A DNA stretch of 64,000 nucleotides from Oscillospiraceae bacterium. GTDB taxonomy: Bacteria; Bacillota; Clostridia; Oscillospirales; UBA929. Positions 1 to 64,000 of this stretch are shown piece after piece. The notes beneath the pieces are model-generated. The model saw only the letters and a list, made by a program, of their open reading frames with translations, did no database searches and was not told the DNA's origin. The stretch covers positions 9,254 to 73,253 of the forward strand of contig JAVBPM010000002.1 in the NCBI GenBank assembly GCA_031549605.1. The letters are read 5' to 3'. How positions within the stretch are numbered: position 1 is the first letter of the stretch; every line of letters starts with the position of its first letter. The position numbers were made by a program, and so were the translations under genes.

Positions 1-412
1 GCACCTTGGTGACCAGCAGCACTACGATAATCGACATCATGACGAACAGCGTGGCCGGGTAGAGCACCGCGCCACGCACCTTTTCCTTCATCGCTTTTTC
101 GCGCTCGTAGTAGTCGGCCATTTTGAACAGCACGCTGTCCAGCCGACCCGACACATCACCGATGCTCAGCATACTTATCAGATAGTCGGGAAACCCGCCT
201 ACCTTTTCCATAGCCTCGCCCAGCGGCATATTGTGCTGCAGCAGCTCGTCAAGCTGCACCAGAATTTTCTTCAGGCGCCCCTCGCCGGTGTCCTCGACCA
301 TAGCGGCCACACCCTGATGCAGCGGCACGCCGGCCTTGAGGATCATGGCCAGTTGTGTACAGAAAATGGACACATCGCCGGCCGATAAAACGCGCTTACT
401 CGCCTTACCCAA
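1..412 (-). CDS. Type II secretion system F-family / type IV pilus platform protein (PilC/GspF-like), N-terminal part; gene runs off the left edge
   Basis: Not in the ORF track because it is open at the window edge. My translation of the minus strand from TTG at 412-410 gives MGKASKRVLSAGDVSIFCTQLAMILKAGVPLHQGVAAMVEDTGEGRLKKILVQLDELLQHNMPLGEAMEKVGGFPDYLISMLSIGDVSGRLDSVLFKMADYYEREKAMKEKVRGAVLYPATLFVMMSIIVVLLVTKV. This is the typical first T2SSF repeat followed by a TM helix. Confidence 0.7.
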   Translation of the reverse strand, partial: MGKASKRVLSAGDVSIFCTQLAMILKAGVPLHQGVAAMVEDTGEGRLKKILVQLDELLQHNMPLGEAMEKVGGFPDYLISMLSIGDVSGRLDSVLFKMADYYEREKAMKEKVRGAVLYPATLFVMMSIIVVLLVTKV

Positions 413-443
413 GTCGCATACACCTCACGTTCATATTTCGGAG

Positions 444-1289
444 CTAAAACTCATCTGTCTTGCGATAATTACTGCCATCGCCGATGTAATTGGTGGCCGT
501 TTCAACACCGGCCGTGGATAAAAAGGTGGGATCCATCAGCGAAAATTTCTTGCCGTCAAATTGTATGGGACCGGTGGCCACCCAACCCACCTTGTCAATG
601 TACACCTCAACCCAGGCGTGGTAGGCGTTGCCCTTGACGTAGCCCATCACCACCTTGGTGGGAATGCCCTGAGAGCGTAAAATCGAGGCCATGACGGCGG
701 CATAGTCGTAGCAAATGCCCTTGCGCGAGGACCATACGGTGTCAATCGACGGCACATAGCCACCCTGCACCGTTTTGGCCTTGTCGTAGTCATAGCTCAT
801 GCGCTGAGCCACGAGATTGTAAACGCGGTCGACCTTTTCAAACACCGTCTTTGCGTTTGTCACGGCGTTAATGCCGTCAATAACCGGCTTACTGGTGTTG
901 GTGTAATCAACAATCTGGCTGCTGACCAAAAAGGGGGCATTGGGGTTACTCATGGCGGCGGTAAACTCGGCAGTCTGAATAATCGCGTACTCATTGCCCT
1001 GAATGTTCTCCAGCACCGTACAGCTATAGGTACCGTTACCCACCTGTAGCGGATAGCGCGTCGGCTTTTCGCCAAATAAATCATACGTATGGGTCGAGCC
1101 GCCCTTGGTAATCTGCACCTTAATTTTTTTATTGAGTGTCGCGGTGCAGGTCACGGTGATGTAGCCGCTGTCGGCGCTGACAGCGTCAATTTTGGATTTT
1201 GCGCCGGTAAACAGGCGCGCGGCGGCGGCATTGGCGGCAAAGACGCCAAACAGCGTCAGCACAACCACCAGCGTACACATTTTCTTCAC
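444..1289 (-). CDS. Secreted transglutaminase-like domain protein
   Basis: Track ORF 444..1316. Signal-peptide-like N-terminus (MCTLVVVLTLFGVFAANAAAA). Transglutaminase-core Cys/His/Asp contexts are present (GICYDYAAV, YHAWVEVY, LMDPT). Start moved to GTG 1289, 6 nt downstream of GAGGTG. Confidence 0.75.
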   Translation of the reverse strand: MKKMCTLVVVLTLFGVFAANAAAARLFTGAKSKIDAVSADSGYITVTCTATLNKKIKVQITKGGSTHTYDLFGEKPTRYPLQVGNGTYSCTVLENIQGNEYAIIQTAEFTAAMSNPNAPFLVSSQIVDYTNTSKPVIDGINAVTNAKTVFEKVDRVYNLVAQRMSYDYDKAKTVQGGYVPSIDTVWSSRKGICYDYAAVMASILRSQGIPTKVVMGYVKGNAYHAWVEVYIDKVGWVATGPIQFDGKKFSLMDPTFLSTAGVETATNYIGDGSNYRKTDEF

Positions 1290-1319
1290 GGGACACACCT
1301 CACTTCGGAGTCTCAAATG

Positions 1320-2075
1320 TTATGGTTTGGTCAGTGTCTCGACATACCTAAATACCGTTATATACCGCTTGTCGGAGGTGTTTTTGGGGTGGCACGAGGT
1401 GAGAATCAGCTCACTGTACTCGCGCCGCACCATATGGCTCCAGTCGCGCTTACCGGTAATGACAAAAGACTCAAAGGCATAGACATAGACCTTCTTGCCA
1501 AAGGTAACATAGGCCTTGTCGCCCACCTGCAGCTTGTCGATGTTGTAGAACGGCGAACCGTAGCCGGTGCGATGACCGGCAATCATGACGCGCTGGGTCG
1601 GGTTGGGGCCGGGCATATCCGAGTTGGAAAATAGCCCGGGGCCGCTCTTTAGCTTCTGCCATGTAGTGCCGTCCACGACATAGGCGTTGACGCCCATACG
1701 CGGCACCGACAGCTTGAAGTCCTTGTTTTTATACTGCGCGCGGTCGGAATAGGGTACTGTCGAGTCTCCTTCCCATACATGAGACGGATCGTCGCCGTAA
1801 AAAGTTCCGTCGTCAACGGTCGGGTCATCCTCGCCAAAATTCAACCCCTGCCCGTCAAAGACAACATCGCCCCAGCTGTCTATGCTGTCAAAGTCGCCGA
1901 ACTGGTCGACTTTGATGTTTCCCTTTTCGTATTGCGTCGCGTACCAACTGCGCAGCAGGTTGCCGGCAAAGTTAATCCACAGAAAATACAGAACCATCAG
2001 CAGCCCGACGACAATCATGGCAATGCCGATTATCTTACGCGGCGACGGGCGCTTCCTAATCATCCTCAAACTCAT
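1320..2075 (-). CDS. Sortase family transpeptidase
   Basis: 251-aa ORF with an N-terminal TM helix (IIGIAMIVVGLLMVLYFLWI). Conserved His motif (VMIAGHRTG) and catalytic Cys motif LILTSCHP (TLxTC type). Confidence 0.8.
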   Translation of the reverse strand: MSLRMIRKRPSPRKIIGIAMIVVGLLMVLYFLWINFAGNLLRSWYATQYEKGNIKVDQFGDFDSIDSWGDVVFDGQGLNFGEDDPTVDDGTFYGDDPSHVWEGDSTVPYSDRAQYKNKDFKLSVPRMGVNAYVVDGTTWQKLKSGPGLFSNSDMPGPNPTQRVMIAGHRTGYGSPFYNIDKLQVGDKAYVTFGKKVYVYAFESFVITGKRDWSHMVRREYSELILTSCHPKNTSDKRYITVFRYVETLTKP

Positions 2076-2120
2076 AACGATTTCACTCTCATCCTCACGG
2101 GTTGCCGGCCAACTGCGGTC

Positions 2121-2150
2121 AACAAAAACAGGCCGCGTAATTCGGCCTTT
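2121..2150 (-). terminator. Intrinsic terminator after the SARP-like regulator gene
   Basis: Stem AGGCCG (2130-2135) / CGGCCT (2143-2148) with a 7-nt loop. It is followed on the minus strand by a U-run (plus-strand AAAAA at 2124-2128). Confidence 0.5.
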
Positions 2151-2222
2151 CTATTGTAACTGGCAATTTGCCTTTTGTCTATACCAAAAGCGTTATACTT
2201 CGATGCTTTTTGACACGATAGA

Positions 2223-3431
2223 CTAGCTCTCGCTCTCACCCTCGATGGGCATGAACTTGTGGCGCAGCTGCACGGCGCCGCTGCGACTGAGCTGATAGAA
2301 GCGCTTAAAAATCTTGTTCATAACAATCTCACAGTCGTCCATCGACAGGCTGGACAGCATAATCACATACTGCGTGCGACTGTAGCGGGCAATGGTGTCG
2401 CCCTTGCGCAGCGAGGTCACCAGCGCCTGACGGGCGCAATCCATGGCGTTTTCGCAGGCGTCGCCGGTCAGGTCGCCGCCCTTGCTGTTAATCAGCGTCA
2501 GCAAGCCGATGAACAGTGTGTCCTGCACACGGTCAAGACGCCGCGCCTGCAGCCGGTAAATGTTTTTGAATATTTCGTATCCGCAGTAAAAGGCTTCATG
2601 CGCCTTTAACCCCTCGTCCAAATCGTGTTTAATCGTCTGCAAATCGGCGTCGGCCTCGGCCACACAGGCGGCCACCACGGCATACATATCGCGCATCGGC
2701 TGCGACAGCCGCACACCCATTTCCTTGTACATCAGTGCCGCGGCATACTCGTAGTGTGCCATGGCCTGCTGGTGCTTGCCCAGCGATGCCAGTGTTTTCA
2801 TTTTGAGCAGGTGCAGCTTCTCATCCAGCGCGTCAACGCCCAGCGCGCGCGCTACCAAGGCGTCGGCGTCGGCCTCACGGCCCTGCTCAAGCAGCAGGTC
2901 ACACAGCTGCTGAACGTGGGAAACGTACAGATCGTGCAGATAGGCGTTGACCGGCTGCACCCATGTTTCAAAATCATTTTGCTGCAGAAAGCGGCCGTGG
3001 TATAGCTGCACCGCTTGCATCAACAGCTCGACCTTTTGCGCGTCGTCGGTGTACAACCGATCGGCCTCATCAAACAGCGCCTCCATGCACTCGCTGTCAA
3101 CCACGACGGGACTGTCGTTGTTCCAGTAATATGCGCCCTGCTTAAAAAGTATGTAGTCGCGCGGCGTGCCGTTGTCAAACGCTTTGAGCGCCGTGCGTAA
3201 ACGGTAGGCCAAATTTTTCAGCGCACCGCCGGTGTTTTCAATGCGGTTGTCGCCCCACAACACGTCAGCCAGCCGCTCGGGCGTAATCACCTTGTTGCGG
3301 TTGCAGATTAAAAACTGCAACAACAACCACACCTGCCGATTTCGGTCAGACTTATCAGGCAGCGTAACCTGCCCGTTGTCCAGCGAAAAATCGCCAAGCA
3401 TGGTGACAGTAATTGGTACTGACGTCTTCAA
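2223..3431 (-). CDS. SARP/BTAD-type transcriptional activator fused to a degenerate GGDEF-like C-terminal domain
   Basis: 402-aa ORF. N-terminal winged-helix plus BTAD pattern (TVTMLGDFSL...RNRQVWLLLQFLI...PERLADVLWGD...LKNLAYRLRTAL). The C-terminus has GGDEF-domain topology, but the signature position reads RYSRTQYVIML instead of RxGGDEF. Confidence 0.65.
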   Translation of the reverse strand: MKTSVPITVTMLGDFSLDNGQVTLPDKSDRNRQVWLLLQFLICNRNKVITPERLADVLWGDNRIENTGGALKNLAYRLRTALKAFDNGTPRDYILFKQGAYYWNNDSPVVVDSECMEALFDEADRLYTDDAQKVELLMQAVQLYHGRFLQQNDFETWVQPVNAYLHDLYVSHVQQLCDLLLEQGREADADALVARALGVDALDEKLHLLKMKTLASLGKHQQAMAHYEYAAALMYKEMGVRLSQPMRDMYAVVAACVAEADADLQTIKHDLDEGLKAHEAFYCGYEIFKNIYRLQARRLDRVQDTLFIGLLTLINSKGGDLTGDACENAMDCARQALVTSLRKGDTIARYSRTQYVIMLSSLSMDDCEIVMNKIFKRFYQLSRSGAVQLRHKFMPIEGESES

Positions 3432-3563
3432 GCGTTCACCTCAAGCAATACTGTTTCAATCCAAAACTGGTAATTTTTGGACAATACTATTGTAGACGGC
3501 TGTCGCTGTTCTGTAAACGGGTTTATGTTACATTTTGATTACACCTAAGTTGATTCACTCACC

Positions 3564-4901
3564 TCAGACAGCCTTCGGCTCGGCGTCGACGTCCGCTGGT
3601 TTGTGCCATTTGCCCGACAGCACGCGCGGCACAAAGAAGCAGGCGCGCCCAACCCAGTCGGCCATCATGGCCAGCCAGATGCCCAGCAGCCCCATGCCCA
3701 AAACCGTGCCCAGCAGCCACGAGCCTAGCAAACGCAGCACAAACAGCGAGCCAAGCGACGACTTCATGGTGTACACAGCGTCACCCGCGCCGCGCAGCGC
3801 ATTGGGCGTGACAAACGACGGCGCCCAAAAGACAATCGAGACAATCGAATAGAGCACCAGCACGGGAAAGGCCAGCTTGGCGGCCTCGGCGCCGATGGCA
3901 CTGGTGGTGTCGACGTTCATGGCAATCAACACGCGCAGGAAGGGCCACGACAGCAGCGAAATGGCCGCCTGCAGCAGACAGGCCAAGCCGGTCATTTTAA
4001 TCATATAGCGCTTGGCCTCGTCAAAGCGGCCGGCGCCATATGCCTGTCCCACCATGGTGACGACAATGACCTGCACGGCGCCGCCGGGCAACAGCAGCAG
4101 AGAGGTGATGTTGTTGCAGGCGACATTGGCGTTAAGCACCGCCTCGCCCATGCCCGACATAAAAACCATGACAACCAGCTTGGTGCCGTTGAAAAAGAGC
4201 GAATCCATGCCCGCCGGCACGGCAATGCGCAGCACTGGCCGCAGCACCGCCATATCCAGCTTGAGCGATAACTTGCCCAGCGGCATCGTGCCGTCGCCGC
4301 GCCACTGCACAAACATCAGGTAGCCGGCACAGGCGACCCGACTGGCGACAAGACCGCAGCCCAGCGCATCAATGCCCATGTCCAGCACATTCATGCAGAA
4401 GAAGGTGACAATTACCAGCGCCACATTGGCTAAAATGGAGGCAATCATGGGGCTGACATTGTTGCCGCGCGCCCGCATGATGCCCGACAAGGCCGAGTAA
4501 ATGGCCCACAACGGCAGCGTGGCCAGCGAATAGAGCAGATAGTTACTCGCCTGCGACTGTGTAGCGGGATGACTGCTGCCGAACAATAGCGAAATCATAG
4601 GCTGCCGCAGCACGCCCAACACCAGACCAATGCAAGCGGCGGCCATCGCCACCGCCACCACCGCCTGAGCCGCCGCATGGGCGGCCTGCCCCGTGTCGCC
4701 GCGCCCATACGCCTGCGCCACGACAACGGTGATGCCGCTGGAAAAGGCCATGAACAGACCAAACAGCACCATGTTGATGGATATGACAAGGCCGACCGCA
4801 GGCATGGTGTGCACCGAAATGCCCTTGCCCATAGCGGCCGACACAAAACTAACCAGCGTCGTCAGCAGCGATTCGGCCAGCACCGGCCAGAAAAGCGCCA
4901 T
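3564..4901 (-). CDS. MATE family efflux transporter
   Basis: Track ORF 3564..4988, a 12-TM MATE-like sequence. Start moved to ATG 4901 (MALFWPVLAESLL), which removes the 74-nt overlap with the upstream Fur-family gene. Confidence 0.85.
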   Translation of the reverse strand: MALFWPVLAESLLTTLVSFVSAAMGKGISVHTMPAVGLVISINMVLFGLFMAFSSGITVVVAQAYGRGDTGQAAHAAAQAVVAVAMAAACIGLVLGVLRQPMISLLFGSSHPATQSQASNYLLYSLATLPLWAIYSALSGIMRARGNNVSPMIASILANVALVIVTFFCMNVLDMGIDALGCGLVASRVACAGYLMFVQWRGDGTMPLGKLSLKLDMAVLRPVLRIAVPAGMDSLFFNGTKLVVMVFMSGMGEAVLNANVACNNITSLLLLPGGAVQVIVVTMVGQAYGAGRFDEAKRYMIKMTGLACLLQAAISLLSWPFLRVLIAMNVDTTSAIGAEAAKLAFPVLVLYSIVSIVFWAPSFVTPNALRGAGDAVYTMKSSLGSLFVLRLLGSWLLGTVLGMGLLGIWLAMMADWVGRACFFVPRVLSGKWHKPADVDAEPKAV

Positions 4902-4914
4902 GACACTCTTTCGA

Positions 4915-5325
4915 TTAAATAACAGGGGGCTCACCTTCTCTTTTGCAGGCGGCACAGCGGCCATAAAAGACAGTGCGATGCTCGTCAATGGTAAAGCCGT
5001 AGTGCGCCAGCGCCTCAGCCGTCACCTGCGCGCTGTGCAGCAGCTCCATGTGAAACAGCGTGCCGCAGCTGTCGCAGCGCAAATGGCAATGGTTGCAGGT
5101 GCCGTGCGCGACATAGCGATAGCAGGCGCTCTGCCCGTCGTGGTTGCAGTAGCGCTGCAACTCGCCGTCCTGCTCCAGCTCCTTGAGATAGCGGTAGACC
5201 GTCGCCTTGCTCACCTTTTTGCCGTCGCGCGCCAGTTGCTCCATGACGTCGTCGACGGTGACGTGATGCCCGTTCGCTTGCTTCAGACAGTCGAGTATCG
5301 TCTGTTTTTGCCACGTGCTGCCCAT
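4915..5325 (-). CDS. Fur family transcriptional repressor (Fur/PerR/Zur type)
   Basis: 136 aa with a winged-helix region (KATVYRYLKELEQDGEL). Metal-binding His/Cys clusters are present (HGTCNHCHLRCDSCG ... GRCAAC). Confidence 0.85.
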   Translation of the reverse strand: MGSTWQKQTILDCLKQANGHHVTVDDVMEQLARDGKKVSKATVYRYLKELEQDGELQRYCNHDGQSACYRYVAHGTCNHCHLRCDSCGTLFHMELLHSAQVTAEALAHYGFTIDEHRTVFYGRCAACKREGEPPVI

Positions 5326-5360
5326 AAAACAATCACCCGCCGTAATATAGTACGCTATTT

Positions 5361-7430
5361 TTACACGCTGTAAAGCAAATCACCATAGCTGGGCAGCGGC
5401 CAGTAGTCGTTGCCCACCAGCGGCTCCAACTCGTCGGCAACCGCGCGCAGTGCCGCCATAGCGGGAATGACCTTGGCGCGGTAGGTGGTGGCGCGCTGCT
5501 CGGCACCGTCGACCTCCAGTGCGCGACCGGCGGCCTGCGACAGCTTTTCCATGGCCATGTACAGCTTTTCCAGCTTGTCGCTAATGGCGCGCACGCGCAG
5601 CGCCAGCTTGGGCGTTTTGATGCCGGCAGCCCCAAGGCTGTTCAGCCCGGCGGCGGCATCGGACAGGCAGCTGATCACTGCCGGCGACAAATCACGCGAC
5701 GCGATATCGAGCATGGTGGCCGCCTCAATGCGAATGGCCTTGCTGTACAAATCGAGTAAAATATCGCAACGCGAGCGAATTTCACCGCGCGTCAGCACCT
5801 TCTGCCGCTCGAAACAAGCGACGTTTTTGTCGCGCACAAAGGTGGCCAGCGCCATGTCGGCGGTCGGCAGCAGCTCGAGACCGCGCGCGGCGGCCTCCTC
5901 GGCCCATTCGCGCGTGTAGTTGTTGCCGTTGTAGACTATGCGGCTATGCCGCGTCACGGTGTCGGCGAGCAGCTCGTCCAGCGGCGTGCCGCGCTCCAGT
6001 GCGTCGGCAAAGCTGTCCAGCGTATCGGCGACAATGGTGTTGAGTACAAAGTTCGGCCCGGCAATCGACAACGAGGAGCCGACCATGCGGAACTCAAACC
6101 GGTTGCCGGTAAAGGCAAAGGGCGAGGTGCGGTTGCGGTCGGTCGTGTCGCGCAGCAGGATGGGAATGACGTCGGCGCCGACGTGCATATCGCTTTTGTC
6201 GCGTGTAGACGCCGCTTCGCCGCGCACCACGGCGGCCAGCATATCAGTCAGCTCGTCGCCCAAAAAGACGGAGATAATCGAGGGCGGCGCTTCAGAACCA
6301 CCCAGCCGGCAGTCGTTACCCGCCGTCGCGGCACTCAGCCGCAATAAATCCTGATAATCGTCAACGGCCTTGAGCACGGCGCAGAGAAAGAGCAAAAAGC
6401 GCTTGTTGTCGCCCTGCTTGCTCGGCTTGAGCAGGTTGTCGCCAGTGTCGGTCATCAGCGACCAGTTATTGTGCTTGCCCGACCCGTTGACGCCGTCAAA
6501 CGGCTTTTCGTGCAGCAAACACACCAGCCCGTGCCGGTCGGCGACTTTTTTCATCATTTCCATAATCAGCTGGTTGTGGTCACAGGCGATGTTGACCGTT
6601 TCAAAGACCGGTGCCAGCTCGTGCTGCGACGGCGCCGTCTCGTTGTGGCGAATCTTGGCCGTTACGCCCAGCTTCCACAGCTCGACGTCCAGCTCCTTCA
6701 TATAGGCGGCCACGCGCGGCTTGATGATGCCCGAATAGTGGTCCTCCATCTCCTGACCCTTGGGCGGCTTGGCGCCAAAAAGCGTGCGGCCGCAGACAAT
6801 CAAATCACGGCGCTTGGACACCAGTTCCTTGTCTATGAGAAAATACTCCTGCTCAGCGCCGCAGTTGGTCAGCACCTGCTTGACCGCTGTGTGTCCCAAC
6901 AAATGCAGCACACGCGTCGCGGCGCGGTTGATGGCCTCCATCGAGCGCAGCAGCGGCGTTTTCTTATCCAGCGCCTCGCCGGTAAACGAGCAAAACGCCG
7001 TGGGAATACACAGCGTATCGTCTTTGATAAAGGCATAGGACGACGGGTCCCACGCCGTGTAGCCGCGCGCCTCAAAGGTGGCGCGCAGACCGCCGCTGGG
7101 GAAGCTGGAGGCGTCAGGCTCGCCCTTGATGAGCATTTTGGCCGAAAACTCCATGCCGACAGCACCGCCCGGCTGCGGCGTGATAAAGGACTCGTGTTTT
7201 TCCGCCGTCACGCCGGTCATGGGCTGGAACCAGTGGGTAAAATGAGTCGCGCCGTTGTCCAGCGCCCAGTCCATCATGGCCGTCGCCACCTCACCCGCCA
7301 ACTCCGGCGGCAGCGTCTTGCCGTCGTCGATGGTGGCCTTGAGCTGGCGATAGCAGTCGGCTGTCAACAGCTTCTGCATCACGGCGTCGTTAAACACCTT
7401 ACAGCCAAACAACTCCTGAATATCCTTCAC
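5361..7430 (-). CDS. glnN: Glutamine synthetase type III
   Basis: Track ORF 5361..7499. About 690 aa of GSIII-like sequence (VKDIQELFGCKVFND..., HNETAPSQHELAPVFE, GSGKHNNWS). Start set to GTG 7430, 6 nt after GGAGGG, overlapping the upstream stop as GTGA. Confidence 0.9.
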   Translation of the reverse strand: MKDIQELFGCKVFNDAVMQKLLTADCYRQLKATIDDGKTLPPELAGEVATAMMDWALDNGATHFTHWFQPMTGVTAEKHESFITPQPGGAVGMEFSAKMLIKGEPDASSFPSGGLRATFEARGYTAWDPSSYAFIKDDTLCIPTAFCSFTGEALDKKTPLLRSMEAINRAATRVLHLLGHTAVKQVLTNCGAEQEYFLIDKELVSKRRDLIVCGRTLFGAKPPKGQEMEDHYSGIIKPRVAAYMKELDVELWKLGVTAKIRHNETAPSQHELAPVFETVNIACDHNQLIMEMMKKVADRHGLVCLLHEKPFDGVNGSGKHNNWSLMTDTGDNLLKPSKQGDNKRFLLFLCAVLKAVDDYQDLLRLSAATAGNDCRLGGSEAPPSIISVFLGDELTDMLAAVVRGEAASTRDKSDMHVGADVIPILLRDTTDRNRTSPFAFTGNRFEFRMVGSSLSIAGPNFVLNTIVADTLDSFADALERGTPLDELLADTVTRHSRIVYNGNNYTREWAEEAAARGLELLPTADMALATFVRDKNVACFERQKVLTRGEIRSRCDILLDLYSKAIRIEAATMLDIASRDLSPAVISCLSDAAAGLNSLGAAGIKTPKLALRVRAISDKLEKLYMAMEKLSQAAGRALEVDGAEQRATTYRAKVIPAMAALRAVADELEPLVGNDYWPLPSYGDLLYSV

Positions 7431-8245
7431 CGCTTGCCCTCCGTTTCCAAATCCCGCTTTATGCCTGCAATGACCTGCGCCAGCGCGTTGTCGTTGCAAT
7501 GACCCACCACCTGCCGCGCCTTGGCCTTGACGGCGGGCACGGCGTTGGCTGGCGCAAAAAAGTCAAACCGCTCGGCCATGGACAAATCGTTTTCGCCGTC
7601 GCCGACACAATAGACGCGCCGCGCGCCCACCCGCTCTGCCAGCCACGCCACCAGCGCACCCTTGTTGGCCGACTTGTCCTGTAATTCCAGCAGATACTTG
7701 TGTGAAAAAACGCAGTCAAACCAATCGCCGTAGCGCTGTTGGATAAACGCCTGCACCTGTTGCAGCCGATTTTCGTCGTCGGTAAACAGCGCCTTGAGCC
7801 ACGGCTCAGGCAACGCGTCGTAGTCGTCGCAGACAACGGGCGTGACGCCGATGGCGTCGAAGTGCCCCTGACTGTACAGCGTCGGCTGGTAGACATAAAT
7901 GGCGTCGAGGTTGTGCACCTCCAGCGGCAGACCGTCAAAGGCGTCCAGCACCGCGCGGCAAACGCGGCGGTAGTCGTGTTGCAGCGGCCGCGTGACCAGC
8001 GCGCTTTGCTTGCCGTAGTCGTAGACACAGCTGCCGTTGCTCAGTATGCAGGGCGCGTTGTACGGCACGCGCGGTTCAATGGTGGCAAAGCCCTGCAACG
8101 ACCGACCGGTCGCCACGGCAAAGTGACCGCCGTCGGCCATAAAACGCTCGATGGCGGCGCGGTTGGCCGCCGACACACGGTGGTCGCTGGTCAGCAGCGT
8201 GCCGTCCATGTCGGACGCCAGCAACACGGCGTCACACAAACCCAT
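7427..8245 (-). CDS. Cof-type HAD-IIB family hydrolase
   Basis: 272 aa with the DMDGTLL nucleophile motif near the N-terminus and a GDGENDLSM motif near the C-terminus. Confidence 0.85.
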   Translation of the reverse strand: MGLCDAVLLASDMDGTLLTSDHRVSAANRAAIERFMADGGHFAVATGRSLQGFATIEPRVPYNAPCILSNGSCVYDYGKQSALVTRPLQHDYRRVCRAVLDAFDGLPLEVHNLDAIYVYQPTLYSQGHFDAIGVTPVVCDDYDALPEPWLKALFTDDENRLQQVQAFIQQRYGDWFDCVFSHKYLLELQDKSANKGALVAWLAERVGARRVYCVGDGENDLSMAERFDFFAPANAVPAVKAKARQVVGHCNDNALAQVIAGIKRDLETEGKR

Positions 8246-8267
8246 ATCGGCACACTCCTCTCGCTGT

Positions 8268-8306
8268 AATAAATGGGGGCGGGTGTGACCCCGCCCGCGT
8301 TATTTA
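8268..8306 (-). terminator. GC-rich hairpin between thiT and the HAD gene
   Basis: Stem GGGCGGG (8277-8283) / CCCGCCC (8290-8296) flanked by AT-rich complementary runs (ATAAAT / ATTTAT). The minus-strand U-run is only moderate. Confidence 0.45.
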
Positions 8307-8846
8307 TGACGGCAAATCGCCGCCGGTAATGTACTTTTTAAGCGGCACCATCAGCATGGCACCAACGGCCATAACAATCAGCGTTTCGGGCAACATATAC
8401 CAGCCGTTATACAGCAGTGAGTGAACCCACATACTCTTGCCCGCCGGTGTGTATTGCGCCCAAACCGTGACACCGGCAATATAGTGAATGACAAACCGCC
8501 CTACACCGGCTATCAAGCCGCCCCAGATTAAGCCGCTTTGACGACGGTAGCACAGTCCGGCAAACCCGAGCATCATAAAGGCAAACCCGTAGTCGAGCAG
8601 GAACGACCAAACCGTCACCGCGACAAAACTGCCCAGTAAACCTTGGAGCGTACCGTAGACAAATCCGGCAATCAGACCGGGTACTGTGCCCCAGCGCACG
8701 GCGTAGAGTACGACCGGCAGCATGGACGCGGCGGTGACCGAACCACCCAGCGGCATGTCAAACATCTTGACATAGCTGAGCAAGATGCCGACGGCCACGA
8801 GCATGGCGCCCTCGACCAGGGCGCGCAGGGATAGGCTTTTCCTCAT
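8304..8846 (-). CDS. thiT: Energy-coupling-factor thiamine transporter S component ThiT
   Basis: Track ORF 8304..8933. Start set to ATG 8846 (MRKSLSLRALVEGAMLVAVGILLSYV...). Six-TM ThiT-like sequence lying directly downstream of a TPP riboswitch. Confidence 0.85.
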   Translation of the reverse strand: MRKSLSLRALVEGAMLVAVGILLSYVKMFDMPLGGSVTAASMLPVVLYAVRWGTVPGLIAGFVYGTLQGLLGSFVAVTVWSFLLDYGFAFMMLGFAGLCYRRQSGLIWGGLIAGVGRFVIHYIAGVTVWAQYTPAGKSMWVHSLLYNGWYMLPETLIVMAVGAMLMVPLKKYITGGDLPS

Positions 8847-8852
8847 GTTTAC

Positions 8853-8992
8853 CACTCCTTCCGGGGATGACCTTGGAAGGACCAATAAACGGTCCACTCT
8901 CCCTACGGCAGCATTACCTGCATCAGGTTCCAAGGGTTGACTGTGTCTACACAGTCTCTCAGCCGGCTCAAGGCCAGCACCCCGTCTTCAAA
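8853..8992 (-). promoter_or_regulatory. TPP (THI-box) riboswitch with SD-sequestering expression platform
   Basis: The minus strand reads GGGGTGC..GCTGAGA..AACCCTTGGAACCTGATGCAGGTAATGCTGCCGTAGGGA, matching the invariant THI-box elements. Downstream, CCTTCC (8880-8875) is complementary to the SD core GGAAGG (8862-8857) of thiT. Confidence 0.85.
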
Positions 8993-9001
8993 ATTCGGTT
9001 T

Positions 9002-9030
9002 ATTATACGCCCTGTGGCGAATACTGTCAA
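9002..9030 (-). promoter_or_regulatory. Sigma-70/SigA-type promoter for the TPP riboswitch-thiT unit
   Basis: On the minus strand: TTGACA (9030-9025), a 17-nt spacer, then TATAAT (9007-9002). Both hexamers match consensus perfectly. Confidence 0.6.
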
Positions 9031-9117
9031 GCGCGGCGGCGTCAAACTTTCGCACTGGACGAGCGCCGAAAGCTGTATTATAATAGGCGATATAGTCAAA
9101 CTGAACGGGGTGTCTGG

Positions 9118-9522
9118 ATGAATCTGCTCGACCCGCAGTATCAACACGGCGATCTGCACGGCATCAGCACACTGGCGCTGGCCCATGTCGGCGACGCCGT
9201 CTACGACCTCATGCTGCGTACACAGCTGTGCCTCAACGGCGCGCCGACGGCGGCCAAGCTGCACCGCGAAACAACGCGACTCGTCTGTGCCGCCGCGCAG
9301 GCGCAGGCGGCGCAGCTGGTGCTGCCGCTGCTGACCGACGAGGAGCGCGCGCTGTATCTGCGCGGCCGCAACGCCAAGTCGCACAAGCCGCCCAAATACG
9401 CCGACCACGAGGCCTATGCGGCGGCCACGGCGCTGGAGACGCTGTTTGGCTACCTGTACCTCACCGGCGAGCACGCGCGACTCGAGCAACTCATGTCAAT
9501 CATACTGGAGGCAACGCCATGA
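9118..9522 (+). CDS. mrnC: Mini-ribonuclease 3 (Mini-III)
   Basis: 134 aa with LAHVGDAVYDLMLR and LRGRNAKS motifs typical of Mini-III. Confidence 0.85.
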   Translation: MNLLDPQYQHGDLHGISTLALAHVGDAVYDLMLRTQLCLNGAPTAAKLHRETTRLVCAAAQAQAAQLVLPLLTDEERALYLRGRNAKSHKPPKYADHEAYAAATALETLFGYLYLTGEHARLEQLMSIILEATP

Positions 9523-10382
9523 ACAACAAAAAAACGTGGTCTATTGTCATTGATTACGCCCTGATTCTGCTGGGCAACTTGATTTTTGCCGTTTCCGTTG
9601 TTTATTTCATCAAGCCGCACCTCATTCCCATGGGCGGCCTGTCGGGCATCGCGCTGGTACTCAACAGCCAGTTTGGCCTGCCCATCGGCGTTATGACCAT
9701 GCTGATGAATATCCCCATTTTCATCATGGGCTACCGCTCGATGGGACACGCGTTCTTGCTGCGCACCACCTTTTCGGTGCTAGTCTCCTCGGTGGCCATC
9801 GACGTTTTGCCGTCTAAGCCGCCCTTTGAGGTGTCGGACACGCTGGTCGCGGCGTTGTACGGCGGATTGCTGGCCGGTATCGGTCTGGGTCTTGTGTTTT
9901 CGCGCGGCGCCACGGGCGGCGGCACCGACATCATCAGCAAGCTGATTAACAAAAAGGCCAGCCACCTGTCGGTCGGCCGAATCGGTATGATAATTAACTT
10001 CTTTATCATCATCGGCTCGGCCGCCATCTTCGGCAACCCCGAGGCCGTGCTCTACGCGCTGGTCGTGCAGTTTGTGTCAGGCTCGACGCTCGACGCGCTG
10101 CTGAGTGGCATGGACAGCGCCACCGCCGCTTTTATCGTCACGGCCGTGCCCGACAAGATGGGCGCGGTGCTCACCACACAGGTTAAGCGCGGCGCGACTG
10201 CCGTCGAGGCCACCGGCGCCTTTTCCGGCACAACCAAGACCATTCTGCTGTGCGCGGTGCGCCGACACGAGATGACGGCGCTGAAAAAAGCGGTTATGAG
10301 CACCGACCCCGACGCCTTCATCATTCTGGCCAACGCACACGAGGTGCTGGGCCGCGGCTTCAAGCCCTTTGTCGTCAAGTAA
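9519..10382 (+). CDS. YitT family membrane protein (DUF2179 C-terminal domain)
   Basis: In-frame part of track ORF 9228..10382. ATG 9519 follows GGAGG and overlaps the mrnC stop as ATGA. The sequence (MNNKKTWSIVIDYALILLGNLIFAVSV...) is YitT-like. Confidence 0.85.
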   Translation: MNNKKTWSIVIDYALILLGNLIFAVSVVYFIKPHLIPMGGLSGIALVLNSQFGLPIGVMTMLMNIPIFIMGYRSMGHAFLLRTTFSVLVSSVAIDVLPSKPPFEVSDTLVAALYGGLLAGIGLGLVFSRGATGGGTDIISKLINKKASHLSVGRIGMIINFFIIIGSAAIFGNPEAVLYALVVQFVSGSTLDALLSGMDSATAAFIVTAVPDKMGAVLTTQVKRGATAVEATGAFSGTTKTILLCAVRRHEMTALKKAVMSTDPDAFIILANAHEVLGRGFKPFVVK

Positions 10383-10437
10383 GCGTCTAAAACCAAGCAC
10401 CCTTTCATAGCCTTGTCTGTGAGGGGGTGCTTTTGCT

Positions 10438-11769
10438 TTGAAGGTCAATACCCGTTCGGCCGGTTACGCCGCCTCGCTGCTGACACTGGTCAACGTCGCG
10501 TCGCAGATTATCGCCTTTTTCTACCGCGTCGCGCTGGTGGCGCTGATTGGCTCGGAGGTCATGGGGCTTTACCAGCTGGTCATGCCCGTCTACTCGGTCA
10601 TCATGTCGATTGTGGTGGTCGGCCTGACGGTGGCGGTCAGCCGTCTGTCGGCCGCCGAGCTGGCCGCCGGACACACGGCGCGGCTGCGCCAGCTGGTCGC
10701 CACGGCGCTGCGTCTGTTTTTCACCGTCTTTCTCGTCGTCGCGGCACTGATAGCGCTGCTGAGCGACGCCATCAGCGTCCACCTGCTCAGCGACGCGCGC
10801 ACGCGGCTGGGGCTGCTGATGCTACTGCCCTGCATCTTCTTTACCGGCATTGAAAACATCCATAAAAACTACTTTTACGGCATAAAGAACGTCCACCCGC
10901 CCGCACTCAGCGAGATGGTCGAGCAAATCGTCCGCAGCACCGCCGTACTGGTGCTGGTGGCCAGCTTTAAGCAAAACAGCGCCGAGCGCACGGTGGCGCT
11001 GATTGTCTGTGGTCTGGTCGTTTGCGAGATTGTCAGCGCCACGCTGCTACGCATCTGCTACCGGCGCGACATGGCACACCGCACCCTGTCCGGCACAGGC
11101 CAGGCGCCACGCGCCTTGCGCCGCAGCATTGCCGATATTGCCGTGCCGGTGTCGCTGTCGGCGCTGTCACTCAACCTCATCGGCTCGGCCAACGCCATCA
11201 TTATCCCCGAGCGGCTGATGGTGTCGGGCTTGCCGTCGTCGCAGGCGCTGTCGCTGTATGGCGTGGTGTTCGGCATGGTCATTCCGCTCATCGCGCTGCC
11301 CATGGCGTGTGTGACGGCGCTGACGCTGGTGATGGTGCCACGCATCTCCGAGGCGGTGGCCAAGCGCCAGCCGCGGCAGGTGCGACAGTATATCAACCGC
11401 TCGCTCAAGACAACGACACTGATTATGGTGCCACTACTGTCCCTGCTGGCGCTGTTCGGCGAACCCATTGTCGATGCGCTGTTTCACAACAGCATCAGCG
11501 CGCCCATGATGACGCTGCTGTGCGCCGACTTTCTACTGACCTCGTATCAGGCCGTGACCGGCAGCGTACTCAACGCCGTCGGCAAGCAGCGCCGCGCCGC
11601 CGCCAACACGGTGGTGTCGGGGCTGGTGCAGCTGGCGCTGACATGGCTGGCGGTAGCACAGCCGTCGCTGCGCCTCATGGGCGCCATTTGGGCCATGCTC
11701 ATCGGCACCGCGCTGGGTACAGCGCTCAACGCGCTGGATGTGCGAAGCTTCACCAAGAAAGCCAATTAA
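10438..11769 (+). CDS. MOP-superfamily flippase (polysaccharide biosynthesis protein / SpoVB-like)
   Basis: 443 aa, multi-TM, with an N-terminus (LLTLVNVASQIIAFFYRVALVALIGSEVMGLYQLVMPVY) typical of SpoVB/MurJ-like proteins. Confidence 0.75.
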   Translation: MKVNTRSAGYAASLLTLVNVASQIIAFFYRVALVALIGSEVMGLYQLVMPVYSVIMSIVVVGLTVAVSRLSAAELAAGHTARLRQLVATALRLFFTVFLVVAALIALLSDAISVHLLSDARTRLGLLMLLPCIFFTGIENIHKNYFYGIKNVHPPALSEMVEQIVRSTAVLVLVASFKQNSAERTVALIVCGLVVCEIVSATLLRICYRRDMAHRTLSGTGQAPRALRRSIADIAVPVSLSALSLNLIGSANAIIIPERLMVSGLPSSQALSLYGVVFGMVIPLIALPMACVTALTLVMVPRISEAVAKRQPRQVRQYINRSLKTTTLIMVPLLSLLALFGEPIVDALFHNSISAPMMTLLCADFLLTSYQAVTGSVLNAVGKQRRAAANTVVSGLVQLALTWLAVAQPSLRLMGAIWAMLIGTALGTALNALDVRSFTKKAN

Positions 11770-11835
11770 ACGTCATGATAATTGCAATCTCGTTTGCATT
11801 GTGATAAAATGAAGCAAAAGAGAGGAGCTGCATGT

Positions 11836-12312
11836 ATGGCCATTTGTCCCAACTGTAAAAATGTGATTGCCGATACCGCGGAGTTCTGCCCCACCTGCCA
11901 AACCCCCATGTCAGCCACACCCGCTCAACCGGCGCAGCCCGCTGCCAATATGCCGTATCAGGGTCAACACTTTCAAAACCACCCACAACCGCCGTACCAA
12001 CAACCTTACGGTTATCAGCAGCCATACCAGCAGCCATACGGATACCACCAACCCTATCCTATGCCGCTCAAAAACTCGGGAATGGCTGTGGCCTCTATGG
12101 TCTGCGGCATTGTCGGCCTGTTCCTGTTTGGCATCATTTTGGGCACGCTGGCCGTAATTTTTGGTTTTGTCGGCCTTAACCAAGTCAAGATGCGCCCCGC
12201 TAAGGGCAAGGGCATGGCTATTGCAGGCATCGTTTTGGGCTTTGTCGGCGTAGGACTGATGATTCTTCTGTTGGCCAACGGCACTATATATTTCAACTAC
12301 AACATAGGTTAG
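11836..12312 (+). CDS. Zinc-ribbon plus DUF4190 membrane protein with Q/P/Y-rich linker
   Basis: Start ATG 11836 lies 8 nt after GAGGAG. CPNC..CPTC zinc ribbon, QQPYGYQQPYQQPYGY repeats, and two C-terminal TM helices (DUF4190-like). Confidence 0.7.
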   Translation: MAICPNCKNVIADTAEFCPTCQTPMSATPAQPAQPAANMPYQGQHFQNHPQPPYQQPYGYQQPYQQPYGYHQPYPMPLKNSGMAVASMVCGIVGLFLFGIILGTLAVIFGFVGLNQVKMRPAKGKGMAIAGIVLGFVGVGLMILLLANGTIYFNYNIG

Positions 12313-12319
12313 CGCTACT

Positions 12320-12691
12320 ATGAATCAGTTTGCCTTATTCTGTCCGGTCTGTCACACGCAGGTCGTGCACGGGCAACCAGGCTGTCACCGCTGCGGTACA
12401 CCTTTCCCGCCGCTCGCACAACCCTGCGAAAAAACACCCGGACTGTCGATTGCTTCCATGGTCTGCGGCATTTGCTCCATTCCTTTTTTTGCCATCATAG
12501 TACCACAGGTGTTGGCACTTGTTTTTGGTGTTGTGAGCCTCTGCACATCACCTCGTTCTGTCCGTACAGGGCGTGGCATGGCCATTGCCGGTATAGTCAC
12601 GGGCGCAGTTGGGTTTCTGTTGCTCGTACTATTTTTTGTTTTCCACGCCTACACATTTGAATATTTCTCTTCCGCCCCCATCCCGGCGTAA
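12320..12691 (+). CDS. Zinc-ribbon plus DUF4190 membrane protein (paralog of the preceding gene)
   Basis: 123 aa with CPVC..CHRC, then the same SIASMVCGI...GMAIAGIV two-TM module as the upstream gene. Confidence 0.7.
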   Translation: MNQFALFCPVCHTQVVHGQPGCHRCGTPFPPLAQPCEKTPGLSIASMVCGICSIPFFAIIVPQVLALVFGVVSLCTSPRSVRTGRGMAIAGIVTGAVGFLLLVLFFVFHAYTFEYFSSAPIPA

Positions 12692-12694
12692 CAC

Positions 12695-12730
12695 AACGCG
12701 GACGCGCTTTGATAGCACGTCCGCGTTTTT

Positions 12731-12731
<1 letters not shown>
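12695..12731 (+). terminator. Intrinsic terminator at a convergent junction (single hairpin)
   Basis: Stem AACGCGGACG (12695-12704) / CGTCCGCGTT (12718-12727) followed by TTTTT. Confidence 0.6.
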
Positions 12732-14920
<2,189 letters not shown>

Positions 14921-14997
14921 CGGCCCACCTCCTAACTCAAAATATTGTGTCGATTATACCACTCTTGAACGGTAAACTCAACGACCAGATTGACAAA

Positions 14998-15025
14998 GCA
15001 CCTGCCATCACTCCATGGCAGGTGC
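14998..15025 (-). terminator. Hairpin after the small membrane protein gene
   Basis: GCACCTGCCAT (14998-15008) / ATGGCAGGTGC (15015-15025). The following minus-strand U-run is weak (UUUG). Confidence 0.45.
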
Positions 15026-15032
15026 TGTAGTG

Positions 15033-15341
15033 TTATTGTTCCGGCTCGGCCTCGGCCAGCCATAGCTCGGCGTCGTATTGACGCGCCATTTTCATCAACA
15101 AATCGTTATATTGTTCGCATGCAATAACAGGCTGTATCGTCATAGTACGCCATTGCTGGTGCCATTTAACCGCCTGCAGCACCTGCTGCAGGGCTGCCGG
15201 CTCAATGCCATCAGCCGCCACCACAGCGTATACGGGTGGAAGGGCACGGTTTTTTCTGATTTGTCCGACCACCAGCCATGCCAACACCAGCAGCCCAAAC
15301 GACGCCAACAGCGCCACGATTACTTCAACAATAACGCGCAT
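15033..15341 (-). CDS. Hypothetical small membrane-anchored protein
   Basis: Track ORF 15033..15374. A likely start is ATG 15341 (MRVIVEVIVALLASFGLLVLAWLVVG). One N-terminal TM helix and no recognisable domain. Confidence 0.5.
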   Translation of the reverse strand: MRVIVEVIVALLASFGLLVLAWLVVGQIRKNRALPPVYAVVAADGIEPAALQQVLQAVKWHQQWRTMTIQPVIACEQYNDLLMKMARQYDAELWLAEAEPEQ

Positions 15342-15391
15342 ACCACTCGCCTCCGCACCATGGTATGCGCGCATGCTTCAGTATGTACCCT

Positions 15392-15877
15392 TTACCCGCC
15401 TGTGGCGACGCTCTTCACGCCAACACCCAGCAAGGTCATAATGATGCCGGCCACAACGACGCCGCACGCGATGGCAGGTAGCGCCTTTTTCAGCCGAATA
15501 TCAAGCAGTGCGGCAATCAGCGCGCCGGTCCACGCGCCGGTTCCCGGCAACGGAATGGCGACAAAGATAAACAGCCCCAGCCACTCGTACTTAATGATGC
15601 GATCCGCCTTGCTCATCGCCTTTGTTTCCAGCCGCTCGATTTTCTGGCCAAACTTGGTCTTGGTTTTAATCCAGTGAAAAATACGGCGGATAAAAATAAT
15701 GATGAAGGGCACCGGCAGTATATTACCGACGATAGCGACAGGCAGCACGACATTGGCAGGAAGCCCCAACCCTATGCCGATAGGTACCGCGCCGCGCAAC
15801 TCAATAATGGGAACCATGGAAATCAAAAAAACATAAACTGCGTGGGCAAAATCTGTATTGGGCAGCCAGTCGAGCAT
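15392..15877 (-). CDS. Small multidrug export protein family (COG2426-like) membrane protein
   Basis: Track ORF 15392..16018. Start ATG 15877 follows GGAGGG. The IIELRGAVPIGIGLGL and PLPGTGAWTGALIAALL motifs are characteristic of this family. Confidence 0.7.
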   Translation of the reverse strand: MLDWLPNTDFAHAVYVFLISMVPIIELRGAVPIGIGLGLPANVVLPVAIVGNILPVPFIIIFIRRIFHWIKTKTKFGQKIERLETKAMSKADRIIKYEWLGLFIFVAIPLPGTGAWTGALIAALLDIRLKKALPAIACGVVVAGIIMTLLGVGVKSVATGG

Positions 15878-15913
15878 CGTGTGCCCTCCTTCCAGCATAA
15901 AACGTGCGACTTG

Positions 15914-15950
15914 TAAAACTGCCCCCTGCGGCGTTTGCCACAGGGGGCAG
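15914..15950 (-). terminator. Intrinsic terminator after tuf
   Basis: CTGCCCCCTG (15919-15928) / CAGGGGGCAG (15941-15950), followed on the minus strand by UUUU. Confidence 0.7.
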
Positions 15951-15965
15951 CGGTTGGACAATAGC

Positions 15966-17165
15966 TTACTCGGCGATCTCGGTGACGACGCCCGAACCAA
16001 CGGTGCGGCCGCCTTCACGGATAGCGAAGCGCAAACCCTTTTCGATAGCGATCGGGGTGATGAGCTCGACGTCGATGAGGACGTTGTCGCCCGGCATGCA
16101 CATCTCGACGCCGGCCGGCAGCTGGATAACGCCGGTCACGTCGGTGGTGCGGAAGTAGAACTGCGGGCGGTAGTTGCCGAAGAACGGGCTGTGACGGCCG
16201 CCTTCTTCTTTGGACAGGACGTAGACCTGACCCTTGAACTTGGTGTGCGGCTTGATGGAGCCGGGCTTGCACAGAACCTGACCGCGCTCAATGTCGGTCT
16301 TGGCGATGCCGCGCAGCAGCAGGCCGGCGTTGTCACCCGATTCGGTGTAATCCATCGACTTGTGGAACATTTCGATACCGGTGACAACCGTCTTGCGGGT
16401 CTCGCGGATACCGACAATTTCGATTTCCTCGCCCATCTTCAGGTTACCACGCTCGACACGGCCCGTAGCAACGGTACCGCGGCCGGTGATGGTGAAGACG
16501 TCTTCGACAGGCATCAGGAAGGGCAGATCAACCTTACGCTCCGGGGTCGGAATGTAGCTGTCGACAGCGTCCATCAGCTTCTTGATGCACTCGTACTCGG
16601 GCGCGTTGGTATCGGTCGAGGCCGACTCCAGCGCGATCTTGGCGCTGCCGCCAATGATCGGGGTGTCGTCGCCGGGGAAGTCATACTTGCTCAGCAGGTC
16701 GCGGATTTCCATCTCGACCAGCTCCAGCATCTCGGGATCGTCGACTTGGTCAGTCTTGTTCATGAAGACAACGATATAGGGCACGCCGACCTGACGGGCA
16801 AGCACGATGTGCTCACGGGTCTGGGGCATCGGGCCGTCGGCGGCGCTGACGACGAGGATGGCACCGTCCATCTGCGCGGCGCCGGTGATCATGTTCTTAA
16901 CATAGTCGGCGTGGCCCGGGCAGTCGACGTGGGCGTAGTGGCGGGTATCGGTCTCGTACTCAACGTGCGAGGTCGAAATCGTGATGCCACGAGCCTTTTC
17001 TTCGGGGGTCTTGTCGATCGAGTCGTAGGAGCGGAAGTCGGCTTTGCCGGCCATGCCCAACACTTTGGTGATGGCGGCGGTCAGGGTGGTCTTACCGTGG
17101 TCAACGTGGCCTACGGTACCAATGTTTACGTGGGGTTTGTTGCGTTCAAATTTTGCCTTGGCCAT
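15966..17165 (-). CDS. tuf: Elongation factor Tu
   Basis: 399 aa beginning [33 protein letters not shown]. Confidence 0.98.
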
Positions 17166-17208
17166 TGCTTATATCCTCCTTGTTTTCTTATCCGTTACGT
17201 TCGCGTAC

Positions 17209-17237
17209 ATTCTAACCGATAAGTCTTTTTTTTGCAA
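17209..17237 (-). promoter_or_regulatory. Candidate internal promoter for tuf in the fusA-tuf spacer
   Basis: On the minus strand: TTGCAA (17237-17232), a 17-nt spacer, then TAGAAT (17214-17209). Confidence 0.4.
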
Positions 17238-17286
17238 TAGGGTATTTCTAAATTGTCCAAAAGCGACAAAAGGCGGGAGCTGTCAT

Positions 17287-19359
<2,073 letters not shown>

Positions 19360-19417
19360 ATGGTTACTCCTTCAATTCCAAATTGCGTGAGCGGCGGCGC
19401 ATGAGTCACGCGTTCAT

Positions 19418-19460
19418 AAAATGCGAGCATTTTTGTTGACACGCATGGCTCAGCGCTTAG
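19418..19460 (-). repeat. 43-nt box immediately downstream of the rpsG stop (copy 1)
   Basis: 38/43 identical to 20157-20199. Contains the mini-palindrome AAAATGC..GCATTTT. The 21 nt proximal to the stop codon (CACGCATGGCTCAGCGCTTAG on the plus strand) are identical in both copies. Confidence 0.85.
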
Positions 19461-19464
19461 TTCT

Positions 19465-19935
19465 TTACCACCGATAGTGCGCGAACGCCTTGTTGGCGTC
19501 GGCCATCTTGTGGGTGTCCTCACGCTTTTTCACGGCGTTACCGGTGCTGTTAAACGCGTCGAGAATTTCTCCGGCGAGTTTTTCACGCATCGTTTTTTCG
19601 CCACGGTTGCGGGTGTAGTTGGTCAACCAGCGCAGACCCAGCGTCTGACGACGCTCGGGACGCACTTCAATGGGCACCTGGTAGGTCGAGCCGCCGACAC
19701 GGCGAGCCTTGACCTCCAGTGACGGCATGATGTTCTCCAGCGCGCCGGTGAACACCTCCAGCGGTTCTTTACCCGATTTTTCACGGATGATGTCGAAAGC
19801 GCCATAGACGACTTTCTGCGCTACGCCTTTTTTACCGTCCTCCATGATGGAGTTGACCAGTTTGGTCACCAGCTTGGAATTGTAGACAGGATCAGGCAGC
19901 ACGTCTCTTTTGGGAATAAACCCTCTTCTGGGCAC
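19465..19935 (-). CDS. rpsG: 30S ribosomal protein S7
   Basis: 156 aa with a GTG start ([19 protein letters not shown]...). Confidence 0.97.
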
Positions 19936-20156
19936 TTGACTTCCCTCCTTCTAATAAATAGATTTCATAGGTACTCGAAAGATGAATTTTTCTCCCGTCG
20001 CGCCCTGTATGCAAACAAGGCAAATCCTTGGGCTAAACAATTCATGGTTGCGTCGAAAGGTGGCTAAGTTTTGCTGTGGCACGCTTCGCTCATGCTCTCA
20101 CTCCGCCCTGCCGTTTGTCCCCTCGGGACAATCGTCAGGTCTGCGTTCGGGTTCTC

Positions 20157-20199
20157 AAAATGCAAGCATTTTGTTCGCCACGCATGGCTCAGCGCTTAG
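20157..20199 (-). repeat. 43-nt box immediately downstream of the rpsL stop (copy 2)
   Basis: Same box as 19418-19460, ending 1 nt from the rpsL stop codon. Confidence 0.85.
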
Positions 20200-20200
20200 C

Positions 20201-20620
20201 TTACTTTCCCGCTTTCGGACGCTTGGCGCCGTACTTGGAACGGCTCTGTCTGCGGTTGGCGACACCGACGGTGTCCAGCGTGCCGCGAATGATGTGGTAA
20301 CGGCAGCCCGGCAGATCTTTGACACGACCGCCGCGAATCATCACGACGCTATGCTCCTGCAGGGTGTGGCCAACGCCGGGAATGTAGGCGGTGACCTCGA
20401 TGCCGTTGCTCAGGCGGACACGGGCGATTTTACGCAGCGCCGAGTTGGGCTTCTTGGGCGTAGCCGTACGGACGACCGTGCAAACGCCGCGCTTCTGCGG
20501 AGCCGAGATGTCGGTCGCGACATTCTTGAGCGTGTTGACGCCCTTCTGCAGTGCCGGAGCGGTCGACTTGTAGGTCACGCGTTCGCGGCCTTTACGCACC
20601 AGTTGGTTAAAGGTTGGCAT
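20201..20620 (-). CDS. rpsL: 30S ribosomal protein S12
   Basis: 139 aa beginning [13 protein letters not shown]. Confidence 0.97.
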
Positions 20621-20684
20621 GAATGTTCTCCTTTCCTCAATCGTTATATTCTTATCAAATACCGTTGACAGTATTCGGTAAAAA

Positions 20685-20927
20685 TCACGCTAATATCGCG
20701 GCACAGGCGGCCCCGATGTCAATACCGCAGGCCTGTCCCAGCTGCGCCATGGTCTCTACGCAAACCGGCTGCAACCCCGCCTCACGGCAGGCGGCCAGCA
20801 CAGGGTCAAGCACACGCGCCTCGGCGTCGGCGGCCACAAAGACAGTGACAACCGCAGCTTCGCGTAGCGAGCGAAGCGTCTGCTTTACCCCGACGACTTT
20901 TTTAGCACTACTCAGACGCGCGGGCAT
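20685..20927 (-). CDS. L7Ae/L30e-family ribosome-associated K-turn-binding protein (YbxF-like)
   Basis: Track ORF 20685..21044. Start ATG 20927 follows GGGAGGGGAG. The 80-aa product ([36 protein letters not shown]...) sits upstream of rpsL, as ybxF does in Bacillus. Confidence 0.8.
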
Positions 20928-20988
20928 AAGCACTCCCCTCCCAGAAAAAACGGCGCAACAAAGCAATCGTGAAATGTCACGGACGATA

Positions 20989-21017
20989 AATATATACCAT
21001 TGCACACCAGATGTCAA
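20989..21017 (-). promoter_or_regulatory. Candidate promoter of the L7Ae-rpsL-rpsG-fusA-tuf operon
   Basis: On the minus strand: TTGACA (21017-21012), a 17-nt spacer, then TATATT (20994-20989). Confidence 0.55.
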
Positions 21018-21024
21018 TACTTTA

Positions 21025-21053
21025 TTGAAAAGGCGCGGCAACACCTATATAAT
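21025..21053 (+). promoter_or_regulatory. Candidate divergent promoter for the DUF1801 gene
   Basis: TTGAAA (21025-21030), a 17-nt spacer, then TATAAT (21048-21053). Confidence 0.5.
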
Positions 21054-21091
21054 ACAGCTGCATCGCACGATATGATAAAGGAGGCACACCC

Positions 21092-21496
21092 ATGAGTACC
21101 TATACCACCATCGACGAGTACCTTGCCCAGTGCCCTGCCGAGCAACGGCCGCGTCTTGAACAGCTGCGCGCCGCTCTCCGCGAAGCGGCGCCCGACGCCA
21201 GCGAGAAAATCAGCTGGCAAATGCCCACGCTTTACCAGCAGGGCAACCTCGTCCACTTCTGCGCGCACAGCAACCACATCGGCTTTTACCCCGGCTCCTC
21301 GGGCGTCGAGCATTTCAGCGACAAGCTGGTCGACTACAAAACCTCCAAGGGCGCCATCCAGCTGCCCAACAGCCAGCCGCTGCCTCTGGCGCTGGTGCAG
21401 GAGATTACACGCTTTCGCGTGACCGAAAACCTGGCCATGGCCGAGGCCAAAAAAGCGGCCAAAGCCAAGAAAACTGACGCCGAACCCACCACCTGA
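21092..21496 (+). CDS. DUF1801 (YdhG-like) domain protein
   Basis: 134 aa with MSTYTTIDEYLAQCPAEQRPRLEQLRAALREAAPDASEKISWQMPT, typical of the YdhG/DUF1801 family. Confidence 0.8.
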   Translation: MSTYTTIDEYLAQCPAEQRPRLEQLRAALREAAPDASEKISWQMPTLYQQGNLVHFCAHSNHIGFYPGSSGVEHFSDKLVDYKTSKGAIQLPNSQPLPLALVQEITRFRVTENLAMAEAKKAAKAKKTDAEPTT

Positions 21497-21503
21497 CAAC
21501 ACA

Positions 21504-21532
21504 AAGGGCCGGAGCACAACGCTCCGGCCCTA
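21504..21532. repeat. Left copy of the duplicated 29-bp terminator-like hairpin flanking repeat copy A
   Basis: AAGGGCCGGAGCACAACGCTCCGGCCCTA with a 10-bp GC stem. It is 28/29 identical to 21784-21812; the only difference is in the loop. Confidence 0.9.
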
Positions 21533-21783
21533 CAGACTGTCAAAAAAGCGCGCACCGTAAAACCGGTGCCAGAAGAAAGAGGAGACGTCAACGCAAAGCC
21601 GTGTCTTGATTCTCGACTGACGATGTGTGGTGCATCGACAAGGTCGCTGCGCCGCAATGGTTTCACTTGCTGCAGAAACGCTGTCCTAGCGTACCGTCGT
21701 ACGCCGACGGACAGCGTTTCTTTGCCTGCGCACTTCTTTGTCAGTCTGTCAGCGTGTCAAAAAACAAGTTGTTTGACACGCTG
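21533..21783 (+). mobile_element. MITE-like non-coding repeat, copy A (251 bp)
   Basis: Starts CAGACTGTCAAAAAAG and ends GTTTGACACGCTG, which are imperfect terminal inverted repeats. It aligns along its length with 34558-34805 (reverse) and 51284-51532. Reading frames are not conserved between copies. Confidence 0.75.
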
Positions 21784-21812
21784 AAGGGCCGGAGCGCAAC
21801 GCTCCGGCCCTA
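21784..21812. repeat. Right copy of the duplicated 29-bp hairpin flanking repeat copy A
   Basis: AAGGGCCGGAGCGCAACGCTCCGGCCCTA. Confidence 0.9.
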
Positions 21813-21830
21813 ATCTATAAAAATTGCCAA

Positions 21831-22646
21831 CTACGGCAGCAGCGCGTAGGTCACCAGCTCCAGCGCCATCGTCTCGGGGTCGGGCACACGCACCAGCGCG
21901 ATGACCACCTTGCCGCTGTCGACCAGTGGCCGACTGCCGTTCTCCACTTCTGCTTGCGACACGGTAACAGCCAGCGCCTTGAGCCGTTCGGGCACTTCTT
22001 CGGTCAGCGCGTAGGTCGTGTTGCGGGTCATGTGATACAGCCGGTAGTCACCGTCGACCTGTGTCACCAGCGCCGGAAACACATAGACATCGCCGTCGTT
22101 TTGCGTACCGTCCGGGTTGTTTACGCGCACCTTGTCAATGCCCGCGTTGGGGTCGAGCAACTGGCTCAGTCGGCCGTAGCCCATCAGCGGCTCTAAAAAT
22201 ACCGAGTTCTCTCCCAGAGGGTCGTCCTCACCGGCGGGGTACAATCCCGTGTTTGTCTCGTCAAAGAGCAGCACAAACAGCTCGTCGACCGATACAACCT
22301 CCAACTCCTCGCCGCCGGTTGATGCAACAATGACCTGCTGATCGGCGGCGGTAAACAGCGCGCGGTTGTCAAAGGCATCACTGCCGCTCGCATAGCTCAC
22401 CGGCGCAACTTGGCTGCAGAGCAAAAATCCCTGCCCGCCTGTGGGCTGTCGGTAGTCCTTGTCAAAACGGACAAAGCCAACGCGCACCCGCGGATTGGCA
22501 TCGTCATAGCTGCCGCACACGGCCACCTGCGCAGGCCGTTGACCAATCCATTGCGCCAAAGGCAGATCAGACGTGGGAGACGACACCTGACGGCCACCAC
22601 AGCCAGTCAAACACCCCAGCAGCAGCAACAGACATAACGCCTTCAT
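21831..22646 (-). CDS. Hypothetical lipoprotein
   Basis: Track ORF 21831..22940. The real start is ATG 22646, giving MKALCLLLLLGCLTGCGG (lipobox LTGC). No recognisable domain. Confidence 0.7.
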   Translation of the reverse strand: MKALCLLLLLGCLTGCGGRQVSSPTSDLPLAQWIGQRPAQVAVCGSYDDANPRVRVGFVRFDKDYRQPTGGQGFLLCSQVAPVSYASGSDAFDNRALFTAADQQVIVASTGGEELEVVSVDELFVLLFDETNTGLYPAGEDDPLGENSVFLEPLMGYGRLSQLLDPNAGIDKVRVNNPDGTQNDGDVYVFPALVTQVDGDYRLYHMTRNTTYALTEEVPERLKALAVTVSQAEVENGSRPLVDSGKVVIALVRVPDPETMALELVTYALLP

Positions 22647-22756
22647 ATACTCACGCCTTTCTCTGTCATTATCTCTTCCATATCGTTGTACCACAAACAC
22701 CCATTGTTGGCAAGCCGTAGCTGGCCGCAAAAACCGCCTGTCAGCCGATGTACGGC

Positions 22757-22785
22757 TTGACGTCACGGCGCGAAACACATATAAT
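22757..22785 (+). promoter_or_regulatory. Candidate promoter for the AsnC-aminotransferase operon
   Basis: TTGACG (22757-22762), a 17-nt spacer, then TATAAT (22780-22785). Confidence 0.55.
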
Positions 22786-22812
22786 ATTACAATTATCACA
22801 AGGAGGTGCCCC

Positions 22813-23292
22813 ATGATTGATATTCTCAAGCTGCTGGAAGCCGACAGCACCCTGACCGCCGCGCAAATTGCCGCGCTGCTGCACCGTGACGCGGCCGAGG
22901 TGGCGGCTGTGATTGCCGATTGCGAAAAGCAGGGCATCATTTTGGGTTACAAGGCTAAAATCGATTGGGACAAGACCGACCGCGAGACGGTCACGGCGCT
23001 GCTGGAGGTCAAGGTAACGCCGCAGCGCGACAACGGCTTTGACCGCGTGGCCGAGCGCGTTTATCAATACGACGAGGTCGAGAGCCTCTACCTGATGTCG
23101 GGTAGCTACGACTTTTCGATTCTCATCACCGGCCGCACACTGAAAGAGGTGGCGCTGTTTGTCGCCGAGAAGCTGAGTCCGCTCGACTCGGTTACCAGTG
23201 TCTCAACCCACTTTTTGCTGCGCAAATACAAAGAAAACGGCATGATTTACCCGCAAAATGACGAGGGTCAGGAAAGGATTACACTGCTGTGA
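22813..23292 (+). CDS. Lrp/AsnC family transcriptional regulator
   Basis: 159 aa with an N-terminal HTH (MIDILKLLEADSTLTAAQIAALL) and a C-terminal RAM/AsnC_trans_reg-like domain. Confidence 0.85.
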   Translation: MIDILKLLEADSTLTAAQIAALLHRDAAEVAAVIADCEKQGIILGYKAKIDWDKTDRETVTALLEVKVTPQRDNGFDRVAERVYQYDEVESLYLMSGSYDFSILITGRTLKEVALFVAEKLSPLDSVTSVSTHFLLRKYKENGMIYPQNDEGQERITLL

Positions 23293-24452
23293 GCTTTACA
23301 TTACAACTCGGCACTATTGCCCAAAGTCTGCCGCCCTCACCCATCCGCCGGTTCTTTGATTTGGTGGAGTCCAACAAGGACGCTATCAGCCTCGGCGTGG
23401 GTGAGCCTGACTTTATCACGCCCTTCCACATTCGTGACGAGGGCATTTTCAGCTTGGAAAAAGGCTATACCAAATACACGCCCAACGCCGGCATTACCGT
23501 GCTGCGTCAGGAAGTGTCCAAGTACATGAGCCGCCATTACAACCTCACTTACGACTACGCCAACCAGACGCTGATTACCGTCGGCGGCAGCGAGGCCATT
23601 GACCTCTGTCTGCGCGCGGTGCTCAACCCCGGCGACGAGGTGCTGATTCCCGAGCCGTCGTTTGTCTGCTACCGTCCGCTGACGGCACTGGCCGGCGGTG
23701 TGCCGGTGGGCATTGAGACAGTCGCTCAGGAAAAATTTCGCCTGACACCCGACCGGCTCAAGGCGGCCATCACGCCGCGCACCAAAGTGCTTATCCTGCC
23801 CTTCCCCAACAACCCGACCGGCGGCATTATGGAGCGCGCCGACCTCGAGGCCATTGCCGCAATTCTGCGCGACACCAACATTTTGGTGCTGTCAGATGAG
23901 ATTTACGCCCAGCTGACCTATGGTGTGCGTCACGTCTCCATTGCCGAAATTGACGGCATGTATGACCGCACGCTGGTGGTCAACGGCTTTTCCAAATCAC
24001 ACGCCATGACCGGCTGGCGCATGGGCTTTGCCTGCGGCCCGGCCGCGCTGATTGGCCAGATGACGCGCATCCATCAGTACGCCATTATGAGCGCACCGAC
24101 CACCAGTCAATACGCCGCCACCGTGGCGCTGCGCGACGGCGACAACGACGTGGTGCACATGCGCGACGATTACGACCGCCGCCGCCATTTGGTGTTGACG
24201 GCGTTTGAGCGTATGGGCCTGCCCTGCTTTGAGCCGCAGGGCGCGTTCTACGCCTTTCCCTGCATTGCCGACACCGGACTGAGCAGCGTCGAGTTTTGCG
24301 AGCGCTTTTTGGTCGAGCACGGCGTGGCCGTCATTCCCGGCGACGGTTTTGGTGCCGGTGGCGAGGGCTTTATCCGCTGCTGCTACGCCACCAGCGTCCA
24401 TCAGCTGACCGAGGCCTTTGACCGCATGGAGCGCTTCTTAAAAACACTGTAA
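23289..24452 (+). CDS. Pyridoxal-phosphate-dependent aminotransferase, class I/II
   Basis: 387 aa with LGVGEPDF, PNNPTG and NGFSKSHAMTGWR (PLP lysine) motifs. It overlaps the AsnC stop by 4 nt. Confidence 0.9.
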   Translation: MSFTLQLGTIAQSLPPSPIRRFFDLVESNKDAISLGVGEPDFITPFHIRDEGIFSLEKGYTKYTPNAGITVLRQEVSKYMSRHYNLTYDYANQTLITVGGSEAIDLCLRAVLNPGDEVLIPEPSFVCYRPLTALAGGVPVGIETVAQEKFRLTPDRLKAAITPRTKVLILPFPNNPTGGIMERADLEAIAAILRDTNILVLSDEIYAQLTYGVRHVSIAEIDGMYDRTLVVNGFSKSHAMTGWRMGFACGPAALIGQMTRIHQYAIMSAPTTSQYAATVALRDGDNDVVHMRDDYDRRRHLVLTAFERMGLPCFEPQGAFYAFPCIADTGLSSVEFCERFLVEHGVAVIPGDGFGAGGEGFIRCCYATSVHQLTEAFDRMERFLKTL

Positions 24453-24459
24453 ACGAGGG

Positions 24460-25587
24460 ATGGCTATGGATACCCGCGTCTATGCCGGACGTTGCACCAG
24501 CTATGACCAAACGGAGGTCGACGCCGCCGTCGGTGCGGCACTGGCCGCCTTTGGCGGCGTGGGCGCGCTGGCCAAGCCGGGCCAGCGTGTTCTGCTCAAA
24601 CCCAACCTGGTGATGCCGCGCAAGCCGGAGGACGCCACCACCACACATCCCGCCGTTATTGCCGCGCTCTGTCGACTTTTCATCGCCCACGGCTGCACGG
24701 TTGAAATCGCCGACTCCTGCGGCGGCCCGTACAACATGGCCACCTCTAAGGTGCTGTACAAGGTAACCGGCATGGCCGACGTCGCGGAACAGACAGGCGC
24801 ACTGCTGCGCTATGACTCAACATCAACCGCCACGCCCATTCCGTCAACACTGGGCCAGCCGCACCGACTGAACATCATCCAGCCCATCGTCGACGCCGAC
24901 GTTGTTATCAGCGTCGCCAAGCTGAAAACGCACGGGCTGGGCCACTACACCGGCGCGGTCAAGAATATGTACGGCGCTGTGGCGGGTCTGCAAAAGGCGC
25001 GGGGCCACGCCGCGTACAAAACGCGACAGGACTTTTTTTCCGGCATTGTCGATCTCTATGAGGCGCTGGCACCCGATTTTTGCCTGATTGACGGCATTTG
25101 GGGTATGGAGGGCAACGGCCCCAGCGGCGGCGTGCCCAAGCGCGCCAACGTGCTGCTGGCCGGTCGCAACGCCCACGCCGTCGATTTGCTGGCCGTCTGG
25201 CTGATGTACCTTGATGCAAGCAAGGTACACACGCTGACCCACGCGCAGCAGCGCGGCTTGGCGCCGACATCGGTTGAACAGCTCGATTTGTCGGGCGACG
25301 ACGTCGCCACGCTGCGTACGCGCTTTGCACCACCCAACCACGACGTGGGCAAGCAGTTTCCGCTTCAGTTTCTCTACCCCGACTGGTTGATGAACCGGTT
25401 GGCCAATGCCCGCCTGCCCTACCCCACCATTGACGAGGACAAGTGCATTGGCTGCGGCGACTGCGTGCGCATCTGCCCCAAAAAGGCGGCGCATCTCAAG
25501 CAGCGCAAGGCCTATGTCATTAACAGCCGCTGCATTCGCTGCTACTGCTGTCACGAGGCCTGCCCCGTCAAGGCGATAAACCTGTGA
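24460..25587 (+). CDS. DUF362 domain protein with C-terminal 2x[4Fe-4S] ferredoxin domain
   Basis: 375 aa. VLLKPNLV is a DUF362-type N-terminus. CIGCGDCVRICP and CIRCYCCHEACP are the cluster motifs. Confidence 0.8.
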   Translation: MAMDTRVYAGRCTSYDQTEVDAAVGAALAAFGGVGALAKPGQRVLLKPNLVMPRKPEDATTTHPAVIAALCRLFIAHGCTVEIADSCGGPYNMATSKVLYKVTGMADVAEQTGALLRYDSTSTATPIPSTLGQPHRLNIIQPIVDADVVISVAKLKTHGLGHYTGAVKNMYGAVAGLQKARGHAAYKTRQDFFSGIVDLYEALAPDFCLIDGIWGMEGNGPSGGVPKRANVLLAGRNAHAVDLLAVWLMYLDASKVHTLTHAQQRGLAPTSVEQLDLSGDDVATLRTRFAPPNHDVGKQFPLQFLYPDWLMNRLANARLPYPTIDEDKCIGCGDCVRICPKKAAHLKQRKAYVINSRCIRCYCCHEACPVKAINL

Positions 25588-25600
25588 AAGGCGACCGCCC

Positions 25601-26461
25601 ATGAAGCTATTGGAAAAGGCATACGCCAAAATTAACCTGACGCTCGACGTGCTGGCCAAGCGGCCCGACGGCTACCACGAGCTGCTGTCGGTCATGCAGA
25701 CGCTGGCCTTTTGTGATGCGCTGACGTTGACGACCAACAACAGCGGCCGCATTACAACCGCCAGCAACCTGCCCTTTTTGCCGCGCGACAGCCGCAATCT
25801 GGTCGTTGCCGCCGCGCTGGCCTATTACCGCGCCGCGAATATGACGCCGACCGGCCTGCATATTCAGGTGGAAAAACGCGTGCCCGTCTGCGCCGGCTTG
25901 GGCGGCGGCAGCTCCGACGCCGCCGCAACGCTGCGCGGACTCAACAAGCTGCACAACGGCGCGCTGACCGATGAACAGCTGCTGGCTCTGGCCGCGGAAA
26001 TCGGCTCGGACGTCGCCTTTTGCGTCCATGGTGGCACACAGCTGGCGCGCGGGCGCGGCGAGATACTATCGCCGCTGCCGCCGCTGCCTTTCTGCCATGT
26101 TGTGCTGTGTAAGCCGCCGGTGGCGGTGTCGACAGCCGCCATTTTCGGCCAGCTCAAGGTCGACGCCATCGCGCATCGACCCGACACCGACACGTTTATA
26201 CAGGCGCTGCACAACAGCGACCTCAACGCCGCCGCCGCTCAGCTGCACAATGTCATGGCCAGCGACGCGCTGTTTCCCGACCTGGCCGGTATTTTGGCTA
26301 CGCTGCGGCAGCACGGCGCGCTGGGCGCTGTCATGAGCGGCAGCGGCCCGACCGCGTTCGGCCTGTTTGACGACCTGACCGCCGCCACGGCCGCCGCCAA
26401 TGCGCTGCGCCGCCACTATCAAGAGGTGTTTACCACCAGCACAAAGGAGTCACTGGTATGA
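25601..26461 (+). CDS. ispE: 4-(cytidine 5'-diphospho)-2-C-methyl-D-erythritol kinase
   Basis: 286 aa with AYAKINLTLDV and PVCAGLGGGSSDAAATL GHMP-kinase motifs. Confidence 0.9.
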   Translation: MKLLEKAYAKINLTLDVLAKRPDGYHELLSVMQTLAFCDALTLTTNNSGRITTASNLPFLPRDSRNLVVAAALAYYRAANMTPTGLHIQVEKRVPVCAGLGGGSSDAAATLRGLNKLHNGALTDEQLLALAAEIGSDVAFCVHGGTQLARGRGEILSPLPPLPFCHVVLCKPPVAVSTAAIFGQLKVDAIAHRPDTDTFIQALHNSDLNAAAAQLHNVMASDALFPDLAGILATLRQHGALGAVMSGSGPTAFGLFDDLTAATAAANALRRHYQEVFTTSTKESLV

Positions 26462-27063
26462 TTGCCGTTATCGACTACGACGCCGGCAACACCGGCAGCG
26501 TGTGCAACGCACTGTCGCGGTTGGGCGTGACGCCGCTGCTGACCGCCGACCCGTCGGCGCTGGCCGAGGCGTCGCACATTCTGCTGCCCGGTGTCGGCGA
26601 CTTCGGCGCCGCCGCCGCCTCACTTAAAGCGCGCGGTCTCTTTGCACCCATAGTCAACCTTATTGCCGACGGCAAGCCCTTTTTGGGTATTTGCGTCGGT
26701 CTGCAGCTGCTGTTTGAGGGCAGTCAGGAATCGCCCGGCGCCACGGGTCTGGGCATTTTCAAAGGCACGTCGGCACGCTTTACCGGCGAGCAACACCTCA
26801 AGGTGCCGCATATGGGCTGGAACCGACTGTCGCTGGCAAGCGAAGGCGGCTTGCTGGGCGACGGCAACCCTTGGGCGTACTTTGTCCACTCCTTTTACGT
26901 CCAGCCAGCTGACCCGTCCATCGTCACGGCCACAGCCGACTACCCGACGCCCTTCTGCGCGGCGGTCGGACGCGGCAACGTGCAGGCGGTGCAGTTCCAC
27001 CCCGAAAAAAGCGGCCGGACGGGACTGGCCATGCTGCAACGCTTTATCGGAGGTGACGCCTGA
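26458..27063 (+). CDS. hisH: Imidazole glycerol phosphate synthase, glutamine amidotransferase subunit
   Basis: 201 aa with [24 protein letters not shown] (catalytic Cys) and QFHPEKS. Its start overlaps the ispE stop as ATGA. Confidence 0.9.
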
Positions 27064-27827
27064 TGGTGGCCAAGCGTATCATCGCGGCGCTCGACATCAA
27101 GGGCGACCGCGTCGTCAAGGGCGTCAACTTTCAAAATATGCGCGACGCCGGTGACCCGGTTGAATGTGCCGTCGCCTACGAGCGGCGCGGCATTGACGAG
27201 CTGGTGTTTCTGGACATCAATGCCACGCACGAAAACCGCGCACTGCTGCTCGATTTGGCAACGCGCATCGCGCGACACATCTCCATCCCCTTTACCGTCG
27301 GCGGTGGCGTGCGCAGCGTCGACGACTTTGCCCAGCTGCTGAAAGCGGGTGCCGACAAGGTCTTTATCAACAGCGCGGCGCTGTTTGACCCCGAGCTTAT
27401 CACCATGGCGGCGCAGCGATTTGGCAGCCAGTGCGTGGTCGTCGCCATTGACGCCAAGCGCGGCGAGCGCGGCTGGCAGGTTTACACCCACGGCGGCCGC
27501 AAGCCCTTTGGTCTTGACGCCGTCGACTGGGCACGCCAAGCGGCCGAGCGCGGCTGCGGCGAGATACTGCTGACCGGCATGGACACCGACGGCACTATGG
27601 CCGGCTTTGCGCTGGAACTGACGCGCGCCGTCAGCGACTCCGTCAGCGTGCCGGTTATCGCCTCGGGCGGTGCCGGTACCGTGCAACACTTTGTCGATGT
27701 GCTGACCGATGGCCATGCCGACGCGGCGCTGGCCGCCTCGCTGTTTCACGACGGCCATATGGATATCGACGCATTGAAGCAGGAGCTGACGGCTCATGGG
27801 CTCTATGTTCGCCGCGATTTGGCGTAA
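27063..27827 (+). CDS. hisF: Imidazole glycerol phosphate synthase, cyclase subunit
   Basis: 254 aa with [27 protein letters not shown] and ASGGAG motifs. The start overlaps the hisH stop by 1 nt. Confidence 0.93.
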
Positions 27828-28917
27828 GGGCTGGCGACGTCGGCTGACACTGGCGGCGATGTTGCTGGTGTGTACAGCGTTGCCGTGGCTGATTGCCACC
27901 GGCTCGCCGCAGACGGTGCTGACCTTTTTCCGGCCTGTCGGACGTTTTCTCTCGCGCATTTTGGCTATACTTTGTTCTGTAGTGCCCTTTTCGCTCTACG
28001 AATGGGTCGTTGTCGCCGCCGCGCTGCTGGGGTTGTTTCTGCTGGTGCGGCTGATTGTGCGGCTTGTCCGCCGCGACGACAAGCTACACCTGCTGCTCAA
28101 CGCCATGGCCGGCCTGCTGGTGACAGCGCTGTCACTGGCCTGTGCCTTTACCTGGCTGTGGGGTCTCAACTATGTCGCGCCGCCACTGGCGCAGACGCTG
28201 GGACTACACGTCGAAACGCCCGACAGCGTGCTACTCAAGCGCGTGACGCTCGATTTGGCGGAAAAGGCGGCGGCGCTCGCGCCGCAGGTAACGCGCGCCG
28301 AGCATGGCGTCATGGTTGACCGCGGCCTGTCGATCTACGGCGCTCAAGCGCTGCGCGCCTACGATGTGCTGGCACAAACCGACGACCGTTACGCCAACGC
28401 CACGCCGTCAATCAAGCGCGTCACCGGCTGGTGGCTGATGTCGTCAATGGGCATCTCGGGTATGTATTTTCCCTTTACGGGTGAGTGCAACGTCAATCCC
28501 GACTGCCCGGCGTCGTCACTGCCATTTACCGCCTGCCACGAGATAGCCCACCGGCTGGGCTTTGCGCCGGAAAACGAGGCCAACTACATCGCCTATCTCG
28601 CCAGCACCCACGCGCCCGACGTCGACACGCGCTACAGCGGCTATCTGGAGTCGATGTTTTACTGTTACAACAAGCTGTCGGACGACGACCGCGCCGAGGT
28701 GTGCGCGCGGCTCAACGATGAGGTTTTTGCCGATTGGGGCGCGCAGTCGGCACATTACGACAAGTACAACAGCAAACTGCGCGAAATCAGCACGCAAATC
28801 AACGACAGCTATCTGCAGGCGGTGGGTCAACCGCAGGGCGTGCAGAGCTATGGCATGGTTGTCGAGCTGATTATGGCCGACTACATCAAATACAACCGCT
28901 TCGGAGGTGCGCCATGA
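27796..28917 (+). CDS. DUF3810-like membrane metallopeptidase-fold protein
   Basis: 373 aa with N-terminal TM helices and an HEIAH (HExxH) motif. The family assignment is from memory of DUF3810 architecture. ATG 27796 lies 10 nt after AGGAG. Confidence 0.65.
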
Positions 28918-29714
28918 GAAAAGCCTTTAACCGTTTCTGTTACAAATACGAGCGCTACGGCATTGCCAACCTGATGACCTATGTCGCCGGCGGCTATGTC
29001 ATTGCGTTTCTCTTTATGCTGGCCAAGCCGGAGCTGTATGCCTCGCTGATTTTCTACTGGCCGGCCGTAGCCGACGGCGAGGTGTGGCGCGTTGTCACGT
29101 TTTTGCTCTGTCCGCCCACCGACAGCGTGTTTTTCATTCTCTTTGCCGCGCTGTTCACTGCCTACATCGGTCGCTCGCTGGAGCAGGCATGGGGCAAGAT
29201 GAAGCTGACGGTGTACTACTTCTCGGGCGCGTTATTGTCGCTCGTCGCCGCCACCATCTTTGGCTTTCCCATGGACGGCACGTATCTCAACTTCTCGCTC
29301 TTCTTTGCCTTTGCCACGCTCTTCCCCGACGAGCAAATTCAGATTTACTTTATTCTGCCGATTAAGGTCAAGTACCTCGCCATATTTCAAGCCGTTGTCT
29401 TTGCCATTCAGGTCTACCGGCTGCCGGGCTGGTATCGGTTGGCACCGGTGGTCGCCGTGGCCAACTACCTCATTTTCTTCTGGCCCGACCTGCTGGCCAT
29501 TTTGCGCCGCAAGCCGTTGCAGCAGTTTAAGCGCCGCGCGCAGTACCATGGGCAGGTCAGCCGCGCTAAGCGCGCGAAGGACTACACCCACAAGTGCGCC
29601 GTCTGCGGACTGACCGACGTCGACGACCCCGACATGGAGTTCCGCTACTGCTCGCTGTGCAAGGATGTGCCCTGCTATTGCTCCAAGCACCTGTTCGGCC
29701 ACAAACACACCTAA
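28914..29714 (+). CDS. Rhomboid-like multi-pass membrane protein with C-terminal Cys-rich zinc-finger tail
   Basis: In-frame part of track ORF 28734..29714. ATG 28914 follows GGAGGTG. It has an EVWRVVTFLL (rhomboid WR-type) motif and YFSGALL. The tail reads CAVCG...YCSLCKDVPCYCSKHLFGHKH. Confidence 0.55.
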   Translation: MRKAFNRFCYKYERYGIANLMTYVAGGYVIAFLFMLAKPELYASLIFYWPAVADGEVWRVVTFLLCPPTDSVFFILFAALFTAYIGRSLEQAWGKMKLTVYYFSGALLSLVAATIFGFPMDGTYLNFSLFFAFATLFPDEQIQIYFILPIKVKYLAIFQAVVFAIQVYRLPGWYRLAPVVAVANYLIFFWPDLLAILRRKPLQQFKRRAQYHGQVSRAKRAKDYTHKCAVCGLTDVDDPDMEFRYCSLCKDVPCYCSKHLFGHKHT

Positions 29715-29748
29715 TTAAAAAACGTGGCCGCAGCGCCACGTTTTTTTA
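29715..29748. terminator. Bidirectional intrinsic terminator at a convergent junction (single hairpin)
   Basis: AAAAAACGTGGC-CGCAGC-GCCACGTTTTTTT, that is an A-run, stem and T-run. Confidence 0.65.
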
Positions 29749-30042
29749 TAAGCCACCCATCACCAGCAAAACAAGTGTCAACACCAGCTCTAAGTCGCCG
29801 CCCTCCAGCACGAGAAAGAGAATTATGGCCAACAGCAGCAGATCACTGATGTCCAGATTGCGAAAGAGCGAGGACAGACCGCCACCTGTACCGCCACGCG
29901 GCGTATGGTCGGCGGTCGGCACGACCGGCGCCGCCGCCGCCGGTGCTACCGGCGGCGTTTTGGCAAAGCCGGGCAATGGCGGACGGGCGGGCGGGTCCTC
30001 ATCCTCCCACAGACCGCCCGACCGCATATAACGACTGTACAC
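29746..30042 (-). CDS. Hypothetical small protein: Pro/Ala-rich N-terminal half and acidic-hydrophobic C-terminal helix
   Basis: 98-aa ORF, third gene of a tightly packed trio. No recognisable domain. Confidence 0.5.
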   Translation of the reverse strand: MYSRYMRSGGLWEDEDPPARPPLPGFAKTPPVAPAAAAPVVPTADHTPRGGTGGGLSSLFRNLDISDLLLLAIILFLVLEGGDLELVLTLVLLVMGGL

Positions 30043-30046
30043 AGGC

Positions 30047-30454
30047 TCACCTCCCGCCGCCCAACGTTTCTAAGGCGATACGCGCCGTGTGGGCCAGCTT
30101 GACTAAGTTAACCGCTTGATCCATCTTGCTGCGCCGCTCCTCGCGCATATAGGGTTTTAATGCGTGCAGCAGCCGGACACGCTCGTCGTCGGGCCGGTTG
30201 TATTCGCCGATGATGCGCGACAGGCTGTTGAGCATCTTGGGGTCTATGCTGCTCATCATTTTGATTAAATCGCCGGTATCGCTGCCGGACAGGGCATTGA
30301 CGACCGCCGGCAGCGTGCTGCCGTGTGACGACGCCGGCTCGGCGGCCGGCGCTGCACTTTGCCCACCAGACAGGCTCTTGGCCATGGTCATGACCTTTTC
30401 CATGCTGGCCGGGTCGTTGAGCAGCGCCGACAGCTTGCTCTCCATGCCCTCCAT
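30047..30454 (-). CDS. Hypothetical protein
   Basis: 135-aa ORF. It starts at the stop of the upstream ORF (ATGA overlap at 30454) and ends 4 nt before the next ORF. Confidence 0.55.
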   Translation of the reverse strand: MEGMESKLSALLNDPASMEKVMTMAKSLSGGQSAAPAAEPASSHGSTLPAVVNALSGSDTGDLIKMMSSIDPKMLNSLSRIIGEYNRPDDERVRLLHALKPYMREERRSKMDQAVNLVKLAHTARIALETLGGGR

Positions 30455-30720
30455 CAGACGCCCTCGGTGGCTTTCCTAACCTGTTCCATCAACTGCTTGC
30501 CCTGATCGCTGGCCATCATGTTTTGCAACAGCGCCGACATCGCCTGCGCGTCACCCTGCATGGCCTTGGTCGCCTCGGGCCTGTGCTTAAAGCCCTCCAA
30601 ACTGCGCTGGTTCTCGGGCGTGTTGAGCTTGCCTAATATCGACTCGAGATTGGCCGCCGCCTTGGCGCCCTTAGGGTTTTGGGCCAACATCTGCTGAAGT
30701 TTCTTTTCCCGCTCGGTCAT
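30454..30720 (-). CDS. Hypothetical small helical protein
   Basis: 88-aa ORF, first gene of the trio. Confidence 0.55.
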   Translation of the reverse strand: MTEREKKLQQMLAQNPKGAKAAANLESILGKLNTPENQRSLEGFKHRPEATKAMQGDAQAMSALLQNMMASDQGKQLMEQVRKATEGV

Positions 30721-30773
30721 ATCCGACGCCTCCTCTACATAGTCCTCACACTATCATATTCACCAACAGGGAA

Positions 30774-31253
30774 GTGATAACCTTGTCCGCACTTATTTTT
30801 TCCGACAGCCATGGCAGCCTGTCGGGTATGTGCGCCGCCATCGAGCGCCACACACCTGACACCGTCCTGCATCTGGGCGATTGCGCGCGCGACGCCGAGC
30901 GGCTGGCCGACTACTATCCGACGCTGACCATCCACAGCGTCAGCGGCAACTGCGACTTTGTGACCACCACGCCCGACGCGCGCGTCATTGTCTACCATGG
31001 TCACAAGCTGCTGCTTACCCACGGGCACCGACACGGCGTCAAGCGCAGCCTGAGGCTGCTGGCCGAGGCGGCGGCGGTTTGCCACTGCGAGTGGGCGTTT
31101 TTCGGCCATACACACATCGCCCACCGCAGCGCCATTAACGGCGTCACGCTGTGTAACCCCGGCAGCATCGCTGTTCCGCGTTCCGGCCCATGCAGCTACG
31201 GACAACTCGACGACTATGACGGCGCGCTCGATTTTATCGTATTACCTTTGTAG
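30774..31253 (+). CDS. YfcE/MJ0936-type metallophosphoesterase
   Basis: 159 aa with the SDSHG, LGDC, GNCD, THGH and GHTH metallophosphatase motif series. Confidence 0.85.
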   Translation: MITLSALIFSDSHGSLSGMCAAIERHTPDTVLHLGDCARDAERLADYYPTLTIHSVSGNCDFVTTTPDARVIVYHGHKLLLTHGHRHGVKRSLRLLAEAAAVCHCEWAFFGHTHIAHRSAINGVTLCNPGSIAVPRSGPCSYGQLDDYDGALDFIVLPL

Positions 31254-31257
31254 TAGC

Positions 31258-31286
31258 TTGCACCTTTTGTAAATGTAGTGTATACT
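31258..31286 (+). promoter_or_regulatory. Candidate promoter for the large SLH protein gene
   Basis: TTGCAC (31258-31263), a 17-nt spacer, then TATACT (31281-31286). Confidence 0.5.
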
Positions 31287-31317
31287 AACTGCATTCTGTT
31301 GAAAAAGGCGGTTTGTT

Positions 31318-34300
31318 ATGAAAAAGAGGCACTTATCTCTCTTGCTGGCCATGACGCTGGTTGTGGCACTGTTTGCGCAAAGCGGCGCAGCACTCGAACC
31401 AAGCGCCGTCGTACGCCCCGTATTTACAGGCGCTACAATGCCCATTGAGCGCGGTCATACCATTGAGGACATTGTGGCGATGGCCGAGGCGCATCCGCAC
31501 ACCGGCTTTTCGCGCTACATCACCACGCGCTACGCCACAACGCCCAGTTTTACGGTGCCTTACGCCGCCGGGTCACTGAACACCGACGACCTGGATGACG
31601 CCAAGAACGCCATTATTATGTGCCGATACCTCGCCGGTGTGCCGTACGACAATGTCACACTGCCCAGCGAGCTCAACGATATAGCGCAACACGGCGCCGT
31701 TTTGCTGGCCGCCAGCAACCAGTTTGCACACGAGCCCACCAAGCCGGCCGATATGCCCGAAGCGTTTTTCGACAAGGGCTTTATCGGTTGCAGCAATGCC
31801 AACATCAATGCAGGCCGCACCAATATTTCCAACGTCGTCATTGGGCTGATGGCCGACGCCGGTGCAAACAACATTGAACGAGCGGGTCACAGGCGTTGGG
31901 TCTTGAAACCTTACAGCCAGGCCTTCGGTCTCGGATTTGCCCAGAACACCAGTGGCTCGATTTTGTATCAGGGCGCCCGCACCAATATGCACGTTTTTGA
32001 TAACTCCTCGGCCATGTATACCACCCAGGCCGACACCTACATTGCCTGGCCAAGCGCCGGCGCTTTTCCCATTCAATACTTTGCCTTTGAACACGGCATG
32101 ACCAGCGCACCCGCCTACCCTTGGTCGATTAACCTCGGCGCAGCATACAGCGCGCCCGACAAAGCGCTTATGACGCTGACGCTGACGCGTGCCCGCGACG
32201 GCAAGGTATGGACCTTCGACAAAAACACGCCCAGCCTGGCTGGCGTCGATAGCGCACCCGGCATGCACTTTGCCTCAGATGACGGCGGCTACGGTATTAG
32301 GAAAGCCATCACCTTCCGACCCGACTTGGCGTCGCTGGGCGCTCTTGAGGACGGCGACACGTTTACCGTCAACATCACCGGCATCAAAACGGCGGCCGGC
32401 GCCGACACGACACTCACCTACACCATCAACTTCTTTGACTTGGAAGCGGCCATGACGCCCATTGTGCCGGTTACCTTTACCATTAGCGGCACGAGCAAGA
32501 CCTACAACGGCGCGGCGCAGGGCGTAACAGTCACAGCCGATCCGGCCGGCGCGGAATACAGGGTGCTCTACAACGGTTCCACGACGCTGCCGAAAAACGC
32601 CGGCAGCTATGATGTGACTGTCGAGGCGACAGGCGAAGGCTTTACCGGCTCGCAGACAGCGACGCTGACCATCGCCAAAAAGTCACTGTCCGTTTCCGGA
32701 CTCACGGTCAAGAACCGCGGCTACAGTGCCGGCGACGTTTCCGCCGAGGTCGACGCCAGCGCCTACACGCTGACCGGCAAGGTGGCGGGCGACGATGTGG
32801 CGCTCAACACGGCACTGCTGTCCGCCGTTTTCTCCACCGATCAACCGGGCGCCAGCGTGCCGGCCGTTATTTCCGGCCTTGCACTTACGGGCAGTGACAG
32901 GAACAACTACACACTGGCGAGCACGACAGTGAACACCACGGCGGCCATTTATGCGTCCGTTGTGCCGGTCACCTTTACCGTTAGCGGCACGAGCAAAACC
33001 TACAACGGCGCGACGCAGGGCGTGTCCGTCTCCACAAGCCCGGCCGGCGCCGTTTATTCGGTGCGCTACAACGGCTCCACGACGCTGCCGAAAAACGCCG
33101 GCAGCTATGCCGTGGTTGTCGAGGCGACAGGAGAAGGCTTTACCGGCTCGCAGACAGCGACGCTGACTATCGCCAAAAAGACGTTGACCGTTTCCGGCCT
33201 CACAGTCAAGAACCGCGTCTACAGTGCCGGCGACGTCTCCGCCGAGGTCGACGCCAGCGCCTACACGCTGACCGGCAAGGTATCGGGCGACAATGTGGCG
33301 CTTAACACGGCGCTGCTTTCCGCCGTTTTCTCCACCGATCAACCGGGCGCCAACGTACCGGCCGTTATATCGGGTCTTGCCCTTACCGGCAGTGCCAGCG
33401 CAAACTACACGCTGGCGAGCACGACGGTGAACACCACGGCAGCCATTTATGCGTCCGTTGTGCCGGTTACCTTTACCATTAGCGGCACGAGCAAGACCTA
33501 CAACGGCGCGACGCAGGGCGTAACAGTCACCTCCAGCCCGACCGGCGCCGCCTATACGGTACGCTACAACGGCTCCACGACGCTGCCAAAAAACGCCGGC
33601 AGCTATGCTGTGGTTGTCGAGGCGACTGGCGCAGGCTTTACCGGCTCGCAGACTGCGACACTGACCATCGCCAAGAAGTCACTGTCCGTTTCAGGCCTCA
33701 AGGTCAAGAGCCGTAATTACAAGGCCGGCTCCGTCGCCGCCGAGGTCGACGCCAGCGCCTATTCGCTGGTCGGCAAGGTATCGGGCGACAATGTGGCGCT
33801 TAACACGGCGCTGCTCACCGCCAAGTTCTCCACCGACCAACCGGGCACCAGCGTGCCGGCCGTTATATCGGGCCTTGCCCTTACCGGCAGTGCCAGCGCC
33901 AACTACACGCTGGCGAGTACAACGGTAAACACCACGGCGGCCATTACGATGCCTGCGTGGATCAACCCCTATACCGATGTTGCGAAGAGCGACTGGTTCT
34001 ATAGCGCCGTTGCCTACGTCAGCCAGCGCGGTCTGATGTCGGGTATGGCGGGTGGCACCACCTTTGCGCCCATGGCTCCGTTGAGCCGCGCTATGGTCGC
34101 CACGGTGCTCTACCGCATGTCGGGCTCGCCGAGCGAGACCTACTCGGCTATCTTTACCGATGTGCCCAACGGCCAGTGGTACTCCAAGCCCATTACCTGG
34201 GCCTACCGGAACAACATTGTGGGCGGCAAGGGCAATGGTCTGTTTGGCACCAATGAGAACATTTCACGCGAACAGCTGGCCGCCATGATATACCGCTACG

Positions 34301-34518
34301 CCCAGTTCAGAAAAATTGACACCTCTGCCACCGTCAGTCTCACCGGATATACCGACGCTAAAGCGATTAGCTCCTATGCCGTCACGCCCATGCGCTGGGC
34401 CGTGGCAGTGGGAATCATCAGCGGCAAGACGAAAACAACACTCAATCCGAGCGGCTTTGCCAACCGCGCCGAATGCGCCACCATCCTCATGCGGTTTGAC
34501 ATACTTTTGAACTCATAA
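31318..34518 (+). CDS. S-layer-homology (SLH) cell-surface protein with CAP/SCP-like N-terminal domain and three MBG/YDG-type repeats
   Basis: 1066 aa with a signal peptide and a GHRRWVLKP (CAP/SCP-like) motif. There are three 166-aa repeats (VTFTISGTSKTYNGA.QGV...NYTLASTTVNTTAAI) and three C-terminal SLH repeats (FTDV..WY...I.WA). Confidence 0.85.
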   Translation: MKKRHLSLLLAMTLVVALFAQSGAALEPSAVVRPVFTGATMPIERGHTIEDIVAMAEAHPHTGFSRYITTRYATTPSFTVPYAAGSLNTDDLDDAKNAIIMCRYLAGVPYDNVTLPSELNDIAQHGAVLLAASNQFAHEPTKPADMPEAFFDKGFIGCSNANINAGRTNISNVVIGLMADAGANNIERAGHRRWVLKPYSQAFGLGFAQNTSGSILYQGARTNMHVFDNSSAMYTTQADTYIAWPSAGAFPIQYFAFEHGMTSAPAYPWSINLGAAYSAPDKALMTLTLTRARDGKVWTFDKNTPSLAGVDSAPGMHFASDDGGYGIRKAITFRPDLASLGALEDGDTFTVNITGIKTAAGADTTLTYTINFFDLEAAMTPIVPVTFTISGTSKTYNGAAQGVTVTADPAGAEYRVLYNGSTTLPKNAGSYDVTVEATGEGFTGSQTATLTIAKKSLSVSGLTVKNRGYSAGDVSAEVDASAYTLTGKVAGDDVALNTALLSAVFSTDQPGASVPAVISGLALTGSDRNNYTLASTTVNTTAAIYASVVPVTFTVSGTSKTYNGATQGVSVSTSPAGAVYSVRYNGSTTLPKNAGSYAVVVEATGEGFTGSQTATLTIAKKTLTVSGLTVKNRVYSAGDVSAEVDASAYTLTGKVSGDNVALNTALLSAVFSTDQPGANVPAVISGLALTGSASANYTLASTTVNTTAAIYASVVPVTFTISGTSKTYNGATQGVTVTSSPTGAAYTVRYNGSTTLPKNAGSYAVVVEATGAGFTGSQTATLTIAKKSLSVSGLKVKSRNYKAGSVAAEVDASAYSLVGKVSGDNVALNTALLTAKFSTDQPGTSVPAVISGLALTGSASANYTLASTTVNTTAAITMPAWINPYTDVAKSDWFYSAVAYVSQRGLMSGMAGGTTFAPMAPLSRAMVATVLYRMSGSPSETYSAIFTDVPNGQWYSKPITWAYRNNIVGGKGNGLFGTNENISREQLAAMIYRYAQFRKIDTSATVSLTGYTDAKAISSYAVTPMRWAVAVGIISGKTKTTLNPSGFANRAECATILMRFDILLNS
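32461..33946 (+). repeat. In-frame tandem repeat, 3 x 498 bp, inside the SLH protein gene
   Basis: Units start at 32461, 32959 and 33457. They are near-identical at the nucleotide level (for example GTGCCGGT[T/C]ACCTTTACC[A/G]TTAGCGGCACGAGCAA[G/A]ACCTACAACGGCGCG). Confidence 0.9.
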
Positions 34519-34525
34519 GACACAA

Positions 34526-34557
34526 CAAAATGCCGGCCCATTCGGGCCGGCATTTTT
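34526..34557. repeat. Left copy of the duplicated 32-bp bidirectional-terminator hairpin flanking repeat copy B
   Basis: CAAAATGCCGGCCCATTCGGGCCGGCATTTTT. Confidence 0.9.
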
Positions 34558-34805
34558 CAGCGTGTCAAAAAACTTGTTATTGGCACGCTGACAGACTGAC
34601 AAAGAAGTGCGCAGGCAAAAAACACTGTCCGTCGGCGTACGATGGTACGCCAGGACAGCGTTTATGCAGCAAGTAAACCTTTGTGGCGCAGCGACTTTGT
34701 CGATGCGCCACAAATCATTAGGGGCAACTCAAAACGCAGCCTTACGTCGCCGTTTTCTCTTTTTTCTGACACCGGTTTTACGGTGCGCTCTTTTTTGACA
34801 GTCTG
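34558..34805 (-). mobile_element. MITE-like non-coding repeat, copy B (248 bp, inverted orientation)
   Basis: The reverse complement starts CAGACTGTCAAAAAAG and ends TTTTTGACACGCTG. It aligns with copies A and C throughout. Confidence 0.75.
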
Positions 34806-34837
34806 CAAAATGCCGACCCAAACGGGTCGGCATTTTT
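34806..34837. repeat. Right copy of the duplicated 32-bp hairpin flanking repeat copy B
   Basis: CAAAATGCCGACCCAAACGGGTCGGCATTTTT. It has 4 differences from the left copy, two of which form a compensatory stem pair. Confidence 0.9.
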
Positions 34838-34849
34838 TGATGGATTGAA

Positions 34850-35290
34850 TTAGCCGAGGATGTCGGCAAACTGGCTGATGGCGTAGTCCTTGTCCTCGGT
34901 TTTGGCGATGGCCTGACAGGCCTGTAGACCCAGGGTCTTGTTCTCGGCCGCCTTGTCGGCGTCGCCCAGCACGGCGTAGGCGCGTGCCAGCGCTTCGTAG
35001 CCGAAGGCGAGGTCAAAGTCGCCGATGCCGTTCTGCTGAATGGTATCCATCGACGTCTTGGCAAACAGCAACGCCGGAGCGCCCATGCCGAGCAGTGCGT
35101 AGACGTGGGACACCTGCCACTCGCCACGTGCCAGATTGACCGGCTGGCAGCCCTCGACCTGCGACCACAGGTAGTACGAGGCGTGCGCGCTGTGCAGCAT
35201 TTGGGCGTCGTCGGCCAACGTGCGATCGGCCTTGTCAATCAGGTCCCATGTGCCGTTAAACAGCGCAATGGCTGTTTTTTTGACGTCCAT
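34850..35290 (-). CDS. Hypothetical helical protein, translationally coupled to the SPFH gene
   Basis: 146-aa ORF. Its ATG overlaps the SPFH stop (TAATG). Confidence 0.6.
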   Translation of the reverse strand: MDVKKTAIALFNGTWDLIDKADRTLADDAQMLHSAHASYYLWSQVEGCQPVNLARGEWQVSHVYALLGMGAPALLFAKTSMDTIQQNGIGDFDLAFGYEALARAYAVLGDADKAAENKTLGLQACQAIAKTEDKDYAISQFADILG

Positions 35291-36171
35291 TATTTAACGA
35301 CCTCTTTCAACGAAGCAGCCAAACCGGTGAGACTAGCAATGTCGGTGGGCACAATCAGCTTTGTCGCCTGGCCGTCGGCCACCTTGGCCAGCGCCTCAAG
35401 CGATTTTACCTTGATGACAGCCTCGTTGGGGTTGGCTTCATTGAGCAGCTTGATGGAGTCGGCCAGCGCGCGCTGCACCATTTCAATCGACTGCGCTTCG
35501 CCCTCAGCGGCCAGAATACGCGCCTGCTTGGCGGCGTCAGCACGCAGAATAGCCGACTGCTTTTCACCCTCGGCGACGAGAATTTTGCTCTGCTTTTCGC
35601 CCTCGGCTTGCAGAATGGCCTGACGGCGCTCACGCTCGGCTTTCATCTGCTTTTCCATGGCGTCCTGAATTTCGCGCGGCGGAATGATGCTCTTGAGCTC
35701 GACGCGGTTGACCTTGATGCCCCACGGATCGGTGGCTTCGTCGAGAATAGCGCGCATTTTGGTATTGATGAGGTCGCGAGAGGTCAGCGTCTCGTCCAGC
35801 TCAAGGTCGCCAACGATGTTACGCAGCGTCGTGGCGGTCAGCGTCTCAATGGCCGACATGGGGTGCTCAACGCCGTATGTATACAACTTGGGGTCGGTGA
35901 TTTCAAAGTAAATTACAGTGTCAATCTGCATGGTGACATTGTCTTTGGTGATAACCGGCTGGGGCGGGAAGTCGACGACCTGCTCCTTGAGCGACACCTG
36001 CTTGGCCACGCGCTCAATAAACGGAATTTTGAAATGCAGGCCGACATCCCACACCTTGTGGAACACGCCGAGACGCTCGATGACGTTGGCGCGCGCCTGC
36101 TGCACGATGCGGATGTTGGCCAGAATGACCACGACGACGAGTGCGACGACTGCTAACAGAATGTACTCCAT
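35290..36171 (-). CDS. SPFH/Band 7 (stomatin-like) family protein
   Basis: 293 aa with an N-terminal TM helix, an SPFH core (VDFPPQPVITKDNVTMQIDTVIYF) and a coiled-coil AEGEKQS repeat region. Confidence 0.9.
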   Translation of the reverse strand: MEYILLAVVALVVVVILANIRIVQQARANVIERLGVFHKVWDVGLHFKIPFIERVAKQVSLKEQVVDFPPQPVITKDNVTMQIDTVIYFEITDPKLYTYGVEHPMSAIETLTATTLRNIVGDLELDETLTSRDLINTKMRAILDEATDPWGIKVNRVELKSIIPPREIQDAMEKQMKAERERRQAILQAEGEKQSKILVAEGEKQSAILRADAAKQARILAAEGEAQSIEMVQRALADSIKLLNEANPNEAVIKVKSLEALAKVADGQATKLIVPTDIASLTGLAASLKEVVK

Positions 36172-36183
36172 ACTTGACTCCTC

Positions 36184-36624
36184 CTAATCTTGTTGTGCCG
36201 AGAGCTTGACGATGACCTTGACTCCTTCGATGGCCAGAACGTCAATCCATTGACCCGCCTCAATGACGCTGTTGTCGTTGCTGCGCGCCGTCCATGTGCG
36301 GCCGGCGGCGTTGACAATGCCGTGGCCGTTGGCGTTGTCGATGGTCTCGACAACGCGGCAGCGCATACCAATGACCCGGTCGGCGTTGGTGCTGGTCTTG
36401 AGGGTGTTGACGTGCTTGCGGACAAAGGGTCGCAGCAGGTAGAGCAGCACAATCGAGACCAGCAAAAAGGCACCGATTTGAACCGGCAGCGAGTCTGTAA
36501 TCAGCGACACGATGAGTGCCGCGAGTGACCCGGCCGAAAACCAAATGGCGACCAAACTGACGGTCGACAGTTCCAGCACGGTAAATGCCACCATGAGACC
36601 CAGCCATATTAAGGCCATTTCCAT
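36184..36624 (-). CDS. NfeD family membrane protein
   Basis: 146 aa with three TM helices plus a C-terminal OB-like domain (GMRCRVVETIDNANGHGIVNAAGRTWTARS). It lies upstream of an SPFH gene, as is typical. Confidence 0.85.
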   Translation of the reverse strand: MEMALIWLGLMVAFTVLELSTVSLVAIWFSAGSLAALIVSLITDSLPVQIGAFLLVSIVLLYLLRPFVRKHVNTLKTSTNADRVIGMRCRVVETIDNANGHGIVNAAGRTWTARSNDNSVIEAGQWIDVLAIEGVKVIVKLSAQQD

Positions 36625-36673
36625 ACTACCCCTCCTTCATGCATTTCTCAGTATACCACAACCGCGGCTAAAA

Positions 36674-39600
36674 TCAACTGTTATTCAACGTCGTGATGTC
36701 GACAATGCCCATGTCGATGGACTGCTTGAGGTTGATGGTCAGCGCGCCGGCGGTGTCGAGCGAGGTCATGCACAGCGCGCCCGTCTCGACGGCCAGCCGG
36801 CGAATGACTGCGCCGTCACTGATTTGACGGCGGCCGGGTGCCGGCGTGTTGATCAGCAAATCGATGCCGTCGCCCTGCGTCATGACGTGGCGAATGTTAA
36901 AGTGCGGGCCGTCGATGCGGCTGATCAGCTCGGTTTTGATGTCGCGCTGCGCCAGCGAGGCGTGTGTTCCCTCGGTGGCGTACAGCGTGTAGCCCAGCTC
37001 GGCCAGTCCGGCGGCGATGGGCACCAGCTTGGCCTTGTCGGCGTCGTTGACGGTCAACACGGCTTTTTTCGTGCGCGGTACGCGCATACCGGCGGCGGTG
37101 AAGCCCTTGCGCAGCGCCTCCTCAAAGCCCTCGGCCACGCCCAGCACCTCGCCCGTCGATTTCATCTCCGGGCCGAGCGTGATGTCGGCCTGCGGCAGTT
37201 TTTCAAAGGAGAACACCGGCACCTTGACGGCGTAGAATTTGGCTTTCGGCGCTATGCCTGTGCCGCAGCCGATATCGGCCAGTTTTTCACCGTTCATCAC
37301 GCGCACGGCCAGCGCCACCATGGCAATGCCGGTCACCTTGCTGATGTACGGCACGGTGCGCGAGCTGCGCGGGTTGGCTTCGATGACGTAGATGTCGTCG
37401 CCGTCGACGATGTACTGCACGTTGATAATGCCGCTGACACGCAGCGCCAGCGCCAGCTTTTTGGTGTAGTCGTGGATGCGCTGCGTCTGCTCGTCGGAAA
37501 TGTGCAGCGTCGGATAGACGGAAATTGAGTCGCCCGAGTGGACGCCGGCGCGCTCGAGATGCTCCATGACGCCGGGGATGAGAATGTCGGTACCGTCGCA
37601 GATGGCGTCTACCTCAACCTCGCGGCCTTTGACATACTTGTCCACCAGAATGGGATGCTCAGTGGCCAGCGAGCCGATGCGCTGCATAAACTCGACGATG
37701 TCGGCGTCGGAAAAGGCAATTTGCATGCCCTGCCCACCCAGCACGTACGACGGGCGCACCAGCACGGGGTAGCCCAGCTTGCGGCCGGCGGCCAGCGCCT
37801 CGTCGGTGGTAAAGACAGTGGTTCCGGGCGGTCGGGGGATGTCGCAGGAGGATAGGATGCTGTCAAAGCGCTCGCGATCCTCGGCGGCGTCCACGGCGTC
37901 GGTGTCGGTGCCCATAATCGGCACACCCAGCGACGTCAGCGTCTTGGCCAGCTTGATGGCCGTCTGGCCGCCAAACTGCACAACGGCGTAGTCGGGCTGC
38001 TCTTGCGCTACAATGGCTTCGACATCCTCGGCGGTCAGCGGCTCGAAATACAGCTTGTCGCTGACATCAAAGTCGGTGCTGACGGTCTCGGGGTTGCAGT
38101 TGACCATGATGACCTCAAAGCCGCGCTGACGCAGCGCCCACACGGCGTGGACGCAGCAGTAGTCAAATTCAATGCCCTGCCCGATGCGAATGGGGCCCGA
38201 GCTGATGATGAGCACTTTTTTCTTGCCGGTGGTCGGCACGGCCTCATTAATAGCGCCATAGCAGCCGTAGTAGTAGGGGGTGTTGGCGTTGAATTCACCG
38301 GCGCAGGTGTCGACGGTCTTGTAGGCCATGGTGATGCCCCACTCGCGGCGCAGCGCGGCGATGTCGGCGGCCGACTTGCCGGTAAAGCGCGACACGGCGG
38401 CATCGGTGAAGCCCAGCCGCTTGCACTCGGTGAGCAAATCGGCGGTCAGCGGCTGCGATTGCAGCTGCTTTTCCATCTCGACCAAGTTCAAAATCTTGTC
38501 AAGGAACCACGGGTCAATGGTGGTGATGTCGGCGATTTGCTTGACGGTGTATCCGTTGCGGAAGGCGGCGGCGATGACAAAGATGCGGCGGTCGTCGACA
38601 CGCTTGAGCGCCTCGCCGATGTCCTCGGGCGCAATGTCGTAATCAAGGTAGTCCTTGCCCTGCTCCAGCGAGCGGATGGCCTTGAGCAGCGCCGCCTCAA
38701 AACGCGGCGCAATGCCCATGGTCTCGCCGGTCGCTTTCATCTGGGTCGACAGCACGCGGTCGGCGGTGATGAACTTGTCAAAGGGCCAGCGCGGGAACTT
38801 GACAACGACGTAGTCGATGCAGGGCTCGTTGCAGGCCGTCGTGCAGCCGGTCACGGCGTTGGGGATTTCGTCAAGCGTGTAGCCCAGCGCAATTTTGGTC
38901 GTCACCTTGGCGATGGGGTAGCCGGTGGCCTTGGACGCCAGTGCGCTTGAGCGGCTGACGCGCGGGTTGACCTCGATAACAGCGTATTCCAAGCTGGTGG
39001 GATGCAGCGCAAACTGCACGTTGCAGCCACCCTGAATGTCCAGCGCGCAGATGATGTTAAATGCGGCGGCCCGAAGCATGGTAAACTCGCGCTCGGCCAG
39101 TGTCTGCGACGGCGCGACGACAATGGAGTCGCCGGTGTGTACGCCGACGGGGTCAAGGTTTTCCATGTCGCAGACAGTGACGCAGTTGCCAACGCTGTCG
39201 CGGATGACCTCAAACTCAATCTCTTTCCAGCCGGCGATGCAGCGCTCGATAAGACACTGCCCGACACGCGACAGCCGCAAGCCGTTGCCGGCAATCGCGC
39301 GCAGCGCCGCTTCGTCGGCGGCAATGCCGCCGCCGGTGCCGCCCATGGTGTAGGCGGGTCGCACGACGATGGGGTAGCCGATGGTGTTGGCAAAATCGAC
39401 CGCCGCCTCGACGCCTTCAACAACAACGCTGGCGGCGCACGGCTCGTCAATCTCGGCCATGGCGTCCTTGAACGCCAAACGGTCCTCGGCCTTGCGAATA
39501 GCGTCGGCGTTGACGCCAATCAGCTTGACGTTGTGGCTTTCGAGAAAGCCGGTCTCGGCCAGCTCCATGGCCAGGTTCAAGCCGCTCTGACCGCCCAGCG

Positions 39601-39865
39601 AGGGCAGCAGGCTGTCCGGCTTCTCTTTTTCAATGACCTTCATGACTGTCTCGACGGTCAGCGGCTCGATGTAGACGTGATCGGCGATTTCGGGGTCGGT
39701 CATAATGGTGGCGGGATTGGAGTTAATGAGGATGACCTCGCAGCCCTCCTCTTTTAGCGCGCGGCAGGCCTGTGTGCCGGCGTAGTCGAATTCGGCGGCC
39801 TGACCGATGATAATGGGACCCGACCCGATGACCAGCACGCGCTTGATGTCGTTATGTTTAGGCAT
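36674..39865 (-). CDS. carB: Carbamoyl-phosphate synthase large subunit
   Basis: Track ORF 36674..40054. The real start is ATG 39865 (MPKHNDIKRVLVIGSGPIIIGQAAEFDYAGTQA). Confidence 0.97.
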   Translation of the reverse strand: MPKHNDIKRVLVIGSGPIIIGQAAEFDYAGTQACRALKEEGCEVILINSNPATIMTDPEIADHVYIEPLTVETVMKVIEKEKPDSLLPSLGGQSGLNLAMELAETGFLESHNVKLIGVNADAIRKAEDRLAFKDAMAEIDEPCAASVVVEGVEAAVDFANTIGYPIVVRPAYTMGGTGGGIAADEAALRAIAGNGLRLSRVGQCLIERCIAGWKEIEFEVIRDSVGNCVTVCDMENLDPVGVHTGDSIVVAPSQTLAEREFTMLRAAAFNIICALDIQGGCNVQFALHPTSLEYAVIEVNPRVSRSSALASKATGYPIAKVTTKIALGYTLDEIPNAVTGCTTACNEPCIDYVVVKFPRWPFDKFITADRVLSTQMKATGETMGIAPRFEAALLKAIRSLEQGKDYLDYDIAPEDIGEALKRVDDRRIFVIAAAFRNGYTVKQIADITTIDPWFLDKILNLVEMEKQLQSQPLTADLLTECKRLGFTDAAVSRFTGKSAADIAALRREWGITMAYKTVDTCAGEFNANTPYYYGCYGAINEAVPTTGKKKVLIISSGPIRIGQGIEFDYCCVHAVWALRQRGFEVIMVNCNPETVSTDFDVSDKLYFEPLTAEDVEAIVAQEQPDYAVVQFGGQTAIKLAKTLTSLGVPIMGTDTDAVDAAEDRERFDSILSSCDIPRPPGTTVFTTDEALAAGRKLGYPVLVRPSYVLGGQGMQIAFSDADIVEFMQRIGSLATEHPILVDKYVKGREVEVDAICDGTDILIPGVMEHLERAGVHSGDSISVYPTLHISDEQTQRIHDYTKKLALALRVSGIINVQYIVDGDDIYVIEANPRSSRTVPYISKVTGIAMVALAVRVMNGEKLADIGCGTGIAPKAKFYAVKVPVFSFEKLPQADITLGPEMKSTGEVLGVAEGFEEALRKGFTAAGMRVPRTKKAVLTVNDADKAKLVPIAAGLAELGYTLYATEGTHASLAQRDIKTELISRIDGPHFNIRHVMTQGDGIDLLINTPAPGRRQISDGAVIRRLAVETGALCMTSLDTAGALTINLKQSIDMGIVDITTLNNS

Positions 39866-40919
39866 TGACGTTCCCTCCCAGCATGGCCACAAAGGCGTCG
39901 TAATCATTGGTTTTTTGCAGTGGCAGCGGTACAGACGACGGAAAATACTGCGTGCCGCGCGCGTTGAGGGTGGGATAGTCGAGACCCTCGACGGTGCCGT
40001 CATTGAGGTTGCGCGATGTGACCATCGCGGTGGTGGGCAGGCTGCGCTCGTCAACCGAGAAGGCGTGATTTTGTACCGTGGCGCGGATGTGGCGCGTGGC
40101 GGCGTCCTGCACCGGCAGGCTGTTGCCGCGGTGGCCGTAGGGCAGACGAGTCACCTGCGCGCCGGCTGCCAGCGCCAGCAGCTCGTGACCCAGCGAAATA
40201 CCCCAGATGGGCAGCTTGCCCAGCAGCGCTTTGACCGTATCCAGCACCGACTCGCACCGGCGCGGGTCACCCGGCCCGTTGGTCAGCACCAATCCCTCCG
40301 GCCGCTCGGCCAGAATGTCGGCGGCGGTGGCCGTGGCGGGCAGGCGCACAACCTGACAGCCGGCGTTTACCAGCCCCTCGGCAATGGCGGCGCGCGTACC
40401 CAGATCGAGCAGCACGACGCGACGACCCTCGCCGGTCGTCATCGGCGCCCGGCAGGTCACGGCCTGCACAGCGTTAAAGGTTTCGTCGCCTTTCATGTGT
40501 TCCAGCGGCGGCGTGGCGTAGGCCTTGTCGCTCAACAGCGCGCGCATCGGGCCGTTGTCGCGCAGCAGCTTGACCAGCACGCGCGTGTCGACGCCGGTCA
40601 GCACCGGCACGGCCTTCAGCCGCTCGGGCAGCGGCGCGTCGGCCTGAAAGTTGGAGGGCGTGCGCGCCAATTCCTGCACAACCAGCAGCGACAGGCGCAC
40701 GCTGTTGTCGTCCCAGACGCTGTTGTCCACACCATAGTTGCCGATAATCGGCGCGGTGAAGACGACACCCTGGCCGACAAACGAGGGGTCGGTCAGCACA
40801 TCCTGATAGCCGATGCCGCAGTTGACGAAGACCAGCTCGCAAGCCAGCTCGCCGGTGTAGTGCAGCACCTCACCCTGAAAGGCCTGTCCGTTCTCCAGAT
40901 ACAATGTTGCTTTAGCCAT
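39858..40919 (-). CDS. carA: Carbamoyl-phosphate synthase small subunit
   Basis: 353 aa with a class I glutamine amidotransferase C-terminal half (GISLGHELL). It overlaps the carB start by 8 nt. Confidence 0.95.
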   Translation of the reverse strand: MAKATLYLENGQAFQGEVLHYTGELACELVFVNCGIGYQDVLTDPSFVGQGVVFTAPIIGNYGVDNSVWDDNSVRLSLLVVQELARTPSNFQADAPLPERLKAVPVLTGVDTRVLVKLLRDNGPMRALLSDKAYATPPLEHMKGDETFNAVQAVTCRAPMTTGEGRRVVLLDLGTRAAIAEGLVNAGCQVVRLPATATAADILAERPEGLVLTNGPGDPRRCESVLDTVKALLGKLPIWGISLGHELLALAAGAQVTRLPYGHRGNSLPVQDAATRHIRATVQNHAFSVDERSLPTTAMVTSRNLNDGTVEGLDYPTLNARGTQYFPSSVPLPLQKTNDYDAFVAMLGGNVNA

Positions 40920-40934
40920 ACTTCACCTCATAGA

Positions 40935-40959
40935 CAGAGCGCACATGGCGTGCGCTCTG
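40935..40959 (-). other. 10-bp GC-rich hairpin between gdhA and carA (no U-tract)
   Basis: CAGAGCGCAC (40935-40944) / GTGCGCTCTG (40950-40959), 15 nt upstream of the carA ATG. It may be a partial terminator or a stabiliser. Confidence 0.4.
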
Positions 40960-40976
40960 AAATCTTGCAAATTCGA

Positions 40977-42593
<1,617 letters not shown>

Positions 42594-42632
42594 TTAACAA
42601 CATTGGTCGACATAATTTTTTGGGCTATCCTA

Positions 42633-42661
42633 TTGCCGACTAGCACATACTGTGGTATGAT
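42633..42661 (+). promoter_or_regulatory. Candidate promoter for the SLH/M14 peptidase gene
   Basis: TTGCCG (42633-42638), a 17-nt spacer, then TATGAT (42656-42661) with an upstream TG (extended -10). Confidence 0.45.
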
Positions 42662-42690
42662 TTACTGTGTACTATTTGCGGGAGGTCACT

Positions 42691-44952
42691 ATGAATCGTC
42701 GCTTGTTATCTTTATTGTTAATGTTGCTCCTGTTGGCGCAACCTGTTGTCGCCACAGAAGATTTCACTACGCCTGCGCCGACCGATGAACCGGTTGTCGC
42801 CGTCGTGCCGGAGGAGAGTGCAACGCCTGTGCCTTCCGCTGAACCTTCTACCGAGCTGCCCGGCGAACCTTCCGCTGAGCCGTCCATAACACCGTCAATT
42901 GATCCCTCAGATGAACCCCCGACGTCACCGCCGACCGATACAACGCCTCCCAGTATTGAGCCGGCACCGACTCCGTCGCCCGAGACAATAGACACACCGC
43001 AGTTGGTATCGCCGCCGACGGTTGCTGCAACGCCAGCTGACGCGCCGACGCTAACCTTGGACCAAGAGCAGGCTACGCTGCATTATCGCGATAAGCTGCA
43101 GCTGACCGCCACATGGAGCGACTCGGACGACGAGCCCGAGTTGGTGTGGCAGAGCGACAATACTAAGGTAGCGACGGTGGCCGACGGACTCGTCACAGCG
43201 AGCGGCATTGGTACAGCCAACATCACCGTCAGTTGTGGCGAACAAAGCGCAGTGTGCGTCGTAACGGTTGCGCCAAAAGCGGTACCGCCTTTTGAAGACG
43301 TCTTTACCCACAGCTGGTTTGTCAACTATGTGCTGTACGTTCACGAAAACGGCCTGATGGGTGGAACAGCGCCTACTCTTTTCTCTCCCGGTGACGGATT
43401 TTCTCGCGCCATGGCGGCCACTGTGCTCTACCGCATGGCTGGTAAGCCGGCGGTTAGCTATACCAAAATTGCCGACGACGTGCCCAAGGGTCAGTGGTAT
43501 ACCAACGCCTGCATCTGGGCGCGCAAGAATAATATTATCTACGGCAGCAGCAACAAGCTTTTTGGCATAAACGAAACCTTTACGCGTGAACAGATGGTGT
43601 CGGTGTTCTACCGTTACGCCGCCATGCAGGGCTACCGCATTGACGGGGTTTCTTCGCTGACGCAATTCGGTGACAGTGCAAAGGTGTCAGGCTATGCTGT
43701 TGCGCCCTTCCAATGGGCTGTCAAACAGGCGTTAATCGTCGGCAACGATGTTGGGCATCTCAATCCGCGTTCCACCATGACGCGCGCCGAATGTGCCGCG
43801 CTGCTGATGCGCTTTAACAAATTCTTGACGCCGGCCAACAAAGACACCTTCAGCCTCACACCCATGACCATTGCGCTGACCGGCACCGATAAGCTGACGC
43901 CGTCGACGCCATCAGGTACCATGACCGCCTCAATCAGCGGACTACGCATCGCCGGACCGGTTACCGTCGTTTGGCTGCAAGGCAACAAGGTGCTGAGAAA
44001 GACGGAGAACGTGCTGTTGCTCAACGGCTATACCACCACCATTTCGTTCAGCACCACGTTCCACCAATACACACCGGCCAGTGAGCCAATTACGCTGCAA
44101 ATCTATACGCCGTCCCAGCTACGCTCGGCGGTTAAAACCGTTTCCTATCAGAATAACCCCGAGTCGTACTATATCAACAACAAAATCCTGCCCTACAACA
44201 TCATTCTGCCCAACGTCACGCGCACGGTCTTTGGCACCAGCGGCAGCGGCCGCGAACTGTGCGCCTACAGTGTCGGCACCGGCGCTAAAAAAATGGTGCT
44301 GACCTTTGCCATTCATGCCTTTGAGGATCATTGGACCAAGGACGGTTACGAACTGGTGCTTGTCGCTGAAATGCTGCTCAAGCGGTTGTCGGCCGACGTC
44401 GCGACACTCAACAGCCGTGGCTGGACGGTAATCGTCGTGCCCTACGGCAACCCCGACGGCTTTCTGGAGGGCTATACCAACAACGGGCCGGGCCGCACAA
44501 CCACCAAGCGCTATAGCGGCGGCACGCTGGTAACTGGCGGTGTTGACCTCAACCGCTGCTTTGAGACCGGCTTTAAACCGCTGTATAACGCCCGCAACTA
44601 CACAGGTGACGAACCGCTGCTGTGCAAGGAGGCGCGCGCGCTCAAGAGCCTGCTGGTGACTCATTCGTCGGCGTCAACCAAGGTCTGCATTGACGTGCAC
44701 GGCTGGTTCCAGCAAATCATCACCCCCGGCAACAGCACCACACCCTATAAGAGCTTCCGCAAATTTTTCCCCAACAATTCTTACGCCGGCCTGGGCGGTT
44801 TGGGCTACCTGACCGGCTACGCCAAGGCAATCGGCTACAACGCCTGCCTCTTCGAGTTCCCGTCAAATGTCTATAGCCACAGCGACATGACCTCCAACAG
44901 CTACGACAGCCGTTTTGCCAGCGCTGTCATGGACATCATTGCGACGCTGTAG
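42691..44952 (+). CDS. Cell-wall-anchored M14 zinc carboxypeptidase-like protein with Big_2 and SLH domains
   Basis: Track ORF 42667..44952. ATG 42691 follows GGGAGG. It has a signal peptide, a P/S/T/E-rich linker, a Big_2-like segment (LQLTATWSD...VATVADGLVTASGIGTANITV) and SLH repeats. The C-terminal M14-like region contains FAIHAFE, VPYGNPDG and DVHGW. Confidence 0.8.
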   Translation: MNRRLLSLLLMLLLLAQPVVATEDFTTPAPTDEPVVAVVPEESATPVPSAEPSTELPGEPSAEPSITPSIDPSDEPPTSPPTDTTPPSIEPAPTPSPETIDTPQLVSPPTVAATPADAPTLTLDQEQATLHYRDKLQLTATWSDSDDEPELVWQSDNTKVATVADGLVTASGIGTANITVSCGEQSAVCVVTVAPKAVPPFEDVFTHSWFVNYVLYVHENGLMGGTAPTLFSPGDGFSRAMAATVLYRMAGKPAVSYTKIADDVPKGQWYTNACIWARKNNIIYGSSNKLFGINETFTREQMVSVFYRYAAMQGYRIDGVSSLTQFGDSAKVSGYAVAPFQWAVKQALIVGNDVGHLNPRSTMTRAECAALLMRFNKFLTPANKDTFSLTPMTIALTGTDKLTPSTPSGTMTASISGLRIAGPVTVVWLQGNKVLRKTENVLLLNGYTTTISFSTTFHQYTPASEPITLQIYTPSQLRSAVKTVSYQNNPESYYINNKILPYNIILPNVTRTVFGTSGSGRELCAYSVGTGAKKMVLTFAIHAFEDHWTKDGYELVLVAEMLLKRLSADVATLNSRGWTVIVVPYGNPDGFLEGYTNNGPGRTTTKRYSGGTLVTGGVDLNRCFETGFKPLYNARNYTGDEPLLCKEARALKSLLVTHSSASTKVCIDVHGWFQQIITPGNSTTPYKSFRKFFPNNSYAGLGGLGYLTGYAKAIGYNACLFEFPSNVYSHSDMTSNSYDSRFASAVMDIIATL

Positions 44953-44963
44953 CACCCCGTCTA

Positions 44964-45002
44964 CAAAAAAAACCGTCTGCCAATCAGGGCAGACGGTTTT
45001 TT
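44964..45002. terminator. Bidirectional intrinsic terminator at a convergent junction (single hairpin)
   Basis: AAAAAAAACCGTCTGCC-AATCAG-GGCAGACGGTTTTTT. Confidence 0.7.
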
Positions 45003-45010
45003 CAATGGAT

Positions 45011-45433
45011 TTAGTGGCAACACTCGCAGTTGCCGTCGCAGCCTACGATGGGCACAGGGTCAATGCCTTGACGGCGGTAGTAGTCGCTGATAGCCGCCTT
45101 GATGCCCTCCTCGGCCAGCACGCTGCAGTGCATTTTGACCGGCGGCAAGCCATCCAGCGCCTCGGCAACCGCCTTGTTGGTTAGCAGTAGCGCCTGCTCA
45201 ATGGTCTTGCCTTTGACCAGTTCGGTGGCCATCGAACTGGTAGCCACGGCCGCGCCGCAGCCAAAGGTCTGGAAGCGGACGTCGACGATGGTGTCATTTT
45301 CCACCTTGAGGTAGATTTTCATAATATCGCCGCACTTTTGGTTGCCGACCTGACCCACGCCGTTGGCGTCGGGCAGCTCGCCCATGTTGCGCGGATTGTT
45401 GAAGTGTTCCATTACCTTTTCACTGTAAAGCAT
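45011..45433 (-). CDS. nifU: Fe-S cluster assembly scaffold protein NifU/IscU
   Basis: 140 aa with MEHFNNPRNMGEL, NQKCGDIM and FGCGAAVATSS motifs. Confidence 0.9.
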   Translation of the reverse strand: MLYSEKVMEHFNNPRNMGELPDANGVGQVGNQKCGDIMKIYLKVENDTIVDVRFQTFGCGAAVATSSMATELVKGKTIEQALLLTNKAVAEALDGLPPVKMHCSVLAEEGIKAAISDYYRRQGIDPVPIVGCDGNCECCH

Positions 45434-45457
45434 TTCTTTCGTTCTCCTTTGCTGCCG

Positions 45458-46618
45458 TTACTCGGGCTTGAGCGGCGACATATCGCGCAGCCGTCCCACC
45501 ACCTGTGGCAGTTTTTCTAAAATGTAGTCGACGTCGCTGTCGGTCGTGCTGTCGCCCAGCGACAGTCGCAGCGAGCCGTGCGCGATTTCGTGCGGCAGCC
45601 CGATGGCCAGCAGCACATGGGAGGGGTCGAGCGAGCCCGACGAGCAGGCCGAGCCCGAGGAGCCGCAAATGCCGTTGCTGTCCAGCAGCAGCACCATTGA
45701 CTCGCCCTCAATGTAGTTGATGACAATCGATGCCAGACCCGGCAGACGCTTAACGGGGTCGCCGGTCAGCTGGGTGTAGGGAATCTGCAACGCACCGGCC
45801 AGCAGCCGGTCGCGCAGCGCGGTCAGCCGCGCGTTTTCGGTGTCCATGCGCGATACGGCGTCGGTCAGCGCCGCCGCCATACCAACCACACCGGGCACGT
45901 TTTCAGTACCCGAACGGCGGTTATTTTCCTGTCCGCCGCCGTGCAGCAACGGCGGCAACCGCAGCCCGCGCCGCACGATAAGCGCGCCAACGCCCTTGGG
46001 GCCGCCGAATTTGTGGCCCGACAGGCTGAGCAAATCAAACTGTGACGCGTCGACGGGGATGTGACCCACCGCCTGCACCGCGTCGGTGAAGAACAGCACG
46101 CCGCGCTGGCGGCACAACGCGCTGATGGCGCCGACGTCCAAAATCGTTCCAATTTCGTTGTTGGCCATCATGCAGGTGACCAGCACCGTGTCGTCGCGCA
46201 GCGCCGACTCAATGTCGGCCAGCGCCACTTGTCCGTTGGTGTCGACCGACAGATAGGTGATGTCGTAGCCCTGCTCTTTTTGCAGGTACTCCAGCGTGTG
46301 CAGCACGGCGTGGTGCTCGAGCGGCGAGGCGATAATGTGCTTGCCCTTGTGTGCCGTCATGGCGGCCGCGCCCTTGATCGCCCAGTTGTCGGCTTCGGTG
46401 CCGCCACTGGTGAAATAGACCTCGGACGGCTGGACATTCAGCGCGGCGGCCACGTCGGCGCGCGCCTGATCGAGTGCCCGGCGCGACTGGTTGGCCAGTG
46501 CGTACATGCTGTTGGGATTGCCGAACCATTCGGCAAAATAGGGCTCCATGGCGGCTCGTGCCGCCGTGCTCAGCGGCGCTGTGGCCGCGTAGTCGCAATA
46601 AACTGTGCGTTTATTCAT
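45458..46618 (-). CDS. nifS: Cysteine desulfurase NifS
   Basis: 386 aa with SGGTEADN, SLSGHKFGGPKG (PLP lysine) and GSSGSACSSG (active-site Cys). Confidence 0.92.
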   Translation of the reverse strand: MNKRTVYCDYAATAPLSTAARAAMEPYFAEWFGNPNSMYALANQSRRALDQARADVAAALNVQPSEVYFTSGGTEADNWAIKGAAAMTAHKGKHIIASPLEHHAVLHTLEYLQKEQGYDITYLSVDTNGQVALADIESALRDDTVLVTCMMANNEIGTILDVGAISALCRQRGVLFFTDAVQAVGHIPVDASQFDLLSLSGHKFGGPKGVGALIVRRGLRLPPLLHGGGQENNRRSGTENVPGVVGMAAALTDAVSRMDTENARLTALRDRLLAGALQIPYTQLTGDPVKRLPGLASIVINYIEGESMVLLLDSNGICGSSGSACSSGSLDPSHVLLAIGLPHEIAHGSLRLSLGDSTTDSDVDYILEKLPQVVGRLRDMSPLKPE

Positions 46619-46685
46619 AGGACTCCTTTTCCTCTGTAAACGGCGACAGGCAGCCGCGCGCCGTTAGTAATGGTGTGACACTGTT

Positions 46686-46714
46686 AGTGTATCCTCACTG
46701 ACGCATAAAATCAA
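46686..46714 (-). promoter_or_regulatory. Candidate nifS-nifU promoter
   Basis: On the minus strand: TTGATT (46714-46709), a 17-nt spacer, then TACACT (46691-46686). The palindrome ACACT-GTT-AGTGT at 46678-46690 overlaps the -10. Confidence 0.4.
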
Positions 46715-46717
46715 GTA

Positions 46718-47605
46718 CTAATCAAACAAAGAAAGCTGTTTTTGCTCGTAGGGTTGCCGTATAGCCTGCACAACATCCTCCATGCGATAGAGCAGCCCGT
46801 GCCGCTCGCACTCGGATGAAAAGAGCGCCCACAGCGCTTTTGCATGCGGCGACGGGTTGTTGTATTCGCTGCCGAAGGTACGCCAATGACGCTCGCGCAC
46901 GCCGACAAACAGCTTGTCCAACTGCTGGAAATAGTACTCGCGCTGGCCATCGCGCGTGGTCATGCCCATCGCCGCGTAAATCCAGCGCGCGCCGTGCGCC
47001 GCCGCCTGCGCCACCAGCGTTTTAATATTGTCGGCGTTGTCGGAGATAAAGGGCAGCACCGGCATGAGCAGCACTCCGCCGTCTACGCCTTGTTTTCGCA
47101 GCTGTTGCAGCGCTTTCAGCCGCGCCAGGCCGTCGGGCGCGTGCGGCTCAATGGCGGCGCACAGCGTCGCGTCGACGCTGTTGACCGTGACATTGACCAC
47201 CGCCGGTGCGTGGCGGGCAATCGACTGCAAAATATCGGCATCGCGCGTCACAAGCGTTGACTTGGTCGGCAGGCAGACGCCATATTGATATTTTTCCAAT
47301 AACGCCAGCGCGCCACGGCTGAGTTTCGTCTCGCGCTCAAAGGGGTTGTAGCTGTCGCTCATGGAGCCGAAGTGTACGATACCGGTACGTCGCTTGCTTT
47401 TCAGCTCCCGTTCCAATATTTCCAGCGCCTGTGTTTTAGCAGACACGGTGTCGAAGTCGTCGATGCCGTAGACCGTGCTGCGACTGTCGCAGTAGATACA
47501 GCCGTGGCAACAGCCGCGGTAGAGATTCATAGTATAATTAGAGCCAAACCACGTCGTGTCATTGCGGTACCCCGACAGTATGCTCTTGGCCGGTATTTCC
47601 TTCAT
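46718..47605 (-). CDS. Radical SAM protein, SPL/DNA-photolyase-like family (COG1533)
   Basis: 295 aa with NLYRGCCHGCIYCDS (CxxxCxxC). Confidence 0.8.
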   Translation of the reverse strand: MKEIPAKSILSGYRNDTTWFGSNYTMNLYRGCCHGCIYCDSRSTVYGIDDFDTVSAKTQALEILERELKSKRRTGIVHFGSMSDSYNPFERETKLSRGALALLEKYQYGVCLPTKSTLVTRDADILQSIARHAPAVVNVTVNSVDATLCAAIEPHAPDGLARLKALQQLRKQGVDGGVLLMPVLPFISDNADNIKTLVAQAAAHGARWIYAAMGMTTRDGQREYYFQQLDKLFVGVRERHWRTFGSEYNNPSPHAKALWALFSSECERHGLLYRMEDVVQAIRQPYEQKQLSLFD

Positions 47606-47655
47606 GGTGCATCGCCTCGCGCTATTATAACGCTTTCACGAGCCGCTGTACAGTC

Positions 47656-48711
47656 CTACGGCGCGTTGCCGATGACCGCGCCGGGGTAGTAGTGGGTCAG
47701 TATTTGCTGATAGGTCTGCCCTTGCGCCGCCAGCGCGATGGCGCCGGCCTGGCTCATACCGACGCCGTGGCCATAGCCTTTGACGGCAAACGTCAACTTG
47801 ACGTCGGCAACGGTCACATCGATATGCGCCGAGCGCAGCGACAGCAGTGTGCGCAGCTGGCCGCCGGTAACGGTCACGCCGCCAATGCGGCAGTCGAGGA
47901 TGCCGCCGGCATCACTGCGGCGGATGTCACTGACCCACTGTGACGGGTCGCCGCTGAGATCAGCCTGCGGCCACGTTTGCAACGCCTTGGCCTTGAAATC
48001 CTCGGCCGAGACGGTCAACTGAGAGGCGTAGCCCTTGGCCTGCTCGTCCACGGTGCTGTCGACGCTGGCCAGATATGGATAGTCGCCGCCCCAAACGTCA
48101 GCTGCCGCCTCGGTCTGTCCGCCGCTGATGGCATGGAACACCGCCAGTATCGGCTGGTTGTCGTAGAGCAGCACCTGCCCGTCGGTGGCGGCGATGGCGG
48201 CGTCGAGTTTGTCGGCGTTGGTCTGCGCGTCGGTGTAGCTCTGCCAGTCGGCCATGGCGGTGGCGCGGTCGCGGAAGGCCATACAGTGGCCCGAATCGGC
48301 GCAGACGTCGGCGTCACTGCCCTGATGGGTGGTCTGCGGCGCGGCGCGGTTGTGTTCGATGTTGCGCAAGGTGAAGGTGCGCACGGCCACCGCCAGCGCC
48401 TTGAGCGCCTCGGGGTTGGCGGTCGGCTCCATCTCGCCCGCCATTACGCAAAAGAGGTACTCCTTCATCGGCATCGGCGCGGTGCTGCCATCGTTCAGAC
48501 GCACCTGCACCGTTGTGTCGGCGTCCGTCGTCACGGCGGCAGTCGGTGTCGGGCTGACCGACGGAGTGGGCGAACCGGGCGACGGCACCGACGGTGCAAA
48601 CGTCGGTGCCTCGTCGGCGTCTGGGGCGGCGGGCGCGCGCAGCACCGTACAGACGGGAATGAGAAAAATCAACAGCGTCAGCAGCGTGGAAAACAGTAGC
48701 AAGCGTTTCAT
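47656..48711 (-). CDS. spoIID: SpoIID/LytB domain protein (stage II sporulation protein D-like)
   Basis: 351 aa with a signal/TM N-terminus, AVAVRTFTL, FHAISGGQTE and GHGVGMSQ motifs. Confidence 0.8.
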   Translation of the reverse strand: MKRLLLFSTLLTLLIFLIPVCTVLRAPAAPDADEAPTFAPSVPSPGSPTPSVSPTPTAAVTTDADTTVQVRLNDGSTAPMPMKEYLFCVMAGEMEPTANPEALKALAVAVRTFTLRNIEHNRAAPQTTHQGSDADVCADSGHCMAFRDRATAMADWQSYTDAQTNADKLDAAIAATDGQVLLYDNQPILAVFHAISGGQTEAAADVWGGDYPYLASVDSTVDEQAKGYASQLTVSAEDFKAKALQTWPQADLSGDPSQWVSDIRRSDAGGILDCRIGGVTVTGGQLRTLLSLRSAHIDVTVADVKLTFAVKGYGHGVGMSQAGAIALAAQGQTYQQILTHYYPGAVIGNAP

Positions 48712-48838
48712 CCGTGCACCTCTTTTGCAAGAACAGCTTCTTCTTCTTGCATTTTTCGTCTATTTTTTTTGGTTATTGCCTTGACAACGCAAGTTTCTTT
48801 TGTTACCATTGCAAGAAATCACTTCAGGAGGTAGCTCT

Positions 48839-50209
48839 ATGCAGAGCCCGTCCCGCGCCGAAGCCTTTATCTCAGATATATGCGAGCAGTTCCCCAAATA
48901 CAACCTGCTCGATACCTCGACATTTGACAACAGCAGCATCAAACGCGGCCTGCGCAATAGCGACGGCACCGGCGTAATGGCCGGCGTCACCGCCGTCGGC
49001 ACCGTGCGCGGCTACAACATTATCGACGGCGACCGTCATGCCGTTGACGGACGACTGATTTACCGCGGCATTGACGTCGAGGATCTGATTGCCGGCTATC
49101 AGGCCGAGAACCGTTTCGGCTTTGAGGAGACCGCTTTTCTACTGCAATTTGGCTCGCTGCCCGATGCCGCGCAGCTGCGCGCCTTTAACGACGCGCTGGC
49201 CGAGCTGCGCGTGCTGCCGCGCGGTTTTACCGAGGACATGATCTTAAAAGCGCCCAGCCCCGACGTCATGAACAAGCTGGCGCGCGGCGTGCTGGCGCTC
49301 TATTCCTACGACGAGCGACCTGACGACACCTCGTTGCACAACCTGCTGGCACAGAGTGTGGCGCTGATTGCGCGTCTGCCGGTTATTGTCGCGCACGCCT
49401 ACGCTGTCAAACGTCATTACTACGACCGCGAGAGCCTGTATTTTCACTATCCGCAGGATGATCTGACGATGGCTGAGAATTTTTTACACGCGCTGCGGCC
49501 CGACCATCAATACACCGACGAGGAGGCCAAGCTGCTGGACACCTGTCTGGTGCTGCACGCCGAGCACGGCGGCGGCAACAACAGCGCTTTTTCCTGCCGT
49601 GTGCTGTCGTCGTCGGGCACCGATACCTATTCGGCTATCGCGGCGGCTATCGGCAGCTTAAAAGGACCCAAGCACGGCGGCGCCAACGCCAAGGTGCTGG
49701 ATATGTTTGACTGCATAAAGGCCGAGGTCAGCCACTGGGACGACGACGACGAGGTGGCGGCCTGCCTGTGCAAAATTCTGCGCAAAGAGGGCGGCGACGG
49801 CAGCGGCTTGATTTACGGCATGGGCCACGCCGTGTACACCAAATCGGATCCGCGCGCCATTATTTTGCGACAACAGGCACAGCAGCTGGCCAGTCAGCGC
49901 GGCATGGCCGACGAGCTGGCGCTACTGGAAGCGGTTGAGAGGCTGAGTCCTGTCTGCTTCGCCCGCGAAAAGGGCGACAGCAAGATGATTTGTGCCAATG
50001 TTGACTTGTATTCGGGGCTTGTCTATGGTATGCTGGGCATACCGCGCGAGCTGTTGACACCCATTTTTGCCATTTCCCGTGTCGCCGGCTGGTGCGCGCA
50101 CCGAATTGAAGAGGTCATGACCGGCGGCCGCATTATCCGACCTGCCTACAAGGCCATTGCGCCCGACCGCTGCTACGTGCCCCTTAGCGAAAGGAGCAAC
50201 ACCATTTGA
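48839..50209 (+). CDS. Citrate synthase family protein
   Basis: Track ORF 48800..50209. ATG 48839 follows AGGAGG. Motifs LHAEHGGGNNS, GPKHGGAN and GMGHAVYTKSDPRA are present. Confidence 0.85.
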   Translation: MQSPSRAEAFISDICEQFPKYNLLDTSTFDNSSIKRGLRNSDGTGVMAGVTAVGTVRGYNIIDGDRHAVDGRLIYRGIDVEDLIAGYQAENRFGFEETAFLLQFGSLPDAAQLRAFNDALAELRVLPRGFTEDMILKAPSPDVMNKLARGVLALYSYDERPDDTSLHNLLAQSVALIARLPVIVAHAYAVKRHYYDRESLYFHYPQDDLTMAENFLHALRPDHQYTDEEAKLLDTCLVLHAEHGGGNNSAFSCRVLSSSGTDTYSAIAAAIGSLKGPKHGGANAKVLDMFDCIKAEVSHWDDDDEVAACLCKILRKEGGDGSGLIYGMGHAVYTKSDPRAIILRQQAQQLASQRGMADELALLEAVERLSPVCFAREKGDSKMICANVDLYSGLVYGMLGIPRELLTPIFAISRVAGWCAHRIEEVMTGGRIIRPAYKAIAPDRCYVPLSERSNTI

Positions 50210-51237
50210 TTTTGACCATGTTCCTGCTCAGCGTTGTTTGTGGCTGCGGCGGTGCCGTGCTGCGCGCGCTGGAGCTTCAGGACGCATTCTTGCACTATCC
50301 GCCCGGCACCACCGGCGACGACCACCTCAGCGCCGGACTCAACGGGCTGCTCAAGGAACCATGGCACCCGCTGACGTTGGCGTTGCTGGGCTTGTCGGTC
50401 GCTTTTGCCGTTGCGATGCTGCTGCTGGCGCGGCGCGCGAAAAAGCAAGACATCTGGCCGACGAGCGGTAAGCTGCCCTGGCTGCTGCGCGCTGCGGCGG
50501 GCACAGTGCTGCTGGCGACGGCCGCCTATGACATCGCCGACGCATTGCGACAGGGCGGCGGACTGACGGCACACCTGCTGTATAGCGTGTTGACACTGCT
50601 GGCGGCAGGCTGCGTGCTGTGGCCGGCCTTACGCGGCTTGTCGGGCCACGAGGCCGCACAGTACAGCATGACCTACCTGGTGCCCATCTTCTGGTGCTGC
50701 TTCCGGCTGATTATCGCCTTCTTTGAAAACTCCTCCAACCCGACGACAGCCAGCTACGTTTACGACCTGCTCACCAGCGCCGCGCTGTTGATGGCGGCCT
50801 ACTATCTGGCGGGTCTGTACTTCCGCCAAAAACGCAGCGGCACGATGCGCTTCTGTGCCGGACTGACCGTTTACCTCGGCTTGATTGGTCTTTTCAGCCC
50901 CATTATCTTCCGCCTGATGGGCAACGCCGCCAACACGCTGCCGGCGCTCAGCTATCTGAAATCATTTAACTTCGACGCCGTTGTCGATTCCGCCGGTATT
51001 CTGCGGCACAGCTTGGTCAACGCCGGCGTCAGCCTGTTTGCCGTGCTGTACGGCCTATCCATGCTGTTTACCACCGCTGCCATGGGTGCGCGCGAACCGG
51101 CCGTTGAGCAGCCTGCTGAGCCGACACCGACCGAACCGCTTGAGGAACACCCCGAACCGATGGCCGAGGCCGTCAACGACGACGCGCCTTTTGTCGCCGA
51201 AGACGGCGACGACGCGCTGGACGACATCTCACTGTAG
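50206..51237 (+). CDS. Hypothetical multi-pass membrane protein with acidic C-terminal tail
   Basis: 343-aa ORF overlapping the citrate synthase stop. An alternative start is ATG 50218. No recognisable domain. Confidence 0.55.
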   Translation: MILTMFLLSVVCGCGGAVLRALELQDAFLHYPPGTTGDDHLSAGLNGLLKEPWHPLTLALLGLSVAFAVAMLLLARRAKKQDIWPTSGKLPWLLRAAAGTVLLATAAYDIADALRQGGGLTAHLLYSVLTLLAAGCVLWPALRGLSGHEAAQYSMTYLVPIFWCCFRLIIAFFENSSNPTTASYVYDLLTSAALLMAAYYLAGLYFRQKRSGTMRFCAGLTVYLGLIGLFSPIIFRLMGNAANTLPALSYLKSFNFDAVVDSAGILRHSLVNAGVSLFAVLYGLSMLFTTAAMGAREPAVEQPAEPTPTEPLEEHPEPMAEAVNDDAPFVAEDGDDALDDISL

Positions 51238-51249
51238 CCACACAAACAA

Positions 51250-51283
51250 TAACGCCGCTTCCGATTGACCGGAAGCGGCGTTT
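51250..51283. repeat. Left copy of the duplicated 34-bp hairpin flanking repeat copy C
   Basis: TAACGCCGCTTCCGATTGACCGGAAGCGGCGTTT. Confidence 0.9.
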
Positions 51284-51532
51284 CAGACTGTCAAAAAAGC
51301 GCGCACCGTATAACCCGTGTCAGAAAAGAGCGTACGCGGCGACGTAAGGCGGCGTTTTGGTTCTCCGCTAAAGATTTGCGGCGCATTGACAAGATCACTG
51401 CGCCACAATGGTTTTACTTGCTGCAGAAACGTTGTCCTAGCGTACCATCGTACGCCGACGGACAGCGTTTCTTTGCCTGCGCATTTCTTTGTCAGTCTGC
51501 AGCGTGCCAAAAACAAGTTTTTTGACACGCTG
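51284..51532 (+). mobile_element. MITE-like non-coding repeat, copy C (249 bp)
   Basis: Starts CAGACTGTCAAAAAAG and ends TTTTTGACACGCTG. It aligns with copies A and B throughout. Confidence 0.75.
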
Positions 51533-51566
51533 TAACGCCGCTTCCGATTCGCCGGAAGCGGCGTTT
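51533..51566. repeat. Right copy of the duplicated 34-bp hairpin flanking repeat copy C
   Basis: TAACGCCGCTTCCGATTCGCCGGAAGCGGCGTTT. The two differences from the left copy are both in the loop. Confidence 0.9.
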
Positions 51567-51578
51567 GTTCTGCTGCTG

Positions 51579-52580
51579 TCAGCTGACTTGAAAGGCGTCG
51601 TTGTTTTGTAGCCCGCTCGACAGGCTCAGGCTGCCGTCGTCGCGGATTAGCACCGCCTCGACGCCGTCCAGCGTCTCAACCAGCGCCATCCCCTGCCGCT
51701 CGCCCAGTAAAAAAACCGTTGTACTCAGCGCGTCGGCGTCCATGGAGACGTCAGCGACAATAGTCACCGCCTGCAACCCCGTCTGCGCCGGTTGGCCGGT
51801 TCGGATGTCAAGGATGTGGTGGTAGCGCACGCCCTCAATGGTCACGCCGCGCTCGTCGACACCGGCAGTTGACACCGCCCTGCCGCTGACCATAAGCACG
51901 CCCTCCAGCTGCGCCTGCGCCGTGTAGGGCTTGGCCACGCCGATGCCAAAGGGCTGGCCGTCGGGCTTGGCGCCCACCGCGACAATGTTGCCACCCAAAT
52001 TGACCAGCGCCGAGGTAATGCCCTGCTGTCGCAGCAGCGCCGCCAGCTGGTCGGCGATGTAACCCTTGGCAATACCGCCCAAATCGAGCCGCGCGCCGTC
52101 GGCCAATGTCACGGTGTTGCCGCTGACCTGCAGCGCTTCAATGCCGAGCTGCGTCATCGCCTGCGTCAGCTGCGCGTCGTCGGGCAGGGTAAAGGACGGG
52201 TCACTGAAATTCCAGAGCGCCGTCAGGCTGCCGCAGGTGACGTCAAAGAGCCCATCCGACAGCGACGCGTAGCGCTGCGCCTGCGATAGCACGGCCACCG
52301 TCTCGTCCGACACGGCGACCGGCGCGCCATTGGCGCGGTTAATCTTGTCCACATCGCTGCCCGTCCACTGCGCGGACAGCAGCTGCTCGAGCTGCTCACA
52401 CCGCTTGAAGGCGGCGGTAATGGCGGCGTCGGCGGCCGGCTTGCCGGTGCCGTAGACAGTGATGGTGCACACCGTGTCGAGGTGAAACTCGGTGCGCGTA
52501 ATGCCGCCACCCGACGACCCACCGCACGCCGGTAAACAGCAACAGAGTGCCGCCAACAGCGCAATTGTGATCCATTTCAC
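51579..52580 (-). CDS. apbE: FAD:protein FMN transferase (ApbE family) lipoprotein
   Basis: 333 aa with the lipobox LPACGG, a GGIAKGYIADQ motif and HHILDIRTGQP. Confidence 0.85.
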   Translation of the reverse strand: MKWITIALLAALCCCLPACGGSSGGGITRTEFHLDTVCTITVYGTGKPAADAAITAAFKRCEQLEQLLSAQWTGSDVDKINRANGAPVAVSDETVAVLSQAQRYASLSDGLFDVTCGSLTALWNFSDPSFTLPDDAQLTQAMTQLGIEALQVSGNTVTLADGARLDLGGIAKGYIADQLAALLRQQGITSALVNLGGNIVAVGAKPDGQPFGIGVAKPYTAQAQLEGVLMVSGRAVSTAGVDERGVTIEGVRYHHILDIRTGQPAQTGLQAVTIVADVSMDADALSTTVFLLGERQGMALVETLDGVEAVLIRDDGSLSLSSGLQNNDAFQVS

Positions 52581-52685
52581 GGTTATACCCCCACTGCGCC
52601 GCCCTTTTTTTCAACAGGGAAAGCGTAAATTTGACTTTCGCAAGCGGATACACTATAATTATACCCTACAGAAAGGGGGGTGTCT

Positions 52686-54221
52686 ATGCCGAGTTCGCGC
52701 CGCAGCGTTGTGTGCCTGTTGCTGAGCCTTATGCTGGTCTGTCTGTGCGGCTGCACCGAGACGCCCGTCGTTCAGGACACCGACAAATTGGGCGCCAACG
52801 ACTTTGCCAAAGACGCCATTCAATGGCTGTACAACAACGGCATTATTTCACAGCCTGAGCTGCAGCAGTTTAACGCCGGTATGCCCATTACGCCGTCCGA
52901 CTTCAGCCAGTGGCTGCAACGTGCCGAGCTGTCGACCAGCACCTTCGGCACCGCCGGTTCCATGGTCACCTGCAAGGATTTTGCCGAGTACGCCGTGTCG
53001 CTGCTCAACATGAGCAGCATTGCCTCACGTTACGGCGGCGTTGACGTCTGTCAGACCTTTAAGCTACTGCCCGAGGATATGAAGCTAACCTCTGACGCCG
53101 CCATGACGCGCGCGCAGGCCGCCTATTTTCTATGCAGTCTGAAGAGCGTACTGAAGAATAAAGCCGAGGGGCTGTACGCCTTTTACGCCATTTCGTCCTA
53201 CGACCAGCGCGACATGATTGAACAGCTGAGCGGCGTTAGCATGGGTTGGAGCCGCTTCGAGGTCACCGAGGACAGCGTCTACCTCAACACCAGCACCGAC
53301 AACGACAACGAGTACAGCATGCCCAACAGCAGCGAAGAGATTATCGAGCTGGCCGAGAGTCACAACGTGCCGTACAACCTGATGATTGCCGTCGGTGTCG
53401 GCACGGTCAACGGCATGCAAAAGGCCGAGCATCTGCTCAACACACCATCGCTGCGCGACAAGGCCATGACCGAGCTGCTCGATGTGGCACAAAACGGCGC
53501 TAAAACCAAAAACGGTGGCCGCATCCATTTCAAGGGCATCACACTGGATTTGGAGTGCATGGCCGGCGCTGAGGTGCGCGAGGCCTACAACGAGTTTGTC
53601 AAAGAGCTGCGAAACAAGCTGCCGGCCAACTACAACCTCATGATTTGCGTTCATCCGGCGCGCAGCAATGGGCGATCCTACTACAACGGCTACGACTTCA
53701 AGGTGTTGGGCGACAACAGCGACGGGCTGATTGTCATGGCGCACGACTACTACACCAAGTCGCTGTCGGAGGAGGAACAGTTAATCGGCGCGGTCAACAC
53801 GCCGCCGGCGCCCATTTACGAGCTCTACTACGCCATTAAATACGCCACCGACCCCACGACGGGCACTGACCCCAAGAAGGTATGGCTGGCGGTGTCCTTT
53901 GACAGTGTGCAGTGGCAGCTGGATGGCGGTCGCGTCAAAAACGCCACGCCCTACCACCCCACCTACGACGCCATTGCCGCGCGGCTGCCGTCGGCAACCG
54001 TCACACACGGCGACAGCGGCAACCCCAAAGCGGTGTGGGACGCTGACGGACTGAGCAACGTCATGTTCTACGAGGACACCTATTCGGTCATGCAGAAGCA
54101 GGCGCTGGCCGACGCCTTTGACATTGCCGGACTGTCGCTGTGGCGGCTGGGCTGCGTGCCCGACTTCGGTGCCGACATTGAACTGGACGTCTGGCAGTCG
54201 CTGATTAACCGCAACAAGTAA
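52686..54221 (+). CDS. Glycoside hydrolase family 18-like lipoprotein (YaaH/YdhD-like)
   Basis: Track ORF 52680..54221. ATG 52686 follows AAGGGGGG. It has the lipobox LCGCT and KGITLDLECM (a DxxDxDxE-type GH18 motif, partly degenerate). Confidence 0.7.
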   Translation: MPSSRRSVVCLLLSLMLVCLCGCTETPVVQDTDKLGANDFAKDAIQWLYNNGIISQPELQQFNAGMPITPSDFSQWLQRAELSTSTFGTAGSMVTCKDFAEYAVSLLNMSSIASRYGGVDVCQTFKLLPEDMKLTSDAAMTRAQAAYFLCSLKSVLKNKAEGLYAFYAISSYDQRDMIEQLSGVSMGWSRFEVTEDSVYLNTSTDNDNEYSMPNSSEEIIELAESHNVPYNLMIAVGVGTVNGMQKAEHLLNTPSLRDKAMTELLDVAQNGAKTKNGGRIHFKGITLDLECMAGAEVREAYNEFVKELRNKLPANYNLMICVHPARSNGRSYYNGYDFKVLGDNSDGLIVMAHDYYTKSLSEEEQLIGAVNTPPAPIYELYYAIKYATDPTTGTDPKKVWLAVSFDSVQWQLDGGRVKNATPYHPTYDAIAARLPSATVTHGDSGNPKAVWDADGLSNVMFYEDTYSVMQKQALADAFDIAGLSLWRLGCVPDFGADIELDVWQSLINRNK

Positions 54222-54276
54222 CTTACATATTAAAACGGCAGCCAACGGATGTTGGCTGCCGTTTTAATATGTAAGT
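54221..54276. terminator. Bidirectional terminator: perfect 26-bp-arm palindrome (single hairpin at a convergent junction)
   Basis: ACTTACATATTAAAACGGCAGCCAAC-GGAT-GTTGGCTGCCGTTTTAATATGTAAGT. The arms are exact reverse complements of each other. Confidence 0.7.
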
Positions 54277-54283
54277 TACTTGA

Positions 54284-56554
54284 TTACGCGCTCTCGGCTT
54301 CGGTAAACTGGCTGTTGTACAACTCGGCGTAGAAGCCCTGCTGTGCCATCAGCGCGTCGTGCGTGCCCTGCTCGATAATATTGCCGTCGCGCATGACCAA
54401 AATCAGGTCGGCGTTGCGGATGGTCGACAAGCGGTGAGCGATGATGAAGCTGGTTCGGTTTTGCATCAGTTTGTCCATCGCCTTTTGAATAAGCACCTCG
54501 GTGCGCGTGTCGACGCTGCTGGTCGCCTCGTCGAGAATCAAAATCTTGGGGTCGGACAGGAATGCACGGGCGATGGTCAGCAACTGTCGCTGGCCCTGCG
54601 AAATGTTGGCAGCGTCGTCGGTAATCATGGTGTTGTAGCCGTCAGACAGCGTGCGGATAAAGTGGTCGGCGTGTGCCATGTCGGCGGCATGCTCAACCTC
54701 TTGCAGCGTGGCTTCACCGCGTTTGCCGTAGGCGATGTTCTCCTCAATCGTGCCCGAGAACAGCCACGTGTCTTGCAGCACCATACCAAACTGATTGCGC
54801 AGTTCGTCGCGCGGCACGTCGGTGATGTCGGTGCCGTCGACGGTAATGCGGCCGCCATTGAGCTCGTAGAAGCGCATCAGCAGGTTGACGATGGTTGTCT
54901 TGCCGGCGCCCGTCGGGCCGACAATGGCCACGCGCTGACCCGGCTGAACGGTGAGTGTGATGTCCTCAATCAGCGGCTTGTCGGGCGTGTAGCGGAAGTT
55001 GACATGCTCGAAGGCAACGCGGCCCTGAAGCGGTTCGGCCAGTGTAACGCCCTTGTCGCTGTCGGGCAGCTGCTCCTCGGCGTCCAGCAGCTCAAAGACG
55101 CGCTCGGCGGAGGCGGCCGTTGACTGCAGCACGTTCATAATCGACGCCGTCTGGCCAATGGGCTGCACGAACTGACGGCTGTACTGCATCATGGCTGTGA
55201 CACTGCCCATTTTGATGTTGCCGCTGACAACCTGTAGGCCGCCGTAGACGCAGATGATGATAAAATTAAGGTTGTTGACAAAGTTCATCAGCGGCATGAC
55301 GACGCCCGACACAAACTGCGCCTTGAATGACGAGCTGGTCAGCTTTTCGTTTTCGGCCTGGAAGGTTTCAATGCTCTCCTTCTCATGGCCAAAGACGCGC
55401 ACGACGTTGTGGCCGCTGTACATCTCCTCGATGTGGCTGTTGAGCGTGCCGGTGGTTGCCCACTGCTCGCTAAAGTATTTCTGCGAACGCTTCATGATAA
55501 TGCCGACCAGCGTAAAGACCAGCGGCAGCACCACCAGGCAGATTAGGGTCATGGGAATGCTGATGGTCAGCATCATGATCAGCACGCCGATTACCGTCAG
55601 CACCGAGGTGATCATCTGCACCAAATTCTGCTGCAGCGTGGCGCTAATATTGTCGACGTCGTTGGTGACCCGGCTGAGCAACTCACCGCGCGTCTGACCG
55701 TCGTAGTAAGACAGCGGCAGGCGCGCCAGCTTGCCGTCGACCTGCTTGCGCAGCGTGTAGATGACGCCGCGGCTGATGTCGGCCATGACATACTGCTGAA
55801 TCCAGCCGAAGATGGCGGATATCAGGTAGAGCCCCAGCATAAACAGCAGCACATTGCCCAGCTTGGGAAAGTCAATCGGCTTTTTGAACAGGGCAACAAA
55901 GTCAAAGTTGTCGGGCAGCTTGAGTTCGCCCGACTGGACGTCCTGCATCACCGCGCCCACCAGTTGCTCGTTGAGCTTGAGCTGGCCCAGATTGATTTTG
56001 CCATCCTCCACGGCGTAGCCAATTTGATACTTGTCAATCAGCGGTTGGGTCAGGCCCAGCGCGCTGTAATTGACCGTGCCCAGCCCCAGGTTGGCCAGAT
56101 TGACCTTGGACAAATCAATTTGTTGCATCAGTGCGCCCATGGCCTGCTGCTGGTCGGCCGACTGTTCGGTTGTCTCGGCGTCGCCGGACAGCGTGCCGCT
56201 CAGGTCGGCAATCTCGATCTTACCCTCGTCGTTGACGGGCAGCTCCAACTGCTTGGCGGTGTCGACGGTCATACCCAGATCGGTCACAGCAATGGCCGAA
56301 GGCGGGAAAATAGCGTCGCTGATGACATTGATGCCTTTTTCCAGCACCTTGGGGCCCCACAGGTTAAAGGTAACGCTGGCAACGGCTGCCACCAGCATGA
56401 TGATGAGCTTGGTGCGCTGTGGGCGCATATAGCGCAGCAGGCGGCGCATGGAGCCCTTGAAATTGCTTGCCTTCTCTCCGCTGCCCATCATGCCGCCCAT
56501 CGGGCCGCCGCCGTGACGGCGCTGGGGTCGGTCGTGTTTCTTTGAATTGCTCAT
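54284..56554 (-). CDS. ABC transporter permease/ATP-binding protein (type IV exporter half-transporter) with enlarged first extracytoplasmic loop
   Basis: 756 aa with Walker A GPTGAGKTT, the signature ISQGQRQ and Walker B ILILDEATS. About 160 aa lie between TM1 and TM2. Confidence 0.9.
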   Translation of the reverse strand: MSNSKKHDRPQRRHGGGPMGGMMGSGEKASNFKGSMRRLLRYMRPQRTKLIIMLVAAVASVTFNLWGPKVLEKGINVISDAIFPPSAIAVTDLGMTVDTAKQLELPVNDEGKIEIADLSGTLSGDAETTEQSADQQQAMGALMQQIDLSKVNLANLGLGTVNYSALGLTQPLIDKYQIGYAVEDGKINLGQLKLNEQLVGAVMQDVQSGELKLPDNFDFVALFKKPIDFPKLGNVLLFMLGLYLISAIFGWIQQYVMADISRGVIYTLRKQVDGKLARLPLSYYDGQTRGELLSRVTNDVDNISATLQQNLVQMITSVLTVIGVLIMMLTISIPMTLICLVVLPLVFTLVGIIMKRSQKYFSEQWATTGTLNSHIEEMYSGHNVVRVFGHEKESIETFQAENEKLTSSSFKAQFVSGVVMPLMNFVNNLNFIIICVYGGLQVVSGNIKMGSVTAMMQYSRQFVQPIGQTASIMNVLQSTAASAERVFELLDAEEQLPDSDKGVTLAEPLQGRVAFEHVNFRYTPDKPLIEDITLTVQPGQRVAIVGPTGAGKTTIVNLLMRFYELNGGRITVDGTDITDVPRDELRNQFGMVLQDTWLFSGTIEENIAYGKRGEATLQEVEHAADMAHADHFIRTLSDGYNTMITDDAANISQGQRQLLTIARAFLSDPKILILDEATSSVDTRTEVLIQKAMDKLMQNRTSFIIAHRLSTIRNADLILVMRDGNIIEQGTHDALMAQQGFYAELYNSQFTEAESA

Positions 56555-58278
56555 GACGCCGCCTCCTCTTCATTCAATTGGCTGAGGGCAATCTCGCGGT
56601 AGACCGCACAATCGGTCATCAGCTGGTCGTGGGTGCCGTAGCCGACGGCGCGGCCGTCCTCCAGCACCATAATGGCGTCGGCGTGACGGATGGTGGATAC
56701 GCGCTGGGCGACAATCAGCTGTATGGCATCGGTCAAACGCGGCTTGAGCGCGGCGCGCAGCAGCGAGTCGGTCTTGAAGTCAAGCGCCGAGAAGCTGTCG
56801 TCGAAGATATAGACGTTGGTGTTGGCCACCAGCGCGCGGGCTATGGCTAGGCGTTGGCGCTGGCCGCCGCTGACGTTGGTGCCGCCCTGCGAAATTTCGG
56901 CCTCCAGACCATTTTCCATCGACTCGACAAACTCCTTGGCCTGCGCCACCTCCAGCGCTTGCCACAGCTGCTCGTCGGTGGCGTTTGGATTGCCGTAGCG
57001 CAGATTGGACGCCACCGTGCCGGAGAACAGATACGCCTTTTGCGGAATAAAGCCGATGCAACGGCGCAGCGTGTCGAGTGTCAGGTCGCGGATGTCGACG
57101 CCACCCAGCTTGATGTGGCCGCCGGTGACGTCAAAGAAGCGCGGCAGCAGGTTAATCAGCGTCGACTTACCCGAGCCGGTGCTGCCGATAAAGGCGATGG
57201 TGTCGCCCGGCTTGGCTTCAAAGCTGATGGTGTGCAGCACGTCGGATTCGGCGTTGGGATACCGGAAGCTGACATTGTCGAAGCTGACGGTAACCGGACC
57301 CTCGGGCAGTGCCACGGCGTTGGTCGGGTCAATAATCGACGGCTCGACGTCGAGCACCTCGCGGATGCGCTTGGCCGACGCAAAGGCGCGCGGCAGCATG
57401 ATGAACATCATAGTCGCCATCATGACGGCGATGAGGATTTGCATGGTGTAGGTGATAAAGGCCTGCAGATGGCCAAAGGGCATACCCACCTCGATGCGGT
57501 GTCCGCCGAACCAGATGATTAAAATGGCGGCTCCGTTGAACAAAATGGTCATAATGGGGAAAATCACAGCCATGACGCGGCCGATTTTCAAGCCGACATC
57601 GGCGTGGTCGGCGTTGGCCTTGTCAAAGCGCTCGGCCTCGTAGTCGACGCGGATAAAGGCGCGAATGACGCGCACGCCCGACAGTTTTTCACGCATGACC
57701 TGGTTGACACGATCCAGCTTCTTCTGAAACACACTGAACAGCGGCATGGCCTTGAGCATGACAATCAGCAGCGTCAGCAGCATCAGCGGCACGATAATCG
57801 CCAGCGTGACGGTCAGCTCCATGTCCTGCTGCATGGCCATAATCACGCCGCCGACCATCATGACCGGCGCGCTGAGCAGCATGCGGAAGGTCATCATAAC
57901 GCCCATCTGCACCTGCTGCACGTCGTTGGTCGTGCGCGTGATGAGACTCGGCGTGCCGAAGATGTCTAAATCCTGCTGACTGAAGCTCTCGACTTTTTCA
58001 AACACTGCGCTGCGCAGCCGCGCGCCAAAGCCCATCGACAGCTTGGAGGACAGGTAGGCGGCGGCCACCGAGCAGAGCACCACACCCAGCGCAACGGCCA
58101 GCATGATGGCGCCGTGGCGCCAGATGTAGTCGGTGTTGCGCGCCATAATGCCCTTGTCGACGATGTCGGAGTTTAAGGTCGGCAGCATGAGGTCGGCAAG
58201 GCTTTGCAGCACGACAAACACCAAACAGCCAATCATTTCCCACTTAAAGGGTTTGAGATACGGTAGTACTTTCTTCAT
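56551..58278 (-). CDS. ABC transporter permease/ATP-binding protein (heterodimer partner)
   Basis: 575 aa with Walker A GSTGSGKST, the signature VSGGQRQR and Walker B VYIFDDSFS. It overlaps the downstream gene by 4 nt. Confidence 0.9.
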   Translation of the reverse strand: MKKVLPYLKPFKWEMIGCLVFVVLQSLADLMLPTLNSDIVDKGIMARNTDYIWRHGAIMLAVALGVVLCSVAAAYLSSKLSMGFGARLRSAVFEKVESFSQQDLDIFGTPSLITRTTNDVQQVQMGVMMTFRMLLSAPVMMVGGVIMAMQQDMELTVTLAIIVPLMLLTLLIVMLKAMPLFSVFQKKLDRVNQVMREKLSGVRVIRAFIRVDYEAERFDKANADHADVGLKIGRVMAVIFPIMTILFNGAAILIIWFGGHRIEVGMPFGHLQAFITYTMQILIAVMMATMMFIMLPRAFASAKRIREVLDVEPSIIDPTNAVALPEGPVTVSFDNVSFRYPNAESDVLHTISFEAKPGDTIAFIGSTGSGKSTLINLLPRFFDVTGGHIKLGGVDIRDLTLDTLRRCIGFIPQKAYLFSGTVASNLRYGNPNATDEQLWQALEVAQAKEFVESMENGLEAEISQGGTNVSGGQRQRLAIARALVANTNVYIFDDSFSALDFKTDSLLRAALKPRLTDAIQLIVAQRVSTIRHADAIMVLEDGRAVGYGTHDQLMTDCAVYREIALSQLNEEEAAS

Positions 58279-58284
58279 ACGCGT

Positions 58285-58794
58285 TTACGCTCCTTGTGTT
58301 GGGTTGGTGTCGCGGCACTGCTCCAGCGCCGCGTCCATGCTCTGTTCTAAATCCTGCAGTAGCGACAGCAGCTGCTGGCTCTTGGGCTCGCCAAACAGCT
58401 GAAATGTCAGCGTGAGATAGCGCTCAATGGCCTTGTGCCGCTCGTCAAGCGCGCGCTGCCCCTCATCGGTCAGCGATAGCCGCACGTTGCGGTTGTCCTG
58501 CTCGTCGCGGATGCGCTCAATCCAATGCTGCGCCTCAATGCGCTTGAGCATCGGTGACAGCGTCGCGGGCTGTATGTGCAGCTGCTCGGCCAGCTGCCGC
58601 TGGGTCAGACCCGGCTGGCGACCGATAAAATACAGACACCGTCCCTGCCCGTGGAAGCTGCCCTCGCGTCCACCGTTAAGCAGTGCCATGTGCCGGTGCT
58701 GCTGCCGCATCAAGCCGCCGATATGGGTATAGAGTTCCCGCACGACCGGTACATCAAACGGCGGCCCCGCGCGCTCTTCGTGGGTGTGAAACAC
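58285..58794 (-). CDS. MarR family transcriptional regulator
   Basis: Track ORF 58285..58836. Start set to GTG 58794, 4 nt after AGGAGGGAG. It has a winged HTH (LTQRQLAEQLHIQPATLSPMLKRIEAQHWIERIRDEQDNRNVRLSLTDEG). Confidence 0.8.
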   Translation of the reverse strand: MFHTHEERAGPPFDVPVVRELYTHIGGLMRQQHRHMALLNGGREGSFHGQGRCLYFIGRQPGLTQRQLAEQLHIQPATLSPMLKRIEAQHWIERIRDEQDNRNVRLSLTDEGQRALDERHKAIERYLTLTFQLFGEPKSQQLLSLLQDLEQSMDAALEQCRDTNPTQGA

Positions 58795-58815
58795 GTGTCT
58801 CCCTCCTGACGTAAA

Positions 58816-58881
58816 AACAGTTAGCCCCCTAATCATTTAAGAAGCTAACTGTTAGTATACTACGTTTCGCGCATTTTACAA
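58816..58881 (-). promoter_or_regulatory. Candidate marR-ABC operon promoter with inverted-repeat operator
   Basis: On the minus strand: TTGTAA (58881-58876), a 16-nt spacer, then TATACT (58859-58854). The 10-bp arms AACAGTTAGC (58816-58825) and GCTAACTGTT (58844-58853) are exact inverted repeats. The palindrome CTAACTGTTAG (58845-58855) overlaps the -10. Confidence 0.5.
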
Positions 58882-58916
58882 GAGGGCATTTGTGAACATT
58901 GTGTAAATTGGCACGG

Positions 58917-59780
58917 TTATTTTTGGGCAGTTTCCATAAACCCCTTGGCCACCTTGAGCTGCCCGTCGGCGACAAGCCCGACCATCAGAAACGTACTGTC
59001 CAACGCATAGACGCGCACGCGGCCATCGGGTGTGGCGGGCACGGGAACAGCAGCGCCGTTGCGCAGTTTCTGCACGGCACGGTCGTCGACGGTCAGCGGC
59101 GGCAGATGGCCGTATACGCTGTCGGTCGGCAACAGCGGCGGCTTTTCGGCTTGCTGCCACTGCTCCAGCGTGTGCGCCTGCTGAAGCGTATAGCCGCAGG
59201 CCGCCGTGCGGCGCAGCGCCGCCAACGTGGCGTAGCAGCCTAACGCCTCGCCGATGTCGTGGCAGAGCGTGCGCACATAGGTGCCGCCTGAACAGGCGAC
59301 GTCAAGCACTGCCTCGTCGGCTGAAAAGTCAAGTAGCTGCAAGCGCTCGATGACGATGTCGCGCGCCGGGCGCTCGATGTCTTTGCCTGCGCGCGCCGCC
59401 TTGTACAGCCGCTGTCCGTTGATTTTGACAGCCGAATACATGGGCGGTATCTGCTTAAGCGCACCGGTAAAGCGAGGCAGCAAATCAAGCAACTGTTGCC
59501 GTGTCGGGCGCAAGTCGCTGGTGGCCAGTGTCGTGCCGGTGATGTCTTGTGTGTCGGTTTGCAGGCCAAACCGCACGGTGGCCGTGTAGGCCTTGCCGTC
59601 GGGCAGGTCCTCCAGCGCGCGCGTCGCCTTTCCGACCAATAACGGCAGCACGCCGGTGGCCATAGGGTCGAGTGTGCCGGCGTGACCTATGGCTCGCGTG
59701 CCTAGAATGCCGCGCATCTTGGCCACGACGTCGTGGCTGGTCCAGCCCTGCGGCTTATCAACGACGGCTATACCTTGCAT
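58917..59780 (-). CDS. truB: tRNA pseudouridine(55) synthase
   Basis: Track ORF 58917..59894. The real start is ATG 59780 (MQGIAVVDKPQGWTSHDVV...GHAGTLDPMATG). Confidence 0.92.
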   Translation of the reverse strand: MQGIAVVDKPQGWTSHDVVAKMRGILGTRAIGHAGTLDPMATGVLPLLVGKATRALEDLPDGKAYTATVRFGLQTDTQDITGTTLATSDLRPTRQQLLDLLPRFTGALKQIPPMYSAVKINGQRLYKAARAGKDIERPARDIVIERLQLLDFSADEAVLDVACSGGTYVRTLCHDIGEALGCYATLAALRRTAACGYTLQQAHTLEQWQQAEKPPLLPTDSVYGHLPPLTVDDRAVQKLRNGAAVPVPATPDGRVRVYALDSTFLMVGLVADGQLKVAKGFMETAQK

Positions 59781-60709
59781 GACGGGTACAGTGTGCCGAC
59801 GGCGTCGAGCAGCAAGAGCCGCGCCGCGGTCAAATCGGTCTCTATTGTACAGCCAGCCGCCTGACGATGACCGCCGCCACCGAACAGCGCGCAAATGGCC
59901 GACGCGTCGCAGTCGGGCAGCGTCCGCACCGACACCTTGACCACGCCTTGTTTTTCTTTTAGGAATATCCCGATGTGAACGCCCTCGACAATGCGCGTCA
60001 GTGCCGACAGCGCGTCGGTGTCGGCCTCGGCGGCTCCGGCGGCGTCCATCATGGCCTGCGTCAGCGTCATGACGGCGACCTTGCCGTCGGCCAGCAGCTC
60101 CATGCCTGACAGCACGGCCTGCTCAAGGGCGATGCGGACGGGTGACTTCTGCTCGAAGAAAAGGTGGTTGACTCGCGCGGCGTCAAAGCATGTCTCCATC
60201 AGTGCCGCCGCCACCTGGTGGGTGTGCGGCGTGGTGTTGCCAAACTTAAAGCAGCCGGTGTCGGTCGACACGGCGATATACAGCGGCTCGGCCAGCGCGG
60301 GCGTCAGCGCCACACCCAGCGGCGCCAGCAGTTCATAGATAATCTCACCGCACGAGGCGCGTTCCAGCACACAGGTGTGCTCGGCATAGGGCTTGTGCGA
60401 CACGTGGTGGTCAATGGCCAGCTGCACCTGTGACGGCGCGCCGTCGGCCAGCCGCTCACCAGCGGCGGTGTCGACGGACACGACGAACTCGGGCGCAAAG
60501 TCGGTCTTCGCCAGCAGCGGCATCACATAGGGCTGCAGCTCGCGGCTAAGGTCATTGACCGGGGCGACAAACGCCGTTTTGCCCAGCGCGCGCAGCGCCA
60601 AACAGAGCGCCACCGCGCTGCCGGCGCAGTCGCCGTCGGGGCTGACGTGCATACACACCAGCAGGTTGTCGGCCGCTGTCAGACGAGCCGCCACCTCATT
60701 CAGCGTCAT
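59768..60709 (-). CDS. nrnA: DHH/DHHA1 family bifunctional oligoribonuclease / pAp phosphatase
   Basis: 313 aa with HVSPDGDCAGS, an AIDHHVSH (DHH) motif and a C-terminal GGGHRQAAG (DHHA1). Confidence 0.85.
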   Translation of the reverse strand: MTLNEVAARLTAADNLLVCMHVSPDGDCAGSAVALCLALRALGKTAFVAPVNDLSRELQPYVMPLLAKTDFAPEFVVSVDTAAGERLADGAPSQVQLAIDHHVSHKPYAEHTCVLERASCGEIIYELLAPLGVALTPALAEPLYIAVSTDTGCFKFGNTTPHTHQVAAALMETCFDAARVNHLFFEQKSPVRIALEQAVLSGMELLADGKVAVMTLTQAMMDAAGAAEADTDALSALTRIVEGVHIGIFLKEKQGVVKVSVRTLPDCDASAICALFGGGGHRQAAGCTIETDLTAARLLLLDAVGTLYPSCKV

Positions 60710-61058
60710 AGCGCTCCTCCTTGCCCATGTCGGACAGCATATTGCTGATTTTGGCGCCGTGGGCCAGCGAGTCGTCGAGAATAAAGGTCAGCTCGGGTGT
60801 GTGGTGCATGATAACGGCCTTACCCAACTCGCGGCGCAGGTGACCGGCCGCGCTGGTCAACCCCTTGACAACCTGCTTGCCGCCGTCGGCGGCGCCCAGC
60901 ACGCTGACGTAGATTTTGGCGTGGCGAAAATCACGGCTGACGTCGGCGTGTGTCAGCGTGTAGAAGGCGTCCAGACGAGGGTCCTTGAGCGAGCGCGTCA
61001 GGCTTGACAACGCTTGCAGCACCTGCTGGTTGATTTGATCGCTGCGTGTATCGGACAT
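60696..61058 (-). CDS. rbfA: Ribosome-binding factor A
   Basis: Track ORF 60696..61091. Start is ATG 61058. The KDPRL...THADVSRDFRHAKIYVSVLG region is RbfA-like. Confidence 0.9.
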   Translation of the reverse strand: MSDTRSDQINQQVLQALSSLTRSLKDPRLDAFYTLTHADVSRDFRHAKIYVSVLGAADGGKQVVKGLTSAAGHLRRELGKAVIMHHTPELTFILDDSLAHGAKISNMLSDMGKEERYDAE

Positions 61059-61108
61059 AATGGCCTCCTTAGTGACGTTCGGGGCGCACAACGTGCGCCC
61101 CGATTTAT

Positions 61109-63445
61109 TTAGTCTTTAATTTCCTCGTTGATGTAGGCCTCGATGATGTCGCCTTCCTTGAGGTCGTTGTATTTTTCAATGTTCATGCCGCACTCGTAGC
61201 CCTGCGCCACCTCGCGCGCGTCGTCCTTGAAGCGCTTGAGCGACTCGAGCACGCCCTCGTGCACGACAACGCCGTCACGCAGCAGCCGGACATGGGCGTT
61301 GCGCACGATTTTGCCGTCCTGCACGTAGCATCCGGCGACGGTGCCGACGCCGGTGACCTTGAACACCTGACGCACCTCGGCACGACCCAGCACCACCTCG
61401 CGGAACTTGGGGTCAAGCAGGCCCTTCATGGCCGCCTCCATCTGTTCGATGCACTCGTAGATAACGCGGTAGAGTCGAATGTCGACGTTGTTGCGCGACG
61501 CGCTGTCGCGCGCGGCGGGGTCGGGTCGGACGTTAAAGCCAATCAAGATGGCGTTGGATGTGGCGCTCAGCAGAATGTCATTCTCGCTGATGGCGCCGAC
61601 GCCGACGTGGATAATCTTGACACGCACCTCTTCGTTGCTCAGCTTCTCGAGCGAGGCCTTGACGGCTTCGGCCGAGCCCTGCACGTCGGCCTTGACGACC
61701 AGACGCAGCTCTTTGACCTGACCCTCTTTAATCTGAGCAAAGAGGTTGTCGAGCGACACGGCTGTGCCCGAGCGGCCTTTTTCCTCGCGCTCGGCCTGCT
61801 TGCGCTGATCGACCAGCTCGCGAGCCATGCGCTCGTCCTGAACGGCGAAGAACTGGTCACCGGCGCCCGGCACTTCGGACAGACCCGTGATTTCCACCGG
61901 CACACTGGGCCCGGCCTCGGTCAGCTTCATGCCGTTTTCGTTTTGCATGGCGCGGACGTGGCCAACCGTCATGCCGGCCAGAATAATGTCGCCGACGCGC
62001 AGCGTGCCGTTCTGCACCAGCAGCGTGGCGATAGGCCCGCGGCCTTTATCCAGCCGCGCTTCGATGACCGTGCCCTTACCGGCGCGGTTGGGGTTGGCTT
62101 TGAGCTGCTTCATTTCGGCCGTCAGCATAACCATCTCCAGCAGGTGCTCGATGCCCTCGCCGGTCTTGGCCGAAATCTTGCAAACAACGGTCTCGCCGCC
62201 CCACTCCTCGCTGACCAGGCCGTGCTCGGTCAGCTGCTGCATGATGCGGTCGGGGTTGGCGGCCGGTTTATCCATTTTGTTGACGGCGACGATGATGGGC
62301 ACCTCGGCGGCTCGCGCGTGGTTAATAGCCTCAATCGTCTGCGGCATAATGCCGTCATCGGCGGCGACAACCAGAATGGCAATGTCGGTCGCCATCGCGC
62401 CACGGGCACGCATGGAAGTAAAGGCGGCGTGGCCCGGTGTGTCGAGGAAGGTAATCTTGTGGTCGCCCACCGGCACGCGGTAGGCGCCGATGTGCTGTGT
62501 GATGCCGCCGGCCTCACCGGCCGTGACGCTGGTTTCGCGGATGGCGTCGAGCAGCGACGTTTTGCCGTGGTCGACGTGGCCCATGACCACGACGACGGGG
62601 TCGCGCGGCAGCAGCGCCTCCTCGGCGTCGGCGCTGTCGTCAATGAGGCGCTCCTCGATGGTGACGACGACCTCACGCTCGACCTTAGCGCCCAATTCCA
62701 TGGCGCACAGGCTGGCGGTCTCAAAATCGATAATCTGGCTGAGGCTGGCCATTACGCCCAGCTTCATCAGCTGTTTGACAACCTCGGTGCCCGTTTTCTT
62801 CATGCGCGAAGCCAGCTCGGCGACTGAAATCTCGTCGCCGATGGTGACTTTAATGGGCTGCTTTTTCAGCGCCTCCAACTGCAGGCGGCGCATCTTTTCC
62901 TGCTCCTCCTGACGGCGCTTTTGACTGACAAAGCCGGGCTTCTTATCAGCGGCACGCTTAATCTTCTGCTTGCCCTGCTGCGGCTGCATTTTGTCGGCGT
63001 AGTGCGGCACAACGGTGTCGATGCGCTCGTCGTACTTGGACAGGTCAACCTGTCCGCCGCGCGTGTCGACGGTGCGTGTGCGCTCACCGGTAAACTTCGG
63101 CTGCGTCGTCAGCTGGCCCGGCTTGGGCTGCTCGCCGGCCACGGGGGCAGTCGGCTGCCCTGCGGTGGGCGCTGCCGGTGTTGTCGGCTGCGCTACCGGC
63201 TCAGGCTCAGGGGCCTTAGGCGGCTCGGGCTCGTGGTAGGTCTCGGCAAAGACGACAGCAATGTCTTCGATTTGGTGGTGTTGCGTGATGTAATCAAAGA
63301 CAAGGTTCAGTTCATCGTCGGTCAGCGCCTGCATATGGTTTTTGGGCGCAGTTGCATAGTCGGTCAGAATGTCCGACACGACCTTCGATGGCAGATTGAG
63401 GTCTTTGGCCACCTCGTGGACCCGATATTTATTGATGTTACTCAC
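61109..63445 (-). CDS. infB: Translation initiation factor IF-2
   Basis: 778 aa with the G-domain motifs [24 protein letters not shown] and NKMD. Confidence 0.97.
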
Positions 63446-63470
63446 AGTATGCGCCGCCTCCTAAGACATT

Positions 63471-63785
63471 TCAGCTTTTTTCGTTAATACTCTTCTCTAT
63501 TTCACGCGCCAGTCCGGCGTCGATGACGGCCGCCATGGCGCAAAGGGGTAATCCCAGTGCTTTGCCCAGTGCTAGCGTTGTGCAGTCCAGCACCATGAGT
63601 GGTGCGTTTGCGCGGCGGGCGTGGGCTTCGGCCCGCTTTTTGGTGTTGTCGCTGGCGTCACTGGCCAGCACGACGAGGTGAACTTTTGAGCGGCGCTGTG
63701 ACGCCTCGGCCACCGACGGTTCGCCGACAGCCAGCCGTCCGGCACGGCGGCAAAGGCCCAGCAGTCGCAGCACCTTGTCATTCAT
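63471..63785 (-). CDS. ylxQ: L7Ae-family RNA-binding protein YlxQ
   Basis: 104 aa (LLGLCRRAGRLAVGEPSV...VVLASDASDNTKKR), located between ylxR and infB. Confidence 0.8.
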   Translation of the reverse strand: MNDKVLRLLGLCRRAGRLAVGEPSVAEASQRRSKVHLVVLASDASDNTKKRAEAHARRANAPLMVLDCTTLALGKALGLPLCAMAAVIDAGLAREIEKSINEKS

Positions 63786-64000
63786 GCGCCGGCCCCGCTT
63801 TGAGCGCCTCGTAAATGGCCGCGTCGACCGGCACCTTGAGGTGCCGCTCCAGCGCCCGGCTCTTTTGCGCCTTGGTGTGACAGGCGGGGTTGCCGCAGAG
63901 GTAGGCGCCGCGCCCGTTAAGCTTGCCGGCGATGTCGATCACAACCTGCCGGTCGGGCGTCAGCACGACACGCCGCAGCCGGTTCTTGGGCAGTTCCGCG
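63778..64000 (-). CDS. ylxR: YlxR (DUF448) RNA-binding protein, C-terminal part; gene runs off the right edge
   Basis: The reading frame stays open upstream of the track ORF start, reading AELPKNRLRRVVLTPDRQVVIDIAGKLNGRGAYLCGNPACH. This matches the YlxR pattern, so the N-terminus lies beyond 64000. Confidence 0.75.
   Translation of the reverse strand, partial: AELPKNRLRRVVLTPDRQVVIDIAGKLNGRGAYLCGNPACHTKAQKSRALERHLKVPVDAAIYEALKAGPAHE

Follow-up and report, generated by a model that had tools for sequence, protein, structure and literature searches.

How a short non-coding repeat comes to be enclosed between two nearly identical copies of one hairpin is the question raised by this locus. The repeat belongs to a family with three copies of 248-251 bp each in the window, that is, the whole stretch of 64,000 nucleotides that was analyzed. 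Direct inspection of the loci and alignment of the copies (pairwise identity among copies A, B and C of 86.5, 85.7 and 89.2%) confirm that each of these roughly 250-bp copies is bracketed by hairpins, as described in a first-pass annotation of this DNA. The copies and their flanks are as follows.

21504-21532, no strand: left target duplication of copy A, consisting of A + stem-loop AGGGCCGGAGC(A)CAACGCTCCGGCCCT + A, with a perfect stem at 21505-21531
21533-21783, plus strand: miniature element, copy A, 251 bp, non-coding
21784-21812, no strand: right target duplication of copy A, identical to the left one at 28/29 positions
34526-34557, no strand: target duplication beside the right end of copy B, with a 13-bp stem at 34527-34556
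34558-34805, minus strand: element, copy B, 248 bp
34806-34837, no strand: target duplication beside the left repeat of copy B, identical to its partner at 28/32 positions
51250-51283, no strand: left target duplication of copy C, consisting of T + stem-loop (13-bp stem, 6-nt loop) + T
51284-51532, plus strand: element, copy C, 249 bp
51533-51566, no strand: right target duplication of copy C, identical to the left one at 32/34 positions, both differences lying in the loop

The hairpins are GC-rich and differ in sequence at each of the three loci, and the targets have no common primary sequence. The hairpins, with their three unrelated sequences, are thus host target and not a part of the element, and the flanks are genuine duplications of the target site, each comprising a whole stem-loop; both points had been made in the first-pass annotation and both hold. 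In an unbiased repeat scan of the window, the three flanking pairs appear among the 20 largest direct-repeat families (D11, D15 and D17), and they are the sole two-copy families of about 30 nt at an identity of at least 88%, with a spacing of about 280 nt in all three. The outer motif directly adjoins the duplications, so that the mobile unit comprises all 250 bp. The core 17-mer has three exact occurrences against 0.29 expected by chance, an expectation that counts up to 3 mismatches, and the terminal 16-mer has 9 matches against 0.28 expected; the counts of the core and terminal motifs in the window are far above those in shuffles.

The length of the duplication had been said to track the size of the hairpin, and this can now be sharpened to an exact rule. 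In 6/6 hairpin copies, the duplicated segment comprises the longest perfect stem-loop and, at either border of it, exactly one nucleotide that is unpaired. This rule, which was derived by comparing a window scan for perfect stems with the boundaries of the direct repeats, rests on three element copies. The 29-nt duplication of copy A is A + [12-bp stem, 3-nt loop] + A, the 32-nt duplication of copy B is A + [13-bp stem, 4-nt loop] + G, and the 34-nt duplication of copy C is T + [13-bp stem, 6-nt loop] + T. Outside the GC core, these loci have different numbers of A:T pairs (1, 5 and 2), and the position of the cut therefore follows the end of base pairing rather than the GC core or the sequence. 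The two hairpins of a pair have diverged by 3-12%, indicating that the insertions are old. In copy A, they differ at one base only, in the stem where it adjoins the loop. The two hairpins of copy B differ by two bases of the loop and by a compensatory change of one stem pair, the latter from GCCGACCC/GGGTCGGC to GCCGGCCC/GGGCCGGC, by which an A:T pair has become G:C. Both hairpins of each pair appear to be selectively maintained, the changes being confined to the loop, to the top of the stem or to compensatory pairs. The loops of paired hairpins are in direct orientation and not mirrored.

The window holds seven convergent gene junctions, of which three are occupied by the element and four carry a single hairpin; the ORF map and the stem scan bear out the earlier count in full. 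Copy A lies between the convergent genes for a DUF1801 protein and a putative lipoprotein without a Pfam match, copy B between those for an SLH surface protein and a 146-aa protein, and copy C between those for a membrane protein and ApbE. The four unoccupied junctions serve as comparison sites.

12697-12728, no strand: unoccupied single hairpin at a convergent junction
29717-29746, no strand: unoccupied single hairpin at a convergent junction
44967-45002, no strand: unoccupied single hairpin at a convergent junction
54215-54282, no strand: perfect palindrome (arms of 32 bp) without an element, at a convergent junction

The element itself has been borne out as a small, non-coding mobile element bearing terminal inverted repeats. 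The description of its ends as imperfect terminal inverted repeats stands as far as the presence of the repeats is concerned, although the ends are more complex than those of a plain two-repeat MITE: they include a subterminal repeat, a terminal hairpin and four copies of a motif. The 22-nt repeat at the left, CAGACTGTCAAAAAAGCGCGCA, has its pairing partner in a right repeat that is subterminal, at element positions 195-216. One base past this partner begins a separate 34-nt terminal hairpin, CAGCGTGTCAAA-N10-TTTGACACGCTG. The 12-nt motif CAGNNTGNCAAA occurs four times per copy, arranged forward, then after an interval reverse, forward and reverse. In copy A, these parts are placed as follows.

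21533-21554, plus strand: left terminal inverted repeat CAGACTGTCAAAAAAGCGCGCA, the first 16 nt of which fit the IS1182-family repeat consensus with 16.7 bits
21675-21720, plus strand: internal, almost invariant hairpin GAAACGCTGTCC...GGACAGCGTTTC followed by TTTG (alignment columns 136-216 are 91% invariant)
21727-21748, minus strand: subterminal right repeat TGCGCACTTCTTTGTCAGTCTG, which pairs with the left terminal repeat
21750-21783, no strand: terminal 34-nt hairpin CAGCGTGTCAAA-N10-TTTGACACGCTG, with two repeat-like motifs, the outer arm being the right end

The 80 nt on the 3' side ahead of the right repeat, including the perfect hairpin GAAACGCTGTCC...GGACAGCGTTTC, are 91% invariant, and the central part on the 5' side is 67% invariant. 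Judged from its sequence, this hairpin with the following TTTG looks like a putative terminator of the plus strand. Single-strand folding of the element is far stronger than that of shuffles, with z = -7.7 and -8.5 on the two strands (-7.7 for copy A). One minus-strand frame of about 45 codons is open in all three copies, and a profile of this conserved frame matched no protein among 5.8 billion, so the designation as non-coding stands. An Rfam search, which had been proposed for the core, found no family at threshold on the element, and the sole gathering-level match of the window is a TPP riboswitch elsewhere. The best match on the element at permissive thresholds is BjrC68 (RF02353), an sRNA family, with 29.9 bits against a gathering score of 39, and the sub-threshold matches are of a generic two-hairpin type. 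Substitutions compatible with G:U pairing, used as a test for strand-specific RNA selection, gave mixed signals and favored neither strand consistently. A scan for sigma-70 promoters detected none in or around copies A and C.

The repeat had been regarded as unclassified, a view that no longer holds, as its termini fit the consensus for inverted repeats in the IS1182 family. A weight matrix of 16 nt was built exclusively from 18 annotated plasmid-borne IS1182-family elements with readable ends, and both strands of the window were scanned with it. Among 127,970 positions, element termini account for 7 of the 8 best: the left ends rank 2-4 with 16.7 bits, and the CAGCGTGTCAAAAAAC motif, which forms the outer right terminus of copies B and C, ranks 5-7 with 15.2 bits. 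The outer arm of the right end of copy A scores 10.5 bits with the same matrix. The match begins exactly at the boundary defined by the duplication. Two high-scoring matrix matches outside the elements, at 52842 and 49480, were taken as chance, both being inside coding sequence and having no partner. With an earlier matrix of nine members, mostly from Firmicutes with one from Rhizobium, the element scored 9.55 bits, which lies within the range of the leave-one-out scores of true members (7.2-22.3 bits) and was equaled by only seven unrelated positions; the subterminal right repeat scores poorly with this matrix, and the terminal repeats are short and A-rich. At best, the left end shares 12/16 and the right end 13/16 nucleotides with a sampled IS1182-family end, and random 16-mers of the window reach 12 at a frequency of 6e-4 and 13 at 2.5e-5. 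The element ends agree with the family consensus set for terminal repeats, which is about GAGGCTGTGTCAAAAC or CAGACYGTGTGAAAAC, although the 'CTGTCAAAA' of the element is 2 nt shorter than the 'CTGTGTGAAAA' of the family. The first 8 nt, CAGACTGT, are those of the end of an IS1182-family element (L121) on the Pseudomonas aeruginosa plasmid pTJPa150, and this match too starts at the duplication-defined boundary. The termini provide good, though not conclusive, sequence evidence for an IS1182-type MITE. The repeat has the further features of a MITE, being small and non-coding, with 22-nt terminal repeats and duplications at 3/3 copies, and all three copies lie at strong, terminator-like palindromes, perfect 12-13-bp stem-loops of unrelated sequence, as in structure-directed insertion into hairpins.

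Insertion of this kind is already known for the IS1182 family. IS1272, which was located here with the published TnSha1 probe sequence, and TnSha1 enter hairpins, several of which are confirmed terminators, without sequence specificity (Furi et al., 2016, PMC4923244; Wan et al., 2017, PMC5678879). They insert at the base of the stem with deletion of the stem-loop, which has been called 'stem-loop replacing' transposition (PMC4923244; PMC5678879). In the model with a cruciform target, a hypothetical 'pathway b' has also been drawn, in which joining at the 5' feet would lead to the stem-loop being duplicated as a whole (Wan et al., 2017, PMC5678879). The MITE shares with IS1272 and TnSha1 the structure-based targeting of hairpins and terminators, the lack of a sequence consensus and the insertion at the base of the stem-loop. 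It also shares with IS1272 the type of terminal repeat (GAGTCTGGGACATAAA in IS1272 and CAGACTGTCAAAAAAG in the MITE). Extra repeat-like copies at one end are common to the MITE, TnSha1 (three) and some IS1272 elements (tandem left-side duplications). On the other hand, IS1272 is an insertion sequence of 1.9 kb whereas the present element would be a 250-bp non-coding derivative, and IS1272 removes part or all of the stem-loop without duplication whereas the MITE duplicates the stem-loop and one nucleotide on each side. The first-pass annotation had staked its reading of the flanks on their not being explained by the behavior of a described family, and about half of this has been overturned: the targeting of hairpins is explained, but duplication of a whole hairpin is not documented.

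The IS1182 relatives on plasmids illustrate the range of outcomes. Among 23 annotated elements sampled, 22 have both ends or the terminal repeat pair readable, and duplication of a whole hairpin was found in 0 of these 22. The transposases of the comparators carry the DUF772, DDE_Tnp_1 and DDE_Tnp_1_6 domains. The terminal 16-nt consensus is GAGGCTGTGACATAA and GGGGCTGTCCCAAAAG for members from Firmicutes and CAGACYGTGTGAAAAC for those from Proteobacteria. The Firmicute members have flanks in which the IS lies between an A-tract and a T-tract or splits a stem, consistent with loss of a hairpin. The Proteobacterial members have duplications of 4-5 bp, which are at the apex of an evident hairpin in two of them. 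The site of L121 is a terminator-like hairpin that reads AAAAAGCCCGGC-TCACT, then the IS, then TCACT-GCCGGGCTTTTT, and that of a Rhodovulum element on pRGUI03 (L125) has 24-nt arms with ACAA duplicated. The dyads are weaker or only partial in a Methylocystis element (L124, duplicating CAAG) and a Stenotrophomonas element (L127, duplicating GACC), and several other Proteobacterial members duplicate GGCC. The Proteobacterial members ISPa7, ISPmo1, L121, L125, L124 and L127 end with CAGAC(C/T)GTGTGAAAAC, nearly the terminal nucleotides of the MITE, and like the MITE they are sited within palindromic or partly palindromic sequence. They differ in that 4-5 bp are duplicated and the hairpin arms are split around the element, whereas the MITE leaves the hairpin intact and duplicates it. 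The direct repeats given for the IS1182 family in the ISfinder table reportedly range from 0 to 60 bp, which would suggest that its curators have met long repeats in this family. As far as the accessible literature and the 22 readable members go, duplication of a whole hairpin with one additional nucleotide on each side is so far only a predicted pathway.

Further copies and the parent element were sought elsewhere. No copy was found in viral contigs with three patterns of 22-27 nt or in metagenomes with the 22-mer core, and blastn of copy A against plasmids and phages gave no match. A scan of genome contigs with the 17-mer CGTACGCCGACGGACAG returned 97 loci, all of them chance matches in GC-rich genomes, the pattern being too short. 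A metagenome scan for CAGACTGTCAAA-N178-208-TTTGTCAGTCTG returned three matches, also by chance, two of which fall within coding sequence and the third within an array of octamer repeats. A parent element with the same ends was not found in the window or in the viral, metagenome, plasmid or phage searches, and no gene resembling a transposase, an integrase or cas1 was noticed in the ORF listing of the window, which is not a domain scan. Exact-protein look-ups of the flanking genes led to only one 1.1-kb Logan contig, from the same strain, ending 30 nt into copy A; the stop of this contig (L098) inside the element illustrates that such elements break assemblies. The host, whose GC content in the window is 59.6%, is a rare, isolated Clostridia lineage. 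The next best homologue of the 146-aa flank protein is 65% identical, with named matches in Feifaniaceae, Oscillospiraceae and Clostridia, and at 90% clustering the flank proteins are singletons, as is ribosomal protein S7, which another part of the window encodes. The homologue search and the 90% clusters revealed no close relatives of the host in the collections searched.

On these grounds, the repeat is probably a MITE moved in trans by an IS1182-family DDE transposase that joins it at the feet of a hairpin. A cut at each foot of a hairpin or cruciform, which had been suggested from the duplications, is still the simplest geometry, and the rule of one nucleotide, stem-loop and one nucleotide strengthens it. 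The transposase would recognize the palindrome by its shape, as published for IS1272. The target would be an extruded hairpin or cruciform, and the ends would be joined at its feet, 1 nt outside the stem. The joining points would then be about 2 nt apart across the four-way junction of the cruciform, versus 29-34 nt on the linear map. A variable stagger of 29-34 nt on a linear duplex is hard to square with a fixed transpososome, whereas a cruciform brings the points together. We infer cruciform extrusion at the target; according to the twin-domain model, DNA between convergent genes should be positively supercoiled, which disfavors extrusion. Gap repair would copy the entire stem-loop, so that each of the convergent genes would keep a hairpin. 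Joining at the base of the stem with 5' polarity, giving a duplication, would be a third outcome beside deletion and apex duplication. More tentatively, and at less than even chance, a single IS1182-type transpososome with fixed spacing of its active sites may attack a palindrome at its dyad, whatever form the DNA has when encountered: linear B-form DNA at the apex, with duplication of 4-5 bp (L121 and L125), a cruciform at 1 nt outside the feet, with the entire stem-loop duplicated (the MITE), and a hairpin at the opposite feet, with deletion (IS1272).

The repeat could instead be a MITE from another DDE family, perhaps an undescribed one, with ends that resemble those of IS1182 by convergence or coincidence and with hairpin targeting acquired independently. 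This is suggested by the extent of the end match, just 12-13 of 16 A-rich nucleotides with a register difference of 2 nt in the middle of the repeat, by the failure of the viral, metagenome, plasmid and phage searches to find the parent element, and by the absence of whole-hairpin duplication from the 22 readable IS1182 members. It appears unlikely, however, since seven of the eight top matrix matches are ends of the element, correctly in register with the duplication boundary, and IS1182 is the very family with published structure-directed hairpin targeters. The repeat resembles generic bacterial MITEs such as Correia/NEMIS, RUP, ERIC and MITEAba12 in being small, non-coding and strongly folded, with terminal inverted repeats and multiple intergenic copies, and in being presumably mobilised in trans. 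The duplications of generic bacterial MITEs are short and fixed, 2-9 bp, and are not set by the secondary structure of the target. It is also conceivable that tandem hairpins predated the insertion and that the element entered the center of a larger dyad with a tiny duplication or none, as two tandem copies of a palindrome form a larger near-palindrome and the Proteobacterial relatives duplicate only 4-5 bp, at the dyad center of an evident hairpin in L121 and L125. This sequence of events is very improbable: it needs near-identical pre-existing pairs at three unrelated loci, whereas only one hairpin is present at 4/4 unoccupied convergent junctions, the loops of each pair are oriented directly and not as mirror images, and an element-free pair of tandem hairpins is absent from the reported repeat families of the window.

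Two further mechanisms do without a DDE transposase, and neither deserves much credence. The placement of a whole palindromic unit on each side of the insert is formally similar to integration by a non-DDE enzyme that measures or recognizes a repeat unit, such as Cas1-Cas2, a casposase of the Cas1 kind or a further integrase of the ruler type, and the first-pass annotation had pointed to Cas1-Cas2. The resemblance goes no further, as Cas1-Cas2 and casposons rely on the chemistry of Cas1, on a ruler of fixed length (about 14-15 bp in casposons, one repeat in CRISPR) and on leader or target cues that are sequence-specific, and these features are all absent here: the duplications of 29, 32 and 34 nt follow the length of the stem, the targets have no sequence in common, the termini match a DDE family, and the ORF listing, which is no domain scan, held no noticeable cas1-like or integrase gene. 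The Cas1-Cas2 analogy is unnecessary, and such an integrase is scarcely to be expected at these loci. Equally remote is an HUH/Y1 single-strand element (IS200/IS605-PATE or REP/RAYT) or a gene for a structured small RNA spread by recombination, for which the extreme folding (z = -7.7 and -8.5), the subterminal and terminal hairpins and the sub-threshold BjrC68 match (29.9 bits against 39) may be adduced. HUH elements make no target duplication, insert beside a fixed target of 4-5 nt and have no terminal inverted repeats (PATE, REPIN); in the present repeat, the duplications are long, terminal repeats exist and no target nucleotides are seen to be conserved, and neither an Rfam family at threshold nor a consistent preference of one-sided substitutions for either strand supports a small RNA.

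Assignment to an IS1182-type MITE that would integrate at the feet of terminator hairpins is a better framing of the repeat than 'unclassified, Cas1-like', and it ties an anonymous repeat to a poorly understood family, in which one mechanism could cover deletion, apex and whole-hairpin outcomes. The three loci would be instances in nature of an integration that is directed by structure and duplicates a complete terminator stem-loop according to an exact geometric rule, and the same rule of one nucleotide on each side can be tested in any genome that carries this family. The duplicated hairpins should not be annotated as part of the repeat. The elements create tandem terminators and possibly extended 3' UTRs. 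If a single transpososome does attack the palindrome in any conformation encountered, duplication lengths would preserve, like fossils, the conformation that DNA had at terminators in vivo, and the element could colonize bidirectional terminators with neither gene losing its hairpin.

Two annotated IS1182-family elements from plasmids, with ends CAGACTGTGTGAAAAC or CAGACCGTGTGAAAA, have each inserted into a hairpin, precisely at its loop:

pTJPa150 of P. aeruginosa, 403-2032, annotated IS1182-family element (L121), TCACT duplicated
pRGUI03 of Rhodovulum, 405-2125, annotated IS1182-family element (L125), ACAA duplicated

The loop is duplicated in both cases, and the stem arms are split by the element so that one arm lies on each side. 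ISPa7 (L116) and ISPmo1 (L119), which are related elements of the same family, have a common site, GCTGCC-GGCC-ATCAGC, beside intI1 of class 1 integrons. One is inverted relative to the other there, and GGCC is the sequence duplicated by each of them.

A metagenome contig (L100, Ga0105092_10011123) contains at 4290-4630 a GC-rich hairpin between inverted arrays of the octamer repeats CAGACTGA/CAAACTGA. This locus was rejected as a copy of the element, having matched the paired-end search pattern by chance and being unrelated to the element. A Logan contig of 1120 bp (L098, SRR23967709), assembled from short reads of the strain that carries the window, breaks 30 nt into copy A, which shows that the repeat fragments assemblies of this organism. 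The gene adjoining copy B encodes an SLH/MBG/YDG surface protein of 1066 aa and contains three tandem repeats of 498 bp (87% identical) at window positions 32456-33751.

A perfect palindrome of 68 bp, composed of 32-bp arms and a GGAT loop, is present at 54215-54282 between two convergent genes:

52680-54221, + strand, GH18 protein gene
54284-56554, - strand, convergent gene on the opposite side

The stop codons and last codons of both genes fall within the palindrome arms, and the other terminator hairpins are far shorter.

The only Rfam family exceeding its gathering threshold within the window is RF00059:

8883-8994, - strand, TPP riboswitch (RF00059, 60.7 bits)

Directly 3' of rpsG and rpsL on the minus strand are the two copies of a 52-nt direct repeat (19409-19460 and 20148-20199; 85% identical), which may be a common regulatory or processing element within the ribosomal protein operon.

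Follow-up and report, generated by a model that had tools for sequence, protein, structure and literature searches.

A 248 bp IS1182-type element between duplicated terminator-like hairpins in an Oscillospiraceae genome

The spacer between two convergent genes in the genome of this Oscillospiraceae bacterium holds two almost identical stem-loops, each 32 nt long, with 248 bp of DNA between them. Two of the positions at which the stem-loops differ are the two partners of a single base pair, and the pair is intact in both. This arrangement raises the question of how one spacer came to contain two copies of the same hairpin, and whether the paired change means that selection has preserved both of them. 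We conclude, with a probability of about 0.8, that the insertion of a MITE duplicated a terminator hairpin that the two genes had shared, and that the paired change came later, by near-neutral drift with coupling between the arms of the palindrome.

The hairpin pair and its flanking genes

Positions are those of the window, the whole 64,000 nt stretch of DNA that was analysed (Table 1). Read off the sequence, the left hairpin is CAAAATGCCGGCCCATTCGGGCCGGCATTTTT and the right hairpin is CAAAATGCCGACCCAAACGGGTCGGCATTTTT, and these letters and their positions match exactly those given in an earlier, sequence-only reading of the locus. The hairpins differ at four of their 32 positions. The left copy has G 34536 and C 34547 where the right copy has A 34816 and T 34827, and the adjacent TT at 34541-34542 in the left loop corresponds to AA at 34821-34822 in the right. 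As 34536 and 34547 are partners in the 13 bp stem, the two stem differences amount to a G:C pair in the left copy and an A:T pair in the right, with Watson-Crick pairing intact in both, as the sequence-only reading had recognised. Pairing and folding confirmed that both 13 bp stems are perfect, with predicted folding energies of -24.3 and -22.2 kcal/mol. The two hairpins have T/U tails and folding energies of -22 to -31 kcal/mol whichever strand is taken. When the whole genome was searched, no other sequence was found within 4 mismatches of either hairpin core. As there is no lookalike of either core in the genome, and as the same layout is found at all of the full-length copies of the element described below (41/41), the arrangement at this copy, here named copy B, is not due to chance.

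The element does lie between the SLH protein gene on the + strand and the hypothetical protein gene on the - strand; the two genes are convergent and end 7 and 12 nt, respectively, from the hairpins. The 146 aa gene closes a CarB-NfeD-SPFH-hypothetical run on the - strand. On the + strand the left hairpin has 8 GC-rich pairs followed by AUUUUU, and is the proximal predicted terminator of the SLH gene. On the - strand the right hairpin is followed by AUUUUG, a tail with only 4 U, and is the proximal predicted terminator of the 146 aa gene. Both hairpins are GC-rich stem-loops with a U-run close to a stop codon, the sequence criterion for an intrinsic (Rho-independent) terminator, and the proposed shape of a bidirectional intrinsic terminator, a perfect stem between an A-run and a T-run, is borne out. 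A simple terminator scanner flagged only hairpin 1 on the - strand, because it counted the A/T runs as part of the stem. Both hairpins are still intact and, judged by their sequence, very probably still act as terminators.

A promoter scan found no sigma-70-like site in or around the copy B element. An Rfam scan of 34400-34950 returned only sub-threshold matches, which are due to the terminator hairpins, and no known RNA family. Within the SLH gene, three 300 nt repeats that are 87% identical and spaced 498 nt apart (32456-33751) correspond to MBG/YDG domain modules.

Table 1. Copy B, its flanking hairpins and genes, and the other copies of the element in the window
Feature	Position	Strand	Remarks
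SLH / MBG / YDG-domain surface protein gene, 1066 aa	31318..34518	+	stop 7 nt before left hairpin
Left hairpin copy, target-site duplication	34526..34557	.	32 nt; stem 34527-34539 / 34544-34556, loop ATTC, then T5
Non-autonomous IS1182-type element (MITE), copy B	34558..34805	+	248 bp, no ORF of gene-like score, strongly self-folding (DNA fold z = -8)
Left terminal palindrome	34558..34590	+	outer inverted repeat CAGCGTGTCAAAAAAC abutting an inverted second copy
Internal third end-like repeat CAGACTGACAAAGAAGTGCGCA	34592..34613	+	pairs with right end as a 22 bp inverted repeat
Right terminal inverted repeat	34784..34805	-	reads CAGACTGTCAAAAAAGAGCGCA on the - strand
Right hairpin copy	34806..34837	.	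loop AAAC; A 34816 and T 34827 versus G:C pair of left copy
Conserved hypothetical protein gene, 146 aa	34850..35290	-	no Pfam family; stop 12 nt after right hairpin
Copy A of element with its own duplicated hairpin (AGGGCCGGAGC...)	21505..21811	-	opposite orientation to copy B
Copy C of element with its own duplicated hairpin (AACGCCGCTTCCG...)	51251..51565	-	opposite orientation to copy B

The element family and related IS1182-type insertion sequences

The terminal inverted repeats of the 248 bp element are CAGCGTGTCAAAAAAC and CAGACTGTCAAAAAAG. Two extra end-like copies are found at its left side, the second inverted (element positions 16-34) and the third direct (35-56), and the element also includes two internal hairpins. 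Gene calling found no gene inside it, and no Rfam family was matched at threshold. When the 1.95 Mb genome (88 contigs) was searched with the element, approximately 52 matches representing about 50 copies were returned. Two of these are copies A and C in the window, and copy B is inverted relative to both, as the sequence-only reading had noted.

All of the full-length copies with readable flanks (41/41) have a direct duplication of a whole GC-rich hairpin on their two sides, and the hairpin is specific to each locus. The duplications range from 19 to 39 bp (mean 29) and their length tracks the size of the local palindrome. Most of their ends fall 0-3 nt from the palindrome foot, as a rule within the A/T runs beside it; 30/41 duplications begin with A and 28/41 end with T. 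As a duplication is present at every full-length copy and its length follows that of the palindrome, we conclude that the hairpins are target-site duplications, the length of which is set by DNA structure.

It is extremely improbable that the two hairpins are instead a tandem terminator older than the element, or an artefact of assembly. The fragmented 88-contig assembly is the one point in favour of this. Against it, the order flank-element-flank recurs at 41/41 loci with a different hairpin at each, the two hairpins of copy B are each other's sole relatives in the genome, and identical duplications are found at fresh full-length insertion sequences in a complete genome (see below). That the insertion is no assembly artefact, as the sequence-only reading had argued, is certain, given about 50 copies that each have their own hairpin pair. 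The same reading held the insertion to be old, which is fair in a relative sense: with differences at 4/32 positions the copy B duplication is among the three most diverged of the family, and the insertion is not recent. The body of copy B is average (16 mismatches to the consensus, including 4 private ones), and across the family the divergence of an element copy is not correlated with that of its duplication (Spearman rho about 0).

Several copies depart from the usual structure. A head-to-tail dimer of the element lies within a single hairpin pair at G000:C83:9330-9795. Six copies (C24:61719, C81:6036, C52:14144, C51:9138, C12:713 and C35:17305) are missing 10-36 bp at the left, along with the left hairpin or part of it, and in C81:6036 the left end was lost via GGCAC microhomology. 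Right-side truncation was seen in no copy of the element.

The ends of the MITE (CAGNNTGTCAAAAAA) match those of IS1182-family insertion sequences in related genomes. In genomes of the same family, transposase genes were identified by a score above the NF033551 cut-off. The IS1182 element L035 has the ends CAGACTGTCAAAGAA and CAGGCTGTCAAAAAAG, which contain the same motif as the MITE ends; the ends are CAGCCTGTCAAAGAA in L036 and CAGACTGTCAAAAAAC in L038. In all three elements the ends bound ORFs that match NF033551, and adjoin hairpins. More generally, the full-length IS1182 elements of related Clostridia (seven copies in genome G105, L034 in G008, L035 in G021 and L036 in G004) share the terminal motif CAGNCTGTCAAA... 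or CAGAYYGTCGACAAA... with the MITE.

These full-length elements are also found at terminator hairpins flanked by A/T runs, and whole-hairpin duplications of 18-30 bp are present at 8/10 readable copies. L034 has a direct duplication of AAGCGTCGAATGACGCTG on both sides. G105, a complete genome of the same order, contains seven identical 1573 bp IS1182-family copies (L136, L152 and L156-L160, all in C1), with a different 22-30 bp terminator hairpin duplicated, in direct orientation and without mismatch, on the two sides of each (7/7). The transposase-bearing elements L035 and L038 have two different hairpins as flanks, and duplication is therefore not the sole outcome. Whole-hairpin duplication is nonetheless the regular behaviour of this IS1182 clade, and the G105 elements, which are apparently active, provide a clean, full-length example of it. 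Unlike the MITE, the full-length elements are about 1.5 kb and encode a 464-498 aa transposase, and none is present in this genome. Their duplications are perfect, hence recent, whereas those of the MITE have diverged by up to 12%.

No match to DUF772, DDE_Tnp_1 or NF033551, and no tblastn match better than E = 0.5, was found for an IS1182 transposase in this assembly, which is 96.9% complete in 88 contigs and may have left an insertion sequence unassembled. The MITE itself was absent from the 40 related genomes searched. As expected of a MITE derived from IS1182, it has matching inverted repeats, small, non-coding and dispersed copies with their own duplications, and a hairpin target with long repeats of variable length; what is missing is a cognate autonomous partner in this genome. 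It is a non-autonomous, apparently orphaned IS1182 derivative.

Movement by some other system, such as an IS200/IS605 or REP-associated Y1 transposase, an IS110/IS1111 recombinase or a retroelement such as a group IIC intron, is very unlikely. These systems are known at hairpins or terminators (PMC1525189, PMC3333891, PMC7923331), and a genome without an IS1182 transposase would suit them. However, the terminal inverted repeats of 15-22 bp carry a motif identical to that at the ends of transposase-bearing IS1182 elements, which make the same whole-hairpin duplication, and the lack of an Rfam match at threshold also speaks against a retroelement or other such mover. The element makes long direct duplications, and we know of none made by Y1, IS110 or group II systems.

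Proposed route of insertion and comparison with known elements

Before the insertion, the SLH gene and the 146 aa gene would have had one common bidirectional intrinsic terminator, a 13 bp palindrome between an A-run and a T-run. Reconstruction of the empty site gives a spacer of about 51 nt with a single bidirectional terminator in it. A 248 bp MITE of the IS1182 family would have transposed into this terminator with transposase supplied in trans; as there is no IS1182 transposase in the assembly, mobilisation in trans is something that we can only infer. The palindrome might extrude, or might fold on single-stranded DNA, and the transposase would attach each 3' end of the element to one of the two strands, at opposite palindrome feet, which would give strand transfer a cruciform-foot geometry. 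With a stagger equal to the whole palindrome, gap repair would copy the entire hairpin and 1-5 bases of the A/T runs to both sides. As the duplication carries bases of these runs, both daughter hairpins would be complete terminators in both directions, and the outcome would be a complete terminator beside each stop codon with the element insulated between them. After insertion, the two hairpin copies would have drifted apart by four changes, with the G:C / A:T difference arising in two steps at mirror positions.

A mode of insertion that leaves a full terminator to each flanking gene would make terminators a safe haven, and this terminator-sparing outcome probably explains how about 50 insertions have been tolerated. 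Of the insertions, 29/41 lie between convergent genes, as compared with 93/208 of the unoccupied strong hairpins in spacers of the convergent or co-directional type (odds ratio 3.3, P = 0.002). We count a copy of the element at about a quarter of all strong hairpin sites that lie between convergent genes in the genome. Two explanations agree with the enrichment: palindromes that have an A-run as well as a T-run may be preferred, or counter-selection may be weaker where the genes converge. For annotation, near-identical terminator pairs about 250-300 bp apart in this lineage should be read as IS1182-type MITE insertions and not as gene-specific regulatory design.

The best-described relatives with a comparable target are IS1272 and the composite TnSha1 of staphylococci, members of the IS1182 family that target terminator hairpins without sequence specificity and delete the hairpin (PMC4923244). 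Duplication of a whole stem-loop has been drawn as a hypothetical alternative (Fig. 13, pathway b, in Wan et al., PMC5678879), and IS1272 forms with a duplicated left end have been described (PMC5678879). The MITE family shares with IS1272 and TnSha1 a DDE-type ancestry, the choice of DNA hairpins, often confirmed terminators, with no primary-sequence consensus, and insertion at the foot of the stem-loop. Its extra end-like repeats on the left also recall the tandem duplication of the left end in IS1272L. It differs from them in that the whole hairpin is duplicated (41/41), whereas part of the hairpin is deleted or replaced by IS1272 and TnSha1 with no target duplication, and in being 248 bp and non-coding, with no transposase in the genome.

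To our knowledge, IS1397/ISKpn1, IS110/IS1111 and group IIC introns use specific repeats or insert beside or inside a hairpin, make short duplications or none, and never duplicate a whole hairpin. These REP- or terminator-associated elements likewise use extragenic palindromes as safe landing sites (IS1397/ISKpn1 and IS110/IS1111 at REPs, PMC1525189; group IIC introns after terminators, PMC7923331).

Divergence of the duplicated hairpins and the paired change

The 41 duplicated hairpin pairs were used as replicates, with stem and loop rates taken from the 33 pairs of equal length. Nine of the 41 pairs are identical. As fresh insertion sequence duplications are identical, loops included, the differences between MITE hairpins arose after insertion. 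Two other origins were considered and rejected. Loops that were unlike from birth through sloppy gap repair are at odds with the 8/8 duplications at full-length IS1182-family copies that are identical including their loops, and gene conversion from another hairpin would call for a similar hairpin, of which there is none elsewhere in the genome.

Relatives with the empty site were sought by several routes. Exact-protein look-ups with the 146 aa and 293 aa neighbour proteins returned no second strain, and no second strain or empty site was found in two metagenome scans or in a genome-collection scan for the right end of the element. A search of 5.8 billion proteins with the 146 aa protein returned no homologue closer than 65% identity. 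In one genome of the same genus and two of the same family, searched at both the DNA and the protein level, coding identities were only 72-75%, with no synteny at three loci. The organism, an uncultured Clostridia/Oscillospiraceae-like bacterium, is without a close relative in the collections. As neither a second strain nor an empty site was found, the four differences at copy B are not polarised.

The sequence-only reading took the paired change to mean that both hairpins are maintained as functional stem-loops, one for each convergent gene. Part of this stands, in that beside the stop of each gene there is still a whole GC-rich hairpin and its T-run. Selection on both is not shown by one compensated pair, as four random changes in copy B were found by simulation to yield a pairing-preserving double change with P = 0.068. 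In its full form, the argument from selection is that both copies work as terminators and that the step from G:C to A:T was a selected compensation via a tolerated G-U intermediate. Perfect stems with T/U tails 7-12 nt from the stop codons agree with it. Stem positions have diverged three times less than loop positions (28/794, 3.5%, versus 15/139, 10.8%; Fisher P = 7e-4), and pairing-preserving double changes number two across the family (copy B and C79_11979) versus 0.35 expected (P = 0.044); both results are also expected under purifying selection on stems. All 82 flanking hairpins of the family are at or below -11.7 kcal/mol, none having decayed past that value, and convergent spacers, the site of 29/41 insertions, are where both copies would be needed.

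Against this, 13 uncompensated single stem changes persist, each with a mismatch in one of the two hairpin copies, and several of these changes are at convergent sites. At the 11 co-directional loci, the copy that the gene needs has fared no better than its redundant partner, being more stable in six, less stable in four and tied in one. Changes of the G-T wobble type make up 5/18 of the single stem changes, no excess over an expected share of about 0.23 (a hand estimate from the transition share). Differences at adjacent loop positions number five pairs versus 1.1 expected (P = 0.0016), and as loop changes are clustered and multi-base, the contrast between loop and stem is not necessarily a measure of constraint. 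At 3.5%, the stem rate is twice the 1.7% per site of changes private to one MITE copy; this neutral yardstick is uncertain, as the total divergence from consensus, 6.4%, would instead fit the loop rate. We therefore regard selected compensation as a serious but unlikely explanation. The paired change is real, but is weak evidence for selection preserving both copies.

A simpler account, in which two independent neutral substitutions fell on paired positions and restored pairing by luck, is improbable. The simulated P of 0.068 allows it, copy B was chosen out of three after inspection, and both changes are ordinary transitions. However, double changes at mirror positions, whatever their effect on pairing, number five across the family versus 0.87 expected (P = 0.0008), or four versus 0.81 with terminal pairs excluded (P = 0.005), and some coupling of the arms thus seems real.

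Coupled mutation of the arms is suggested by this excess, and clustered multi-base change of the loops by that of adjacent loop differences. Palindrome-templated (template-switch) mutation has been documented to give rise, with no part played by selection, to compensatory changes and inverted loops (PMC8794818, PMC7202029, PMC3820800). Such quasipalindrome mutation would account in this way for paired mirror-position changes, for perfect arms and for loop inversions, and the family has both the mirror excess and one probable inversion. Two observations do not fit. One or two of the mirror double changes (C52_6165, perhaps C25_4307) leave a mismatch, against the prediction of complementarity, and by inspection no single switch gives all four of the copy B differences. 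A single template switch or loop inversion was rejected for copy B on this basis, direct and inverted comparison both leaving 4 mismatches.

In C81_7526 (G000:C81:7526-7776), the loops ATCG and TGAT are reverse complements apart from one base, a probable loop inversion by intra-palindrome template switching. The multi-base loop changes in C55_60537 (copy C in the window; GCGAAT/GTCAAT), C71_19541 (GCAA/GTGT), C5_13523 (TTCT/TCAT) and C55_43811 (copy B; ATTC/AAAC) are not simple loop inversions. A perfect palindrome with 32 nt arms and a 4 nt loop lies between two other convergent genes at 54215-54282 in the window. Its arms take in the last codons and stops (…CAAGTAA) of both genes, and for a terminator both its length and its perfection are unusual. 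We count it, beside the C81_7526 loop inversion, as a further palindrome-templated event.

Symmetric mutational hot spots are another possible source of coupling at the copy B stem sites. Both steps of the paired change are C-to-T transitions, one per strand, at GC*CGGC. The genome has a single C5 cytosine DNA methyltransferase gene (G000:C31:75488-76717), and both stem changes are C-to-T in GCCGGC sites.

We thus read the paired change as near-neutral drift with mutational coupling of the arms, whether by template switching or by symmetric hot spots, rather than as proof of selection on both copies. A broader proposal, that mutations of palindrome arms are coupled and those of loops are clustered multi-base changes, so that terminator stems are kept perfect largely by DNA template-switch 'self-correction' and not by RNA selection, is tentative and would more probably fail than hold. 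A single compensated base pair in a DNA palindrome is not to be read as a sign of function, since palindromes can reach complementarity by mutational routes peculiar to them. The roughly 40 internally controlled hairpin pairs could serve as a small natural data set on the decay and repair of terminators and, if the arms are indeed coupled, IS1182-type whole-hairpin duplications would be a general gauge of such mutation across many genomes.

Elsewhere in the window, a 52 nt repeat that is 85% identical is found at 19409-19460 and 20148-20199, 739 nt apart, with no tRNA gene near. Both copies include a small hairpin (AAAATGCGAGCATTTT) with TTGACA after it, and the repeat may be a duplicated promoter or operator region.
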